A DNA stretch of 64,000 nucleotides from the NCBI RefSeq assembly GCF_030144855.1, contig NC_082729.1:35030001-35094000 (forward strand), read 5' to 3'. A program made the position numbers and the translations under genes. A model generated the notes under the pieces. The model was not told the DNA's origin. It worked only from the letters and a program-made list of their open reading frames with translations, and made no database searches. Source of the DNA: Hypanus sabinus. Its lineage: Eukaryota. Numbering within the stretch: position 1 is the stretch's first letter; every line of letters begins with the position of its first letter. Below, piece after piece: positions 1 through 64,000 of this stretch.

Positions 1-35
1 TGACCAAGTCTTTCTCATCGTTTTTCCCCACGCAG

Positions 36-601
36 AGTGGACCATTGGAAACGGGAGACCGAACGACTCTTGCTGCTGACGCCTCATTTCCTGTTGGTGG
101 GTCATTACTGTGTCATTGGTGTGACGTTCAGGATCGGACAAGTCCAGTTCCCAAAGACGTCCATCAGCAAAAGCAGAAAAGCGAGGGACCTGCAGCAACT
201 ATCCCGCTGTTTCGCGTAGAATCCGATAGTCAAGTCAAAGCAAGAAAAGTCACTTTTATTGTCATTTCGACCATAACTGCTGTGTACAGTACATAGTAAA
301 AATGAGACAACGTTTTTCAGGACCATGGTGTTACATGACACAATAGAAAAACTAAACAGAGAAAAAACACACACACAACAACTACACTAGACTACAGACC
401 TACCCAGGACTGCACAAAGTGCACAAAATAATGCGGACATGACAATAACCAGTAGGCTTCGTAGGGGAAAAATGACAGTGATCAGGAGCGAGATTCGGGT
501 TGATTCACAGCCCTCCATCTGTATACATAAGCATTATTTTACTGTGAGCCAAACCACTTGTCAACGTTGATACTTACGTTGAACATAAGTTAGGGCCGTA
601 G
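36..601 (+). pseudogene. TPRG1/TPRG1L (hSac2-domain)-like pseudogene fragment
   Basis: A pyrimidine tract and CAG acceptor end at 35, followed by (E)VDHWKRETERLLLLTPHFLLVGHYCVIGVTFRIGQVQFPKTSIS, which resembles TPRG1-family EVDHWNNEKERxxLxT...YxxI...GxxxFPxxS. A TAG stop sits where W of WNP is expected (FA*NP). After a LINE insertion (228-450), 551-595 reads KPLVNVDTYVEHKLG, like the family C-terminal PxxIxTYVG...KLG. Stops and internal deletions are present. Confidence 0.6.
228..450 (-). mobile_element. Rex1/Babar-like LINE 3' end fragment
   Basis: (AAGTC)n tail on the plus strand. Near-identical to 11097-11330, where the adjoining sequence encodes a Rex1-type C-terminus. Confidence 0.55.
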
Positions 602-1085
602 AGTACGGAGAACAGGCTACCGCAGACTCCCGCCGTCCACGCAGCATGATTAATCCAACGGAACAGCAGAGACCGATACAGTGTGGCACACACAGCGTCA
701 GCGGAGGTGTCAGCTAGCACTAAATTCCAGATATGACTGTCTGGGGACTTCTGCTCCGTATATATCTTCGTGGCATATTCATGAAGCTTCTTCAATGAAT
801 GGCTGTAATCATAATGCAGATCAATATCAGAGTTTCCTTCTCCTACACGAGCTGCCAACCACAGCTGACAAGTCCCATCGGCCCGAGGGGACGTCTTATG
901 GCGTCAGAAATTCATCTTTGCTTCTTCATCGGTCGGTTCCGCCGGGATTAGTGGCGAACATAAACGTGAAAGCCAGGATGTGGACTTGGTTGTCGCAGGC
1001 TATGAGAGATCAATGCCATTGGGGGACTTTCATGCGTAGTGGAAGTTTACACCCACTGCACTCACTTCCGGCCATTACAACCTTG
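600..1085 (-). mobile_element. RTE-type non-LTR element 5' region (non-coding)
   Basis: Reverse complement aligns with copies at 22325-22655, 27250-27665, 39400-39640 and 40480-41060 (gacaaccaagtccagctcctggccttcacg...ggagaaggaaaactctgat). Confidence 0.5.
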
Positions 1086-2739
1086 AAGTCCCATTCCATG
1101 CGTCACAGTTCTGCTGGATTCAGGAACAAGAACCTTGATGGCATTATACCCACTGTAAGGCCTATACCACTCCACGGGTCGCAAATGCAAAGACAAGGAG
1201 TGATTTACCCCCTCTTCCACTAACCACATGTGAGAGGAGATGTATCAGCAGCAAAGAACCACTCACGATCCCGCCGAAACCCTGCACAACTCTTTGTTTC
1301 ACTCTTTGTTTCCCCTTCTAAGTGAGTCTAGGACAAGTAGGCATAGCTTCAGAATAGCAGAACAGAGAGGAGGAAGAATTTCTTTGTTGAGAGAGTGGCG
1401 AATGTGTGGAATTTGTTGCCAGACCGTTGTGGAGGCCAAGTTATTGGGTATATTTGATGCAGAGATTGATCCATCAGGGCGCCAAATGTTACTGGGAGAA
1501 TTCAGGAGAATAAGGCCGAGAGGAATAATGAATCAGCCTTGTTGGATTTGTTGAGCATATCCAATGTGCCGAATAGACTATTTCTGATCCTATATTTTCT
1601 GCACTTATAAGTTCAGGCTTCCCTAATCGACGGAACAGAATCGCTGACGATTCATCTTCTATGAATCAAGCATCAGAATTTCAAGCTGACTGTGGTTGGT
1701 TGAAACTTTCACTCCCAAACCCGGGTTAGGAATGCAGGCTGACTTTATCCCCGTTCTTAACAAACTGGACAGAGAATGGAATGAGAATTCCGAGCTGATT
1801 TTTTTTGCCGCCGATCCTGTTACCGAGGTCCGTTGGAATCAGCAGAACCTTTACTGATTGACATCCCTACCTCCTGCACCCACACAACCCATTCCTCCTA
1901 CCACCTTCTACTCACCCCCTTCCCTGCAATTCAGCTGCTGCCCGTCCCACACTTCGGCCGCGGCGTTCCAACCTCACCATTCCCAACTTCCTTTGCTACC
2001 ATCAGATTCACAAACTCGCTCTCTATTGCACATTAATCACTCTAGTCTGAATCACTCTATGCACATAAATACGCCAAAGACTTTTGCACAGTATTGTACA
2101 CAAAAGTATTGCAAGCAACAGTGGCCTGCTTCTACGCTCGTTATATCAACTTCTCTACGAGTCCATGCTTAGCTTCGGTAGAAAATGGGGATCCTTTCCC
2201 CAGGCTGGAAATATCAAGCTAAAACATAAAATCTCTGACGACGACAGTTTACGGTTTCAGAAGCTGATCACTGGGATGCTGCTCGAATTAGAGGACTTAA
2301 ACCTTCTAACTGCGCGTTACGACGCGGCAGAGAGTCGGAGGCTGAGCAGAGATCTGATCGAAAGTTATAAGAGAGGCATAGATCGTGTGGATAGCAAAAG
2401 ATTTTGTGATGAGTATACAAATGCTGAGTATCACGGGTTATATGTGAAAGTTTAAAGGATATGTAACAATATTAATGAAAACTCGCATGAGATTCCGAAA
2501 TGATGAAACTTCACATCTTTCTGAAGAAAGCCCTGACATGTTACTCGCTACTCAATACACATATTCAGAATGGGAATCATAATGTCACGTGATCGTCACT
2601 CAATTGCATTTTGTGACCCTACACCGTACGTTCGATCGTTGTTTCATCTTATGGGTAATATAAACATTTGTATGTGATATTTCGTTTGGGTATAAACAGC
2701 AACAGGCAATTTATAAGCGCAATAGTTTCTACAAATGCT

Positions 2740-3620
2740 GGGAACTTTTGAGCAATACACACAAAATACTGTATAGTCTCATTAATTAAGGTAGCATTAT
2801 GGAAGGGAATAAATAGTTACAGCCCATGGCGCCTAATCAAAAAGGGAAGAGATGCCGGAATAAGAAGGCAGGGGAAGGGAAGGAGCACAAGCTGGAAGGT
2901 CACAGTGAACACAGTTAAGGGGGAAGCTGAGGAGGTGGCCGAGAGGGGTGAAGGAAGAAGCTGGAACATGATACATGGAAAGGGTAAAGGGATGATGAAG
3001 AAAAAATATGATCGGTGAGGAGAGTGGGGCATGAAGAAACTGAAGGTGCAAGGGCACCAGATGGAAGACATCGGGAAGTGAGGAGAAGAGAAGATGTAAG
3101 AGTGGAAATAGCGGATGAGAGAAGGGGAAGGCAAAAGAAATACCGGAGGCTGGATAAAACGATGTTCTCGCCGTCAGGCTGGAGGCCCTCCAGACAGAAT
3201 ATGAGGTGTTCCTTCTCCAACCTGCGAGTGGCCTCATCGTGTCAGTAAAAGGGCTATTGGTCAACACTTTGGGATGGGAATGGAGAATGGAATTAAAATG
3301 GTTGGCAGATGGAAATGCTGCTTGTTGCGGATGGAGCGAAAGCCACCTGTAGAGGAGGCCACAGCAGGAGCACCTGATAGAGTTGGTCGTCCCGTCAGGC
3401 ACTCAGGTGAAGTGTCGCCTTACCTGTAAAGACTGTTTGGGGGCATGAGTGGTAGTGAATGAGGAGGTAAATGGGCAGATGTTGCGCTTTTTCCACTCGC
3501 AGGTATAAGTACCAGGAGAGAGGCAGGTGGGGTGGGATGAATGCACAAGAAGATGATGGAGCGTGCGATTCCTACCAACAGCCAAGAGTGGGCATGGCAG
3601 GAAGCTATGATCATCTAATT
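2740..3620 (-). mobile_element. Penelope-like element remnant
   Basis: Purine-rich body with the ccagacagaatatgaggtgttccttctccaacctg..gtggcctcatcgtg motif, a GIY-YIG-region remnant. Inverted homologue of 24860-25520 and 35910-36830. Confidence 0.6.
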
Positions 3621-3790
3621 CTCCTCCAATCGAAAAACCGTCTATTAAATTAATCAATATATTAATAATAATTTCTGATACAGAATGACAGGGTGGTATA
3701 TAATTCTAATTAACCTGGAGTTTTCAGTGAAATTTATTTGTGTTTACACGGAACGAATTTGCAAAGTTTCTTTTTTTCTCCAGTAGCCTT

Positions 3791-4701
3791 CTACTTCCGA
3801 GACGAAGCTAACGAATGTGAAATGTTCAGCGGAAATTTCATCAGAACCTTTAACTCTTCTCGGAATTTGTTTTGAGTCACTGCGTAGATAAACGTGTTTG
3901 TGCAACAGCTCAGCATCTGAAACACGTTTCCACTTTCCATCAGGATAAATCTGGGGTCTCCGTAGCCATTAACTGTATAACCAACTTGAAATCGCTCTAC
4001 AAAGAAGTGTATAACATACGGCATCCACAGAAGGATGAAACATCCCGAGATTGCAAAGAGCAGGACGATCGACTTCCTGCGGCTTTCCATCTCCGGGTCG
4101 CTCTGTCTCTCTCCGGCGGAACAACTGCGGAGTCTCCTACGGGCCCGACTGGCCGCCAAAATGTGCCTGACCGTCAGAGCGTTGAATGAGAGAATAAGCA
4201 GGAACGGTACGCAAGGAGTCACAACGCGATCGGTCCAATCAAATATTGTCCACACCAGAAAATAATAAAGAATACTCCTCCGTTTGCAATACCAGGGCAC
4301 GTTGTCAATGACGTAGACTGGTTCGTGCAAAAAATACCAGGGAATGTTAATCACGCAACCCAGAGTGCAGACGACACAGACAACAATTCCTGCGGTTCTT
4401 TGCGTGCAGTATTTTGCTTTGAGATTCTGCCAGCAGATGGCGACGTATCGATCAAAGGTGAATGTGACCGTTAACCAAACCGAACTGTCCCTAGCGGCGT
4501 AAATTAACGCAATGCTCAAACTGCACACAGGCGTGATGGAAAGGAAACTGCCGGGGAAATAAATAGCAGGAATGCGGTTTAATATCACAGCGGTGATAAT
4601 TACCAGAAGATCCGTCGCGGCCATGGACACGAGATACCGGCTGATACACCTGGACAAACCGCAGTTTCCTCGGGAGAGGATCACAATAGCCACTATATTA
4701 A
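3791..4701 (-). CDS. GPR139/GPR142-like class A GPCR, copy 1, coding exon 2 (rest of TM1 to C-terminus)
   Basis: Acceptor ttgtttctcccgcag|TT AAT ATA GTG. The open frame has TM2 MAATDLL, TM3 Cys and FTFDRY, TM4 NIPWY, TM5 TPCVPF..N, TM6 WMP, TM7 SCCTNTFIY and a TAG stop at 3791. It splices in phase 1 to exon 1, giving 326 aa. AATAAA on - strand at 3733-3738. Confidence 0.93.
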
Positions 4702-6176
4702 CTGCGGGAGAAACAATTGAAGATTATCACAAGAACGTATTCGCAGCAGAAGTAATTCTGAAGTTTGAACGTAAAACCTTCCACAATTACGGTATGTCAC
4801 CAAACAAACTTCGGCAAACTTCTATTGATGCCAAAGGAGGTTATCCTAACTGGTTGCATCACGACCTGATATGGAAATCTCAATGACCAAGAAGTAAAAC
4901 GAGAGCAGGAAAAGCCTTCTGGATTTGATCAATTATCACGGGCTAATAAAATGTACATTCTGTCTCCATTTTATTATGTACACCTGCTCGTAAATGCGAG
5001 TGTCTGATTACAGTAGGGGTCCAATCTGGGCTAAACGGACCCTTGGTTAGTGGTAGATACAATGTCATAAAAAGTTGGGCACCCTGGTCAAGCTGTTGCT
5101 CAAACCCGCATCATAATGGAAAAGCAATTTGATCTCAATGTCTTTGACCATGGAATTATTGTTACTGACAAACGGGGTAGTTTCAGTATCTCAGAAAGTC
5201 TGATCTTCTGGGATTTTCACACACCGGGGAACAAAGAAACAAGCAAAAAATCCAATGAGCCTCAGAACATTCCTTGTCAATCAGAGATGACAAGAGAGAA
5301 CGGCTTGAACTAAAACAACCAAGGGTCATACCCGTACACTCAGAGATGTCTATTACTGCGTTGTTCTCCAGTTAAACCAATTTAGAAAATGTCGGCGATG
5401 GTCAGTGAGACGATGTCAGTGCATTAAGATTTAAAACTGATTCAAGTATTAATACTGCATGGTTAAGACAGCGACCTAAATTACTCTTGTTACAAATGCT
5501 GTGGCGTGTTCGCCACCATTTTAAAGAATGTTATTTAATTACTTTATTACTTTTCAAGTAATTTGCTGTACAATTAATACAGTCAGATTGCATTTATCAT
5601 TCCCTTCCTCGTACAAACGGTCATGCAGAACACAGCGGTATGAATGTATAATTTAATTATTAGTCATATTCATATATTATAAACAGTTCTGTGTAAAAGT
5701 CTTAGATGCATATATATATAACAAGGATTACCAAGATGCATATACTCCTAACAGGTTTGCACAGTAGAGTAAACTGCTGTTTAATGTTATTTCCTTCGAG
5801 GTTATTTTGATTTGATTTGAAGCTCATCGTGGAAAGACATCTCCATCTCTAATTGGCCTAAATAGCAATATCTGGAGTTATAACGTTTTGTTAATATTGG
5901 TAAGCATTTAGTAGATACAGTTCTCTCCAAAAGTCTTGGGCACCTTAGACTATGTACCGAAGGCTTTTGCCCGTACTGTGTATATAATGTATATTAGATA
6001 CTTACTCTATACATATAATGTAGCCACCAGTGGCTACTTTATTAGGTGCACCTGTAGACTTGGTCTTTGATACAAATATCTGCTCAGCGAATCAAGTGGC
6101 AACAATTGAATTCATAAAAACCGTAACAGCTTAAGACATGGGATCACAGACGTTGACATAGTAAGAAATGCGTTAC

Positions 6177-6246
6177 CTGGAACCGCGATTACTGCAAGAG
6201 CTGTGTAGTAAATAGCGTACACTAAACCTCTGGGAGGGGCGTGCAT
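6177..6246 (-). CDS. GPR139/GPR142-like GPCR copy 1, coding exon 1 (MHAPPRGLVYAIYYTALAVIAVP)
   Basis: 70-nt exon with ATG at 6246 and donor CCAG|gtaacg. Near-identical to exon 1 of copies 2 and 3, and supplies the missing first half of TM1. Confidence 0.92.
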
Positions 6247-6299
6247 TTTCCGTGAGGGTCTACGATACGCGTTCCTAACACCAGTCGCGTTTTTGTCGA

Positions 6300-6440
6300 T
6301 TTCGGAAGGAGTCCTTTATATACTTAACGTTCAATCAGGAAAGTCAGTTCAATAAGCTCATCTTGTTTACGATTGAGTCATGGAGAATGACATTAACTTA
6401 GATACACTCAGTGAACAAACATAATAACTGACGTCAGAAT
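6300..6440 (-). promoter_or_regulatory. Proximal promoter module of GPCR copy 1
   Basis: On the gene strand: TGACGTCA (6429-6436), TGTTTGTTCAC, TGACTCA (6374-6380), GTAAACAA (6363-6370), TATATAAA (6315-6322). The block aligns with the upstream regions of copies 2 and 3. Confidence 0.65.
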
Positions 6441-7621
6441 TACCATTGCAAACAACTAACGAAGGAACAGATTTGGTAACATCCTCATTAGTGTGACCTC
6501 GTAAATTGGGAAATTGCTGCAATGCTTCTCACTTCCTGATGAGATGGTGGTTGTTGTGGGGAAATGCATTGTGTACACATTCAAAGCTCAATATGTAACA
6601 TTTCAAAAATTGCTTTTCGCTTTACCGACCCTATCATGCCGAACACTCCGATCTGACGTTATGTAATTTGATTATTTCAAATTATATGTATAAAATATAT
6701 ATTATGCAGACATTTTATACAAATACTGTATACATTGAATCTGCTCTACCGTTCCATAATGGCTGGTTTATTATCGCTTTCCCCCACTCCTCTTTTACTT
6801 TTTCCCTGTAATCGTTGACTCCCTTCTTAATCAAGATCCTATCAATCTCCTCTTAACATGCACCCTATGACTTGTCCTCCACAGCCGTCTGGGGCTTAAT
6901 TCCACAGATTGACCTCCTTCTTATCAAATATATATTCCTCATCTCTGCTATAAATGAACATCCTTCAATTCTAATGTTGTACCCGCTTATCCTGGACTCA
7001 ACATCTGCAGGAAACATCTTCTATATTTCTACTCAATGCAGGCCTTTCAATATTTCAATACGTTTCATTGAAATCATTCTCCCGCGCCATTCATGAAACC
7101 TCCAGAGAACATAGGCCCAGAGCCATCAGGCTCTACACATACCTTAACACTTTGTGGCCAGAGACCGTTGTGGAGCCAAGCGATTGGCTATCTTTAAGGC
7201 AGAGTTTGATAGGTTCTTGATCAAACAGTGTATCAAAGATTATGGGCACACGGCAGGGGAATGGAGTTGGGATAACAAATGGCGGAGAAACTATGGACCG
7301 AATGGCCTAATTCTTTTCAGCAGCCTTATGTTCTCATGGTTTTCATGCATTAGACTGAAACAGATGAAAGCAAAAATTCGCCCTTAGGCACCCTCAGCTT
7401 ATCTGTTCATGCGGATTTCAGAAAGCTGAGACACATGGGAAAGATTAAAGAGAGTGTCCAATGGTAGGTTAAAAATGCCGCTTCAACCTTTGGCGCAGTC
7501 AATAAGAGTATCATGAAAGTCAGATACATCAGGAGAGGTACACAACTGATCCATCATAATATCTACTGATTAATTGTGGAAAATGAGATATAAAATAGCA
7601 ACATCATGCATCTCGCATCTG

Positions 7622-9231
7622 CATTGGTGCTAGAAAGTTTTTGAACCTTGTAGAATTTTCTCCATGTTTGCATAAATCTGCCCTAAGCGTGCTCAGATCA
7701 TCACATAAGTCCTAAAACTAGATAAAAGAACCTAAGTAAATCATTGGCACAAAAACTTGATACTTGTCCATTTATTTATTGAGAACAATGATCCAATATT
7801 ACTTGTATTTGTTGAAAAATGTGTATGAATCTCCGGGTTAATGACTTCCAGAAAGGATAATTAGAGTCACATGTTCCAACCAATGGAGGTGTGAGCTGTA
7901 GAGGTGCCCTGCCCTATTTCAAAAAGAGACCGAGAAAATCAGGTTATTGGCAGATCCTACTCTTCTCATTAAAAATCTGTTTCTGTGCACCATTCCTGAA
8001 AGAAATCAGCTATCAAAGGACCGTAGAAGAAGAATTGTAGAGATACATTAAGCTGAAAAAGGCTGCAAAAACATTTCTAAAGGGCTGAAGGTTCATCAGC
8101 CCCTTGTAAGATGAATTGCCTACAATTGGAGAGAACTCAAAACTGCTGCTACTCTCCCTAGGGGCGAGTATGCCTCAAAGGTCACATCAACAGCACAATG
8201 TGCAAAGTTGAAGGAGACGAAAAAGGATCCAAGGGTAACAGCAACAGTTCTGCAGGTATCTCTATAACTTGCTAAAGTGTCTGTTCATGTATGTGTCCAC
8301 TATTAGAAAAACATTGAGCAAGAAAATTGCGCATGGAAGGACACCACAGTGGAAATCACTGCTCAAAGACAACATTATTGCACGTGTCAATTTTTTTAAA
8401 GACCTTCTGTATACTCTACAATGCTTCTGGCACTTCCTTCTGTGGACAGATGAGACAAAACTGAAACTTCTGACAGAAATATGCATTGCTATGTTTGTAG
8501 GATAAAGAGCACTGCACAGCAACACGAAAACCTCATCCCAACTGTGAAGCATGGTTGAAGGAGCGTCGTGGTTTTGGGTCGCTTTGCTGCCACAAGGCCG
8601 AGAAAACTTGGAATCGTTCAGAAAAGAATTGATTCAAAATTGTATCAGAACATTTTACAGGTGAATTTCAGGGTAGCAGGCCGATAACTGAAACTTAATA
8701 GAAGTTGGTTAATGCAACAAAATAATGATCCGAATGCAAGAGTAAATGAACAACAGAATGCTTTAAAAAGAAGAAAATTCGTCTTTTGGAATGGCCGAGT
8801 CAAAGTGCAGAGCTTAACCCTTTAGAAACGATGTGGAAGTACCTGAAGCCAGCATTATCCCAAAGCTCACACAGTTTTGCCAGGAGGAATAGCCTAAAAA
8901 CCTCCAAGCCCATGTGCAAGACTTGTTACTGGAAACATTTGGTTGAAGTTATTGTTGTATTAGGATGTGACAGCAGTCAATGAAAGCAAAGATTCACAAT
9001 TTTGTTCCTGAGGAATACACGTCATATTAGATAATTTTTCTCGAAATACATGTTATATTAGATAATTTTTCTCAATAAATAAATGATCGAGTATGATGTT
9101 TTTCCGTGATTTATTTAATTGGTTTCCTTTATCTAGATTTAGGACACGTGAAGATCTGTTCAAATTTTAGGTCGTGTTTGTGGAGAAATGGAAAAAATCC
9201 AATAGGGATCACAAACTGTCCAGTATTACTG
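7622..9231 (+). mobile_element. Tc1/mariner DNA transposon, full-length but degenerate
   Basis: ~200-bp terminal inverted repeats (cattggtgctagaaag... / ...cagtattactg followed by TA). Broken transposase with STIRKTL..HGRTP, LWTDETK and [13 protein letters not shown] motifs. Confidence 0.88.
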
Positions 9232-10394
9232 TAATCACCACACACTTAGATAACAGCAATATACTCATAGAAGATGGAAAATAGTACCGTGAAGGATGAA
9301 AGGGTGTGAAAAACAACTGAGGTTAGATCAAGCCTGGTACAAAAGCATTTTTCATTTTTGTAAAAATATTACCAATGTTACAAAAAATCGTTTTATTATG
9401 CCCCATAGTCATAGTTGATAGAGCCTCTTTATAAATATAAACTGTACCTAATACTTCTGAAATTCTTTCAACATCTGGTGAAACTTTGGCGTAATGTATG
9501 TGCTCTATCTTTTAACAACCACTGTTATCAAAATAAACCGATCCATTTTCAAGGGAGGTTCTTTAAGCCCTTATCTTCCTTTCAACTTGCTCTTTAATAA
9601 ACTGATCGGTCAAAAATTTTGTATCAAATCAGAAATAAAACTGAATTATTTTACCTCGAATCGCCTTCTGTACATGGATAAAACTGTGCGCACCCTCATC
9701 AGTAAAGCTACAGGAATTAATTCAAATGGCAGACCTTACTACTAAATAAGTGCAGAACATTAAAAACAAAGAAAGATGCAACAGAGCTAATAGAATACAA
9801 AACAGGGCAGGAGAATACAATACAACACAAAGGCTAATATGAAGCATGTAAGTACTTGTGATATAAACATGCAAAGTAAATTGATTATAGTGTGATAAAG
9901 GGAAATTTTTGACAGAATTTACATCAAGCCTTCAGAAATTTTGTATAGCAGACTTCAAGAGTATAAATGAAACAAAGGCAATAAACGCTTTCCCTATTCC
10001 CATATTAACATATTCTTTTGTCATAATATCTTGGACTGAAACCGATCTGAAAAATTTACAAACGAAATAAAAACTGAAATATCAAATATCAGAAAACACA
10101 GTGTGCACTCGAATGCGCTTAGATTAACACTGTCTCAGACAGCAGGACTAATAAGGATAAAAGACATTCAAATCTACAGGACAGTTAGGTAAAATTTCTA
10201 AGGATCTATTTTTATCAACGAAAACATGATTCAGTACTCTACAGGAGCATATGAAATTCTGAGATGTACACACCACAAAACTTAAATGACAGCACAGCTC
10301 AGAAAAATGGATAAATTAACATTTTCGAAGAAAACGTTAAACGATAAGAACAGCATAACACTACATGGAAAATATCCCGACGATATGAGCAGAC

Positions 10395-10985
10395 CAGATC
10401 AGAATCAGGATCAGGTTTATTATCACTGCCGTGTGTCATGAAAGTTGTTAACTTGGCAACAGCAGTTCAATGCAGTACATAATATAGAAGAAGAGAAAAG
10501 GTTTCGTTGATAATAAATAAACAAATAAATTGCAGTGTATGTGTAAAGAATAGATCAAAATCGTGCAAAACCAGAAATAATATATATTAAACAAGTGAGA
10601 GTGTTCTCGGCATCAATGTCTAATTAGGGGTCGGATGTCAGAGAGAAATAAGCTGTTGATGATTTGCTGAGTGCATTTGCGCTGTGCCTAGCCACAGTGT
10701 GATGGGTGGAGAGAATAGAGCAGTGAGCTAAGCACACACCCCTGAGGTGCACCAGGGTTGATCGTCAGTGAAAAGGAGATACTATCACCAATCTGCGCCA
10801 TTTGTTGTCTTCCAGTTAGGGCATCGAGGATCCATTTGCAGAGGGAGTCACAGAGCCCCAGATTCAGCAACTTCTCGTTCAGTGTTGTGGGAATGGCGCT
10901 GTGAAATGCTGAGCGATAATCGATGAATATCATCCTGACATAGGTGGTTGTATTGTCCAAGTGGTCGACAAGGATGTTCAAAGTT
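10395..10985 (-). mobile_element. Rex1/Babar-like LINE fragment (RT plus 3' tail)
   Basis: ORF 10688-10981 reads YVRMIFIDYRSAF...WILDALTGRQQ...GAPQGCVLSSLLYSL. (AATCAG)n tail near 10400. Confidence 0.8.
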
Positions 10986-11096
10986 GGAGGTCTCTTCCCA
11001 GAAACAGAAATGCTTTTTGTGGCATTACAGGGAATAGGTGGCTAACTCAAAATTAACTAAAATGCATAGCAAAACACCAACAAATTCAAGACGATA

Positions 11097-11525
11097 AGTC
11101 AAGTCAAGTCACTTTTTATTATCATTTCGACCATAACTTCTGGTACGGTACACAGTAACAACGAGCTAACGTTTTTTCGGGACGATGGTGCTACATGAAA
11201 CAGTACAAAACTAGACTGAACTACGTAAGAACAACACAAAAAAAACTACCCTGGACTACAGACCTACCCAGGACTGCGTAAAATGCACAAAACAGTACAG
11301 ACATTACAATAATTAGTAAACAAGATTATATGCACAGTAGAGGGCAGTCAGTCCAGACTCTGGGTATTGAGGAGTCTGATGGCTTGGGGGAAGAAACTAT
11401 TGCACAGTTTGGTCTTGAGAGCCCGAATGCTTCTGTGCCTTTTGCCAAATGGCAGGAGGGAGAAGAATTTGTATGAGGGCTCTTCATAATGCTGTTTGCT
11501 TTGCGGGTGCAGCGTGTGGAGTAAA
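11097..11525 (-). mobile_element. Rex1/Babar-like LINE 3' end
   Basis: Minus strand encodes a degenerate LLPxGKR..S....RLxNSFFPQAIRLLN C-terminus. (AAGTC)n tail. Confidence 0.7.
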
Positions 11526-12123
11526 TGACGAAAATGGCAAGAGAACCCGGAAAAAACTGCAACACTTTCGGTTGTCCTGCAGCTGTTATCTTATCACTTA
11601 CGCAGGCATAGTGAAATGACAAACAACATTGGCCAAAGCATTGCTTTAAAATGTAACCACATAAAAGAAACCATACCCTTCTACAAATGGAAGACTGTTC
11701 CAGTATTATATTCATACTCTTACAAATTATAAATATGACAAATACAATATTACAGATAGACTACCATAATAACCGTTCGGATATAATGATACAGGATTAA
11801 TGAACAAGAATTACTTCCTTAATAGATATAGCCACTCCAAACACACGTAATATACCGAAATCAATAAATTAAAAGCAGAATAAAAAGAGAAAATAGAAAG
11901 ACGATGGAACATGAACAGGGTATACAATGAACTGCTTATAACTGCTATCACGCCAAAGGCACAGTAGAACTAAGCAATTAGGGCTACACCAAAATATCAA
12001 TGTATAGCTTCAGAAATACATCACAATAAACACAAAAGATTGAGAAAATGAAGAAATGAGTGTACTGGTCCATGAACCGTACTTCAGATTTTACCAGCTT
12101 GAACTAAGAAAAAATAAAAGAAA

Positions 12124-12188
12124 ATAATAACAACAAAAACAATAATAATAATACTAACAACAACAACAACAACAATAATAATAATAAT
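12124..12188. repeat. (AAT)n/(AAC)n microsatellite (Dong tail or target)
   Basis: aataataacaac...aataataataataat is directly visible. Confidence 0.9.
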
Positions 12189-13170
12189 CTTATCCAAGTT
12201 AGGGGCGGCTGAAACCAATACCTGGCTGAAGGTATAATAAAGCAATACGTTTTCACTTCAAAAATGGTGAGGTGTGTACTGAACAGAGTGGCAAGTTTGG
12301 AGCTGGCGATGGGCATGATACCAAGCGAATCGCTAGTACTGCAAGGCGAGTAGGCGGGCAGGTACCGGGAAACCCGAAATAGATACTGCCAGCATTCAAT
12401 GTGGGCCATAGACACCAGAAGCTGCGACTGCTGCAGGTGTTTGTCAGCGGAGCAGTCCAATTACAACTGTGCCTACTCAAACAGTTTAGAGATGAAACAC
12501 ACACTCGAAGTGGTCATCAGAAGCATGCACATTCAGAATGCGGTACATTACTAAGTAAAGGAGCTGGAGACTGGCATGACAGGATACAGGGACAAACTTG
12601 ATCAAAGGTGTATTGCTCAAAAACCCTTCATGCAAGTAAGTGCGCACTGAATACCAGAGCTGCCAAGAGTGAGAGCAAAAATAAATAAATACATAAATAA
12701 ATAGACAACTGGATAGATAAATAAATAAATAACTTTTCCCCTACAGACACGGTAAAGAAAATAAAGCATGAAATTGCACAAGACCAAGTATACATGAAAT
12801 GCGCTGGATGAAGGAAACAGAATTATGAGTGCAGAAACGGAGAAAAAGGTTTCCACAAGAGAATGATACTAAATTCTACGCAACAAAATGGCACCGACAC
12901 TAGCACAAAATTACAAACAAACACAAAGAAAATGAACTTTCGTTCTCATATCTGGACAGAGGATGATCAGTAATCAAGACTTAACCTGGATTAGGGAAGA
13001 AAAGAAACGCACAATTGAGAAAATGCAAAGCAAATACCAAGCGTTAAATCGGATATGGCGGTTATAAAATTACCCACACCTGGAAGGATATTTGCAGATA
13101 TTGTAATTACTTGCCTTCACCTGTACATATTAAAAATCAAATATGCTGGGAAAAATCCTGAAAAAATGCC
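12189..13170 (+). mobile_element. Second R4/Dong-like element, 5' part
   Basis: Begins immediately after the AAT tract. Degenerate N-terminal ORF region around 12500-12610 resembles the Dong-type RMxW..N..IMRxYY...GYR pattern, with an A-rich coding strand. Confidence 0.5.
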
Positions 13171-13174
13171 TGAA

Positions 13175-14683
13175 TTCTTGACAGAAGGTAAAGGGTGTTT
13201 GCCAGTTACAGATTTATGAAAGCCACCATTAAAAACAACTCAAATGAAATCCCAGCTATAGTTTGCCAGAAGGCACGTGGGTGACTCTGAAGTCAACTGG
13301 AAGTAGGCTGTCAAGTCTGATGAAACTAAAATTGAGCGTTTTGGCTATCAAACCGAACACCACACATCAACAAAATCACGCCATCCTTACCGTGAAGTAT
13401 GTCAGTGTCTTGTGAATCTAGAGGGCAAAGCAAATACAGCAAAATACAGAAAATTCTTACGAAAACCCTAATGCAGTCTTCAAAGAACTGTGTATTGGGA
13501 GAAGTTTGGTTTTCCAGCAAGACAATCACCCCAAGCATAAATCCAAAGCGAGGCAGGCATGGCTTAAAAACAGCAAAGTTAATGTCTAGAATTGAATAAG
13601 TCAGAGTCCTGATCTCAATATAATTTAGAATTTGTGGCTCGACTTGAAGAGGGCTGTTCATTCACAATCCCCATGACATGTAACAAAGCCTGAGCAGCTT
13701 TGTAACGATGAATGTGGAAAATTGCAAAGTCCGGCCGTGCAAAGCAGACTGAGACCTACTCCCACAGACTCAAGGTTGTAATTGCTACCAAAGGGGCATC
13801 TACGAAATATTGCCGTGAAGGGTAGGAATACATATGCAATCGAACATTTTGTTTTATATTTGCTGTTAATTTAGATCACTTTGTAGAGATCTGTTTCCTC
13901 GTTAACAAGAAAGAATATTTTTCTGTCGATTATGGTCAGCAAATAGCCAAATTTTGTTCTGTTAAAAGTAGGAATGCTTCTTTTTTATAAGTGCTTTCTC
14001 TCGCAGTTTGTTTGGCTTAAAATTAATGATATCGTGAATTCTATACGTTTGTTAACCAATTGGGATTAATGTTATTCTTTCCCTTCTGAGTCTGTAAGCT
14101 ATTGTTGGCGGGGAATTGGGCAGTCGGTGTGAGGGGATGAGAGAGAGAGGACGCGATGCTGTAAGCTGGGCGACGGGACGGACCCCGAGCTGTGGTCCGA
14201 GGTCAGGAGGTTCGGCGAGGAGAGGAGACGAAGACACACGTGCCGGGGGTGCTTGATTGATCACTACGGGTGGTCCTGAGCTGAGAGTCGAGGAGGTCTG
14301 AGGGGATCGAATGGTGGCCAGAAGACTTCGTTAATTGAGCTCCAACGGTTGTGCACGAAGTGGTTTGGACTTTAATAAGTGGCGCCTTTTCTTTATTTTC
14401 TTTTCCTTCATATATACTGTGTCATTATTAATCACTTAGTTCTAGTAATATCTATAAAGGATAATCATTTAATCGCACATGGTGTATTGACTGTTAATTG
14501 ACGGGGTTGGAGACATCACACAGCATTCACACAAGCTGATTATCCAGTTTGGCGGGGCCGCGGGCTGCTTCCCCCTAGACGGAAGCGAGCTGAGAGAGCC
14601 TGAGGCTAGCCAGGGGGCTACAGGTTTATCACAATTAAACATGAAAACTCCCAAGGGAGGTGAATAATTTTTATAGGCACTGT
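13175..14683 (+). mobile_element. Tc1-like transposon 3' part (different subfamily), split by an LTR
   Basis: QQDNHPKH and SQSPDLNII*NLW transposase motifs. The right terminal repeat ends ...ttttataggcactg followed by TA at ~14683. Confidence 0.75.
13955..14622 (+). mobile_element. Solo LTR (Gypsy family), 5'-truncated
   Basis: Ends ...gggggctACA. Strongly similar to 39667-40382 and related to the 3' LTR at 47431-47990. Confidence 0.75.
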
Positions 14684-14894
14684 ACCCCCGGCATACCTCC
14701 CAACACATTCTTCCAAGCAGCTTACAAAAACCAAGCCGTCTGATGTCAACGTCATTAAGATCACATTTCTTCCGCATTCTGATGTTCGGTCTGCATACAA
14801 ATGAACCCATTCACCATGTCTGCAGGCTCCTAGGGATTGAGTTCCTGCCACAAGTTAGGCTGATTAAATATTTGCCTTAACGAACATTATAATT

Positions 14895-17800
14895 ATTCAT
14901 TTATTTATTGTGAAAAAATATCCAATATTATATGTATATGTTGGACAGAGAGGACGAAACTTTGATTTCACTAACTTGTGACCGCCTTATACAGCCATAT
15001 CTTCAACCAAACGTTATTAGGTAAATGTTGATCAGTCCTGCACATCGGCTTGGAGGAATTTTAGGACATGCCTCCTAATAAAACCACTCCAACTCTGGGA
15101 TTTTGGTGGGTTTCCTTCACTAAACTGCATGATTTAGGTCTTCGCCCAACATTTCTATAGGTTTCAAGTCAGGCCATTGTCCCGGCCATTTCGAATCATG
15201 AATTTTCTTCTTTTTAAACCACTCTGTTGTTGATTTACTCTTGTCTTTCGGATCATTGTCTTTTTACAGTATCTAACTTCTATTAACATCTTGATACAAT
15301 TTGGAATTCATTGTTCCCTCAAAGATTACAAGCTGTCTGAGTCCTGTGGAAGGAAAGCAGCTCAAATCATGATGCCCCTTGCACTATGACTCACAGTTCG
15401 GACTGGGTTTTAGTGTGGGTTGATGTGAGGTTTGGTGATAGGGATTTCTGCCAAAAAGTTCAATTTTTGTTTCAACTGTTCATGGAACATCTTCCCAGAG
15501 CATTGTTGAACACCCAGATGGTCTTTTGCTAACTTGAGTTGTGCAGCACTGTGTTCTGGAGAGCAGTAGTTTCGTCCGAGGTGTCCTTTCATTCTGGTCA
15601 GTGTTTTTTTTTCTGATAGTGGACACAGTAACGGACACATTAGCGAATTCCAGAGAATTCTGCAAATCTTTTCAGTCGCCCTTAAGCTTCTGTCAGCTCC
15701 TCGTGTCAGGCGATGCCCATATGGCCAAAAGTGCGGAGTGAGAGACACTGTAGCGGGTCGATAATTCACGGACTTTAATGCAAGCACTGTTAAAGGGGAA
15801 TGAAAACAATAAACGCTGGGCCATACAGGGTCGTTAACTAAAATTCGCTAATGGAAAACCAAACCTGCACTGAGGCTGAAAAGAACAACTGAGAATAAAA
15901 AGAATACCTTTTGTCTTCAGAGTCAGTTGACTCGACAGTCCAATTTCTCAGGCAAGGAAGAATGCAAGCAGGCAGCGAAACTTTGCTGTGTCCAAGTCTC
16001 GACAAATACTCTGACGGTACGTATACAGTTAAATACTATCACAATGAAATAACAATTAGCTGACACGTACATGTTCACGAGCGCAATTGCTGCATCTACT
16101 GCGTTGATGAAACCGTGGTTGAGCTAGGGGCCCCCTCTCTATGCGCAGCCCCAGAGGCGCCACAAACCTGTCTACTGGAAGTCTTGGATAAAGAACTTGT
16201 CCAAGATATCCTTTAGTGATGTTATTAGATAAGTGTCATGGTGTGCAATGCCATTATCGGAGCCAAAGACCTCCATGTAGAGACAAAGCTTTTACAGAGG
16301 TAACTCGACCAAGTGACATCGTGAGACTGTTCATTATCAAAATGAGGACACTCTGATTGGAGCTGTTCGGTCATCTGCTTCAACAATAAAGCGAACGGAA
16401 TCTGTGAGACTGTCAAAATAAACTTAAACTTAAGCAGAAAGCACCAGGAACCCGCATTACAAAGAGCAAGTCGCTCGAGAAAAACACACGGATCTCTAAA
16501 ATCAATAATAAATGTTGTTAAGGAACAATTAACTAATTCAGGTGCTCGAAAATCCTCACATCCCAATGCTCTAATGCCCTGCACAGGTCTGAAGTCGCTC
16601 CAGTACCCACAGTACCCGATAGCTGGCACCTGCTGGCCCTGGAAGTCCTGAATACTCGAAATCCAGGGAAGACGCTAGAGACCTGGGGAACTTGAGAAGG
16701 AGGCATGGGGAATGCGAGAGGCAGAGATTCTTGGGGATCCGGAGAGACTGGGAGACCTGGGAACCCCAGCAGACCGAGAGACCGGAGAGTCTTGAGAGAC
16801 TAAGAGACCTGGGAACGCCAACAGACTGATATAAAGAAACCTCGGACCGAGGTTTCATTCAATAAGCTATGGAAACAATCGGGAAAATAAAAACCTTGGG
16901 AACATCGAGAAAAATCCTTGGGATACCTTGAAAACATGAAACGTGAAACCAAGGGAAGGAACCTTTTCAGATCGTTCAGTGTTTTAACTCTCGCAAATGC
17001 TCGAAAGGCAATTAAGGATGTACTATCAATTTTACAGATCAGGACAGCATAGACAGGTTTATTTCATCCCTAAGCTATTTGGTTCCCTCCAGATCTGTTG
17101 AAACTACTGCATGAAAGTTCAATTCTCCCAGTCTGTACCATGACTTTCAGCAAGAGGTTAAAAATATTCTTGGTTGGATTACCTTACTTGTGCATTTGCA
17201 CACTCCAGCCAGGGATCAGCTTTTGTAACGCTCTTCCGGAATTTACACTATTGACTTGAATGATGAGTTATTGAATCAATTTGCAAGCTTGACTGAAGAG
17301 CTCATTTGCTCTGAAAACCTGAGTCACGGGACCAAAAACCTGGGAATTTGGTTAATCGTGGCTTGAAAAGCTTGAAATGGATACCGGAAAAAAACATGGT
17401 AGATAGGAGAAGCTCAGTAGGTAGTCATTTGTTCTCTCAGAATGTAGGGTCAGGACATGCACTGAGAGTAAAGACACCATCTCCTCAAGCCTCCAATGTC
17501 AAAACGTCACTGCTCAAACTTCGCTGGGTCCATTACTTGCCAAGATTCTTCTGTCACGTTGGAGACAGAAACAAGAGATGAAACATAGGAATTTCAACGG
17601 CAAATTGTTGCCTCGACATATCATTCTGAGCAATGAATCTCATGGCCAAATTTAACTGGCCTCTTTCTACTGGATCCATCTTCTGTGGTTGAGTCTTGTT
17701 GTCAGCCAATGGGGATATGGCCAAGAAACACTGAAGCGGGTCGATAGTTCACGGACTTTAATGCGAACAGTGTTAAAGAGAAAGGAAAACAATAAACGCC

Positions 17801-18823
17801 GTTAACTAAAATTCTCAAATCGAAAACCAAGCCGAAGCTGCGGGTGTAAGGAACAACTAAGAATAAAACGAATACCGCTTCTCTTCAGAATCAGTTGACT
17901 TTACAAGCCAATTTATCAGGCAAGGCAGAATGCAAGCAGGAGGCGGAGTGTTGCTGTGCACAAGTCTGGACAAATACTACGACGAAATGAATGGAGTTAA
18001 ATACTATCACAATGAAATAGTAATTAGCTGACAGGTGAATATTCACGAGCGCAATTGTCGTAATACTGCGCTGCGAATCCGTGATTGTGACACCTCCAGC
18101 ATTGCATGTTGTGTTCTCTGAAGGATGCAGTCTTTATTGAATTTCTTCCATTTGCAGACGAGTTCCCTTACTGTGGACTGCTGAACACTCTATCGGATAC
18201 GATAGGGTCTGTTAAGAGACTTTTGGATAGGTACATGGAGCTTAGAAAAATAGAGGGATATGGGTAAGCCTAGTAATTTCTAAGGTAGGGACATGTTTGG
18301 AACAACTTGTGGGCCGAATGGCCTGTGTTGTTCTGTAGGTTTTAGACGTTTCAATGTTCTAATTGTTTAGAAATGCTTTTGTAGCATTTTCGAGCTTCAT
18401 GCATCTCTACAAACCTTCCTCTCGGGCCCTCTGTAAGTTGTTTTCATCGTGCACATAAACAGACCTTACTTAAGAAGAGCAGATTCTGTCAGTAACCTGA
18501 CATTGCATATTTTTAGAGAGCACGGCACCTCTATAACCCACACCTCCGATCTCAGCTCATTGACTGGAACACCCGCCTACAAATGGCTTTTGTGGAAGGC
18601 GTTAGCCCAGTGATTCATACACTTTTCCAAAAAAAAAGTGTATTAATGTATAACTCTTGCTCATAAATAAAGGAATAAGGATAATATTTTGAGTTATTTA
18701 TTTATTTAGTTGAGTCTCTTTATCTAGTTTTAGGATTTAGGTTAAGATGTGATCAAATTTACATCACATTTTTGCAGAAATAGGGAAAATTCGACAGGGG
18801 TCACAAAATTTCTAGCACCACTG
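14895..18823 (-). mobile_element. Tc1 transposon (same family as 7622-9231), inverted, interrupted by an LTR element and a CR1 3' fragment
   Basis: Terminal repeat ...ttctagcaccactg followed by TA at 18823. Reverse-complement homology to the 7.6-9.2 kb copy on both sides of the 15704-18092 insertion. Confidence 0.82.
15704..18092 (-). mobile_element. Internally deleted Ty3/Gypsy (chromovirus/Sushi-like) LTR retrotransposon with both LTRs
   Basis: Two ~400-bp direct repeats (15704-~16124 and 17700-18092) with TGTCA...TGACA outer termini. 5-bp TSD cctcg/cctcc. Minus-strand gag start MDPVE after the 5' LTR. Chromodomain-tail remnant (KDILDK..IQDF) and purine tract agagaggggg before the 3' LTR. 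Confidence 0.8.
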
Positions 18824-19199
18824 TATTACGAGATGGATGTTGTGGATTGTCCTGTTTGTAATAACAGATCAATCGTAATATAATTTCTAGGATTCTAACT
18901 TTTAGCATTTATAAAACGTTGTGGTTTCTTTTATAAGTTTGCAACTTGAAGCAAGACTTTGCCGAATGAAGTTTACCAATTAATTCTGGCTGTATAAGTA
19001 ATCAGATTGAGTTAAGCTACTGTAGGATCAGGAAATGTGTTGGATTGTTTGGTAAAGAGGTAAGTTCATTCTGATTTTTTATTTCTGTTGCTTATGTATT
19101 CATGAGAGAATAGGGGCTAAAGAGCCAGTATTCTGTTTTGGGTGTCAAATGTAGGATATCAAGGTGACCTCCAACTTCCCCAATGGCCACACCTGCACC

Positions 19200-21040
19200 A
19201 GCTCCTGATGCAGCTCCTGAAAGACCGTGTGTGGAAATGGAGCTGTAGCTCGATGACCTTTGACTTGTTAGGGAAGGAGGAACAGTTATAGACAGGATTT
19301 ACAGGAGGTAGTCACCCCAAGGCTACAGGAGGCAGGCAAATGGGTGACTGCCAGGATTGGGAAGGCAGAACGTCAGATAGTGGACAGCGCCACTATGGGT
19401 GTTCCCCTCCACAATAAGCAATCAATTTTGAGTACTGCTGGGGGGCAATCTTCCTGGGGGAAGTCATAGCGACCATGGCTCTGGCACTGACTTTGACCCT
19501 GTGGGGCAGAAGTCTAGAGAACCGAAGAGGATGGCAGCAGTAATAAGGGACGCTATAGGCAAGAGGACAGATAGGTGATAGTATGGACGAGAAAAGTTTG
19601 TCACCCGGGTGCCAGTGTCTGCGATATTTCAGAAAGCGTCCACAGCCAGAAGTCTAGTACATATTAGTACCAACGACGTAGGTAGAATACGGAAGGATTT
19701 CCCGAAAAAGAAGAATGCAGGGAGTTAGGAAGGAAGCTGAGAAGCAGGACCCCAAAGGGTGGTAGTCTCGGGATTGCTGACTGTGCGACGCGACAGTGAA
19801 GATATGAACAGAATAAGGTAGAAAATTAATACGTGCTGAAGAAATAGAGCAGAGGGTGGGGATGCAAATTTCTGGAGAAGTAGGATCTTTTCTGGTGCAT
19901 TGTGACCTGTACAAAAGGGATGGATTACATTTGAATCGGAGCGGGCCAATATTCTTGTGGCAGGTTTACTGGAGCTCTTCGGAGTGATTTAAAGTAATAT
20001 GGCAGGTGTTGGGAACCAGTATGATAGCGCTGAGGATCAAGCAGAAGCTTTACAAGTAGATGACGGACGTAACATGAAATCGTGGAAGGACAAACCAATG
20101 ACTGGATACAAATGCGACCAGAAGAAAGGGTAATATTGTACCTCGGAGGCAAAATCTTAAAAGGGTGAAGAATGCAGGACTGCAGGTGCTATATTTAAAT
20201 ATGCGTAGAATTCGGAGTAAGGTGGACAAACTCCTGACGCAATTACAGAGAGATCGGTATTGTATTGTGGACAACACTGAGTGTCAGCTGAAAGTAGGTA
20301 ATAGTTCAGAGCTTAACACCACGATATACTTTGTATCGAATGGACAGGCAGGAAAGCACAGGTGGTAGTGCGGCTCTGTTGGGAAGAGATGGAATCACAT
20401 AGTTAGAAAAAGGTGACACAGGGTCAGAGAATGTTGAATCATTTTCGGTGGAGTTACGAAACTGCAAAGTAAAAGAAACATCACTGAAGTCACATATAGA
20501 CCTCCAAATAGTAGCCAAGGTGTGTTTTTGAGATTAAAAACAGAGCTGGAAAAGGCTCTCTTAATAAAGGTAATGACACAATTGTAATGGGGGACTTCAA
20601 TGTGCAAAGGGATTGGAAAATAAGGTTAAGGTCGTGTCGCAAGGGAGGGAGTTTGTTGAATGCCTGAGAGAAGGCTTCTTTGAGCAGCTTGTGCTTGAGC
20701 CTACTAAAAGAAAGGCTATCTTGGAGTGGATGTTGAGCAACAACCCAATTTGAGAGGAAGAAGTATCAACCACATGCATCAGTATCGCAATGAAATAAAT
20801 GGAATTACATAGGCAGAAAGAGGAGCTTGCCCTGAGGATACTGACGGTGAAGACGGCAGAACAGGGAAGGCTGAAGTTTCTGGGAATAGTTCACAAGACC
20901 GAGGTAGATATGTCTCACAGAGGAAGTTTCCAGATGGCAGGGCTTGGGATGGAGAGCGATAATAATTCAGCCACAACGCAAGGGCGGACAGAATCAATGT
21001 GCCACATGGCCTAGTTCTGATCTTTCTGTTCTGATCATCT
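19200..21040 (+). mobile_element. CR1 LINE fragments (ORF1 esterase, endonuclease, 3' end)
   Basis: Degenerate VIGDS, HIxTND and DGLHLN esterase motifs, then LYLNxRxIRxKVD and VMGDFN endonuclease motifs. Confidence 0.8.
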
Positions 21041-21050
21041 GGTTCTTATG

Positions 21051-21398
21051 TACTGAATTGCTCTCAAATGATTGATTAATGAGCAGGTCTGTTGGTGTGC
21101 TTAATAAAGTGATCATTGAGAGTATGTACACATTATATATATTTACATAATATACATTTTGCAAATCTAATGTATAGATTAGATTTAAGTACTCTACTCA
21201 TGTAGCGTCAGAGCAGTGTATTCAGTCTACTGAATTGCTCTCACGTGATTAACGAAGCGTATTTTGTGTTAATGAACAGGTCTGTTGGTGTTACTTAATA
21301 AAGTGGCCACTGAGCGTATATAAAAAGTATACAAAATACACATTTTGCAAATATAACGTATACATAGGATTTAAGTACTCAACTCATATAGCGTCAGA
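21051..21398. repeat. Diverged ~170-bp tandem duplication upstream of GPCR copy 2
   Basis: tactgaattgctctca...gatttaagtactc.actcat.tagcgtcaga occurs twice (~21051-21210 and ~21228-21398). Confidence 0.8.
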
Positions 21399-21594
21399 TT
21401 GACGTGTTCGGTATTACAAGATCAGTAAAGAGTATAGCAATTGTTGAATATTGAATATTAACGGTTAAAAGTGCACACGGGATGTTCCCAGTCCCCCATC
21501 CAACACCAATCCCATCAGAAAGCGAGAGAAATTGAAGCAATTTTCTAATTTATGAAGTCACTCTCATGGGAATGTTTATTAGCTGTTATCAAGA

Positions 21595-21740
21595 GGAATT
21601 GTGACGTCAGTCATTATGTTTGTTTACTGACTGTATCTTTAGTTAATGTCATTCATCATGATTGAATTGTAAACAACATGAGTTTATTTAACTGACTTCC
21701 GCGGTTGTACTTCAAGTATATTAAGGACTCCTTCAGAAAT
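21595..21740 (+). promoter_or_regulatory. Proximal promoter module of GPCR copy 2
   Basis: TGACGTCA 21602-21609, TGTTTAC 21621-21627, GTAAACAA 21669-21676, TATATTAA 21717-21724. Conserved with copies 1 and 3. Confidence 0.65.
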
Positions 21741-21792
21741 CGGCACCAGCGCGATTGGTGTACAGAACGGGTCTCGCAGAACTTCACGGAAA

Positions 21793-21862
21793 ATGCACGC
21801 GCCTCCCAGAGGTTTGGTGTACGCAATTTACTACACAGCTCTTGCTGTGATCGCGGTTCCAG
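21793..21862 (+). CDS. GPR139/GPR142-like GPCR copy 2, coding exon 1
   Basis: ATG at 21793, MHAPPRGLVYAIYYTALAVIAVP, donor CCAG|gtaaag. 70 nt. Confidence 0.92.
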
Positions 21863-22324
21863 GTAAAGCATTTTTTGTTAATTAAACAACGGTGGTCTTG
21901 TATCTCATATCTTATACTCTTATGGTCATTATTCATTGCATTTCTGCACAGTGATTGGTTGAGCAGATATTTGTATCAAGCATCCAGTCTACTGGTGTAT
22001 CTGATAAAGAGGCCACTGAGTTTTTATACATTATATGCACAAAACACATACATAATAAACATTATATATATACCGTACCGTGCCAAATTCTTCGGCACAT
22101 AGCCTATGGTGTCCCAGAATTTTGCAATTTACTGTTTATAACGTATAAGTATGTCTATGGCTTCCGTCGATCAGAAATGACCTTGGATATTGTGTCCGAG
22201 TTGTCCAGATACACATGCTTGGGCGATACGATTTGTGAAGCAAGCTTGCAGCACGTTCACTCTCTTCACACATCTGATCACCCCAAACGAACTATAGAAC
22301 TCAATGTATGCCTGTTTTATTGAC

Positions 22325-22655
22325 ACCAGCTCCGGATGTTACCCTCGGAGTTTACTACCGAAGCCTGCCCCATGGGTGAGCATAGCCGCAAGGCAAAGGA
22401 GGTGTGAAAGCAGAGTTTCGCTTCTCCTAGGTGAGTAGCCATCCACGGCTGACGAACCCCATCTGTCCGAAAGGGCAGGTTTTATTGAGCCGGTAACCAC
22501 CTTTGCCACTTCTCCAGCCAGTGGGTACGGTTCCGCCGGGCTTTGTAGATGAATGCCAGAAGCTAAACGTGGTTGTGAGAGGTCATTCGAGCCGCACGCC
22601 GCTGGGAGCATTTAATAGATAGTGGGAGCTCCCCCAGCTATAACAACCTTAAGGA
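22325..22655 (-). mobile_element. RTE-type 5' region insertion in intron of copy 2
   Basis: Reverse complement matches the family at 27250, 39400 and 40480. Not seen in the homologous introns of copies 1 and 3. Confidence 0.55.
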
Positions 22656-23799
22656 AGTTTGAGTATAAATATGACTTGTACATTAAGTCATATAAGTTCA
22701 TACTGTTCTGTTCGACATGGCAGGGCTGTTAAGTAGACAAAATAATACATACGGGAGAGGGAATAATAAGTGTGATCTGACCATATAAGTTTTACGCAGT
22801 TAACTGGACGATTTCTTGACACACTTAACGTGCATTATATGATTGACAGTTGATAAAGTAACTAAATTACATTTTTAAATATTGCAAACATGCCGCAGTA
22901 TCTGTAACAATTGTCAATAAGTTCACGGTCTTTACCACGCTATATTAATGATTGATCCAGTTTTTAACTCCTTATGCATTGCTGGCGCCCTATTTAGGAC
23001 CGTCGTCGACATTGTTCAAAGTGTGTTAACCGGCGGGCTAATATTCTCTGTATTACGTTGGCACAAAAAGTGAGCAATTCTCTGAGTGTAACACATGGTT
23101 CTTGTAGCTTATGTGGCCTTCGTGTCAGCTTGACCGATCCAGCGATTCTCTTCTGTCCTCTCTCATTAACAAGGCGTTTTTCTCCGAAGAACTGACCTCT
23201 CACTGGATGTTTGATATTTGCTTGTTTGTTCTTCAGTCGACTGTTGCTTGTGAAAATTCCAGAAAACTAGCAGTTTCTCAGATACTCAAACCACCTTATT
23301 TGGCACCAACTAATGTTCCACGGTCACTGAGATCACATTTCTTTCCCATTCTTTGAACGGGGTGCAAAACATTTTTATGGTGTGGCCCTACCACTAATCG
23401 AGGGGTGCATGGACTGCAGGTTGGGAACCGCTCGTCTTGGCTACGTCTGGATCTGTTTATACTTTGGATTGTCACCAATGTTTAGCTGTTCAGATGTTGT
23501 CATTAACGAGCAGGTGTATAGGGGTATACCTAAAAGAATGTCCATAGAGTGTATATTAGATAACTGCGCCACAATAAAGCACAAAAGCATTTTTTTGTTT
23601 TTATTTTAATTTCTGTACTCGTTTTAGCTCCTGGTCGTTGTGGTTTCCACATCAGGTCGAGACAATCTTCATTGTAAAGCATCAAAAGAAGATTATCAGC
23701 TTTTTTTTTGGAGCTGCCATGCAAAATTAATTTCAAACTTCCGAATTACTTCAGCTGCGAGTGTTTTCGGTGATTAATCTCCATTTGTTTCTCCCACAG

Positions 23800-24698
23800 T
23801 TAATGTCGTGGCGATTGTGATCCTGTCCAGAGGTAACTGCGGCCTGACAAGATGTATCAGCCGGTACCTCGTGTCCATGGCGGTGACGGATCTTCTGGTA
23901 ATTATCACTGCCGTGATATTAAACCGGATTCCAGCTATTTATTTCCCAGGTAGTTTCCTCTCCATCACACCCGTGTGCAGTTTCAGCATTGCAATAATTT
24001 ACGCCGCCAGGGACAGTTCGGTTTGGTTGACAGTCATGTTCACTTTTGACCGATATGTCGCCATCTGCTGGCAGAAACTCAAAGTAAAGTATTGCACCCA
24101 CAGAACCGCCGGCATTGTCGTCTCGGTCGTCTGTACTTTGGGCTGCGTGATCAATATTCCCTGGTATTTTATGAACGAACCAATCTATGTCATTGATAAC
24201 GTGCCCTGGTATTGCAAACAGAGGGATATCCGTTATACTTTTCTGTTGTGGACTATATTTGATTGGGCCGATCGCGTTGTGACACCTTGCCTCCCGTTCC
24301 TGCTTATTATCTCGTTCAACACTCTGACTGTCAGTCACATTTTGGTGGCCAATCGTGCCCGTAGAAGACTCCAAAGTTGCCCCACGGGAGAGAGACAGAG
24401 CGACCCGGAGATGGAAAGCCGCAGGAAGTCGATCGTCCTGCTCTTTGCAATCTCGGGATGTTTCATCCTTCTGTGGATGCCATATGTTGTCTACTTCTTT
24501 GTTCATCGATTTCAAGTTGGTGATGCAATTATTGGTTACAGCGATCCCAGATATATCCTGATGGAAATTGCCAATGTGCTTCAAATGTTGAGTTGTTGCA
24601 CAAACACGTTTATTTACGCAGTGACTCAAAATAAGTTCAGGAAGGAGCTGAAGAACCTGATATATCCACGGAACATTTCACATTCGTTGTCTAAGTAG
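23800..24698 (+). CDS. GPR139/GPR142-like class A GPCR, copy 2, coding exon 2
   Basis: Acceptor ttgtttctcccacag|TT AAT GTC GTG. Intact 7TM frame with DRY, WMP and NTFIY, TAG at 24698. Spliced product is 322 aa. Confidence 0.93.
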
Positions 24699-24859
24699 CG
24701 GAAGTGGCAAGTTCCTGCAAAAGAAAAAATATATGAAATGTGCTAACTCGTTCCATTTGGACAACATAAAAACTTTGCCTGAAATTCTGGACTTGATTTG
24801 AGTTGCAGGTTATCCCGTGGTTATTTAACGAAACTAATAGTTTAATAATATGCTCTCCT

Positions 24860-25520
24860 TCGATGTTACAAGGCAAATAGATACCTCTGCTCCTCTCTTC
24901 ACTTTCTACAGTGACCGCTCCTCCTGGGATTTCCTCGTCCGGTTGTCCCTCCGACTGATCTCCCTCTTGCCTCTTATTCCAGCGAATGAAAGAAATGCTA
25001 CTGCTGTCCATTCGCCTTTTCTATCACCACCATTTAGGTCATCAAACTGCCCTTCCAGTTGAATTAAGACTTCGCCGGTGAGACTATCAATTTCTCTAAC
25101 TTCTGATATCCTCTTCTCCGCCCATTCCCTCTTCCTCTATTTGCCGATCTAATTCCACTCTTACCTCTGCTCATTTCCTCAACTGCCAAACACTTCCCTC
25201 CGGTACCGTTTCTCCTATAGCCCACTCTCATCTCCTTTCCGAATCCTTCTTTTTCAGCCCTATACCTTTTCCACCTATCATCTCTCAGCTTCTTACTTCA
25301 TCGCCCGCTCACCTGAGTTTGCCTATCAGCTTTTAGCTTCCAGCTCCGCATACTTATTCTGGCTTCCTCACCCTTCATATCCAGCCCTCATGAAGGGCTT
25401 CGCCCTAGAACATCAACTATTTATTCCTTTCCATAGATGCTGCCTGAACCATAGAGTTTCTCCAGCATTTTGTGTGCGTTGCGCAAACTTGCCAAGATCT
25501 GGGATAAACTCTCGTGTTCA
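24860..25520 (+). mobile_element. Penelope-like remnant with decayed hammerhead-type tail
   Basis: Pyrimidine-rich body followed by ctcatgaagggcttcgccctagaacatcaact, a degenerate form of CTGATGA-stem-GAAA. Confidence 0.55.
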
Positions 25521-26867
25521 TGAACCGCCTATTGCTGTTCGAACCCAATAAAGTATCTCACGCAAGTGTTTACAGTTGATGGATAGCGAAACACAGCATC
25601 CACACACTAAATGTAATTGGACAATGATCACATGACGTTTGCAGGATTCAAATTTGTGCATGAGTATTGTGTAGGTAATTAAATATCACAAGGCTTTTCT
25701 TCTGAAAGTCGCATAGTTTTTTTTTTATGATTGGGTTTTCTTTAACATTCGCATATATCCCCTAAACTTCCACCTCAACTCTGCAGTGCTTGGTATTTGT
25801 GCTCTGGGAAAAATATAACTCTTACTATTTCCAACATCTTCGCTTTTCCTATAACCTTCTATCAGATCTCCCCACAGCCTCCGACGCTCCGGTGTAAACA
25901 ACCAACATTTGTCCAATTTCTCCTTATATCTCAAACCCACCAACCCGAGCAGCATCCTGGTGAAATTCCTTTGAAACCACTCTCATCTCCTTTAAACCGT
26001 TTGTCCTCTCATATCTAATGCTCCAGTGTGACAATTCCAACCTGCGAAAAAGATCCTGAGCTTCTACCCAAGCTAAGCATATGGTAGGTAATCTAAAGAG
26101 AGACCAAGCAGCCACGATTTTCTGCAATAATTTTATGTACAGTCCTCTGCAAACGTCTTCGGCACATACATGTTGCTCGGGTCTTTAATACTTCTGCACA
26201 ATAGTGTGTTTGGCGATTTGGATCAGACAGCGAATTTGTAAACCTGATAGGAGCAAAGGATTCTGCGTTTAGCCAGAGCGGTGCACCGCGGGAGGAGTGT
26301 GAGACAGGTAGCAAAGAAGGAGTACCGAGGGTGGGGGGAGGTTGTGGCGGGTTCAGACTGACCCATCCCGCAGACACCAGACAACCTCTGTAAAAATATG
26401 CCCAACTTTTTGCATACAATCGATTGCTATTTTATTTATTAACTCCTGTTCATTTTTTTTTTGCTGCTGTGGCCAATAAACATCAAGGTTTGAAGTGGTG
26501 TGAGCTCAAGAATGCTCTTCTGCACACCATTGTTGTAACGAGTGGTTACTTGAGTTACTTTTGCCTTCTTGCCAGCTTAAAATAGTCTGACCGTTCCCGT
26601 TTACCCTCTCTCATTAATTGAGCATTGTCACACTTGATCCACAGCTGACTGGATTGCTTAGCAGCAATCGCCTTGACTCTGGGGACTATTGTGAGTGAAA
26701 ATCTCAGGAAGTCATCTCGGTTTAAATGTTCCCTGATAATTGCTTCTCCAGCCTTTTCTGCTCTGCATTACCGACCTCATTGGTGCTGCTTCATTCACTC
26801 ATGCGGAGCTCGTCAGTTTCATCAAATATACTTCCAATGCCCACCCTGCATTAAAGTGACGGCCTGT

Positions 26868-27082
26868 NNNNNNNNNNNNNNNNNNNNNNNNNNNNNNNNN
26901 NNNNNNNNNNNNNNNNNNNNNNNNNNNNNNNNNNNNNNNNNNNNNNNNNNNNNNNNNNNNNNNNNNNNNNNNNNNNNNNNNNNNNNNNNNNNNNNNNNNN
27001 NNNNNNNNNNNNNNNNNNNNNNNNNNNNNNNNNNNNNNNNNNNNNNNNNNNNNNNNNNNNNNNNNNNNNNNNNNNNNNNNNN
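26868..27082. other. Assembly gap (N run)
   Basis: 215 N bases. Confidence 1.
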
Positions 27083-27249
27083 ATTTCGCTGTACTCCTGC
27101 CATCCTATCACCTGCAAGCATGCCATTCCCTTTGCTGACTTGCACTCCCTACTCCTCTTCCCCCATGTTGGTTGATGAACGTCTCTGCAGTCAAGAAAAA
27201 GGCACTCTGAGGTTGGAAAAGAAATACTCCATGTTCCGCCTGGGTAGCT

Positions 27250-27665
27250 TAACGTTGTTATAGACGGGGTGGTGATGGGGACAAGCTCCCACTATCTATT
27301 AAATGCTCCTAATGGTGTGCGCCTCATTTCGCCTCGGATAGCCAAGTCCAGCTCCTGGCCTTCACGAGTGACTCAGCTATTAAGCCCAGTCGAACCATCT
27401 CTACTGACAGGAAAAGGTACAAAGGCGTGTTACTGGCACCTTAACACCAGTCGCTTAAGGCAGATGGGACTTATAGTTGACAGCTCATTTAGAGGAAGTA
27501 AACTCTGATCACAAGTCTCGGCTGCCTGGTGGCGATACTCACTTATGTGAAAGGCTTTGGGAGTAAACCCCGAGGAAAAATCCGGAGCCGGTCCCAAAAG
27601 TTATAGCAGGCGCACATTTTGTTGACTGCTGTCTCGCAGCTTCTGCGACGCTGCTGGTACCGAAC
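27250..27665 (+). mobile_element. RTE-type 5' region
   Basis: Same family as 40480-41060. Occupies the paralogous position to 39400-39640 in the copy-3 block. Confidence 0.55.
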
Positions 27666-28759
27666 TGACCATAAGACCATAAGACAAAGGAGCAGAAGTC
27701 GGCCATTCTGCCCATCGTGTCTGCTCCGCCATTTCATCATGAGCTGATTCAATCATCCCTTTAGTCCCATTCCCCCGCCTTCTCACCATAACCTTTGATG
27801 CCCTCTACTCAGATACTTATCAATCTCTGCCTTCAATACACCCAGTGACTTGGCCTCCACTGCCGCCCGTGGCAACAAATTCCATACATTCGGCACCCTC
27901 TGGCTAAAACAAAAAAGAAGTTCGCACTTCTGTTCTGAATGGGCGCCCTGCAATCCTCAAGTCATGTCCTCTCGTACTAGATTCCCCCACATGGGAAACA
28001 ACTTTGCCACATCCACCCTATCCGTGCCTTTCAACATTCGTGTGAATGTTGTGTCAACATTCTGTGCCAGTTTCTGCCGTTCCTCTGGGTTCCACAGAAG
28101 CAGCGACAGGGGGAGCTTGTTACATGAACAACAGTATGCTCTCCATATCGTACTACCCAAGATTGCGTAAGTGGACACCTACGAATTAATATCCATGCTC
28201 GACCCTGACCGATGGAGGCCTCAGAGACCTCATGGCTTCCAACATGATGACATGAAAATCGATTTCTCCAAATTCCTGCAGTGTTCCCTCCTTACCCTTC
28301 TTTGTTCCGTTATTCCCCATTCTGGCTGCCGTCTTATCTCTTCTGCTCTTCGCACTTGTTTATCTCTTCCCCCTTGTGTTCCTCCTTCTTCTTTTTCTCC
28401 AATAGTCAGCTCTCCACTCCGATCGCATTCTTTCTTTTGCAACCCTTTACGTTTTTCCAGCTGCAACCTCCCAGCTTCAAACTTCACACTTTCTGGCTTG
28501 TATACCTTACCCTCCCACGCCTTCTTATTCTGGCTTTTCCCCTCGTCCTTTCCAGTCCGCATTCAAGGTTTGGGGCCGAAACGTCGATTGTTTATTCCAT
28601 GCATGCTTACCAAGCCGATGAGTTCGTCCATCATTTCCTATATGATTCCCAGAAGATTAGCAATTTCTGAAATACTCAGATCATCCCGTCTGGCACCACC
28701 CATCATTCCACGGTCAAAGTTTAGTTGTTGTTCGGACCGAATATCATAATGGGGCGTAT

Positions 28760-29700
28760 ATATATGTATAAAACTTATTCATTAAGTCATGTAAATTCAT
28801 AACGCTGTTTTCGGCAAAAGATGGTCGATAGGAGCGGCATCAACATGTGTGCAGGGAGTAGGGAATGATAAGTGTGATTCGACTGCATTCGTTTTAGGTA
28901 GTTAACTGCTCGACTTTCATGACGCAATAAACATGCAGCAAATATGTGGCAGGTAGAAAAGTAATTAAATAACGTTTTTAAATGTTGGAACACGCTGCAG
29001 CACCCGTGACCGGGGTGAATGCGTTCAATGTCTCTATCATGCTGTGTTAACGTTTGATCCAACTTTTAACTCTTTATTCACTGATGTCGCAGACATTTTC
29101 TCAAGTGGGTTATCTGGGGAGAAAATATTCTCCGCATTGAAATTTTGCAGGATTCCAATTTGAGCATAGGTATTGAGTAGTTAATAAAATTTCACAATGC
29201 TTTACTTCAGAAAAACGCGGAGTGCATGCGCATCTAGTCTTTAAAATTTAACCTCAGCTCTGCATTACTCTGCATTTGTACTCTGGGGAAAAATAACGAC
29301 TCCTTCTATTTACAATATCTCTGCCTCTCTTATAACCTATCAGATCTCCCCCCACTCCCAGCTCTCCCAGCCTGCTACGCTCTGGAGTAAACGACCAAAA
29401 TTTGTCTTGTCTCTCCTTATAGCTCAAACTCACTAATCTGAGAAACATCCTGGTGAAATTCTTCTGAAGCCTCACACAACTCCTTTAAACCTTTTATCCT
29501 CTCAGATATAATGCTCTAGTTTATCAATACCAGCCATGGGAAAAGACCAGGAGCTTCTACACAAGTTCACTATAGCCCCATAGAGTAGTTCATAAAAATG
29601 GCTCATAAAACGAGTTGTGAGGTTGCCTAATACTTCAGCACAGCAGTGCATTTATCAGTGTGCAGCAGACAGCGTGTTTGTATAGAGTGAATGCAAAGCA
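28760..29700 (+). pseudogene. Exon-less relic of a fourth GPCR duplication unit (intron-1 homologue fused to 3'-flank homologue)
   Basis: 28760-29140 aligns with intron segments 22660-23060 and 33750-34070. 29140-29700 aligns with 3' flanks 25640-26250 and 36960-37580. No exon 2 lies between them. Confidence 0.65.
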
Positions 29701-32700
29701 GGCTTTTCCACTGGGGTTCAGTGGGATTACAGCCAGTGGGCTTTCGTTAAGGGTGAAAAGGTGAGAAGTTTAAGGGGAGCATGAAGGGAAACTTCTTCAC
29801 TCAGATACTCCTGAGAGCTTGGAACGCGCTACCAGCACAAATGGGGCATGAAGCACAATATCCACGTTGATCAGAAGTTCAGATAGAGATATGGAGGGCT
29901 ATGGTCCACTTTCAGGTCGAAGCAAGTAGACAATGTATATGGTTTATGCATGTACCTGATGGGTCAATGTGCCAGTGTCTGCGCTGTTTTCTATGTCTCT
30001 GTAATTCTGTGCTTATGACTCCATATAAGATGAGAATTAACAGATACAGGTGCATAACCTCGCAGGGCTGATGACACCTTCTAACTGCATGGATTTACTT
30101 CGGGTTCTCCGGTTTCCTCCCATAGTCCAAAGACATACCGGTTGGTAGGTTAATTGGTCATTGTAAATTTAACTGTGATTAAGCAAGGTTTCAATAAATG
30201 GGTTGCAGGGCTGGAGGCTCGCTGTGTTGGAAGACTCTACTCCACGTTGTATCTGTTGTATGAAATATAAATGAATAACATCATTGATACTATTTCCAAA
30301 GCCAGCACTAAGTTTTTGTTCATTTGTCATCCAAATGAACTGTCATTTGTTCATCCAAAGGGTTGAGAATCAATGGAATTATTTGACACGAACGTCTGTG
30401 GAGATTCGTCTTTGGATATATGTAAATCAGAGCGTTTTAGGTTCGATTAGTTATCGAGTCTAAGGTTAAGCTGAAAAGGCAGGCAAATGGGGCTGATCTG
30501 GATGATAAATCAGCCACGATAGAATGATGAAGAAGAGCCTTTGGACAAATGGCTTGATTTTCCTCCTATGTCTAATGGTCTTATGGTCGGATATATAGAA
30601 TGAATTCTGCCTGAAGGTCGGCGACTTATGTTCTCCAGGAATTTGTTCTGATCCCCTGCCCTCCGTGATGTTTCATAAATAACATTGATGAGGAAATGGA
30701 AGAGCAATATAGTAAGTTAGCGAAGTTTCGGAAAACGTGTGAAGTGATACACTTTGGAATGTCGAACTTAATGACAGGGTTTCAGTTCAGGGGTCACGAG
30801 GTAATGTTGCAGTTCTTTCAAACCCTGATAGACCACACTTGAAATATTGCGTTTTGTTGTGGTTGCCTCATTACGAGATGGATGCGGAAGCTTTAGAGAT
30901 GGTGCAAACGAGACTTACCAAGAAGCTGTCCGGCTGGGAGAGCATGTCTTTTTTAAGAGAAGCTCACCCAGCTAAAGCTTTTCTCTTTAAGCATGAGAGG
31001 TGACTTGATAGTGCTGCATGGCATCATTACAATAGAGAGCAAAGGACTCTATCCCAGAGCGACAACGGCGAACGCCAGAGGAAATCCGTTAAAAGTGCAT
31101 GCATGAAAATTAAGTGGGGATGTCAGAGGTTGCATTTTTTGTTGCAGAGAGTAATAAAATACCTGGACTGTACTGTCAGTGTTAAGACTAATACATCGGA
31201 TGATTTAAAGACACATTTCCCTAGGTGTATATGGTAGATGAAATAATAAAGGATGGTTGGGGCTCGTAGGGGGTGGGAGTGTTAGATTCGTCCTGGAATA
31301 AGTTTCTATCAGGTGGTATAACATCCTCGGTGAAGACTGAGATCCACCGGATGGACAAAACTAAGCTGTTATTATGTTTTCTTCTTAAGTTAAAGTGGAT
31401 AGAATGACAACTTGAAAGGAAGACATAACAGGATTGTCCTTATTCCGAAAGCAGATGACAATGCAAAATTAGAAACTGATTAAAAAAAACTGTATTCAGT
31501 ATTCCCATTGTGATTGAGATTTTTATCTATTTAATTATTTATTTATTAAGTATCTGCCTACGTAGCTCTCTATTTATTTACATATACTTATCTGTTTGTC
31601 TGACCTTCTGTCTGTCTATCAATCTCTCTATTTATCTATTTATCTAATTGTACATTTATTTGCTTAGTTATTTACCAACACATTTACTTATTTAGTTGCT
31701 ATTTGCACAATTTGTTGCCTTTTGCACCCTGATTGTTTTTCATTTTGTTAATGTGCAGTTTTGCATTGATTCTATTGTGTTTCTTTACATTTAATGTGAA
31801 CGGCTGCATGAAAATGAATCTCGGGTTTATGTGTAGGTATTTTGAAAATTCACGCATTCAAGTTAACGTTGTAATTCACTTGTTGCGTACCTCTCCTGTT
31901 CTCTCTGAACTTCGTGATACTCTTATTGACTGTACCAACTACTGAATCTGGAATTATTGACCTGTTATTGAACACTCCATGTATTCCTCCCTATGTGTCT
32001 CAGCATTCTGAAATCAGCATGAATACATTAGCGGAGGATATGTGCAGGGGTATTTTGCTTTGCTCCGTTAAAACCGAACGAATGAGCGTCATAAGAACAT
32101 AAGGCCGCGGCGAATTAGATCATTCGGCCGATCGTCTGCTCCGCCATTCCACCGTGGCTGATTTGTTATTTCAACTCCATTCTCCCGCCTTCTCCCCCTA
32201 AGCTTTGATAAACTGATTGATCAAGAACTGAGCAACCGCTGCTTGAAATACCCCCAATAAATTCGGTCTGTGGCTATAAATGGTCAAAGTACGAGGGGCG
32301 TTTGGTGGTTCTCAGCCTGTACTGTTGGGAGCTTTGACGAATGGGCGGTTGGGGGAATGTCATTGAAACCTGTCGAATACTAAAAGGCCGACATCGAGTG
32401 GAAATGGAGAGGATACTTCCTACAGTAGTGGAGTCTAGGACCAGCATCAGAATTATAGTAATTCCATTTAGAGCAGAGTTGAGGGTAACATCTTTCGCCA
32501 GAATGAATTGCCACAGACGGCAGTGGAGAAAAAGTCATAGGGTGAACTTTAAGTGAAGATTGGTAAGTTCTTGATTAGTAAAGGCGTCACCGGTTACGAG
32601 GAGAAGGAGGGAGAACGGAGAGGAATGCGATAATAAATCAGCCTACATGGAACGCCAGCGCAGAATCAATGAGCTGAATGGCCTAAATCTGCTTCTCTGA

Positions 32701-33089
32701 CTTCTGGTTCATATGGTCCTTATGAACCGAGTTTCTGCCACGATATAAGATGATCGGATATTTTATGGCGAGCAGGTCTGTATTTGGAATTTAAAAATGG
32801 CCCTTGTGTGTATGAAAACTTACCAGTATAAAAATTACACATTAATGTATTATATATTATATAAATATAATTTAAATAATCAAGTAATATATCTTCAGAT
32901 AGGTGTGTTGGGCATGACAAGGTCGGTAAAGAGTGTATTTTTTGTTGAGGTCCCCACACCACCCACACCCCACTGCACAAAGCCCACCAAAATCATCAGA
33001 ATGCGAGAAAAACTGCAGCAATTTCCTAATTTAGGAAGTCACTCTCCTGGGGATTTTACCAAATCTCTTTGCTCTTTAGCTAGCAGCCA

Positions 33090-33240
33090 ATCTAATTGTG
33101 ACATCGGATATTATGTTTGTTCACTGACTGTGTCTTAAATTAACGTCATTTCCCATGATTGAATTGTAAACAACATGAGCCTATTTAACTGTCATTTCCG
33201 GTTAAATGTCAAGTATATCAGAGACTCCTTCTGAAATCGA
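33090..33240 (+). promoter_or_regulatory. Promoter module of GPCR copy 3 (CRE and TATA mutated)
   Basis: TGACATCG (33099-33106) in place of TGACGTCA and TATATCAG (33214-33221) in place of the TATA box. GTAAACAA is retained. Confidence 0.55.
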
Positions 33241-33276
33241 CAAAAGTGTGATTGGTCTCGCATACAGTCACGGAAA

Positions 33277-33346
33277 ATGCTCGCCCCTCCCAGAGGCCTG
33301 GTGTACGCAATTTACTACACGGCTCTTGCAGTGATCGCGGTTCCAG
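33277..33346 (+). CDS. GPR139/GPR142-like GPCR copy 3, exon 1
   Basis: ATG at 33277, MLAPPRGLVYAIYYTALAVIAVP, donor CCAG|gtaaag. Confidence 0.85.
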
Positions 33347-34817
33347 GTAAAGAATTTCTTACTAATTAAGTATCTGTGGTCTTATGCCTTCTACTCTTGT
33401 GATCTTTATGAATTAAATAGCTGCCACGTGATTGGCTGAGCAGATATTTGAAATTTTAATACATTTTCGGTGTTTTGATATATTATATGTATGAAACAAA
33501 TACATAATATACATTATAAACACAGTGCTGTGCAAAGGTCTTCGTTTCACAGTCAAAGGTACATAAGGCCTTTGCAGCCTACTACAGCTGCTGAATGTTC
33601 ACCAATATTTACAAAACCGTAAGACTCCAGATTCTGCTGTTTCAAGAGCGAGTAGAGATGGAGACGACTTTCCACCCTGTCCTTCAATTCAAGTCAAAAT
33701 GAACCCAAGAATAAAATGATATTAAAAACAATAGTTTAGAGTTCTGTGGAAGCTTCACGTCGACAAGACCGACATGCTAATATGTGGAGAATAGGGAAAT
33801 AAAAGTGTAATCTGACTGCATTTGCTTTCGGCAACTTTCTTGACATTCTAAACGTTCAGCAAGTATTTGGCAGGTGATACCGTAATAAAATGACATTTTT
33901 AATGCTGCCAACACGCAGCAGCATCCGTAACATGAGTGAATGAGCCTTTACCACTGTCTTTACCTCATGCATTAATGTTTGATCCAATTTTTAACTCTTC
34001 ATGCACTGATATCGCCGACATTTTCTGAAATGGGCTAACTGGGAAGCAAATATACTCTGCATTAAATGACACAGAGACCTAACACTTCTCTGAGTGTTCG
34101 GGTATAATGCATGGTTATCTGAGTTGCTGTCGCCTTCCAGTCAGCTTGAACCAGTCTAGCCTTCTCTCTTCTTCATTAACAAGGGATTTTCGTCCGCAGA
34201 GCTGCCGTTCACTGCATTTTTTAACAATTGCTTATTGTTCTGGAGACTATTGAGTGTGAAAATCCCAAAAGATCAGCAGCTTCAGAGATAATCAAGCCGC
34301 AGGTCTGTCACCAGCATTCACGGTCAAGTTCACTGAGATCACCTTGCTTCTACATTTAAACCTCTTGACCAGCGATGCCCAAAGTTTATTTTTGTGACAT
34401 GTTCTCTACCACTAGCAGAGGGATCCCTATAACCCAGGTTGGGAACCCCCCCCCCCCCCGGCCATGACTGCAAGTTTCTTTTTTATTATGAATTGCGATG
34501 CTGCGACATAATTATGTGATCAGATATTCGCATTAACGATGTGCTGTTCTTCAGGGATACTCCATAAAGAATCTATATTTGATTACCGCGTGTTAATTAA
34601 TCAAGCCCTTAATGTAAAGTTCTCTTTGCTGGTCAATGTGTTTTCCATACCAGGTCGTGATGCCAGATAAGAAAATCTCCATTGCAGCGCATCCATAGAA
34701 GTTTTTATAAGTTTGTTTGGTGACATGCGAAACTTTGTAAATTTCTACATTCAAACATCTGATTTACTTCTGCTTCAAGGGCATTCTGTCACTAAAATCC
34801 AATTGTTTCTCTTACAG

Positions 34818-35735
34818 TTAATATGGTGGCCATTGTGATCCTGTCCCTAGGAAACTGTGGCCTAAACAGATGTATCAGCCGATATCTTGTGTCCATGGCA
34901 GCGACAGATCTTCTGGTAATTATCACCGCTGTGATATTAAACCGGATTCCCGCTATTTATTTTCCCGGTAGTTTCCTATCCATCACCCCCGTGCGCAGTC
35001 TCAGCACTGTGTTAATTTACGCCGCCAGGGACAGTTCGGTTTGGTTAAAGGTCACGTTCACCCTTGACCGATATGTCGCCATCTGCTGGCACACACTCAA
35101 AGCAAAGTATTGCACCCACAGAACCGCTGGCATTGTTGTCTCTGTCGTCTGTACTTTGGGCTGCGTGATCAACATTCCCTGGTACTTTTTGCACGAACCA
35201 ATGTACGTCATTGACAACATGCCCTGGTTTTGCAAACGGCGGGATATCCTTTATTCTTTTCTGCTGTGGAAAGCATTTGATTGGACCGATCGCGTTTTGA
35301 CACCTTGCCTCCCGTTCCTGCTTATTATCTCCTTCAACGCTCTGACTGTTCGGCACATTCTGGCGGCCAGTCGGGCCCCTAGGAGACTCCGCAGTTATCC
35401 CACGGAAGTGAAACAGAGCGACCCGGAGATGGAAAGCCGCAGAAGGTCGATCGTCCTGCTCTTTGCAATCTCGGGATGTTTCATCATTCTGTGGATGCTG
35501 TATGTTCTCCATTTCTTGCTGAAGCGATTTCAAGCTGGTTACACAATTAATGGCTCCAATGATTACAGGTTAATCCTAAGGGAAATTGCCAACGTGTTTC
35601 AGATGCTGGGCAAATACGTGTTTCAGATGCTGCACAAATACGTTTGTCTACGCAGTGACTCAGAACAAATTGTTGAAAGAGTTGAAAGTCCTGATGAAAT
35701 TTACATGGAACATTTCACATTCGTTTTCTAAATAG
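34818..35735 (+). pseudogene. GPR139/GPR142-like GPCR copy 3, exon 2, frameshifted in TM7 (probable pseudogene; ORF still open to 35731)
   Basis: Acceptor tctcttacag|TT AAT ATG. A 16-nt insertion (35612-35627) shifts the frame before CCTNTFVY, and the ancestral frame continues to TAG 35733-35735. Also TM3 Cys->Arg (PVC->PVR), WLTV->WLKV and TM6 WMP->WML. Confidence 0.82.
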
Positions 35736-38572
35736 CGGAAGTTACAGGTTTCTGCAAAAGAAAAATCATAGGAAATGTGCTAACTAGTTCCGTTTAGACC
35801 ACATTTTCATTTTGCTCAGAACTCGAGGCTTAATTTAAATTGCACGTAATCCCGTCATTATTTAACGTAGTTAATAATTTAACAGACTGTTTTTCGATTT
35901 TGTTGGGAAATTGGATGCCTAAGATCTCCCACTGTCCCCTCCCTCCACTTTCTGCAATGATGGCTCTCTTCGTAATTTCCGAGTTAAATAGTCCCTCCCC
36001 ACCGATCTCTCTCCTGGCATTTAGCCCTACAAACGAAATAAGTCCGACACCTGCGCATTCAACTGCTCGCTCACCACCATTCTAACAGTCTAACAGTCCT
36101 TTCAGTTGATTAATCGCTTCACCAGTGAGCCTGTAGGGTTCATCTGCTAAATCCGGTGCTCCAGCAGCGGCCTCCTCGACATCGGTGAGACCCGACGTAG
36201 ATTGGGGTGCCCTTCACTCCGTCTGCAACAACCGGGATTTAACACAGTCCAGTCCCCAATTTCTATTCATGGCCTCTTCTACTGACACGATGTGGGCACT
36301 CTCAAGATGTGGACTTCCTATTCCGCCTGGATAGCCCCATACCTGAAGGCATGAACATCGATTTCACAAATTCCGAGAACCTCTTCACCTCCTCTTCTCC
36401 GTTCCTGCATTTCCTAATCTAATGCATGCTCACCTATTCTCTTTTCCTTTCCTGCCCATCACTTCCCTCTGGTGCCCTTTCTCCTTCACATTCTCACACG
36501 GCCCATCCACATTTCCTACAAGATTCCTTCTTTCTCTGCCATTTTACTTTTCCACCTGTCACCTCTCAGCTTCTTACTTCATCGCCCTCCCATCACTGGC
36601 TCACCTTCCCCCTCACCTGTGTTCACCTAATACCTAGCTCCTTCACCTTCCCCTACCCCATCTCCTTATCCTGGCTTCTCTTTTCCGTTTCAGCGCTGAT
36701 TAAGGGCTTCGGCCTGTAACTTCAACTATTTATTCCCTTCAGTAGATGCTCCCTGCCCTTCTAAGTTTCTTCAACATTTAGCGTGCATGACTCAAATTTT
36801 CCACGATCTGTAGAATTCTCGTGTTGATGAACTGCCGATTGCTGTTCAAACTCAATGAAGTATCTCACACAAGTGTTTTCAGTCGCTGGATAATAAAGCA
36901 ACCATTGAGTGCTCAGCGTTCGAGCACATATTACAATTAGAAAATGATATCGTGACATTTTGCATGATTCCATTTTGAGCATCCATATTGAGCCGATAAT
37001 TAACTGTCACGAGGCCTTTCTTCAGAAAGACGTGGAGTCTTTTTTATTATAACCTTATGTGAGCTTTCTTTAATATTCACACATATCCTTTAAATATAAT
37101 CTCAAATCTGCAGTACTTGGCATTTATACTGGGATAAAATAAAGACTTTTGCTATTTATACTATCTGTGCCTCTCTTATATCCTTCTATCAGATTTTCCC
37201 ACAGCCTCCAACGCTTCAGACGAAACAAACAAGTACGTCTAGTCTTTCGTTATGGTTCACCCATTAATCCGGGCAAACCCCAGCAAAATTCTTCAGAAAC
37301 ATCACACACCTCCTTTGAACCTTTTGTCCTCTCAGATCTAATGTCCTAGTAGGTGAATTCCATTCTGGGGCAAAGACCGAGAGCTTCTACACAAGCTGAG
37401 CATAGATCCATAGAGTAGTTGAGATAAACTACGCACAACAGACCACTCTTTCCTAGAATACTTTTACGCACAGTCCTCTGGAAACGTCCTAGACGTATGT
37501 ATGTTACTATGATGCTTAATACAGCAGTCAATTTGTCTTTGTGAAGCGGACAGAGAGTTTGTAAATCTGGGAGCAAGAAAGGATGTTGCGATTAGCGAGG
37601 GTGGAATGCGGCGGGAGAGGTGTGAGAGAAATGACAGAGAAGGGGTGCCGGGCGGTGGTGGCATGGCTTCAGTGACACCCAACCCCGAGACACTAGACAA
37701 GATCGTCTGAGTACAATTATTGCAGAATATCTCTCATGTGCTTCCCGCTCCCTCCCTCTCCCTTCCCTTCCCCTTTTCCTAACCATGATTCCCCACTTCC
37801 TGCCACTACACACGCTCAATTCACGAGGGAGACATATCAAAATCAGGTTTATCATCACACACAAATGTCATTTTTTTCATCCAGAAGTGCATTGCAATAT
37901 GTAAAATTACTACGATACTGCGCAAAGATCTTAGGCACCCTAGCTATATATATGTGCCCAAGACTTTTACGCAGTGCTGCATATCGAGTGGCCACTTTAT
38001 TAGGTAACTCCTGTTCATGATCTTCTGCTGCTGTGGCCGCTCAACTTCAACGTTTGAAGTGCTGTGCGTTCGGAGATGCCCTTCTACACACCACTGTTCT
38101 AACGAGTGGTTACTTGAGTTACCTTTCCCTTCCTGTCAGCTTGAACAGGATTGACCGTTCTCCGTTGGCCTCTGTCGTTAACAAGACGATGGTCTCCCAC
38201 TGATCTTCCGTTCAGTGGATTTTTTTTTGCACCATCCCACCTTTAAATTTTAGGGACTATTGAGGGTGAAATCCCAGGAGCTCACCATGATCCAACAAAT
38301 CCCTGATATTGCTGCCCAGATTTTTCTGTGCTGCATTAGCGCATTATTTATGCCGAGTTCGTCAGTTTCATCAGATTTACCTCTTATCCCACTCTGCCAC
38401 TAAGTTTACTTGGTCCATTTCTGACAGCTGTATCCGCTCTCTGGAAATCTCTGTCCACCGACTCTCACAGATATCTTTGCTGTATTTCTTCCTACCCATG
38501 TTACCTGTAAAAATTTCATTCAGTTTGCTGCTTTCGACACCCCACTCCAAATCTGACATGTCGGTTCATGAT

Positions 38573-39333
38573 TGTTACTTACCCTGTAACTAGGTCACTT
38601 ACTAGCAAAGATAGAGAGGTCCGTTGAAGTCTGATGGTACTATTTTAACGGTATTTATTGATAAAAATACACAAAAATAATATCAATGCAAACATACATA
38701 TAATATATGTCGTCAATACTAAATCTAAAAGCGCGGATATAATAATAATCAATAAGAAATAGCTTTATCGTTGTCTAGGGGTTAATGTATTGTCCGATGG
38801 AAATATAAAAGTCACTTCAGTTCATTCAAGCTGCAGCTTTTGGTTGGAGAGAGAGACGGATTAAAACTTGCCTATTCCTTTTATGATGTCGATCCTTCGA
38901 GAGACGTTGGGGCTGATTTCTCCTTTAGCTAAGCCGCCTTCCGTGGTAGGGCCTTAATCCCGGGGCAACGGGAAAGGACACACGTGGGCCCTCCACCGGT
39001 TATCGCTATTAAACGCCGTCACGGAACTTCCAGCGTTTCTCCCGGTGCGTGTGTGAAGGGCTGTTCCCCAGAGCCTCTTTTATCCTGACTCACAGGGTCC
39101 CAGATGTCAATCAGGGTGGAATGATGCCATTCCACGTTGCCTGAGGGCTTCCATGAAGTACAGTACTCAAGACACAATTCCGTCTCCAAGAGGCAATGAC
39201 TTGCTCGGTGGTTTTGTATCGCTGGGGCCAGGACATTCCAAACATCTCTCTCTCATTTCCTGGGTCTCCTGACCTGACTTAATAGCGATCATGCGAGTCT
39301 CAAAAAGGAGGTGGGGGGGGTACAGGCGTAACA
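38573..39333. mobile_element. Solo LTR inserted in a Penelope remnant
   Basis: TGTTAC...GTAACA termini with 5-bp TSD atgat/atgac. The flanks rejoin into continuous Penelope-like sequence. Absent from the paralogous site near 27175. Confidence 0.8.
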
Positions 39334-39666
39334 ATGACCTCCTAGGAGACAGGCACTCTGAAGTTGGAGGAACAATACCTCCGACTCCGCCTGGCTAGCT
39401 TAAGGTTGTTATAGTCAGGGGTGAAAATAAGGACAAGCTCTCAAAACCTATTAACTGCTCCCAATCGTGTGCTCCTTTTGTAGCCTCTGATAACAAAATC
39501 CAGCTGCTGACCTGCACATGTGACTTAGCTACTACTCCCATCCTCACTGTTTCTACGGACAGGAGAAAGGGAAGCAGCAGTTTACTAGCGCCTTCAAACC
39601 AGTCGCTTCGGGCAGAAGGGTCTCCTCAGCCCTGGTACGTCGAAACATCGTGTCAGTTAAAATAAA

Positions 39667-40382
39667 TGTAAGAGGTTTCTTCTTTTATGTTACTGCTAAG
39701 GCTAATAAAATAGTTTCTTTGTTTTGTTAAAAGTAAAAATGATTCGTTGCTATGTTAACTAATGAGAGAGCGCTTTCTCTCGCAGCTTGTTTGTGTTATA
39801 ATTACTGATAACGAGGATAGTGTTCATTTGTTAACCAATTGAGATAGATGTTATTCTTTCTTGTCGGTCTGTAAGCTATTGTGCGTGCTTTTCAGGAGTC
39901 GGCGTGAGGGGGTTAGAGAGTGTGGAGACGTGATGCTGTAAGCTGGACGATGGAACAGACCCCGAGCGGGGGTCCGAAGCCCAGGGTTTCGGCGAGGAGA
40001 GGAGACGAGGACAGATTCGTGTGGAGCGTCTTGTTGACCACCGTTGTTTGCCCCAGGCGGCGGGTTGAGGAGGTCTGAGGGGATCGAATGGTGGCAAGAA
40101 GACTTCGTTAACTGACCTCCAACGGTTGTGCACGAAGTGGTTGGACTTTGAAAAGTTTGGTGCCTTTTACTTTTCTTTTTATATTCAATCTCTATTAAGT
40201 ACATAGTTGCAGTAAGATCTGTAAAGTGTAATGATTTAATCGCATCCGGTATACTGTCTGTTATTTGGCTTGGTGTGGACATCACACAGCATCTACACAA
40301 GCTGATTTCCCAGTTTGGCGGGGCCAAAGGCTGCTCCCCCTAGACAGAAGCGAGCTCAGCGAGCCTGAGGCTTGCCGGGGGC
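39667..40382 (+). mobile_element. Solo LTR (Gypsy family)
   Basis: Starts TGTAAG. High similarity to 13955-14622. Confidence 0.78.
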
Positions 40383-40479
40383 GAAGTAAGTTTCATAAAA
40401 TGAAAGTGAAAGCACAAGAGCTTTCGTTAGAATGTACAAGACTGAAAGAAGATTTGTTAGAGGCATACAAAGTTAGAAG

Positions 40480-41060
40480 TTCCTCGGTTGTCAAGCCGAG
40501 GAATGGTAGTGGAGACAAGCTCCCACTAGCTAAAAGTGCTCCTCACGGCATGCACCTCAGTCTCTGACAACCAAGTCCAACTCCTGGCCTTCTCGTGTGG
40601 CTTAGTCTCTAAGCCCGGCGGAACAGTTTCTGCTGACAGGAGCAGAAGCGAAGGCGGGCGCCTTAAAACCAGTGCTTCGGGTGGATGGAGCTCGTCAGCC
40701 TGGGAAGGCAACTCATCTAAGAGAGGGAAAACTCTGATTTCAAACCTTGCGACCATACCCACTTATGGGAAAGGCTTCGGGAGTGAACCCTGAGGACAAT
40801 CTGGAGCTGGAGTCCCTAAGGCAGTCCGACGTTGCCTTCAACCTCGTTCCGGCAACTCCTGCGTCGTCACTGGTGCTAAGCTGTATCAGCCCTTACCCTT
40901 ACCCTTTCCCCTTCCCTTCGACAGCATCGGTGGCGTGGAGAGACGAGACGTGTTGTTTGGGCAACTGCCGGTCTTCCATACTACCTTGCCTAGGCCTGCG
41001 CCCTGGAGAGGACTTTCCAGGTGCTGATCCATGGTCTTGCGAGACTAATGGATGCCTTCA
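40480..41060 (+). mobile_element. RTE-type non-LTR element 5' region (best-preserved copy) inserted in a CR1 3' fragment
   Basis: Family consensus motifs. Flanking CR1 sequence (gatttgttagaggcatacaa / tacaaaattatgagggg) is interrupted. Confidence 0.55.
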
Positions 41061-44000
41061 TCATACAAAATTATGAGGGGAAAATATAGGTTAAATGTAA
41101 ATCAGCCTTTTCCACTGGGTTTCACTGGGATTATACCCGGACGGCATGGGTTAAGGGTGCAAGGGTGAGAAGTTTAAGGGGCACATGAAGGGAAACTTCT
41201 TTACTCAGATGCTCCTGAGAGTTTGGGACGAGTTGCCAGGACACATGTTGCATGAAAGCTTGATTTCCACGTTTAACAGAAGATTAGATTCAGATATGCA
41301 GGTCTATGGCCCCCTTGCAGGTCGTAAGGAGTAGGCAGCGTATATGGCTTCAGCATGGACTTGATGGGCCGATGGGCCTGTTTCTGTGCTGTACTCAATG
41401 TCACTGTGACTCTCCTTACGACTCTAGATTAGATGAGAATTAACAAGTACAGGTGCACAGCCTCGCAGAGCTCATGGCACCCCCTAACTGTATGGATTTC
41501 CTTCGGGTTTTCCAGTTTCGTCCCACAGTCCAAAGACGTACCAGTAGGTAGGTTAATTCGTCATTGTAAAGTTACCTGTGATTAAGTGACGGTTAAGTAA
41601 ATAAATTATGCGCTACGAGGCCCGAAGTGCTGGAAGAGCCTGTTCACGCTGTATCTCTAAATGAAATATAATTAAATAACATCATAGATGCTATTTGTAA
41701 AGCTTGTCACTACCTACACTAGCTTTGCCACTTTGTTCATGTAGGGGGTGGAGAATCTGTGGAACCCTCTGCCTCGAACGCCTGTGGAGGCAATGCCATT
41801 GGGTGTATATAATTCAGAAATTTTTTGGTTCTTGATTAGTAATGGAGTCAAAGGTTACACTGAGAAGGCAGGAGAATGGACTGAGATGTATAATATATCA
41901 GCCATGATGGAATGGTGAAACAGACTCTATGGGACAAACGGCCCGATTCTGCTCCTATGTCTTATGGTCTCATGGTCGTCAAATGGAGTATATTCTGCCT
42001 GGAGTTCGGCAACGTGTTCTCCAAAAACATGTTCTGGGATCCCTGCTCTGTGTGAGTTTTTTTTATATAAGTGGCATGGATGAGGACATGGGTGTGTAGC
42101 GTAGTAAGTTTCCGAATGCATGTCATCTGATACACTTCGGAAAGTCGAACTTAACGGCAGGGTTTGATTTCAAGGACCACAAGGTATTCCTGCAGTTCTT
42201 TCAAACACTGATTAGGCCACCATTGAAATACTGCGTTCAGTTCTGGTATCCTCATTAAGAGACTGATGAGAAAGCTTTAGAGTGGGTGCAGAAGAGATTT
42301 GCCGAGATACAGCCTGGGTTAGAGAGCATGTCTGATTCCGTTCATCCAGCTAAAGCTTTTCTCCTTAAGCATGAGAGGCGTAGATGGAGTGGACAACAAA
42401 GGGCTCTATCACAGAGCGACAATGGCGAATGCTGCAGGACTTCCATTCAAAGCAACTACACGAGGATTAAATAGAGATGTCAAAGGTTTTGTGTTTTTTT
42501 ATATACAAAGTGTATACCTGAAATTTACTTTCCGAGGGTGGTGTTGTGACTAACGTATTGGAGAGATTAAATATACTTCCTTACGCACATAGAATAGATG
42601 AAATAATAGTAGAGGATTATGGCTGCGTCGGTATGAGGAGTGAAAGATTGGTCGTGCATTAGTTTTCTAGAGGGTGGTATAACATCGACCGTCAAAGACG
42701 GAGATCGACGACAGTGAGAAAATGAGTCAGTTATTATGTTATCTTCTTCGATTGAAGTGGGTAGAATAACAACTTTCATGGGAAAAATAAACGGAGGTCC
42801 TTATTCGAAAAACTGTTGACAATTCAAAATTTAAAATTATTAAAACTGACATCCTACCAGTATGGGCCATTGTGTATGAGATTCTTTATCGCTTTATTAA
42901 TATGTTATCTGTCTACCTATCTGCAGTATCTATCTATCCTCTGATTTATTTGGCGGTTTATTTATTTGTTCATTCGTTCATTTATTTGCCAGATCAGCGA
43001 GGAGTAAGCCTTCCCGACCCTTCGAGCCGTCCACCCCACCAGACATCAGCGATTTAAGCCTAACCTGATCACGGGACAATTTACACTGCCCTATTAACCT
43101 ACCCGGTACGACCTTGGACTGTGGGGGAAGACCGGATCAACAGGATAAGCCCGACGCCTTCCACGGGGAAATAAACTCCGAATCCGACGCCCGGAGTTGT
43201 AATACTGTCGGCTTACCGCTAGGCTGCAGTGTTTACAATGTCTAAGACTGTCTTAAACTGTCGAACCCCGAATTAAACCCCGAATTCGGGGAATTCGTCA
43301 CGCTACCTCTGTTGTGATCAGAGTACACCATTTTTTAATTAATGAAGATGAACCTGAAGGTCCTGACTGTTATTTTTTGTTTTGTGCATGTTGCTATGTA
43401 CATACGGAATAGTCATTTTATTAGATACACCTGTATGCCTGCCCGTTAATGCAAGTACCTAACCAACCAATCATATGGCAGCAGCTCAGTGGATAAAAGG
43501 ATGCAGACCAGGTCAAGAGGTTCGATTGTTGTTCAGACTAAACATCAGAATGGGGAAGAAATGAGATGAACGTGACGTTGATCGTGGAATATTTGTTGTA
43601 CAAAATCAGGGCTTAGCTAATGTATTCTGCCTACACAGCGTCTATTTTCCTCACATTTATTTGATATCTAAAAGTCTCTTAAAAGTCTGTAAGGTATCCA
43701 CTCTATTTACTAACCGCTCTCTGTGAAAAAGTCTTGCCCCAGGAATGAAAGCCATTGCCGGTTTTCCAAACACGGTGAAGGCAAAAGAAAGGCAAGGGCA
43801 GGATTGAGCGGTAGATCAATTGGGAGCTTCTGGTGGTGCTATTCCACAAGCTTCCTCAAGCTGACTGCTCTGAAGACAAACCAATTGCCGGAATTGAGTC
43901 CTGGGAAGTGGCAGCTGCTCAGCGAGATGACCCGTGTATTGGTACCGTTTGGTCAGCGGACGAAAAAGGAGACATGGCCCCAGCGGAGAGTACGAAACAC

Positions 44001-44675
44001 GTATGGCCCGGATTGTAGTTGAGGAACCAGTTCCTCTACCGGGTTTCGTCGCCTCTGGAGCAGCCTCGGCGTTCCCAGCTGGTTCTGCCTGAGAAGTATC
44101 AGAGGATAGTGTTGAAGTTGCATCATGATGATTCTGGCCATTTGGTGGTTGATAAGACCTGTGGATTACTCAGAGATCGGTTAACTGGCCCTGGCAATGA
44201 TCGAGGAGTACTGCAAGTCGTGCATTCGATGTATAGGGAGGAAAATGCCGCCTATGAGAGCCAGTCGGTTGTCCCACTTGCAAAGTGCGAGGCCACTTGA
44301 CCTAGTATTAATGGATTTCCTGTCAATGGACACAGATATCAGCAACACGGCGAATGCCTTGGTCATTACGGATCATTATATCAGATACGCACAGGTCTTG
44401 CCTACCGATTATCAGAGGGTCTCCAAAGTGGCTAAAGTGATATAGGAGAAGTATGCCATTTATTGTGGCCTTCCGAGGCGGATATATAACGATCAAGGAC
44501 GAGATTTCGAAAGTAGGCACATACATGAGCTACTGAGCATGCTGGAGTCGTGAAGTCGATGACTATCCCTTATCCCCAGATGAGAGGTTTAATCGGTCCT
44601 TGCGAAAGATGCTGGGAACCCTGGAGATCAGCAAAAAGGGCAAGTACAGTCAACATATTGGACTCTGATTCTTAT

Positions 44676-45631
44676 TGTGCGGTGTAGCTCCCTGATGATG
44701 GATGTCGCTTTCTACCTGTGTACTGGAGCTCCCTGATAACGGATGTTCCTTTCTACCTATGTGGAAGAGATCCATAAAGAAGAATGTTCCTTTCTACCTG
44801 TGTGGTGGAGATCCCTAATGATGGATGTTGCATTCTACATGTGTGGTGGTGGAGTGATAGATGCTGCTTTCTACCTGTGTGGTGGAGATCCCTAATGATG
44901 GATGTTACTTTCAACCTGTGTGGTGGAGATCCCTGATGATGGATGTTACTTTCAACCTGTGTGGTGGAGATCCCTGATGATGGATGTTGAATTCTACCTG
45001 TGTGGTGGAGATCCCTGATGATAGATGCTGCTTTCTACCTGTGTGGTGGAGATCCCTGATGATAGATGCTGCTTTCTACTTGTGTGGTGGAGATCCCTGA
45101 TGATAGATGCTGCTTTCTACCTGTGTGGTGGAGATCCCTGATGATGGATGTTGAATTCTACATGTGTGGTGGAGATCCCTGATGATAGATGCTGCTTTCT
45201 ACCTGTGTGGTGGAGATCCCTGATGATAGATGCTGCTTTCTACCTGTGTGGTGGAGATCCCTGATGATAGATGCTGCTTTCTACCTGTGTGCTGGAGCTT
45301 CCTAATGATGAATGCTGCATTCTACCTGTTTGGTGGAGATACCTGATGATGGATGCTGCTTTCTACCTGTGTGGAGGAGATCCCTGAAGAAGGATGTTGC
45401 TTTCTACCTGTGCGGTGGAGATCCCTGATGATAGATGCTGCTTTCTACCTGTGTGGTGGAGATCCCTGATGATAGATGCTGCTTTCTACCTGTGTGGTGG
45501 CGCTTCCTAATGATGGATGCTGCATTCTACCTGTTTGGTGGAGATCCCTGATGATAGATGCTGCTTTCTACCTGTGTGGAAGAGATCCCTGAAGAAGGAT
45601 GTTGCTTTCTACCTGTGTGGTGGAGATCCCT
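44676..45631. repeat. 41-bp minisatellite, ~23 copies
   Basis: Unit TGTGGTGGAGATCCCTGATGATAGATGCTGCTTTCTACCTG. Period of 41 confirmed by starts at 45001 and 45042. Confidence 0.95.
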
Positions 45632-45712
45632 TGCAACACCTGTACGCGAGATGAAGCTACCGTGTACTAGCCATATTGTCTGATGTTTGGGCGCCACACG
45701 AGGTTGCTCATC

Positions 45713-46351
45713 TGTTACGTAACCAGTAACGGGTTAAAAAGGACCAGCAGAAATCGATACACCTGGAGTCTGAGTCTTCCGTTACAACATTATTTTATTA
45801 GTAACTACATAATAAAGTAATATAAACCCAGGAAAGGCAAACAGGTTAGCAGTGTATATGCATATAAAGTGAGTAAATAATGTTTCCAAGCTTGTCCCAG
45901 ATCAGGTGATAAATGATAGAGTCTTGTGATAGTATAGGAGTGAAGTCAGTTCAGTTCCGGATATTGAATTTAGTAGACTGAAGAAAGAGAGAGATGTTGT
46001 GTTTTCCCAGTGCCGACGCCGTCGAATATTCCGCGGCGTCCTCCTGCTCCCGAAACTTATTAAAGTTACTGACTGTGAGCACACAAAAGAGAATGCCGTT
46101 TTTACGTGGTAAAGCTATCAACCCAGGCGAAGCTTGAACAAATCTATAGTTTTACACCAGTCACCCCTTTTGTCCATGCTGTGAGCAAAAACTCCACCTT
46201 TGTCGTGGGCACACAAACCTCAACCAGTGTCAGTGTCTTCCATATCTCTGGTGTGTCTGATTACAAAGCCAGATGGCCTTGTATATATTCCACAACAGCT
46301 GAACACCAGCTGTCCATCATATAGCTCTGCCTTGCTGCTTCCAAGGCAACT
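45713..46351. mobile_element. LTR nested in the Gypsy integrase (runs into gap)
   Basis: Starts TGTTACG and resembles the start of 38573-39333. Integrase sequence resumes after the gap at ~46620. Confidence 0.6.
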
Positions 46352-46603
46352 NNNNNNNNNNNNNNNNNNNNNNNNNNNNNNNNNNNNNNNNNNNNNNNNN
46401 NNNNNNNNNNNNNNNNNNNNNNNNNNNNNNNNNNNNNNNNNNNNNNNNNNNNNNNNNNNNNNNNNNNNNNNNNNNNNNNNNNNNNNNNNNNNNNNNNNNN
46501 NNNNNNNNNNNNNNNNNNNNNNNNNNNNNNNNNNNNNNNNNNNNNNNNNNNNNNNNNNNNNNNNNNNNNNNNNNNNNNNNNNNNNNNNNNNNNNNNNNNN
46601 NNN
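46352..46603. other. Assembly gap (N run)
   Basis: 252 N bases. Confidence 1.
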
Positions 46604-47999
46604 TATTTAATAATCCTCCAGATCTCTGTTTTGTGACTGGCGAGGAAGGCCTACCACCGAAGACTTATCTGAGTATGTGTCTGATATGAGAAAGGAGCTG
46701 AAAAAAGACCTATGATTTAGCGGAGGTCGCGGTTGACAAGCAGAATCAAGGAAATATGAGGAGATATATCAAAAGGTTAGGTTCTCTCATCTCATGCCTG
46801 GAGACCGAATCCTCATAACGAATTTGAGACTAACAGGGAAGCATAAGTTAGCTGACCGCTGGGCGGTAATGCTTTATGTAGTCGAGAGTCAGATGCCCAA
46901 CACTTTAGCTTTCCGCGTGTAACCAGAGGATGGGAATGGGTCTGTCAAGATTATACATCGGAATCACCTTCTATGAGGTGCGTGTTCACCCGGAGTGTGA
47001 GTTGGACCTTACAGCAAGTAAGAGGACTCTGAGGCAACGTGGAGGGGTGCTGAAGGTCCAGCAGCAGTAAGTATTAAACCGGTGCCCTCCTCTGAATGGG
47101 ATACGGACGCGGAGGATGAGGAAATGGGGCTGCTGTCCATCTCCTTCCCCTTGAGGAAGAGATTCCCAACCTTTCTCACGCTGAAGCAGGTGACATAGGG
47201 GTGGTTCGATTAGCAGTGCTCAGGCAGGCTTACAGCTGGGCCATGAAGGGATTGAAGAGGAGCACAGCCAAGTGGCAGAGGGAACCGAGTTGCAGGAAGG
47301 TATGAGTGATATACCAGGGTAGGCCTCGCAATATATAGACCAGAAGTTTCCCAAGGAGAGTCTAAAACTGAAGAAGTTTTTTGATTAGATAAGGGGGTAA
47401 TGAGGACATGACTATTTTGATACAGGAGAGTGTAATTTCGTGGTTCATATTTTTACTGTTATGCTGTATGTATTTCATTTTAGCAGGTCTGTGAAAGCAG
47501 CTTGATTTCATCTTGCTCTGTCTTCAGTTTACGTTTGAGTTATTATTGAAGGTAAGGGATGAGGAGAAATGTATGCCATCCAATTAGAATGGTCGAATTT
47601 AGGGGAGGTTTCTCTGGTGAGGGATACTAAGTTTGTGCTTGGGGCTTTTGTTTGAGACGAGGTGAAGAAGGAAGATGCCAGGAGGAGGAAACTGTGAGCT
47701 CCAATTCGTGCACATTAGTCTGTTTCATTAAAATGGGCCCTTTTCTCCTTTTTTGTTCTTTTCTTTACGAACCTTTTAATCAAATTAAGAGTCATAAAGA
47801 TAATCGTTTAATCATGGGCGATGTACTCACTCTTATTACGTTGTGCTAATTTGTATCAGGGTAACGAATTACACAGCAGCCACACAAACAGCGGTTTAGG
47901 GTTGAAGCGCGCCTAAATATCTCCCGTGTTTCGCTGGGCCGGAGGATTTCTTCCCTAGACTGGCGCAGCCGTGGACACCATGGTGGTACATAGGCTATC

Positions 48000-49720
48000 C
48001 ACAACACCACAAATCTTGATATCACCTGCATACGTACTAACCTACCCATCCGCGTTTTCATCCGGGTCATTTATGAACATCACAAATATTCTTGTAGAGT
48101 TACTGAAGAATCCGCTAATCACAGACCCCCAGCTACAATAGGTCACTTCGACTACTACCGTCTGTCTGCTCTAGGGAAACCAATTCTGAATCCAAACGTC
48201 AAACCCACCATCGATCCCATGTCTCTGAACTTTTCTGGACAAACCTCTCATGAGAAACCTTCTCAAACACCTTAATAAAATCCATTTAGACAACATCCAA
48301 GCTCCACCTTCATCGATCGCTATTGTCAACTCATCGAAAAGCTTACTCAATTTAGTAAGTCTTGTCACATACAAAACCATGCTGGCTGTCCATAATTAGG
48401 CTATTGTTTTGCAAATGTTCATAAATCCCAACCCTAAGAATTCCTTTGAATAACTGCCCAACCACTGACGTGAGACTCACTGGTCTATAGTTTCAGGTAT
48501 ATTCCCTGGTTCTTGTTTTGAATAATGGAACACTTTAGCTACTTGCCAGTCCTCCAATACTTCGCCTGTGATTAGAGAGGACACGAAAATAATGGTCAAG
48601 AACCTTGTAATCTCTTAAAGTACATCCCTCAATAACTTCGGGTGCATCGCGTCAGGGCCTGAGGACTTATCCACCTTGATGGTATTTAAGAGACCCAAGA
48701 CTACGCCCACCTTTGTCAGCAATTCGCTACCGTATCAATACGCAGACCTTACCATATCGATCCATTTCGTCGTTCTCCTTGGTAAATACTAATGAAAAGT
48801 ACAATTTAGGACATCACCCAAATTCACAGCATTCAAGCAAAGGGATCCTCCCCCTTCATCCTTGTGGTCCTAACGTTCTCCTAGTTCTACTCTTGGTCTT
48901 GATGTATACATAGAATACCTTGGGATTCTCAGTAATCGTACTCCCCAAGGCCTTTTCGTGATCCTTCCAGGCTTTCCCAATACCTTTCTTGAGTTCCTTT
49001 CTGTTTCCTAATAAGTCCTCCATGTTTCTGTGTTATTCAAGTTTCCTTAGCTTTACACGCGTTCCCTTTATCTTCTTGACTACATTCATCACCTTTGTCG
49101 ACTAACCAAGGTTCTCTTACCTTGCCATCCTTGTCTTTCCTTCTGACTGGGACATACCTGTCCCGTACTGCCTGCCGCTGATCTTTAACCACCCTCTACA
49201 TGTCAGATGTAGACCTGTCCAAAGCAGCTCATACCAAATAATCCTCCCTGGTTCCTGCCTACTGATCTTCTATTTTATGCCGCTCCAGTGTAAATCTCTC
49301 ACGGAACGTCAGAGTTGTTCATAAAACTTAAGGAGTTCTGTCGCTGTTCCCTAGCTGTTCATACACTGAAAGGTGGATCACTTCACCATACCCATTAGCC
49401 AACTCCTGGACATCCGCTCCTCATGTTGGATAAAGAGGGATGATTTCTTTGCCGCAATGCGCTGGGTGTGGGTGAGGACCTAAATAAGTCTACTTATCGA
49501 TTTTAAAAAATACCTCTGAATGCTCCTGACATATTCAGTCCTATCGATAACTCTTGCATACGAAAGTCCTATTTAAATAAAGGAAAATGAAGATCCCCGA
49601 AGGCAAAAATCCTATTGTTCTACATTTCCTTAATTTGTCTCCGTATATATTCCTCAATGTCTCAAAAACTGGTGATGTCTTGGGATATTGATGTATAACA
49701 GTCTCCAGAGTTTACAGTGT
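48000..49720 (-). mobile_element. CR1 LINE ORF2 fragments
   Basis: Minus-strand remnants of [19 protein letters not shown] and HGI.G....WIQNW. Confidence 0.75.
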
Positions 49721-49790
49721 TCTGTGGGCCAAAACGCCTTTTTAATGAAAGAGGTCAGATTGGATAGAGGTGACAGGAAGGAGGCAATCA

Positions 49791-50810
49791 TTATCCGTCC
49801 CACTGTGAATCTATGGCACGCCCCCCTACACTTTCCGGCAATCTGCCAACTACGGACAGGGACGCCCTACCTTCTGTTTGCTGGGAGGTGTCCCACCTGC
49901 AGGAGAATCTGCTCACTCTATCACGAAGTTTGCACACTCCACAGATAATTATGACGGGATTCAAGACCGCATAGGAGAAAGAGTCATACAGGTAAGTGAA
50001 GTCAAACAATTCCTCCAGCATAACGGAGCAGAGCAAAGTCTGAGAAATAACGCAGAAGAGAAATATTATTCTTGCAAGAAGAATAAAAAGAAATGACAGA
50101 TAAAGGCAAAACACCATAGCTATTATGCGCATGTAGTGGCTCTTTTGATGTTTAACCTTGGGAGTAAGTTTCAAAGAGGAACGACTGTTCCGCCAGAGCG
50201 CTGAGATTAGGCAAACACAGGACGTGGACATCCAGACGGTGGGGACCGCGTTTCCCAAGATTAGATTCATGTACATATCCAGTTCTTCGATTGCATCGCG
50301 ATTTCCTGACTGGGAGAGGTTCATTGAGTCGATATCAAAGGAGCCGTTTTGATATTGGCAGGTTATGGCTACATTGGTAAGGTAACAGTCCAGAGTTCCG
50401 AGGGCGCAGCTGAGCAAAACTGTCGCGGTGACCCAAAGGCTAGCCTTCCTGCTGATGACTTGGGCTAGTTTATTGGCGAAGGGTCGATAGACACTGACCA
50501 CTTTCACACAGTAGAAGAAGCAGAGCAAGGCACTAACCCAGAAGCTCAGGGAATGACAGAGTGTCAGGAAGGACTCGGCGACCTTTTTCTGGAGATCGCA
50601 GAAGATGTGAACGAAATCCACGGCCATCCGGATCACCGCAGCTGCGATGGTGACGATGTTGGCGAGGGCCAGACCACATACAATAATTTCGGCAGGAGGC
50701 GTACCGCTCTGACCCGATCCCGGAAGCATAGTGAGCAGGATGAAGACGTTGGCCATTATTCCGAACACCCCGAAGAATCCGACGGCCAGGGCCTCGATCA
50801 ACCATTCCAT
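49791..50810 (-). CDS. Bitter taste receptor (T2R/TAS2R)-like 7TM receptor, single coding exon, 339 aa
   Basis: Very short N-terminus, TM1 GIMANVFI, TM3 SLSFWVSALLCFFYCVKVV (T2R S.W...L..FYC.KI signature), ECL2 N-glycan sites NGS and NLS, TM5-ICL3 LISALWRN...SH, TM7 IIICG..KLR. Uninterrupted ORF surrounded by TE debris. Confidence 0.8.
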   Translation of the reverse strand: MEWLIEALAVGFFGVFGIMANVFILLTMLPGSGQSGTPPAEIIVCGLALANIVTIAAAVIRMAVDFVHIFCDLQKKVAESFLTLCHSLSFWVSALLCFFYCVKVVSVYRPFANKLAQVISRKASLWVTATVLLSCALGTLDCYLTNVAITCQYQNGSFDIDSMNLSQSGNRDAIEELDMYMNLILGNAVPTVWMSTSCVCLISALWRNSRSSLKLTPKVKHQKSHYMRIIAMVFCLYLSFLFILLARIIFLFCVISQTLLCSVMLEELFDFTYLYDSFSYAVLNPVIIICGVCKLRDRVSRFSCRWDTSQQTEGRASLSVVGRLPESVGGRAIDSQWDG

Positions 50811-50850
50811 TCTGCTGTCGGAAGGTGCGAAAGAGAATAAAATGTGTTAG
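50811..50850 (-). promoter_or_regulatory. Splice acceptor immediately upstream of the T2R ATG
   Basis: Minus strand reads CTAAC (branch point), then ttttattctctttcgcaccttcc, then gaCAGCAGa-ATG. Confidence 0.55.
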
Positions 50851-51734
50851 AATCAGGTTTATTATCACTGGCTGTTCCGCGACAACAATACTTTTATATA
50901 CATAATAATACAAATACTTTAAATTGTAATGAGACATATATTTTAAAAACTTAACTTTAGTCAGTATTGCTAAAAGATGACAAACATATTGGTGGAGACC
51001 ATAACTCATAGGAGCATAAATAGGCCAATTAGCGCATAGAGTCTGCTCCGCCATTCTATCTGGGCTGAGCAAGGATCCCACTGAACCCCGTACACCTGTC
51101 TTCTCGCTATATGCTTTGATGCCCTGAAGATTCAGGAAACTATCAACTTCCGACTTAAATATACCCAAGGCCTTAGCCTCCACTGCTGTCTGTGGCAGAG
51201 CACCACACGGATTAAATACTTTCTGACTAAAGCAAATCATGTTTGTTCTAAAAGGTCGCCACTCAATTTTGAGACTGTGCCCCCGAGTTCTGGATAATCC
51301 CACTGGAGGAAGCATGAGAGCCATGAGAATACATGTTCATTCTATGCAAAACTCTGATAGCCGAGGGGACGAAGTCGTGTCTAAATTGTAGCGTGTGTGT
51401 CCTCAGTCTCTTGCACCTCCTCCCTGATGATAGGAATGAGGGGAGGACATGTCCTGGGTGATAGGTGATCTTAAATGATGGTTTCCGCCATCGCGAGGTA
51501 TCGCCTTTGGACGATGTCATTTTAAAGATGCCAACACGTGGTAGAGGGGTTGCCTCAGTTATTGGGGTCTGGATCACAAGAACACATCTGTTGTCCCAAC
51601 TGGAAGATGCCTATCCAACCCAGTCCCATCACCCCGCGGTGAACACATACTCTACCCAATCTTATAATGTCATATTCACACACTCTGTAAAACCGCTTCG
51701 GGCAAAATCTGTCCAGGCTGAGCAAAATGTAGTT

Positions 51735-52260
51735 TACACTTATTGGCCAATTTATTAAGCACACCTGTACTCCTGCACGGTAATACGAAAATCGAATCAG
51801 CAAATCATGTGGCAGCAACACAATGCATAAAAGCAAGCTGAAAAAGTCAAGACGTGATCAGAGCAAATGTGATCTACGTGCCTTTGACCGTGGAACGATT
51901 GTTGGTGCCAGAAAGGGTGGTTTGAGTATCTCAGAAACTGTTCATCTCCTAGAGTTTTCACGCTTTACAGTCTGTAGAGTTTACAGAAAATGGTGCGAAA
52001 GGCAAAAAAAAAATAATAAATCCAGGAAGCAGCAGTCCTATGGGTAAAAATGTCTTGTTAGTGAGATAGGTTAGAGGAAATAGGTCATACTGGTTCAACC
52101 TGACATAAAGGCTACAACAGTGGTGTGCAGAAGAGTATCTTTGAACACACAACACGTCGATCCTTGAAGTGGATGTGCTGCAGTAACAAAAGACTCCGAA
52201 CGTACACTCACTGACTACTGTAATAAGTACAAGGGTTCCCCAAAAAAAGTCCGCTGATTG
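51735..52260 (+). mobile_element. Non-autonomous Tc1-derived element (one of about 10 in the window)
   Basis: tggcca.tttattag...aaatgtgatct..gtgcctttgaccgtggaa.gattgttggtgccaga motif, also at ~4960-5320, 23080-23550, 26430-26710, 34100-34560, 37985-38280 and 43410-43600. Confidence 0.65.
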
Positions 52261-53099
52261 GATGTTCAAAATAATATAACTTTTCAAGGCATGACTCATA
52301 CTGCTCGAAATGTTTGTGTTGAATATATGTCTGTACCTTACATATCAGAATCAGAATCAAAATCAGTTTTATTATCACCGGCATGTGACGTGAGATTTTT
52401 AAACTTAGCAGCAGCAGTTCAATGCAATACATAATCTAGCAGAGAGAAAAAAAAAATAATAATAATAATAATAATAATAAAATTAGAGATGGACACCCAG
52501 GAGCGTGAAGCTGCTCACTTTATCCACTTCTGATCCCTCTATGAGGATACTGCGTCAATTATTTCGTCTAATAGATCGATCCATCTATCTACCGCCATTG
52601 TGGCAAAAAAAATGTTGCCGTTGTGCTCTTATTGAACATTTTGCCTGAAGTATTAAAACTCTGGTCCCTAGATTTTGATTTCCCGACGCTAAAAACGACC
52701 GCTTTCACTATATACTGTATGCCCCTGCCGATTCAATGTAGTTCGATGCAGCTTTATGGACGCCCCTCCTATGCTAGGGCTTTATACCTTGAGGATGAGG
52801 ACGGAGAAAGGTTTAAAACCATAAGAGCCATGGATGAGATAAATAGTAACATTCTTTTTTTAGCAGATAGAGCGTCTATCCCTGGGAGGATCAGCGTATC
52901 AGATCGTTTGCAAGTATTTGCCAAAGGCGCATGTGACTGATCGACAGCGCGTTGGGTCTATTGGCAGCCTTCCTTTTATTCTTCTTCTCACCGTTACGTT
53001 TCTCAATATTATTTCGAGTTTCCTCTTTACACCTCGTGACAGATAATTTCTTTATTCTATTTCCTTTCTCCACCACTGCGTCTTAAACTGTATCTCTGA

Positions 53100-53790
53100 C
53101 TGTGTAATATGCACAAAATGCGGGGGAAATTCAGAAGGTAAGGCAGCATTTATGAAAAGGAATAAAGAGTCAACATTTAGGGCCGAGAGCCAACATCGCG
53201 GCTGGAAGGAAAGAGGGAAGAATCCAAATGGGAAAGTAGGTAGAAAGCAAGCTGGCACGTGATAGGTGAGTCCAGGTGAGGGAGAAGTGAGTTGGCGAGG
53301 GGAATAAGGTGAGAAGCTGGAAGGTGATAGTTGGAAAAGGTAAAGGGCTGAAGAAGAAGGAACTTGAAAGGAGACCAGAGTGGACCGAGGGGAAAATGGA
53401 AAGAGGAAACATAATGAGTAGGTGACTAGAAGAGAAGGGGTGATTGCGAGCCAGAATGAGGAGTGGGAAAAGAGACAACCGGGAGGGGCGATCAATTATA
53501 CACAGTCAGAGAAATCGTTGATCGTACCATCAGGTGGGTGGCTTCTTATTCCATTCCACTGCATGCCACTCCTTTCCCTTCACATAGTTTCACCAATCAC
53601 CTGCCATCTTGTACCCCTTTCCCTCCCCCAACTTCTGACATCTGCCCCTTCCTCTCCAGTCTCAATTAAGTGTCCCGCAACGTCAACTCGTTATTTCTTT
53701 CCATAAATGCACCATGACCTGCTGAGTTCTTTCACCATTTTATGCCGATCACTATGGATTTCAATCGTCTGTAGAACTTCTTGCGCTGTG
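53100..53790. mobile_element. Two Penelope-like terminal fragments in inverted orientation
   Basis: 53100-53530 (- strand) and 53540-53790 (+ strand) both carry the tattc.tt.ccat..atgctgcc tail with a decayed hammerhead-type core. Confidence 0.5.
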
Positions 53791-54049
53791 GATATGCACT
53801 TGCTGCAAGAATAGCACAACCGTGTTGTGAGTTGGAGGCTCTTGTGCCTCAATGACCCAAAAGAGCTGGCTTGCTTCAGTCTTGGTTTTATACTTTAGCT
53901 CTTGGTACGGACACCCATGCAAGACAGGTCAAGGGGTGGAGGCTAGATGAGAGTGATGCACGATTCTCAAGCTTGGGTGGTTCAACTCAAGGCTAACAAC
54001 CGACAGGTTGTGAAAGAACATTCTGAATATGTCGCTAACACCCTGCTCC

Positions 54050-56040
54050 CTCATTTAATAACAATATGCCTATTGCTCGCCTTTGTGCGTAACACAGCCT
54101 CGTAAACAAGATGAAGACAGGGAAGGTGATAAATTGTGGGAGGACCGTGGGCTATCAAATATCTGTCAAATAAATGGTGTCCTCGTTTTATTTCACCTGT
54201 CGGTTACTAACGTGTAAAGCAAATTATACCTATGTACTTTCAGGAAGTACTGGATCTAAGGATTTAATGAATCTATAATTTCGTAAATAAAGATTCACCA
54301 TTCGGCCTTGGGATCTCAGTAAGCTTTCAATAATCTATCTTTGTTTCAAGGTTGAATAACAGCCTCTCTCTCTGTGGGAAGACAAGACAGGTTGTCGCTG
54401 GCATCTTAGTAGGATGCGATAAAGTTTGAAGAACTGATCTTCTTTTTTGAAGCTTTGGCTGATATAATTGATTTTCTGTGCGCATATATTAAAAATGCCA
54501 TGACCATTGTTTTGAAAGACCTGGCGATCGCACTATTAGCAATCTATCCTCCCCATATTCATGAGTGAAGATATCTCCAGTCACTTTGAAGTCTGGGTCC
54601 ATTTTATCGGTGACCAACTTTAATTGAAATTCCTTAGCAAATTAATTTTCCTAACACTGGTAAAAAAAAAACTCTTACGAAAAGAGCAATGAAGAAGCCT
54701 TCTACATCAGTATGCAATAACAACCCGGGACTTGCAGACTGACAGAAAAACGAAGGAAAACATTGACACGATGAAGGAAACCGTGAACGCCGCCAGAGAT
54801 GGAGGACTTTCACTGCTGCCCAAAAGGCCAGTGGCGTAGCTGGCAAAAGAAGAAAAAGGAAGACTATGTCCTGCCGACAACATCCTGTGGCTCTCTTCAG
54901 CCATTCTGAACTGGTCACCTTTAAATCAATCGTTAGCGTGACGCTATTGCAGATTTCGGAGTCGGTGTTCAATTTGGGTTCCGCTGCAAGGAGTTCGTAC
55001 ACTCTTCTGTGGACTGCAGGAGTTTCCTGCGGGTGCCTCAGTTTCCAAAAATATATCATATGTTAGGTAGATTGACCAGTGTAAATTGTCCTGTAATTCA
55101 ATAAGTGGATTGCTCGTGGCTCAATTTGATGGGCCGGAAATAGATGTTCCACATAGTAACTCAGAATGACCCAAGGGGCTCGTGTCGTCAAATTATGCCC
55201 GTCTTTCATATTAACCCGAACTTCTTTGGAATGTGGGAGAAACCGGAGCACCCGGAGGAATCCACGCTGTCAGTAGAACATCTTACAGATCGTGGTGGGA
55301 ATTGAACATGCATCGCTGGCATTGTGCAGCGTTACTGTGCCAATAGAAAACACATCGCAGAAAGTTTTATTGGTGAATAATACAGAATGAAAATTTGTTT
55401 AAGCTGCTAAAACTTTCATTAATATTGATCAGCATTTTTGCTCCCATTTCTGGCAACAATTTCTGCTCAATGGAAGTTGTTCTTCACCATAGCTCAGTTT
55501 TCTCATTGGATTAATATAAGCATTCCAATATTTCATCATAACAAACCAGAACTTTAAACAGAGAAAATTAAAACTGAATGGTGTACCTCAGTACGTATAT
55601 CCCCGACTGTAATTTTGGATTCCTTGCTTTGTGCAGTCAATGGTGAACTTGTTCTTCAGAGTCAGACAATATTATGCCACATCGGCATCATTTATACCAT
55701 CGGTTTCCAGTGTATTCAATACAATTAGTAAGGAAATCTATAATTTGAATATAGCTGGTCAGGCTGTTTTGAACAGATTCAAATTACAATTGGAATTGAC
55801 CCTTGCAAGATATTTACATTACTGATCCGTCGTGTTTACTGAACCTGGCATATTTCGTCATCCCTGCAATGTTGGTCGAGAGGCATTTGCCGCATAATAA
55901 TTTCCAGATCAAATGTGCCAGAACAGGAAGGATTTGTGACCTTGTCACCTTAAATCAACCACTCACTTCACATCTGTGAAGACCATTACAGAAATTATCA
56001 TCAGTTAGTAAATTGCAATTTCCCTTAGATATGAAAACTT
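54050..56040 (-). pseudogene. Fossil NACHT-like NTPase coding remnants (possibly two tandem domains), split by SINEs
   Basis: Manual translation with stops and frameshifts. Distal block: GDIFTH..DRLLIVRSPG(fs)KT (~54505-54545, Walker A-like), ERLLFNLE..D (~54335-54366, Walker B-like), VLPES (~54236-54250). Proximal block: NILQG, LYSNYRF, KVLVCYDE (~55530-55555), QKLLPE (~55448-55465). Confidence 0.4.
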
Positions 56041-56484
56041 ACATTCATTAATGTAGTAAAATAAAATTAAACTTTGGTTTATTGTCATTCAACTCACTTT
56101 CAGGGACTCCTCATCTCACGTTTTAGATATTTGTTTATTATTATTATTATTATTATATCATTTATTTCTCTTTCGTTCTTTTTATATTTGCAATCTGTTG
56201 TCATTTTCACACTAGTTTCCGTCCTATTGGTGAGGTATTTTATTGCTTCTGTTATAGTTGTTGGATTTATTAAATGTGCCCGCAAGAAAATGAATCACGG
56301 GGTTCTATATGGTGACATACATGTACTTAAATAATAAGAATACTTTGAACTTTGAACAACGAAACTAACTTTCATTTCTCAGTGACTAAGGTGCAAACGG
56401 CTTGACATTTATCATACACAGCTCATAAAATAAAAGTAATACAATAATAGGGCAATGTTTACATGAAGTATACAAAGGACATTT

Positions 56485-56740
56485 GGGTGTCACGGTAGCG
56501 TATTGGTTAGCGTGGCGTTGCCTCAGCTCGGGGAGTTCAGAGTTCAATTCTGGCTCCGTCTGTAAGAAGTTCGTACTTTCTCTTCTGTGTCCGTGTGAGT
56601 TTCTTGCGGGTGCACCGGCTTCCCCCACAGTCCAACGACTTTCGGGTTGGTCATTGTAAACTGTTCTGTGATTAGGCTAATGTTGAATAGGTGGGTTTGA
56701 AGGGTGATGCGGCTCGTTGGGCCAGAAAGGGCTGGTGCTA
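56485..56740 (+). mobile_element. tRNA-derived V-SINE-like element
   Basis: A/B-box-like head (ggtagcgtattggttagc...gagttcaattc) and central gtgagtttc..cgggtgc.ccggcttcccccacagtcc domain. Related copies at ~30080, 41490, 43000, 54930, 55210, 60295 and 60835. Confidence 0.65.
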
Positions 56741-57510
56741 CATTTTGACAGGAATAATCCAAATAGGACATACATAGTAAATGTTAGGGCATTGAAGAAG
56801 GCAGTAGAACAGAATGGTCTAGGAATAATGGTGCATAGTTCCCTGAAGGTGGAACCTCATGTGGATAGGGTGGTGAAGAAAGATTTTGGTATGCTGCCTT
56901 TATACATCAGGTAGCACTGAGTACAGGAGTTGGGTTGTAATGTTAAAATTGTACAAGGCATTGGTAAGGCCGAATTTGGAGTATTGTGTACAGTTCTGGT
57001 CACCGAATTAGAGGAAAGATATCACCAAAATAGAGAGAGTGCAGAGACGATTTACTAGAATGTTATCTGGGTTTCAGCATCTGAGTTACAGGGAAAGGTA
57101 TATCAAGTTAGAGCGTGGAAGATTGAAGGGGGACTTGATAGATGTATTTAAAATATTGAGGGGCATAGATCGAGTTGATGTGGATAGGCTTTTTCCATTG
57201 AGAGTAGGGGAGATTCAAACAAGAAGACATGATTTGACAGTTGGGGGGGGCAATAGTTTAAGGGTAACACGACGGGGAATTTATTTACTCACAGAGTGGT
57301 AGCTGTGTGGAATGAGCTTCCAGTAGAAGTGGTAGAGGCAGGATTGGTATTGTCATTTAAAGTAAAATTCGATAGGTATATGGATATGAAAGGAATGAAG
57401 GGTTATGGGCTGAGTGCGGGCCAGTGGAACCAGGTGCGTGTAAGCTTCGGCACGGACTAGAAGGGCCGAGATGGCCTGTTTCCGTGCTGTAATTGTTAAA
57501 TGGTTATATG
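56740..57510 (+). mobile_element. CR1 LINE 3' end
   Basis: LVRPNLEYCVQFWSP, VQRRFTRM and RLKGDLIDVFKI motifs, then a CR1-type 3' UTR. Confidence 0.85.
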
Positions 57511-58069
57511 TTGTGTGATTTATCTCCGAATAAAAATAAACAACATTTAATTAAATTAATTAAATGAATTAATTAAAATTAATAACATGTTCATCTTTCA
57601 AGTTGTCCTCGGGTATAGCCATTCTATTGGTATGACCATTCCCTCCCAGGGGTGAGGTCTTTGGAGATTCTTTTGGCGTTTCTGGGTTTATACGGAATGG
57701 GGTTGCTAACCCCATGCCCAACTCTCCTCCTTTCACAACTGGCTTGAAACAGTCCTTGATGGAGTTAATTAAACTGCTCCACAACTCATGCCGTAAGCAT
57801 TCGTTGCTTATTTATTTATTATTTTGTTTGTATATTTTATTTCTTTTTGTATTTGCTTAGCTTGTTTTTGGGTCACCTTTGGGACATTGGACGTTGGTTT
57901 GTCTTGTGTGGTGCTGATTTTTCATTAATTATATAGTGTTTCTTCGTATTGACTGTAAATGCCTGTAAGTAAATTATATTCCAGGTAAATGCAGTATATG
58001 GTGATATATATGTATTTTGATAATGATACTTACTTTGAATTCTGAAGCGGGCGGTATGCTTAAAACACA

Positions 58070-58105
58070 ACACACGCGCGCGCGCGCGCGTGCACGCATA
58101 CATAC
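58070..58105. repeat. Alternating purine-pyrimidine tract with (CG)8
   Basis: acacacgcgcgcgcgcgcgcgtgcacgcatacatac is directly visible. Confidence 0.9.
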
Positions 58106-59179
58106 CGAATATATTTATTTACTCATTTATACAGAGCTAAAGAGAGGGAGAGAGAAAGAGAGCCAGGATAGAGAGAGGGAAATGTATAGATAGATAGATT
58201 ACTATCATCTACAGTACAAGGCACTCATTTCCTCTGGGGAACAGGGCGGGCACCGTTCTCGAAAATCTCTCATTGGTCCCATAGAGATTATGTGCCCCTC
58301 CTTCAGTGACACCTGGCACCTGGGGCATGGACGTAACCCCAGAAGAGGATAAGTCAATCAGCTTGGGCAGAGCCCTCGAATGACCGGCGCCTAGACCCGT
58401 GAGTGGAAATGATTTTTCAGGCCCATCGATTCTGCTTTGCCATTTTGTTATGGCCGATTTATTTCCTTTTACATCCCTATTCTTCTATGTACTCTTCCCT
58501 ATTCTTCTATATACTCTCCATAACTTTTGACGCCTTTGCTAATGGAAACTGCCCAACTCCACTTTAAATATGCCCAATGACTTGGCCTCCACAGCCATCT
58601 GTGGCAATGAAGTGCACAGGCGTCCTTCGATACAAGGGCCCTAAGCTCACTCACTATAGAAAACAACTTCTCTATATGCTGAATGTACTAAATCTTTACA
58701 GGCATTGACGAAAATGAAAGCTTCGAAGTGTAATAATGTCGCGCTATCCCGCTACACCACAAATGCGTCTCTATCCCTCCAAAGGTTGGTTAATCAGCTC
58801 CCGCAGAATAACGGCCGCATGTTACGTAACACCGACGTCAGGTTCAAAAGCCTTTCTTTTCCATTTCATTCCGAATCTTTGGAACCGAAGACTGAACAAC
58901 GCGTCCACCCACTAACCCACACTGACACACTTCCATCCTTCAGCTCCAACTATCATCATCTCCATGCAGACTCACCTTCTGTGCAGACACGCCTTTGCCT
59001 GGCGAAACTTTATGGGCATACAATCAATCTGTGGTTAATAAGCTATCATGTGTATTTACAATTATTATGTTTTAATTATTGTGCTCCTGATCTTATTCAG
59101 TTGTTTTGCGCTAGGTCATAATTGAGCTAACAATTATTTCGTTCTCTTTTATACCTCTTTACTGGAACGATACTGAGTA

Positions 59180-59505
59180 TTGCGGTGGATATACGTCTCT
59201 ACCAACGGAAGTGCAAACTGCTCCTTGCTTCTGCTAGCCCGCAGGTCTCGGTTGTCCAAGGTGTAACACCTGATCAGGGCACGTGAAGCCCTGGGAGTAG
59301 GTGATGCATATCACAAGTCCTGGTTGTGCGGCCACAGACACCAGGCAGACGATCTCTGAAGAGTATTGACAATGGCTGGGGTCACCTGTCTTATCCAGAA
59401 GAAGACAATCGCAAATCACTTCTGTTGAAAAATTTGCCAAAAGCAATCATCGCCATAGATTACGTTCGCCTATGTCATGAGAGGTAACACATAATGATGA
59501 TGATG
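59180..59505 (+). mobile_element. SINE or short element with RTE/BovB-type 3' tail
   Basis: gaagaagacaatcgcaaatcacttctg..gaaaaatttgccaa motif and (GAT)n tail. Confidence 0.5.
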
Positions 59506-59619
59506 TATTTTTATTTATTCTGTTTTTTTTATTATTGCTTTCCTTCTCTTATTTGTTTGCTTATGTGCTGGAGCGGATCGGGAGAAATAATTATTTCGTT
59601 CTCTTTACAACATTAAAAT

Positions 59620-60030
59620 TCTTGGATCTTGAAGCCTCAATAACTAATGCATTGCTTCGGTAATCCTTAGACCGAATATTGTCTCTCCTGATGGTCAAAT
59701 TCCCTTAAGGTGCATATTAGATTCCCTGGTTAGTCATTTCTGCAGATTAATCTATTTCCAATCAGTTCATCTGAAGTATTAACGGATGAGATTAATAATT
59801 TGCATGGGACGTGCTATTCAGGAAATGGGCGCATTCTGAATATTTGTTTGGACGTTGTTGTTAGAACATGTCCAGGTGTGTTTGAACCAGCTGGTGCTCC
59901 TCATAAATCTTGACACGGCTGAGGTATCCCGAATCAAATATAATCAAAAACCACTGCCATTCTCTATCTGAGACAGGGACGGAGAGCGCCGGGCTTATTG
60001 GACATCACACATAATAGTTCAGGTAACCTG
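59620..60030 (-). pseudogene. Fossil Ig V-set-like coding remnant
   Basis: After ttcctcag|: (G)YLNYYV*CP...REWQWF...AHFLNSTSHAN(fs)LISSVNTSDE. This resembles the V-set pattern B-strand Cys, C-strand Trp and E/F-strand LxIxxVxxSDE. The YxC motif is missing. Confidence 0.35.
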
Positions 60031-61539
60031 AGGAATGATGTATCTCCGCCTGAAGCAACGACTGTTCGTCCGTTTCCAGAGATGCAGTCTAAACCTGTCG
60101 AGCTCCAACGTTTGGCTCTGAATTTTCAGCAAGTGCAGAATCTGTCGCGTTTGTAATTCTTCAGTTACTTCTCTTCAGATGTACGATAGAAATGACTGAA
60201 AATTCTGGGGGAAAATGTAAGGCCGATACATCGAAATATTCTTTATTTTGTCAAAAAGTAGACATACTGACAGTATTTTTGTATTGCAAAAATAGGCACG
60301 ATGGCGTAGCAGCTAGCGGATTGTTTTACAGCGCCTGCGACATGTGTTCAATTCCCGCCGTTGTCTGTAAGGAGTTTGGTCGTCTTTCCCGTGTCCGCAT
60401 GGGTTTCCTCCGGGTGCTCCAGTCTCGGCCAACAGTCCAAAGGTGGACGAGCTTGAGGGGTCACATGGGCGTAACGTTTTGCGGCATCGGCTTGTTGGGC
60501 CGGAAGGGCTTGCTACTGTGCTGTATCTCGAAAATAAATTATTGACGCTGATGCATCAATTGCGAGCATCTAGCATTCCCACATTCAAATATGAGACATC
60601 GAAATGTATGCGAAAGTGCGGGGGTGGTGGGAGGTGGTATTGATTTCAGTGAAATTGGTAGAGTTGTTGATAATGGAGGTGATGGATACGAGACAATTAC
60701 AGACATGAGTGGTGGGGGATGCCCATCTAGATATTGATGAGTCCAAGTGAATTTATATTCATAGTGCGTCTACGTCACCATCTACTAAACTAAGATTCGT
60801 TATCTGGCAGGCATTTGCATTTTTTATTATTTTATTTAGAGGTACAGCATAATAACAGCCCCTTCCGGCTGAACGAACTCATGCCGCCTAGGGTTCAATA
60901 CTAGGGTATTTGGCGGTCTTTGTAGGTCTACTGTAGGTCTTTGGAGTGTGGAAGGAAACCGGAGCTCCATGCAGTTACGAAGACAACGTAGATATCTACT
61001 CACAGACCACAGCGGAAATTCGACGTGAAGGATTCTGCTGCAACCATTTCGCAACCGTGCCGCCCAGAGTTCGTTCGTCGGATTCAACAATGACAGAAGA
61101 CCTACGCGGCAGAGTTTTTAAAGTAGAAAAGCCGTTGTACTGGGGCAATTCCATTCTCTCCACCTCGAAAGTCTGGGTCCAAGCATCACAAGCTAGGGTC
61201 TTCATTGGTCGCAGTTGGTGACCATGGAGTCTTATCTGCTTTGTCATGCCTTACGCTCTCCACAAAGCGTTGCACAACCGCCTTCCTGTGCGTTGAGTAT
61301 CACTGTTTATCTCATCCGGCCAGAAATGTAATAGAATGAAGACAAACAACAAACTGCACACAGTAAAGCAAAGACTGAAAAACAATGTGAAAAAAACAGA
61401 CAAACTGTGCAACTGCATAATAGTAATAATAATTCACCAAAATCTTGCTTTAAAATACAAACTCATAAAAGAATTCATACCTTAGTCGAAATACAAGCCT
61501 AATCCAATTTTAGAGTTAAAATCCCACAAACGATATTAT

Positions 61540-62100
61540 GATCCATTATTACAGATGGGACAATCCAAGGTCAACTCCTCTCTTTTGCTTCTGTCATTTC
61601 CTTTACTCCACGCTGATATGATATATCTGACTTTAGCTTCTCTTTCTCAAATTTCAGGGTGAATTCGATGATATTATGATCACTCTCCCCTAGGGGAGAC
61701 ACCCAGTCCAGAACAGCTGACTCCTAAGTGGATTTAACCATGACCTGCTCTAAAAAAAACATCCCATAGGAACTCTGGAAGTTCCCTTTTTTGGAATCCC
61801 ACACCAACCTGATTTTCCTTATCTGCCGATATATTGAAATCCCTCGTGACTATTGTAACATTGACGATTTGGCATGTATTTTCTACCTCCAGTTGTAACT
61901 TGTAGACCACTTCCTTACTACTTTTAGAGGGTCTATATATAACTCCCATCAGCATCTTTTTACCCTTGCAGTTCCTTAGCTCTATCCACCTTGAGTCAAC
62001 ACCTTCCGACCCCAAGTGACCTCTTTCTAATGATTTATTTTCTCTTTTTTTACCAATGCAGCCACGCCGTCCTCTCTCCTTCCTGCCTGTCCTTTCGATA
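61540..62100 (-). mobile_element. CR1 LINE endonuclease fragment
   Basis: WIELRNCKGKKMLMGVIYRP and VTRDFN in ORF 61734-62177. Confidence 0.8.
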
Positions 62101-62759
62101 CATTCGCAATAAGCTCGAATCAGGCGTCCGCTTGGATTATAACAGGACGCGGAGTGACCGAGCCAATCAGAATACACTTTACAAGAGGAAACACAAAATA
62201 GCAGGGTTAAATTACTAACACAACACCTAACTAATTCCGCTAAAAATCTTGGAGCACAACGGTATCCGGCTCCTCATACATGTTCGAAGAGCTCGAGCTG
62301 GTGACGCTAGCGGAAGATGGCAGTGAAGGCAGAGAAAGGCCGCATCAATGAAAAGCCCCGAGTCACCTTGCATTCCTTGGCACAGCTGCCTGACCCTAAT
62401 CTGTCAAGGACTGTGTAGTGGCTTCAGAGAGTGTGCTACAACACCCTAATACTCAACTGTAATTAGAGGGGGAAATACGCACTGTTTTAAGAGGGCTCTT
62501 TGTTTGAAACCACCAAACAAACCACTTGGTTTGACCGCAATGGGAAACCCGAGTTGGAACTAATCTCCAGACGGCAGCGCTCACGAAACCCCAGGGACAC
62601 TCCATCCTCCCCAACATGACAAGGTAGCAATCCTGGGAGAAGAGGCTCACTCTACACCGAGGGTTCCCGGGTCTTTTGGGCAATCATCGTCAGAGGCGCG
62701 TATAAAGAGCTGCAATTCAGTCAGAACGGCGAATGAATCTGAAAGGCAGAGTTTCGCGG

Positions 62760-64000
62760 AGGTATTAAAGGCAGATAAATCGCCAGGGCTTGATGGTCTG
62801 CATCCCAGAGTGCTTAAGGAAGAAGCCCAAGAAATGGTGGATGCTTTAGGGATAATTTTTCAAAACTCCTCAGATTCTGGATTAGTTCCTGAGGATTGGA
62901 GGTTGGCTAATGTAACCCCACTTATTAAAAAAGGAGGCAGAGAGAAACCGGGGAATTATAGACTGGTTAGTCTGACATCGGTGGTGGGGAAAATGCTAGA
63001 GTCGGTTATCAAAGATGTGATAACAGCACATTTGGAAAGAGATGAAATCATCGGACAAAGTCAGCATGGATTTGTGAAAGGAAAATCATGTCTGAGGGAT
63101 CTTATAGAATTTTTTGAAGATGTAACTAGTAGAATGAGTAGGGGAGAACCAGTGGATGTGGTATATTTAGATTTTCAAAAGGTTTTTGACAAGGTCCCAC
63201 ACAGGAGATTATTGTGCAAACTTAATGCACACGGTATTGGGGGTATGGTATTGATGTGGATAGAGAATTGGTTGGAAGACAGGAAGCAAAGAGTGGGAGT
63301 AAACGGGACCTTTTCAGAATGGCAGGCAGTGACTAGTGGGGTACCGCAAGGCTCAGTGCTGGGACCCCAGTTGTTTACAATATATATTAATGATTTAGAC
63401 GAGGGAATTAAATGCAGCATCTCCAAGATTGCGGATGACACGAAGCTGGGCGGCAGTGTTAACTGTGCGGAGGATGCTAAGAGGATGCATGGTGACTTGG
63501 ATAGGTTAGGTGAGTGGGCAAATTCATAGCAGATGAAATTTAATGTGGATAAATGTGAGGTTATTCACTTTGGTTGCAAAAAACAAGAAAACAGATTATT
63601 ATCTGAATGGTGGCCGATTAGGAAAGGGGGAGATGCAATGAGACTTGGGTGTCATTGTACACCAGTCATTGAAGGTGGGCATGCAGGTACAGCAGGCGGT
63701 GAAAAAAGCAAATGGTATGTTAGCATTCATAGCAAAGGGATTTGAGTACAGGAGCAGGGAGGTTCTACTGCAGTTGTACAAGGGCTTGGTGATACCGCAC
63801 CTAGAATATTGTGTGCAGTTTTGGTCCCCTAATCTGAGGAAAGACATTCTTGCCATAGAGGCAGTACAGAGAAAGTTCACCAGATTGATTCCTGGAATGG
63901 CAGGACTTTCATATGAAGAAAGACTGGATCGACTAGGCTTATACTCACTGGAATTTAGAAGATTGAGGGGGGATCTTATTGAAACGTATAAAAATCTAAA
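62760..64000 (+). mobile_element. CR1 LINE reverse transcriptase region, relatively young but disrupted
   Basis: ORF 62810-63529 has [36 protein letters not shown] and IADDTKL. An in-frame TAG and a frameshift follow, and the element runs off the window end. Confidence 0.93.

What the first reader, a model, noticed from the sequence alone, without database searches (positions are those of the whole stretch)
49791..50810. Intact T2R-like receptor with mixed T2R, V1R and class A motifs
Seen: TM3 is typical T2R (SFWVSALLCFFYCVKV). TM2 reads LALAN (V1R/ORA-like, not the mammalian T2R LxxSR), and TM7 reads YAVLNPVII (class A NP-like, not T2R HSxxLI). Known: cartilaginous fish were long thought to lack T2Rs and carry very few. 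Inference: this is either that early-branching T2R or a separate lineage near the T2R/V1R split.
Basis: partly seen in the sequence, partly recalled or inferred. Interest (0 to 1): 0.7.

Follow-up and report, generated by a model that had tools for sequence, protein, structure and literature searches.

The report
Known stingray bitter taste receptor gene
This is an intact, evolutionarily constrained copy of the single bitter-taste receptor gene (T2R1) that sharks and rays are already known to carry, and whose stingray and sawfish versions have already been cloned and tested, so it is real but ordinary.

Summary
The ORF is real: 339 codons, minus strand, 49791-50810, uninterrupted, with all three quoted motifs.

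It is a T2R. Pfam TAS2R scores 42 bits (cutoff 22.2) with no V1R or class A hit. Profile-profile probability is 99.7% against bony-vertebrate T2Rs and 0.4% against class A. All 30 top Swiss-Prot fold matches are T2Rs.

Its only close relative in two very large protein databases is the smalltooth sawfish T2R (70% identity); the next hits are at most 29%. That sawfish gene is the published cartilaginous-fish T2R1.

The 'mixed' motifs are shared with the sawfish receptor and sit at standard T2R positions. LALAN aligns with coelacanth/lungfish LALSN/LAVSN. FYCVK is the T2R F3.49-Y3.50-x-x-K3.53 motif. NPVII occupies H7.49-S/P7.50-x-x-L7.53. Only N7.49 is unusual.

dN/dS against sawfish is 0.22 (p about 3e-22). 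Contigs of four related organisms show no stop or frameshift over the parts they cover.

Neighbouring genes place the window in a myliobatiform (stingray-type) ray. A review table lists red stingray and sawfish T2R agonists from Itoigawa et al. 2024.

A first-stage note on this same window (s1-207062) had already flagged this receptor.

The parts
49791..50810 (-). Single-exon coding sequence of the T2R1 orthologue (339 aa including a roughly 30-aa poorly conserved C-terminal tail; stop codon 49791-49793)
   Evidence: ORF list and sequence. Pfam TAS2R 42 bits. 70% identity over 98% to Pristis pectinata XP_051864870.1. dN/dS 0.22. AF2 model with 7 TM helices plus helix 8.
50658..50672 (-). TM2 motif LALAN (residues 47-51)
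   Evidence: Identical in sawfish T2R1. Aligns with LALSN / LAVSN / LAFSN of coelacanth and lungfish T2Rs and LALSR of a caecilian T2R.
50499..50546 (-). TM3 block SFWVSALLCFFYCVKV (residues 89-104), containing F99-Y100-x-x-K103, the T2R F3.49-Y3.50-x-x-K3.53 activation motif that stands in place of class A DRY
   Evidence: W91, L96, C97, Y100 and C101 are invariant across 10 T2Rs. Motif definition from review PMC11641376.
49923..49973 (-). TM7 / helix 8 junction YAVLNPVIIICGVCKLR (residues 280-296). N284-P285-x-x-I288 sits at the T2R H7.49-S/P7.50-x-x-L7.53 position and is followed by the T2R-typical G-x-x-K-L-R.
   Evidence: Aligns with YSSGSPVILVIGTVKLR (coelacanth) and YPSLHSIVLIQGNTKLR (caecilian) in A1. 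Identical in sawfish T2R1 apart from one I/V change. Motif definition.
50340..50348 (-). N-G-S sequon (residues 155-157) in extracellular loop 2, conserved with sawfish
   Evidence: N155, G156 and S157 are invariant in A2. The loop position comes from the AF2 model, which is low-confidence at residues 154-171. That ECL2 glycosylation matters for T2R function is my own background knowledge, not tested here.
55655..55994 (-). 345-bp block conserved with the sawfish locus (75% identity), upstream of the T2R and in the same orientation in both species; possible conserved non-coding element, function unknown
   Evidence: blastn L001:21-363 against window 55994-55655, one copy in the window. Stops in all frames. 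It lies inside a region that another first-stage note flagged as a possible fossil gene, so it is only weak synteny evidence.

Best explanation
The ORF is the orthologue, in a myliobatiform (stingray-type) ray, of the single bitter taste receptor T2R1 of elasmobranchs. It encodes a class T seven-transmembrane GPCR with an almost absent N-terminus. By inference from its tested orthologues, it is displayed on taste-bud cells and binds bitter xenobiotics such as chloroquine, denatonium and ofloxacin. Bile-acid and steroid agonists are known only for the shark receptors. It would signal through a gustducin-type G protein using the T2R F-Y-x-x-K (TM3) and TM7 microswitches. Shown here: the gene is intact, belongs to the T2R family, is closest to sawfish T2R1, and is under purifying selection. 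Inferred only: ligands, G-protein coupling and tissue of expression.
For: Intact 339-codon ORF. Pfam TAS2R 42 bits against a cutoff of 22.2, near full-length, with no V1R or 7tm_1 hit at E<=10. The only close homologue among 5.8 and 1.8 billion proteins is Pristis pectinata 'taste receptor type 2 member 143' XP_051864870.1, at 70% identity and 98% coverage. All remaining hits are bony-vertebrate T2Rs at 21-32% local identity (at most 29% for the full-length matches). That sawfish gene (CM019896.1:3658922-3659917) is the one catalogued as the cartilaginous-fish T2R by Policarpo et al. 2024. Behrens et al. 2023 (PMC10691231) report an intact T2R1 in one sawfish and place the elasmobranch T2R1 clade sister to all bony T2Rs, with ORAs as outgroup. 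hhalign of the elasmobranch pair against bony T2Rs gives 99.7%, E 8e-26, 284 columns; against class A GPR139-like receptors it gives 0.4%. In the ML tree, window plus sawfish is a 100/100 clade inside a 100/100 T2R group. The AF2 model has 7 TM helices plus H8. Foldseek Swiss-Prot top 30 are all T2Rs, and PDB ranks 1-4 are TAS2R46/TAS2R14. dN/dS against sawfish is 0.22, Fisher p 3e-22, with identity 74% in helices and 57% outside them. Contigs of four related organisms show no indel or stop in the parts of the CDS they cover (two of them leave gaps), with dN/dS 0.41-0.51. Lineage: the neighbouring GPR139-like ORF is 84-86% identical to Mobula, Hemitrygon and Hypanus proteins and about 70% or less to sharks, skates and electric ray. 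Function of orthologues: red stingray T2R responds to chloroquine, denatonium benzoate and ofloxacin, and sawfish T2R to chloroquine and denatonium (Itoigawa et al. 2024, as tabulated in PMC11641376 Table S1). Shark T2R1 also responds to taurolithocholic acid, and catshark T2R1 to progesterone.
Against: No expression evidence: no RNA run holds the sequence. My tree has no V1R/ORA sequences and does not itself resolve the 'sister to all bony T2Rs' position. Genome-wide copy number was not checked. Synteny with sawfish rests on a single 345-bp block. A profile of the two elasmobranch sequences alone does not reach human TAS2R structures by sequence, which shows how divergent the clade is. Among close relatives the excess of synonymous change is only marginal (12 syn to 20 non, p 0.048).
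Confidence: 0.94

Rival explanations
1. It is a separate receptor lineage near the T2R/V1R split, or a V1R/ORA-type olfactory receptor, rather than a true T2R.
For: N-P at TM7 positions 7.49-7.50 and N instead of R at the end of the TM2 motif differ from mammalian T2R consensus. The elasmobranch-only profile does not reach human TAS2Rs in the PDB by sequence.
Against: There is no Pfam V1R hit at E<=10, while TAS2R scores 42 bits. All sequence hits are T2Rs and none is V1R/ORA. hhalign against bony T2Rs is 99.7%. All 30 top Swiss-Prot fold matches are T2Rs. The same motifs occur in sawfish T2R1, which published trees with ORA outgroups place inside T2R at maximal support. The TM2 and TM7 residues are in register with coelacanth and lungfish T2R residues.
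Confidence: 0.01
2. It is a lineage-specific duplicate (paralogue) of T2R1 rather than the one-to-one orthologue, possibly with a shifted function.
For: The genome was not searched for further copies. Identity to sawfish is only 70%. The gene sits beside a birth-and-death array of GPR139-like receptors, a duplication-prone neighbourhood.
Against: Published surveys found no duplication of this gene in any cartilaginous fish. There is only one copy in the 64-kb window. dS of 0.77 against sawfish fits old species divergence. One collinear conserved block lies upstream in both species. No other taste-receptor note exists for this genome in the scan's index, which is weak evidence.
Confidence: 0.03
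3. The ORF is intact, but the gene is silent or on its way to pseudogenisation, as reported for the two skates.
For: No RNA evidence. dN/dS among close relatives is 0.41-0.51 and only marginally below neutral. Behrens et al. found pseudogenes in two skates, which are also batoids.
Against: The frame shows no stop or indel in this genome or in the CDS parts covered by contigs of four related organisms. There is strong long-term constraint, concentrated in the helices. All invariant T2R residues are retained. The red stingray orthologue is functional in cell assays. T2R transcripts are rare and confined to taste tissue, so missing RNA says little.
Confidence: 0.04

Closest known systems
Red stingray (Hemitrygon akajei) T2R, Itoigawa et al. 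2024, Curr Biol 34:R271 (seen only through PMC11641376 Table S1)
   Same: It comes from the same order-level lineage (Myliobatiformes) as judged from the neighbouring genes, and it is the single elasmobranch T2R. It is expected to be the nearest orthologue. It has been deorphanised with chloroquine, denatonium benzoate and ofloxacin.
   Different: The species of the window was not determined here.
Smalltooth sawfish (Pristis pectinata) T2R1, XP_051864870.1
   Same: 70% amino-acid and 77% nucleotide identity over the full length. Same start codon, single exon, the same TM2/TM3/TM7 motifs and the same ECL2 N-G-S sequon. It responds to chloroquine and denatonium.
   Different: The window protein is 7 residues longer. 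The C-terminal tail, the ICL1 region (residues 30-37) and the ECL2 centre diverge. Flanking DNA is not alignable except for one 345-bp block.
Shark T2R1 (Scyliorhinus canicula, Chiloscyllium plagiosum), Behrens et al. 2023
   Same: Same orthogroup by the published tree, which includes the sawfish gene. Single copy, conserved, and expressed in catshark taste tissue.
   Different: No shark sequence was available in my tools for direct comparison. The shark receptors respond to more agonists (amarogentin, colchicine, bile acid) than are tabulated for the ray receptors.
Bony-vertebrate T2Rs (coelacanth, lungfish, bowfin, amphibian; human TAS2R46/14/4 structures)
   Same: Same family and fold. Shared features include N1.50, the TM2 L-A-x-S/A-N motif, TM3 W..LC.FYC.K, the TM5 proline and TM7 G-x-x-K-L-R.
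   Different: Only 18-26% identity. The elasmobranch receptor has N rather than H or S at 7.49 and about 8 extra residues before TM7. It also has a longer tail.
V1R/ORA receptors (sister family of T2Rs)
   Same: Both are short-N-terminus, intronless, rhodopsin-like 7TM chemoreceptors. They are the sister group of T2Rs according to Behrens et al..
   Different: No detectable Pfam V1R match. No V1R appears among the sequence hits or the top 30 fold hits.

Membership tests
TAS2R / class T GPCR | Scores above the curated Pfam TAS2R (PF05296) threshold over most of the model | tested here: met
   42 bits against a cutoff of 22.2; residues 15-300 on profile positions 18-296 of 303.
TAS2R / class T GPCR | Profile-level homology to accepted T2Rs and not to class A receptors | tested here: met
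   hhalign against 7 bony T2Rs: 99.7%, E 8e-26. Against GPR139-like class A: 0.4%.
TAS2R / class T GPCR | Seven TM helices with a very short N-terminus and no ectodomain; single coding exon | tested here: met
   In the AF2 model TM1 starts at residue 2, with 7 TM helices plus H8. The ORF is uninterrupted. The criterion comes from the review.
TAS2R / class T GPCR | F3.49-Y3.50-x-x-K3.53 in place of class A DRY | tested here: met
   F99-Y100-C-V-K103, aligned with FYCVK of bony T2Rs.
TAS2R / class T GPCR | H7.49-S/P7.50-x-x-L7.53 in place of class A NPxxY | tested here: inconclusive
   The sequence is N284-P285-V-I-I288. P7.50 is within the T2R range and 7.53 is aliphatic, not Y, but 7.49 is N, not H. 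The motif is identical in the sawfish receptor, which is functional, so this is not disqualifying.
TAS2R / class T GPCR | Predicted fold closest to T2R structures | tested here: met
   Swiss-Prot top 30 are all T2Rs (TM about 0.63-0.71). PDB ranks 1-4 are TAS2R46/14, though class A receptors score close behind. The model is only pLDDT 67.
TAS2R / class T GPCR | Falls inside the T2R clade and outside V1R/ORA in a phylogeny | tested here: inconclusive
   It lies inside a 100/100 T2R group relative to a class A outgroup. No V1R/ORA sequence was obtainable, so that half rests on the published placement of the sawfish orthologue.
TAS2R / class T GPCR | Activated by bitter compounds, with gustducin-type coupling | not testable with these tools
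   Known for the red stingray, sawfish and shark orthologues.
TAS2R / class T GPCR | Expressed in taste tissue | not testable with these tools
   No RNA run holds the sequence. Shown for catshark T2R1 only.
Elasmobranch T2R1 orthogroup | Nearest relative is another elasmobranch T2R1, with a large gap to all bony T2Rs | tested here: met
   70% to sawfish T2R1 against 21-32% local identity (at most 29% for full-length matches) to the next hits. The clade is 100/100 with a stem length of 2.29.
Elasmobranch T2R1 orthogroup | Single copy per genome | not tested
   Only one copy in the 64-kb window. The genome as a whole was not searchable.
Elasmobranch T2R1 orthogroup | Conserved genomic neighbourhood | tested here: inconclusive
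   One collinear 345-bp block lies upstream. No shared genes occur within +/-10 kb of the sawfish gene, and no GPR139-like gene is there.
Elasmobranch T2R1 orthogroup | Purifying selection on the coding sequence | tested here: met
   dN/dS 0.22 against sawfish, p 3e-22. The value is 0.41-0.51 against four close relatives, which is marginal at p 0.048.
V1R / ORA | Match to the Pfam V1R model or V1R-like top hits | tested here: not met
   No V1R family is listed at E<=10. There are none among the sequence or fold hits.
Class A (rhodopsin-like) GPCR | Pfam 7tm_1 match, plus DRY and NPxxY motifs | tested here: not met
   No 7tm_1 hit. The sequence has FYCVK instead of DRY, and NPVII lacks Y7.53. 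hhalign against class A is 0.4%.

The most novel reading that the evidence does not exclude
The N7.49-P7.50 pair in TM7, shared by the ray and sawfish T2R1, may be a retained class-A-like ancestral state of the T2R activation switch. Coelacanth and lungfish T2Rs have S/C-P at the same place. The histidine of tetrapod T2Rs would then have arisen later. If so, elasmobranch T2R1 would be a natural intermediate for studying how the class T activation mechanism evolved from the NPxxY mechanism. The main text of Behrens et al. 2023 does not mention motifs. I could not read Itoigawa et al. 2024 or the supplements, so this may already be noted.
Probability: 0.35. Interest if true: 0.3.

Novelty: already known. 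Interest (0 to 1): 0.1.

Why it matters
It matters little beyond annotation. The gene confirms that a stingray-type ray keeps an intact, constrained copy of the single elasmobranch bitter receptor. That fits the already published functional red stingray T2R. It also suggests that the pseudogenisation seen in two skates is specific to skates and not general to batoids.

There is a practical point. This gene is absent from the annotated protein sets of several rays and sharks in the databases I searched. One large TAS2R survey also filtered it out. Genome annotations should therefore not be read as evidence of loss.

Tried and rejected
- **Single-sequence phmmer against the PDB.** It gave only chance matches to NorM/MATE transporters at E 0.13, which I discarded.
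- **Profile of the two elasmobranch sequences against the PDB.** It reached no TAS2R structure. The 10-sequence profile did (E 1e-41), but that profile is dominated by bony T2Rs, so I do not count it as evidence for this gene.
- **RNA evidence.** Two run searches found no RNA holder. This says nothing about expression.
- **Itoigawa et al. 2024.** The paper is not held in the library. I used its data only as tabulated in the review's Table S1.
- **V1R/ORA outgroup.** I could not obtain any V1R/ORA sequence from the tools, so my tree uses class A outgroups only. It leaves the position of the elasmobranch clade among bony T2Rs unresolved (82/93, open fork). It neither confirms nor contradicts the published 'sister to all bony T2Rs' topology.
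- **P0002.** This 2075-aa hit with 22 matched stretches looks like a run-on prediction across tandem T2R genes, and I left it out. The partial hits P0004 and P0007 were also left out of the alignments. P0009 and P0012, whose source names I did not look up, were included in the tree.
- **A contig 'joint' skipping 49717-50849.** It has only 21 letters on one side. Both flanks carry short high-copy repeat fragments, so I treat it as a repeat artefact and not as a T2R-less allele.
- **The 263-aa ORF at 50533-51324.** It overlaps the start of the T2R out of frame and was not examined further. Nothing suggests it is a gene.
- **Synteny.** The downstream block L001:14225-14442 has two copies in the window, so it is a repeat and was not used.

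Full report
**Observation.** The three quoted strings are present:
- LALAN at residues 47-51;
- SFWVSALLCFFYCVKV at residues 89-104;
- YAVLNPVII at residues 280-288.

**Family.** Pfam places the protein in TAS2R (PF05296) at 42 bits against a gathering score of 22.2, covering profile positions 18-296 of 303. No V1R or rhodopsin-family (7tm_1) match appears even at E<=10.

An exhaustive HMMER search of 1.8 billion representative proteins returned 13 hits. One is close. It is Pristis pectinata 'taste receptor type 2 member 143', XP_051864870.1, at 70% identity over the full length and E 1e-151. Of the other twelve, nine were looked up and all are T2Rs of coelacanth, lungfish, bowfin and amphibians (21-29% identity). 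No V1R/ORA was among them. The word-indexed search of 5.8 billion proteins found the same single close hit.

A profile of the ray and sawfish pair aligns to a profile of seven bony-vertebrate T2Rs with 99.7% probability (E 8e-26, 284 columns). Against class A GPR139-like receptors the probability is 0.4%.

An AlphaFold2 model has seven TM helices starting at residue 2, plus helix 8. Its confidence is moderate (pLDDT 67, pTM 0.62). Its 30 best Swiss-Prot fold matches are all T2Rs. The four best PDB matches are TAS2R46 and TAS2R14, although class A receptors follow closely.

**Orthology.** The sawfish locus I fetched (CM019896.1, gene at 3658922-3659920) is the gene listed as the cartilaginous-fish T2R in Policarpo et al. 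2024, Supplementary Table 5. Behrens et al. 2023 (PMC10691231) report an intact T2R1 in one sawfish. That paper describes a single T2R1 in 12 of 17 cartilaginous fishes. The clade is sister to all bony T2Rs, with V1R/ORA as the next outgroup, both nodes at maximal support.

In my small ML tree the window gene and sawfish T2R1 form a 100/100 clade on a long stem, inside a 100/100 T2R group relative to class A. My tree has no ORA sequences and does not resolve where the elasmobranch clade sits among bony T2Rs. For that I rely on the published analyses.

Only one T2R-like sequence exists in the window. The DNA alignment with sawfish covers the CDS plus about 34 bp upstream and a few bases downstream. 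A single 345-bp non-coding block (window 55655-55994) is also conserved, collinear and upstream in both species. This is weak synteny support at best.

**The 'mixed' motifs.** All three motifs are also present in sawfish T2R1, so they are clade features, not peculiarities of this gene. Alignment with bony-vertebrate T2Rs shows the following.
- **TM2.** LALAN is in register with LALSN (coelacanth), LAVSN and LAFSN (lungfish), ISVSN (bowfin) and LALSR (caecilian). The terminal N is the common state in fish T2Rs, and the mammalian R is the derived comparison. A V1R explanation is not needed.
- **TM3.** FYCVK is the T2R F3.49-Y3.50-x-x-K3.53 motif, as defined in the review PMC11641376.
- **TM7.** N284-P285-V-I-I288 occupies H7.49-S/P7.50-x-x-L7.53 and is followed by the T2R-typical G-x-x-K-L-R. 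P7.50 is an accepted T2R state, and coelacanth and lungfish T2Rs have S-P or C-P there. There is no class A tyrosine at 7.53.

Only N7.49 is genuinely class-A-like.

**Constraint.** Against sawfish, dN is 0.17 and dS is 0.77, giving dN/dS of 0.22. By counts this is 110 synonymous and 118 non-synonymous differences on 235 and 782 sites, Fisher p 3e-22. Identity is 74% in the seven helices and 57% outside them.

Assembled contigs of four related, coded organisms lie on the gene at about 97-98% identity. None shows an insertion, deletion or stop in the parts of the CDS it covers, and two of the four leave gaps. The only indels lie downstream of the stop codon. The 32 listed substitutions split 12 synonymous to 20 non-synonymous. 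That gives dN/dS of 0.41-0.51 per organism and p 0.048 against neutrality. These short-range numbers are approximate, because five further differences were not listed.

**Lineage.** The neighbouring GPR139-like ORF (23808-24698) is 84-86% identical to proteins of Mobula hypostoma, Hemitrygon akajei and Hypanus sabinus. It is about 70% or less to sharks, skates and the electric ray. The window is therefore from a myliobatiform ray. Earlier notes of this scan call the genome a stingray, and one says Atlantic stingray. I confirmed the order-level placement only.

**What is already known.** Three groups have described this single elasmobranch T2R. The decisive item is Supplementary Table S1 of PMC11641376, which tabulates Itoigawa et al. 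2024:
- red stingray (Hemitrygon akajei) T2R responds to chloroquine, denatonium benzoate and ofloxacin;
- smalltooth sawfish T2R responds to chloroquine and denatonium benzoate;
- both were tested in HEK293T cells with G-alpha16gust44.

BitterDB 2024 also lists 'stingray' among its species. Behrens et al. additionally showed agonism by bile acid (both sharks) and progesterone (catshark), and taste-tissue expression for catshark T2R1.

That criterion is met.

**Mechanism.**
- Shown here: an intact, constrained class T GPCR gene orthologous to T2R1.
- Inferred from tested orthologues: it detects bitter xenobiotics on taste-bud cells and signals through a gustducin-type G protein. Endogenous steroid and bile-acid agonists are known only for the shark receptors.
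- Not testable here: expression, since no RNA run holds the sequence, and ligands.

**Residual interest.** First, the gene is missing from the annotated protein sets of rays and sharks in the databases searched, although the red stingray gene has been cloned. One large TAS2R survey also filtered out all cartilaginous-fish T2Rs. Absence from annotation is therefore not loss. Second, an intact and constrained copy in stingray-type rays suggests that the pseudogenisation reported for 'rays' by Behrens et al. concerns skates only. Third, N7.49-P7.50 may be an ancestral state of the T2R activation switch. I could not establish whether this has been noted before.

**Verdict.** This is a real feature that was correctly spotted. 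It is a plain orthologue of a described and functionally characterised gene, so interest is low.

Noticed in passing
window 3791-4693 (-), 23808-24698 (+), 34823-35731 (+): Three paralogous class A GPCR ORFs (Pfam 7tm_1, 62-81 bits), 79-84% identical to one another, annotated elsewhere as 'probable G-protein coupled receptor 139'. 1217 database proteins match at E<=1e-20, almost all from sharks and rays, so this is a very large elasmobranch expansion. All three ORFs are about 27 residues shorter at the N-terminus than the 323-326-aa annotated homologues. The third changes frame near 35611-35628, so some may be pseudogenes.
   Followed up: partly
window 55655-55994 and L001:21-363: A 345-bp block that is 75% identical between the ray and the sawfish, upstream of the T2R in the same orientation in both. 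It is single-copy in the window and has stops in every frame. It could be a conserved regulatory element or a decayed exon. It lies inside the region of first-stage note s1-207134 (possible fossil Ig/NACHT gene).
   Followed up: partly
window 62810-63529 (+), extending to about 63990: A reverse-transcriptase ORF (Pfam RVT_1, 94 bits). Similar retroelement pieces lie in the sawfish locus (L001 about 6800-9640) by tblastx.
   Followed up: partly
window 49694-49787 and 50822-50915: Contig depth in related organisms jumps 50-100-fold immediately outside both ends of the T2R coding sequence, for example at 49719-49759. Short fragments of genome-wide repeats therefore abut the gene on both sides.
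   Followed up: partly
window about 26870-27070 (inside ORF 26673-27263): Runs of N totalling 467 bases in the window (assembly gap or masked stretch).
   Followed up: no
protein databases: No T2R protein from Hypanus sabinus, Hemitrygon akajei, Mobula spp. or the sharks known to have T2R1 was retrievable, although their GPR139-like proteins were. Automatic annotation, or this database snapshot, often lacks this gene.
   Followed up: partly
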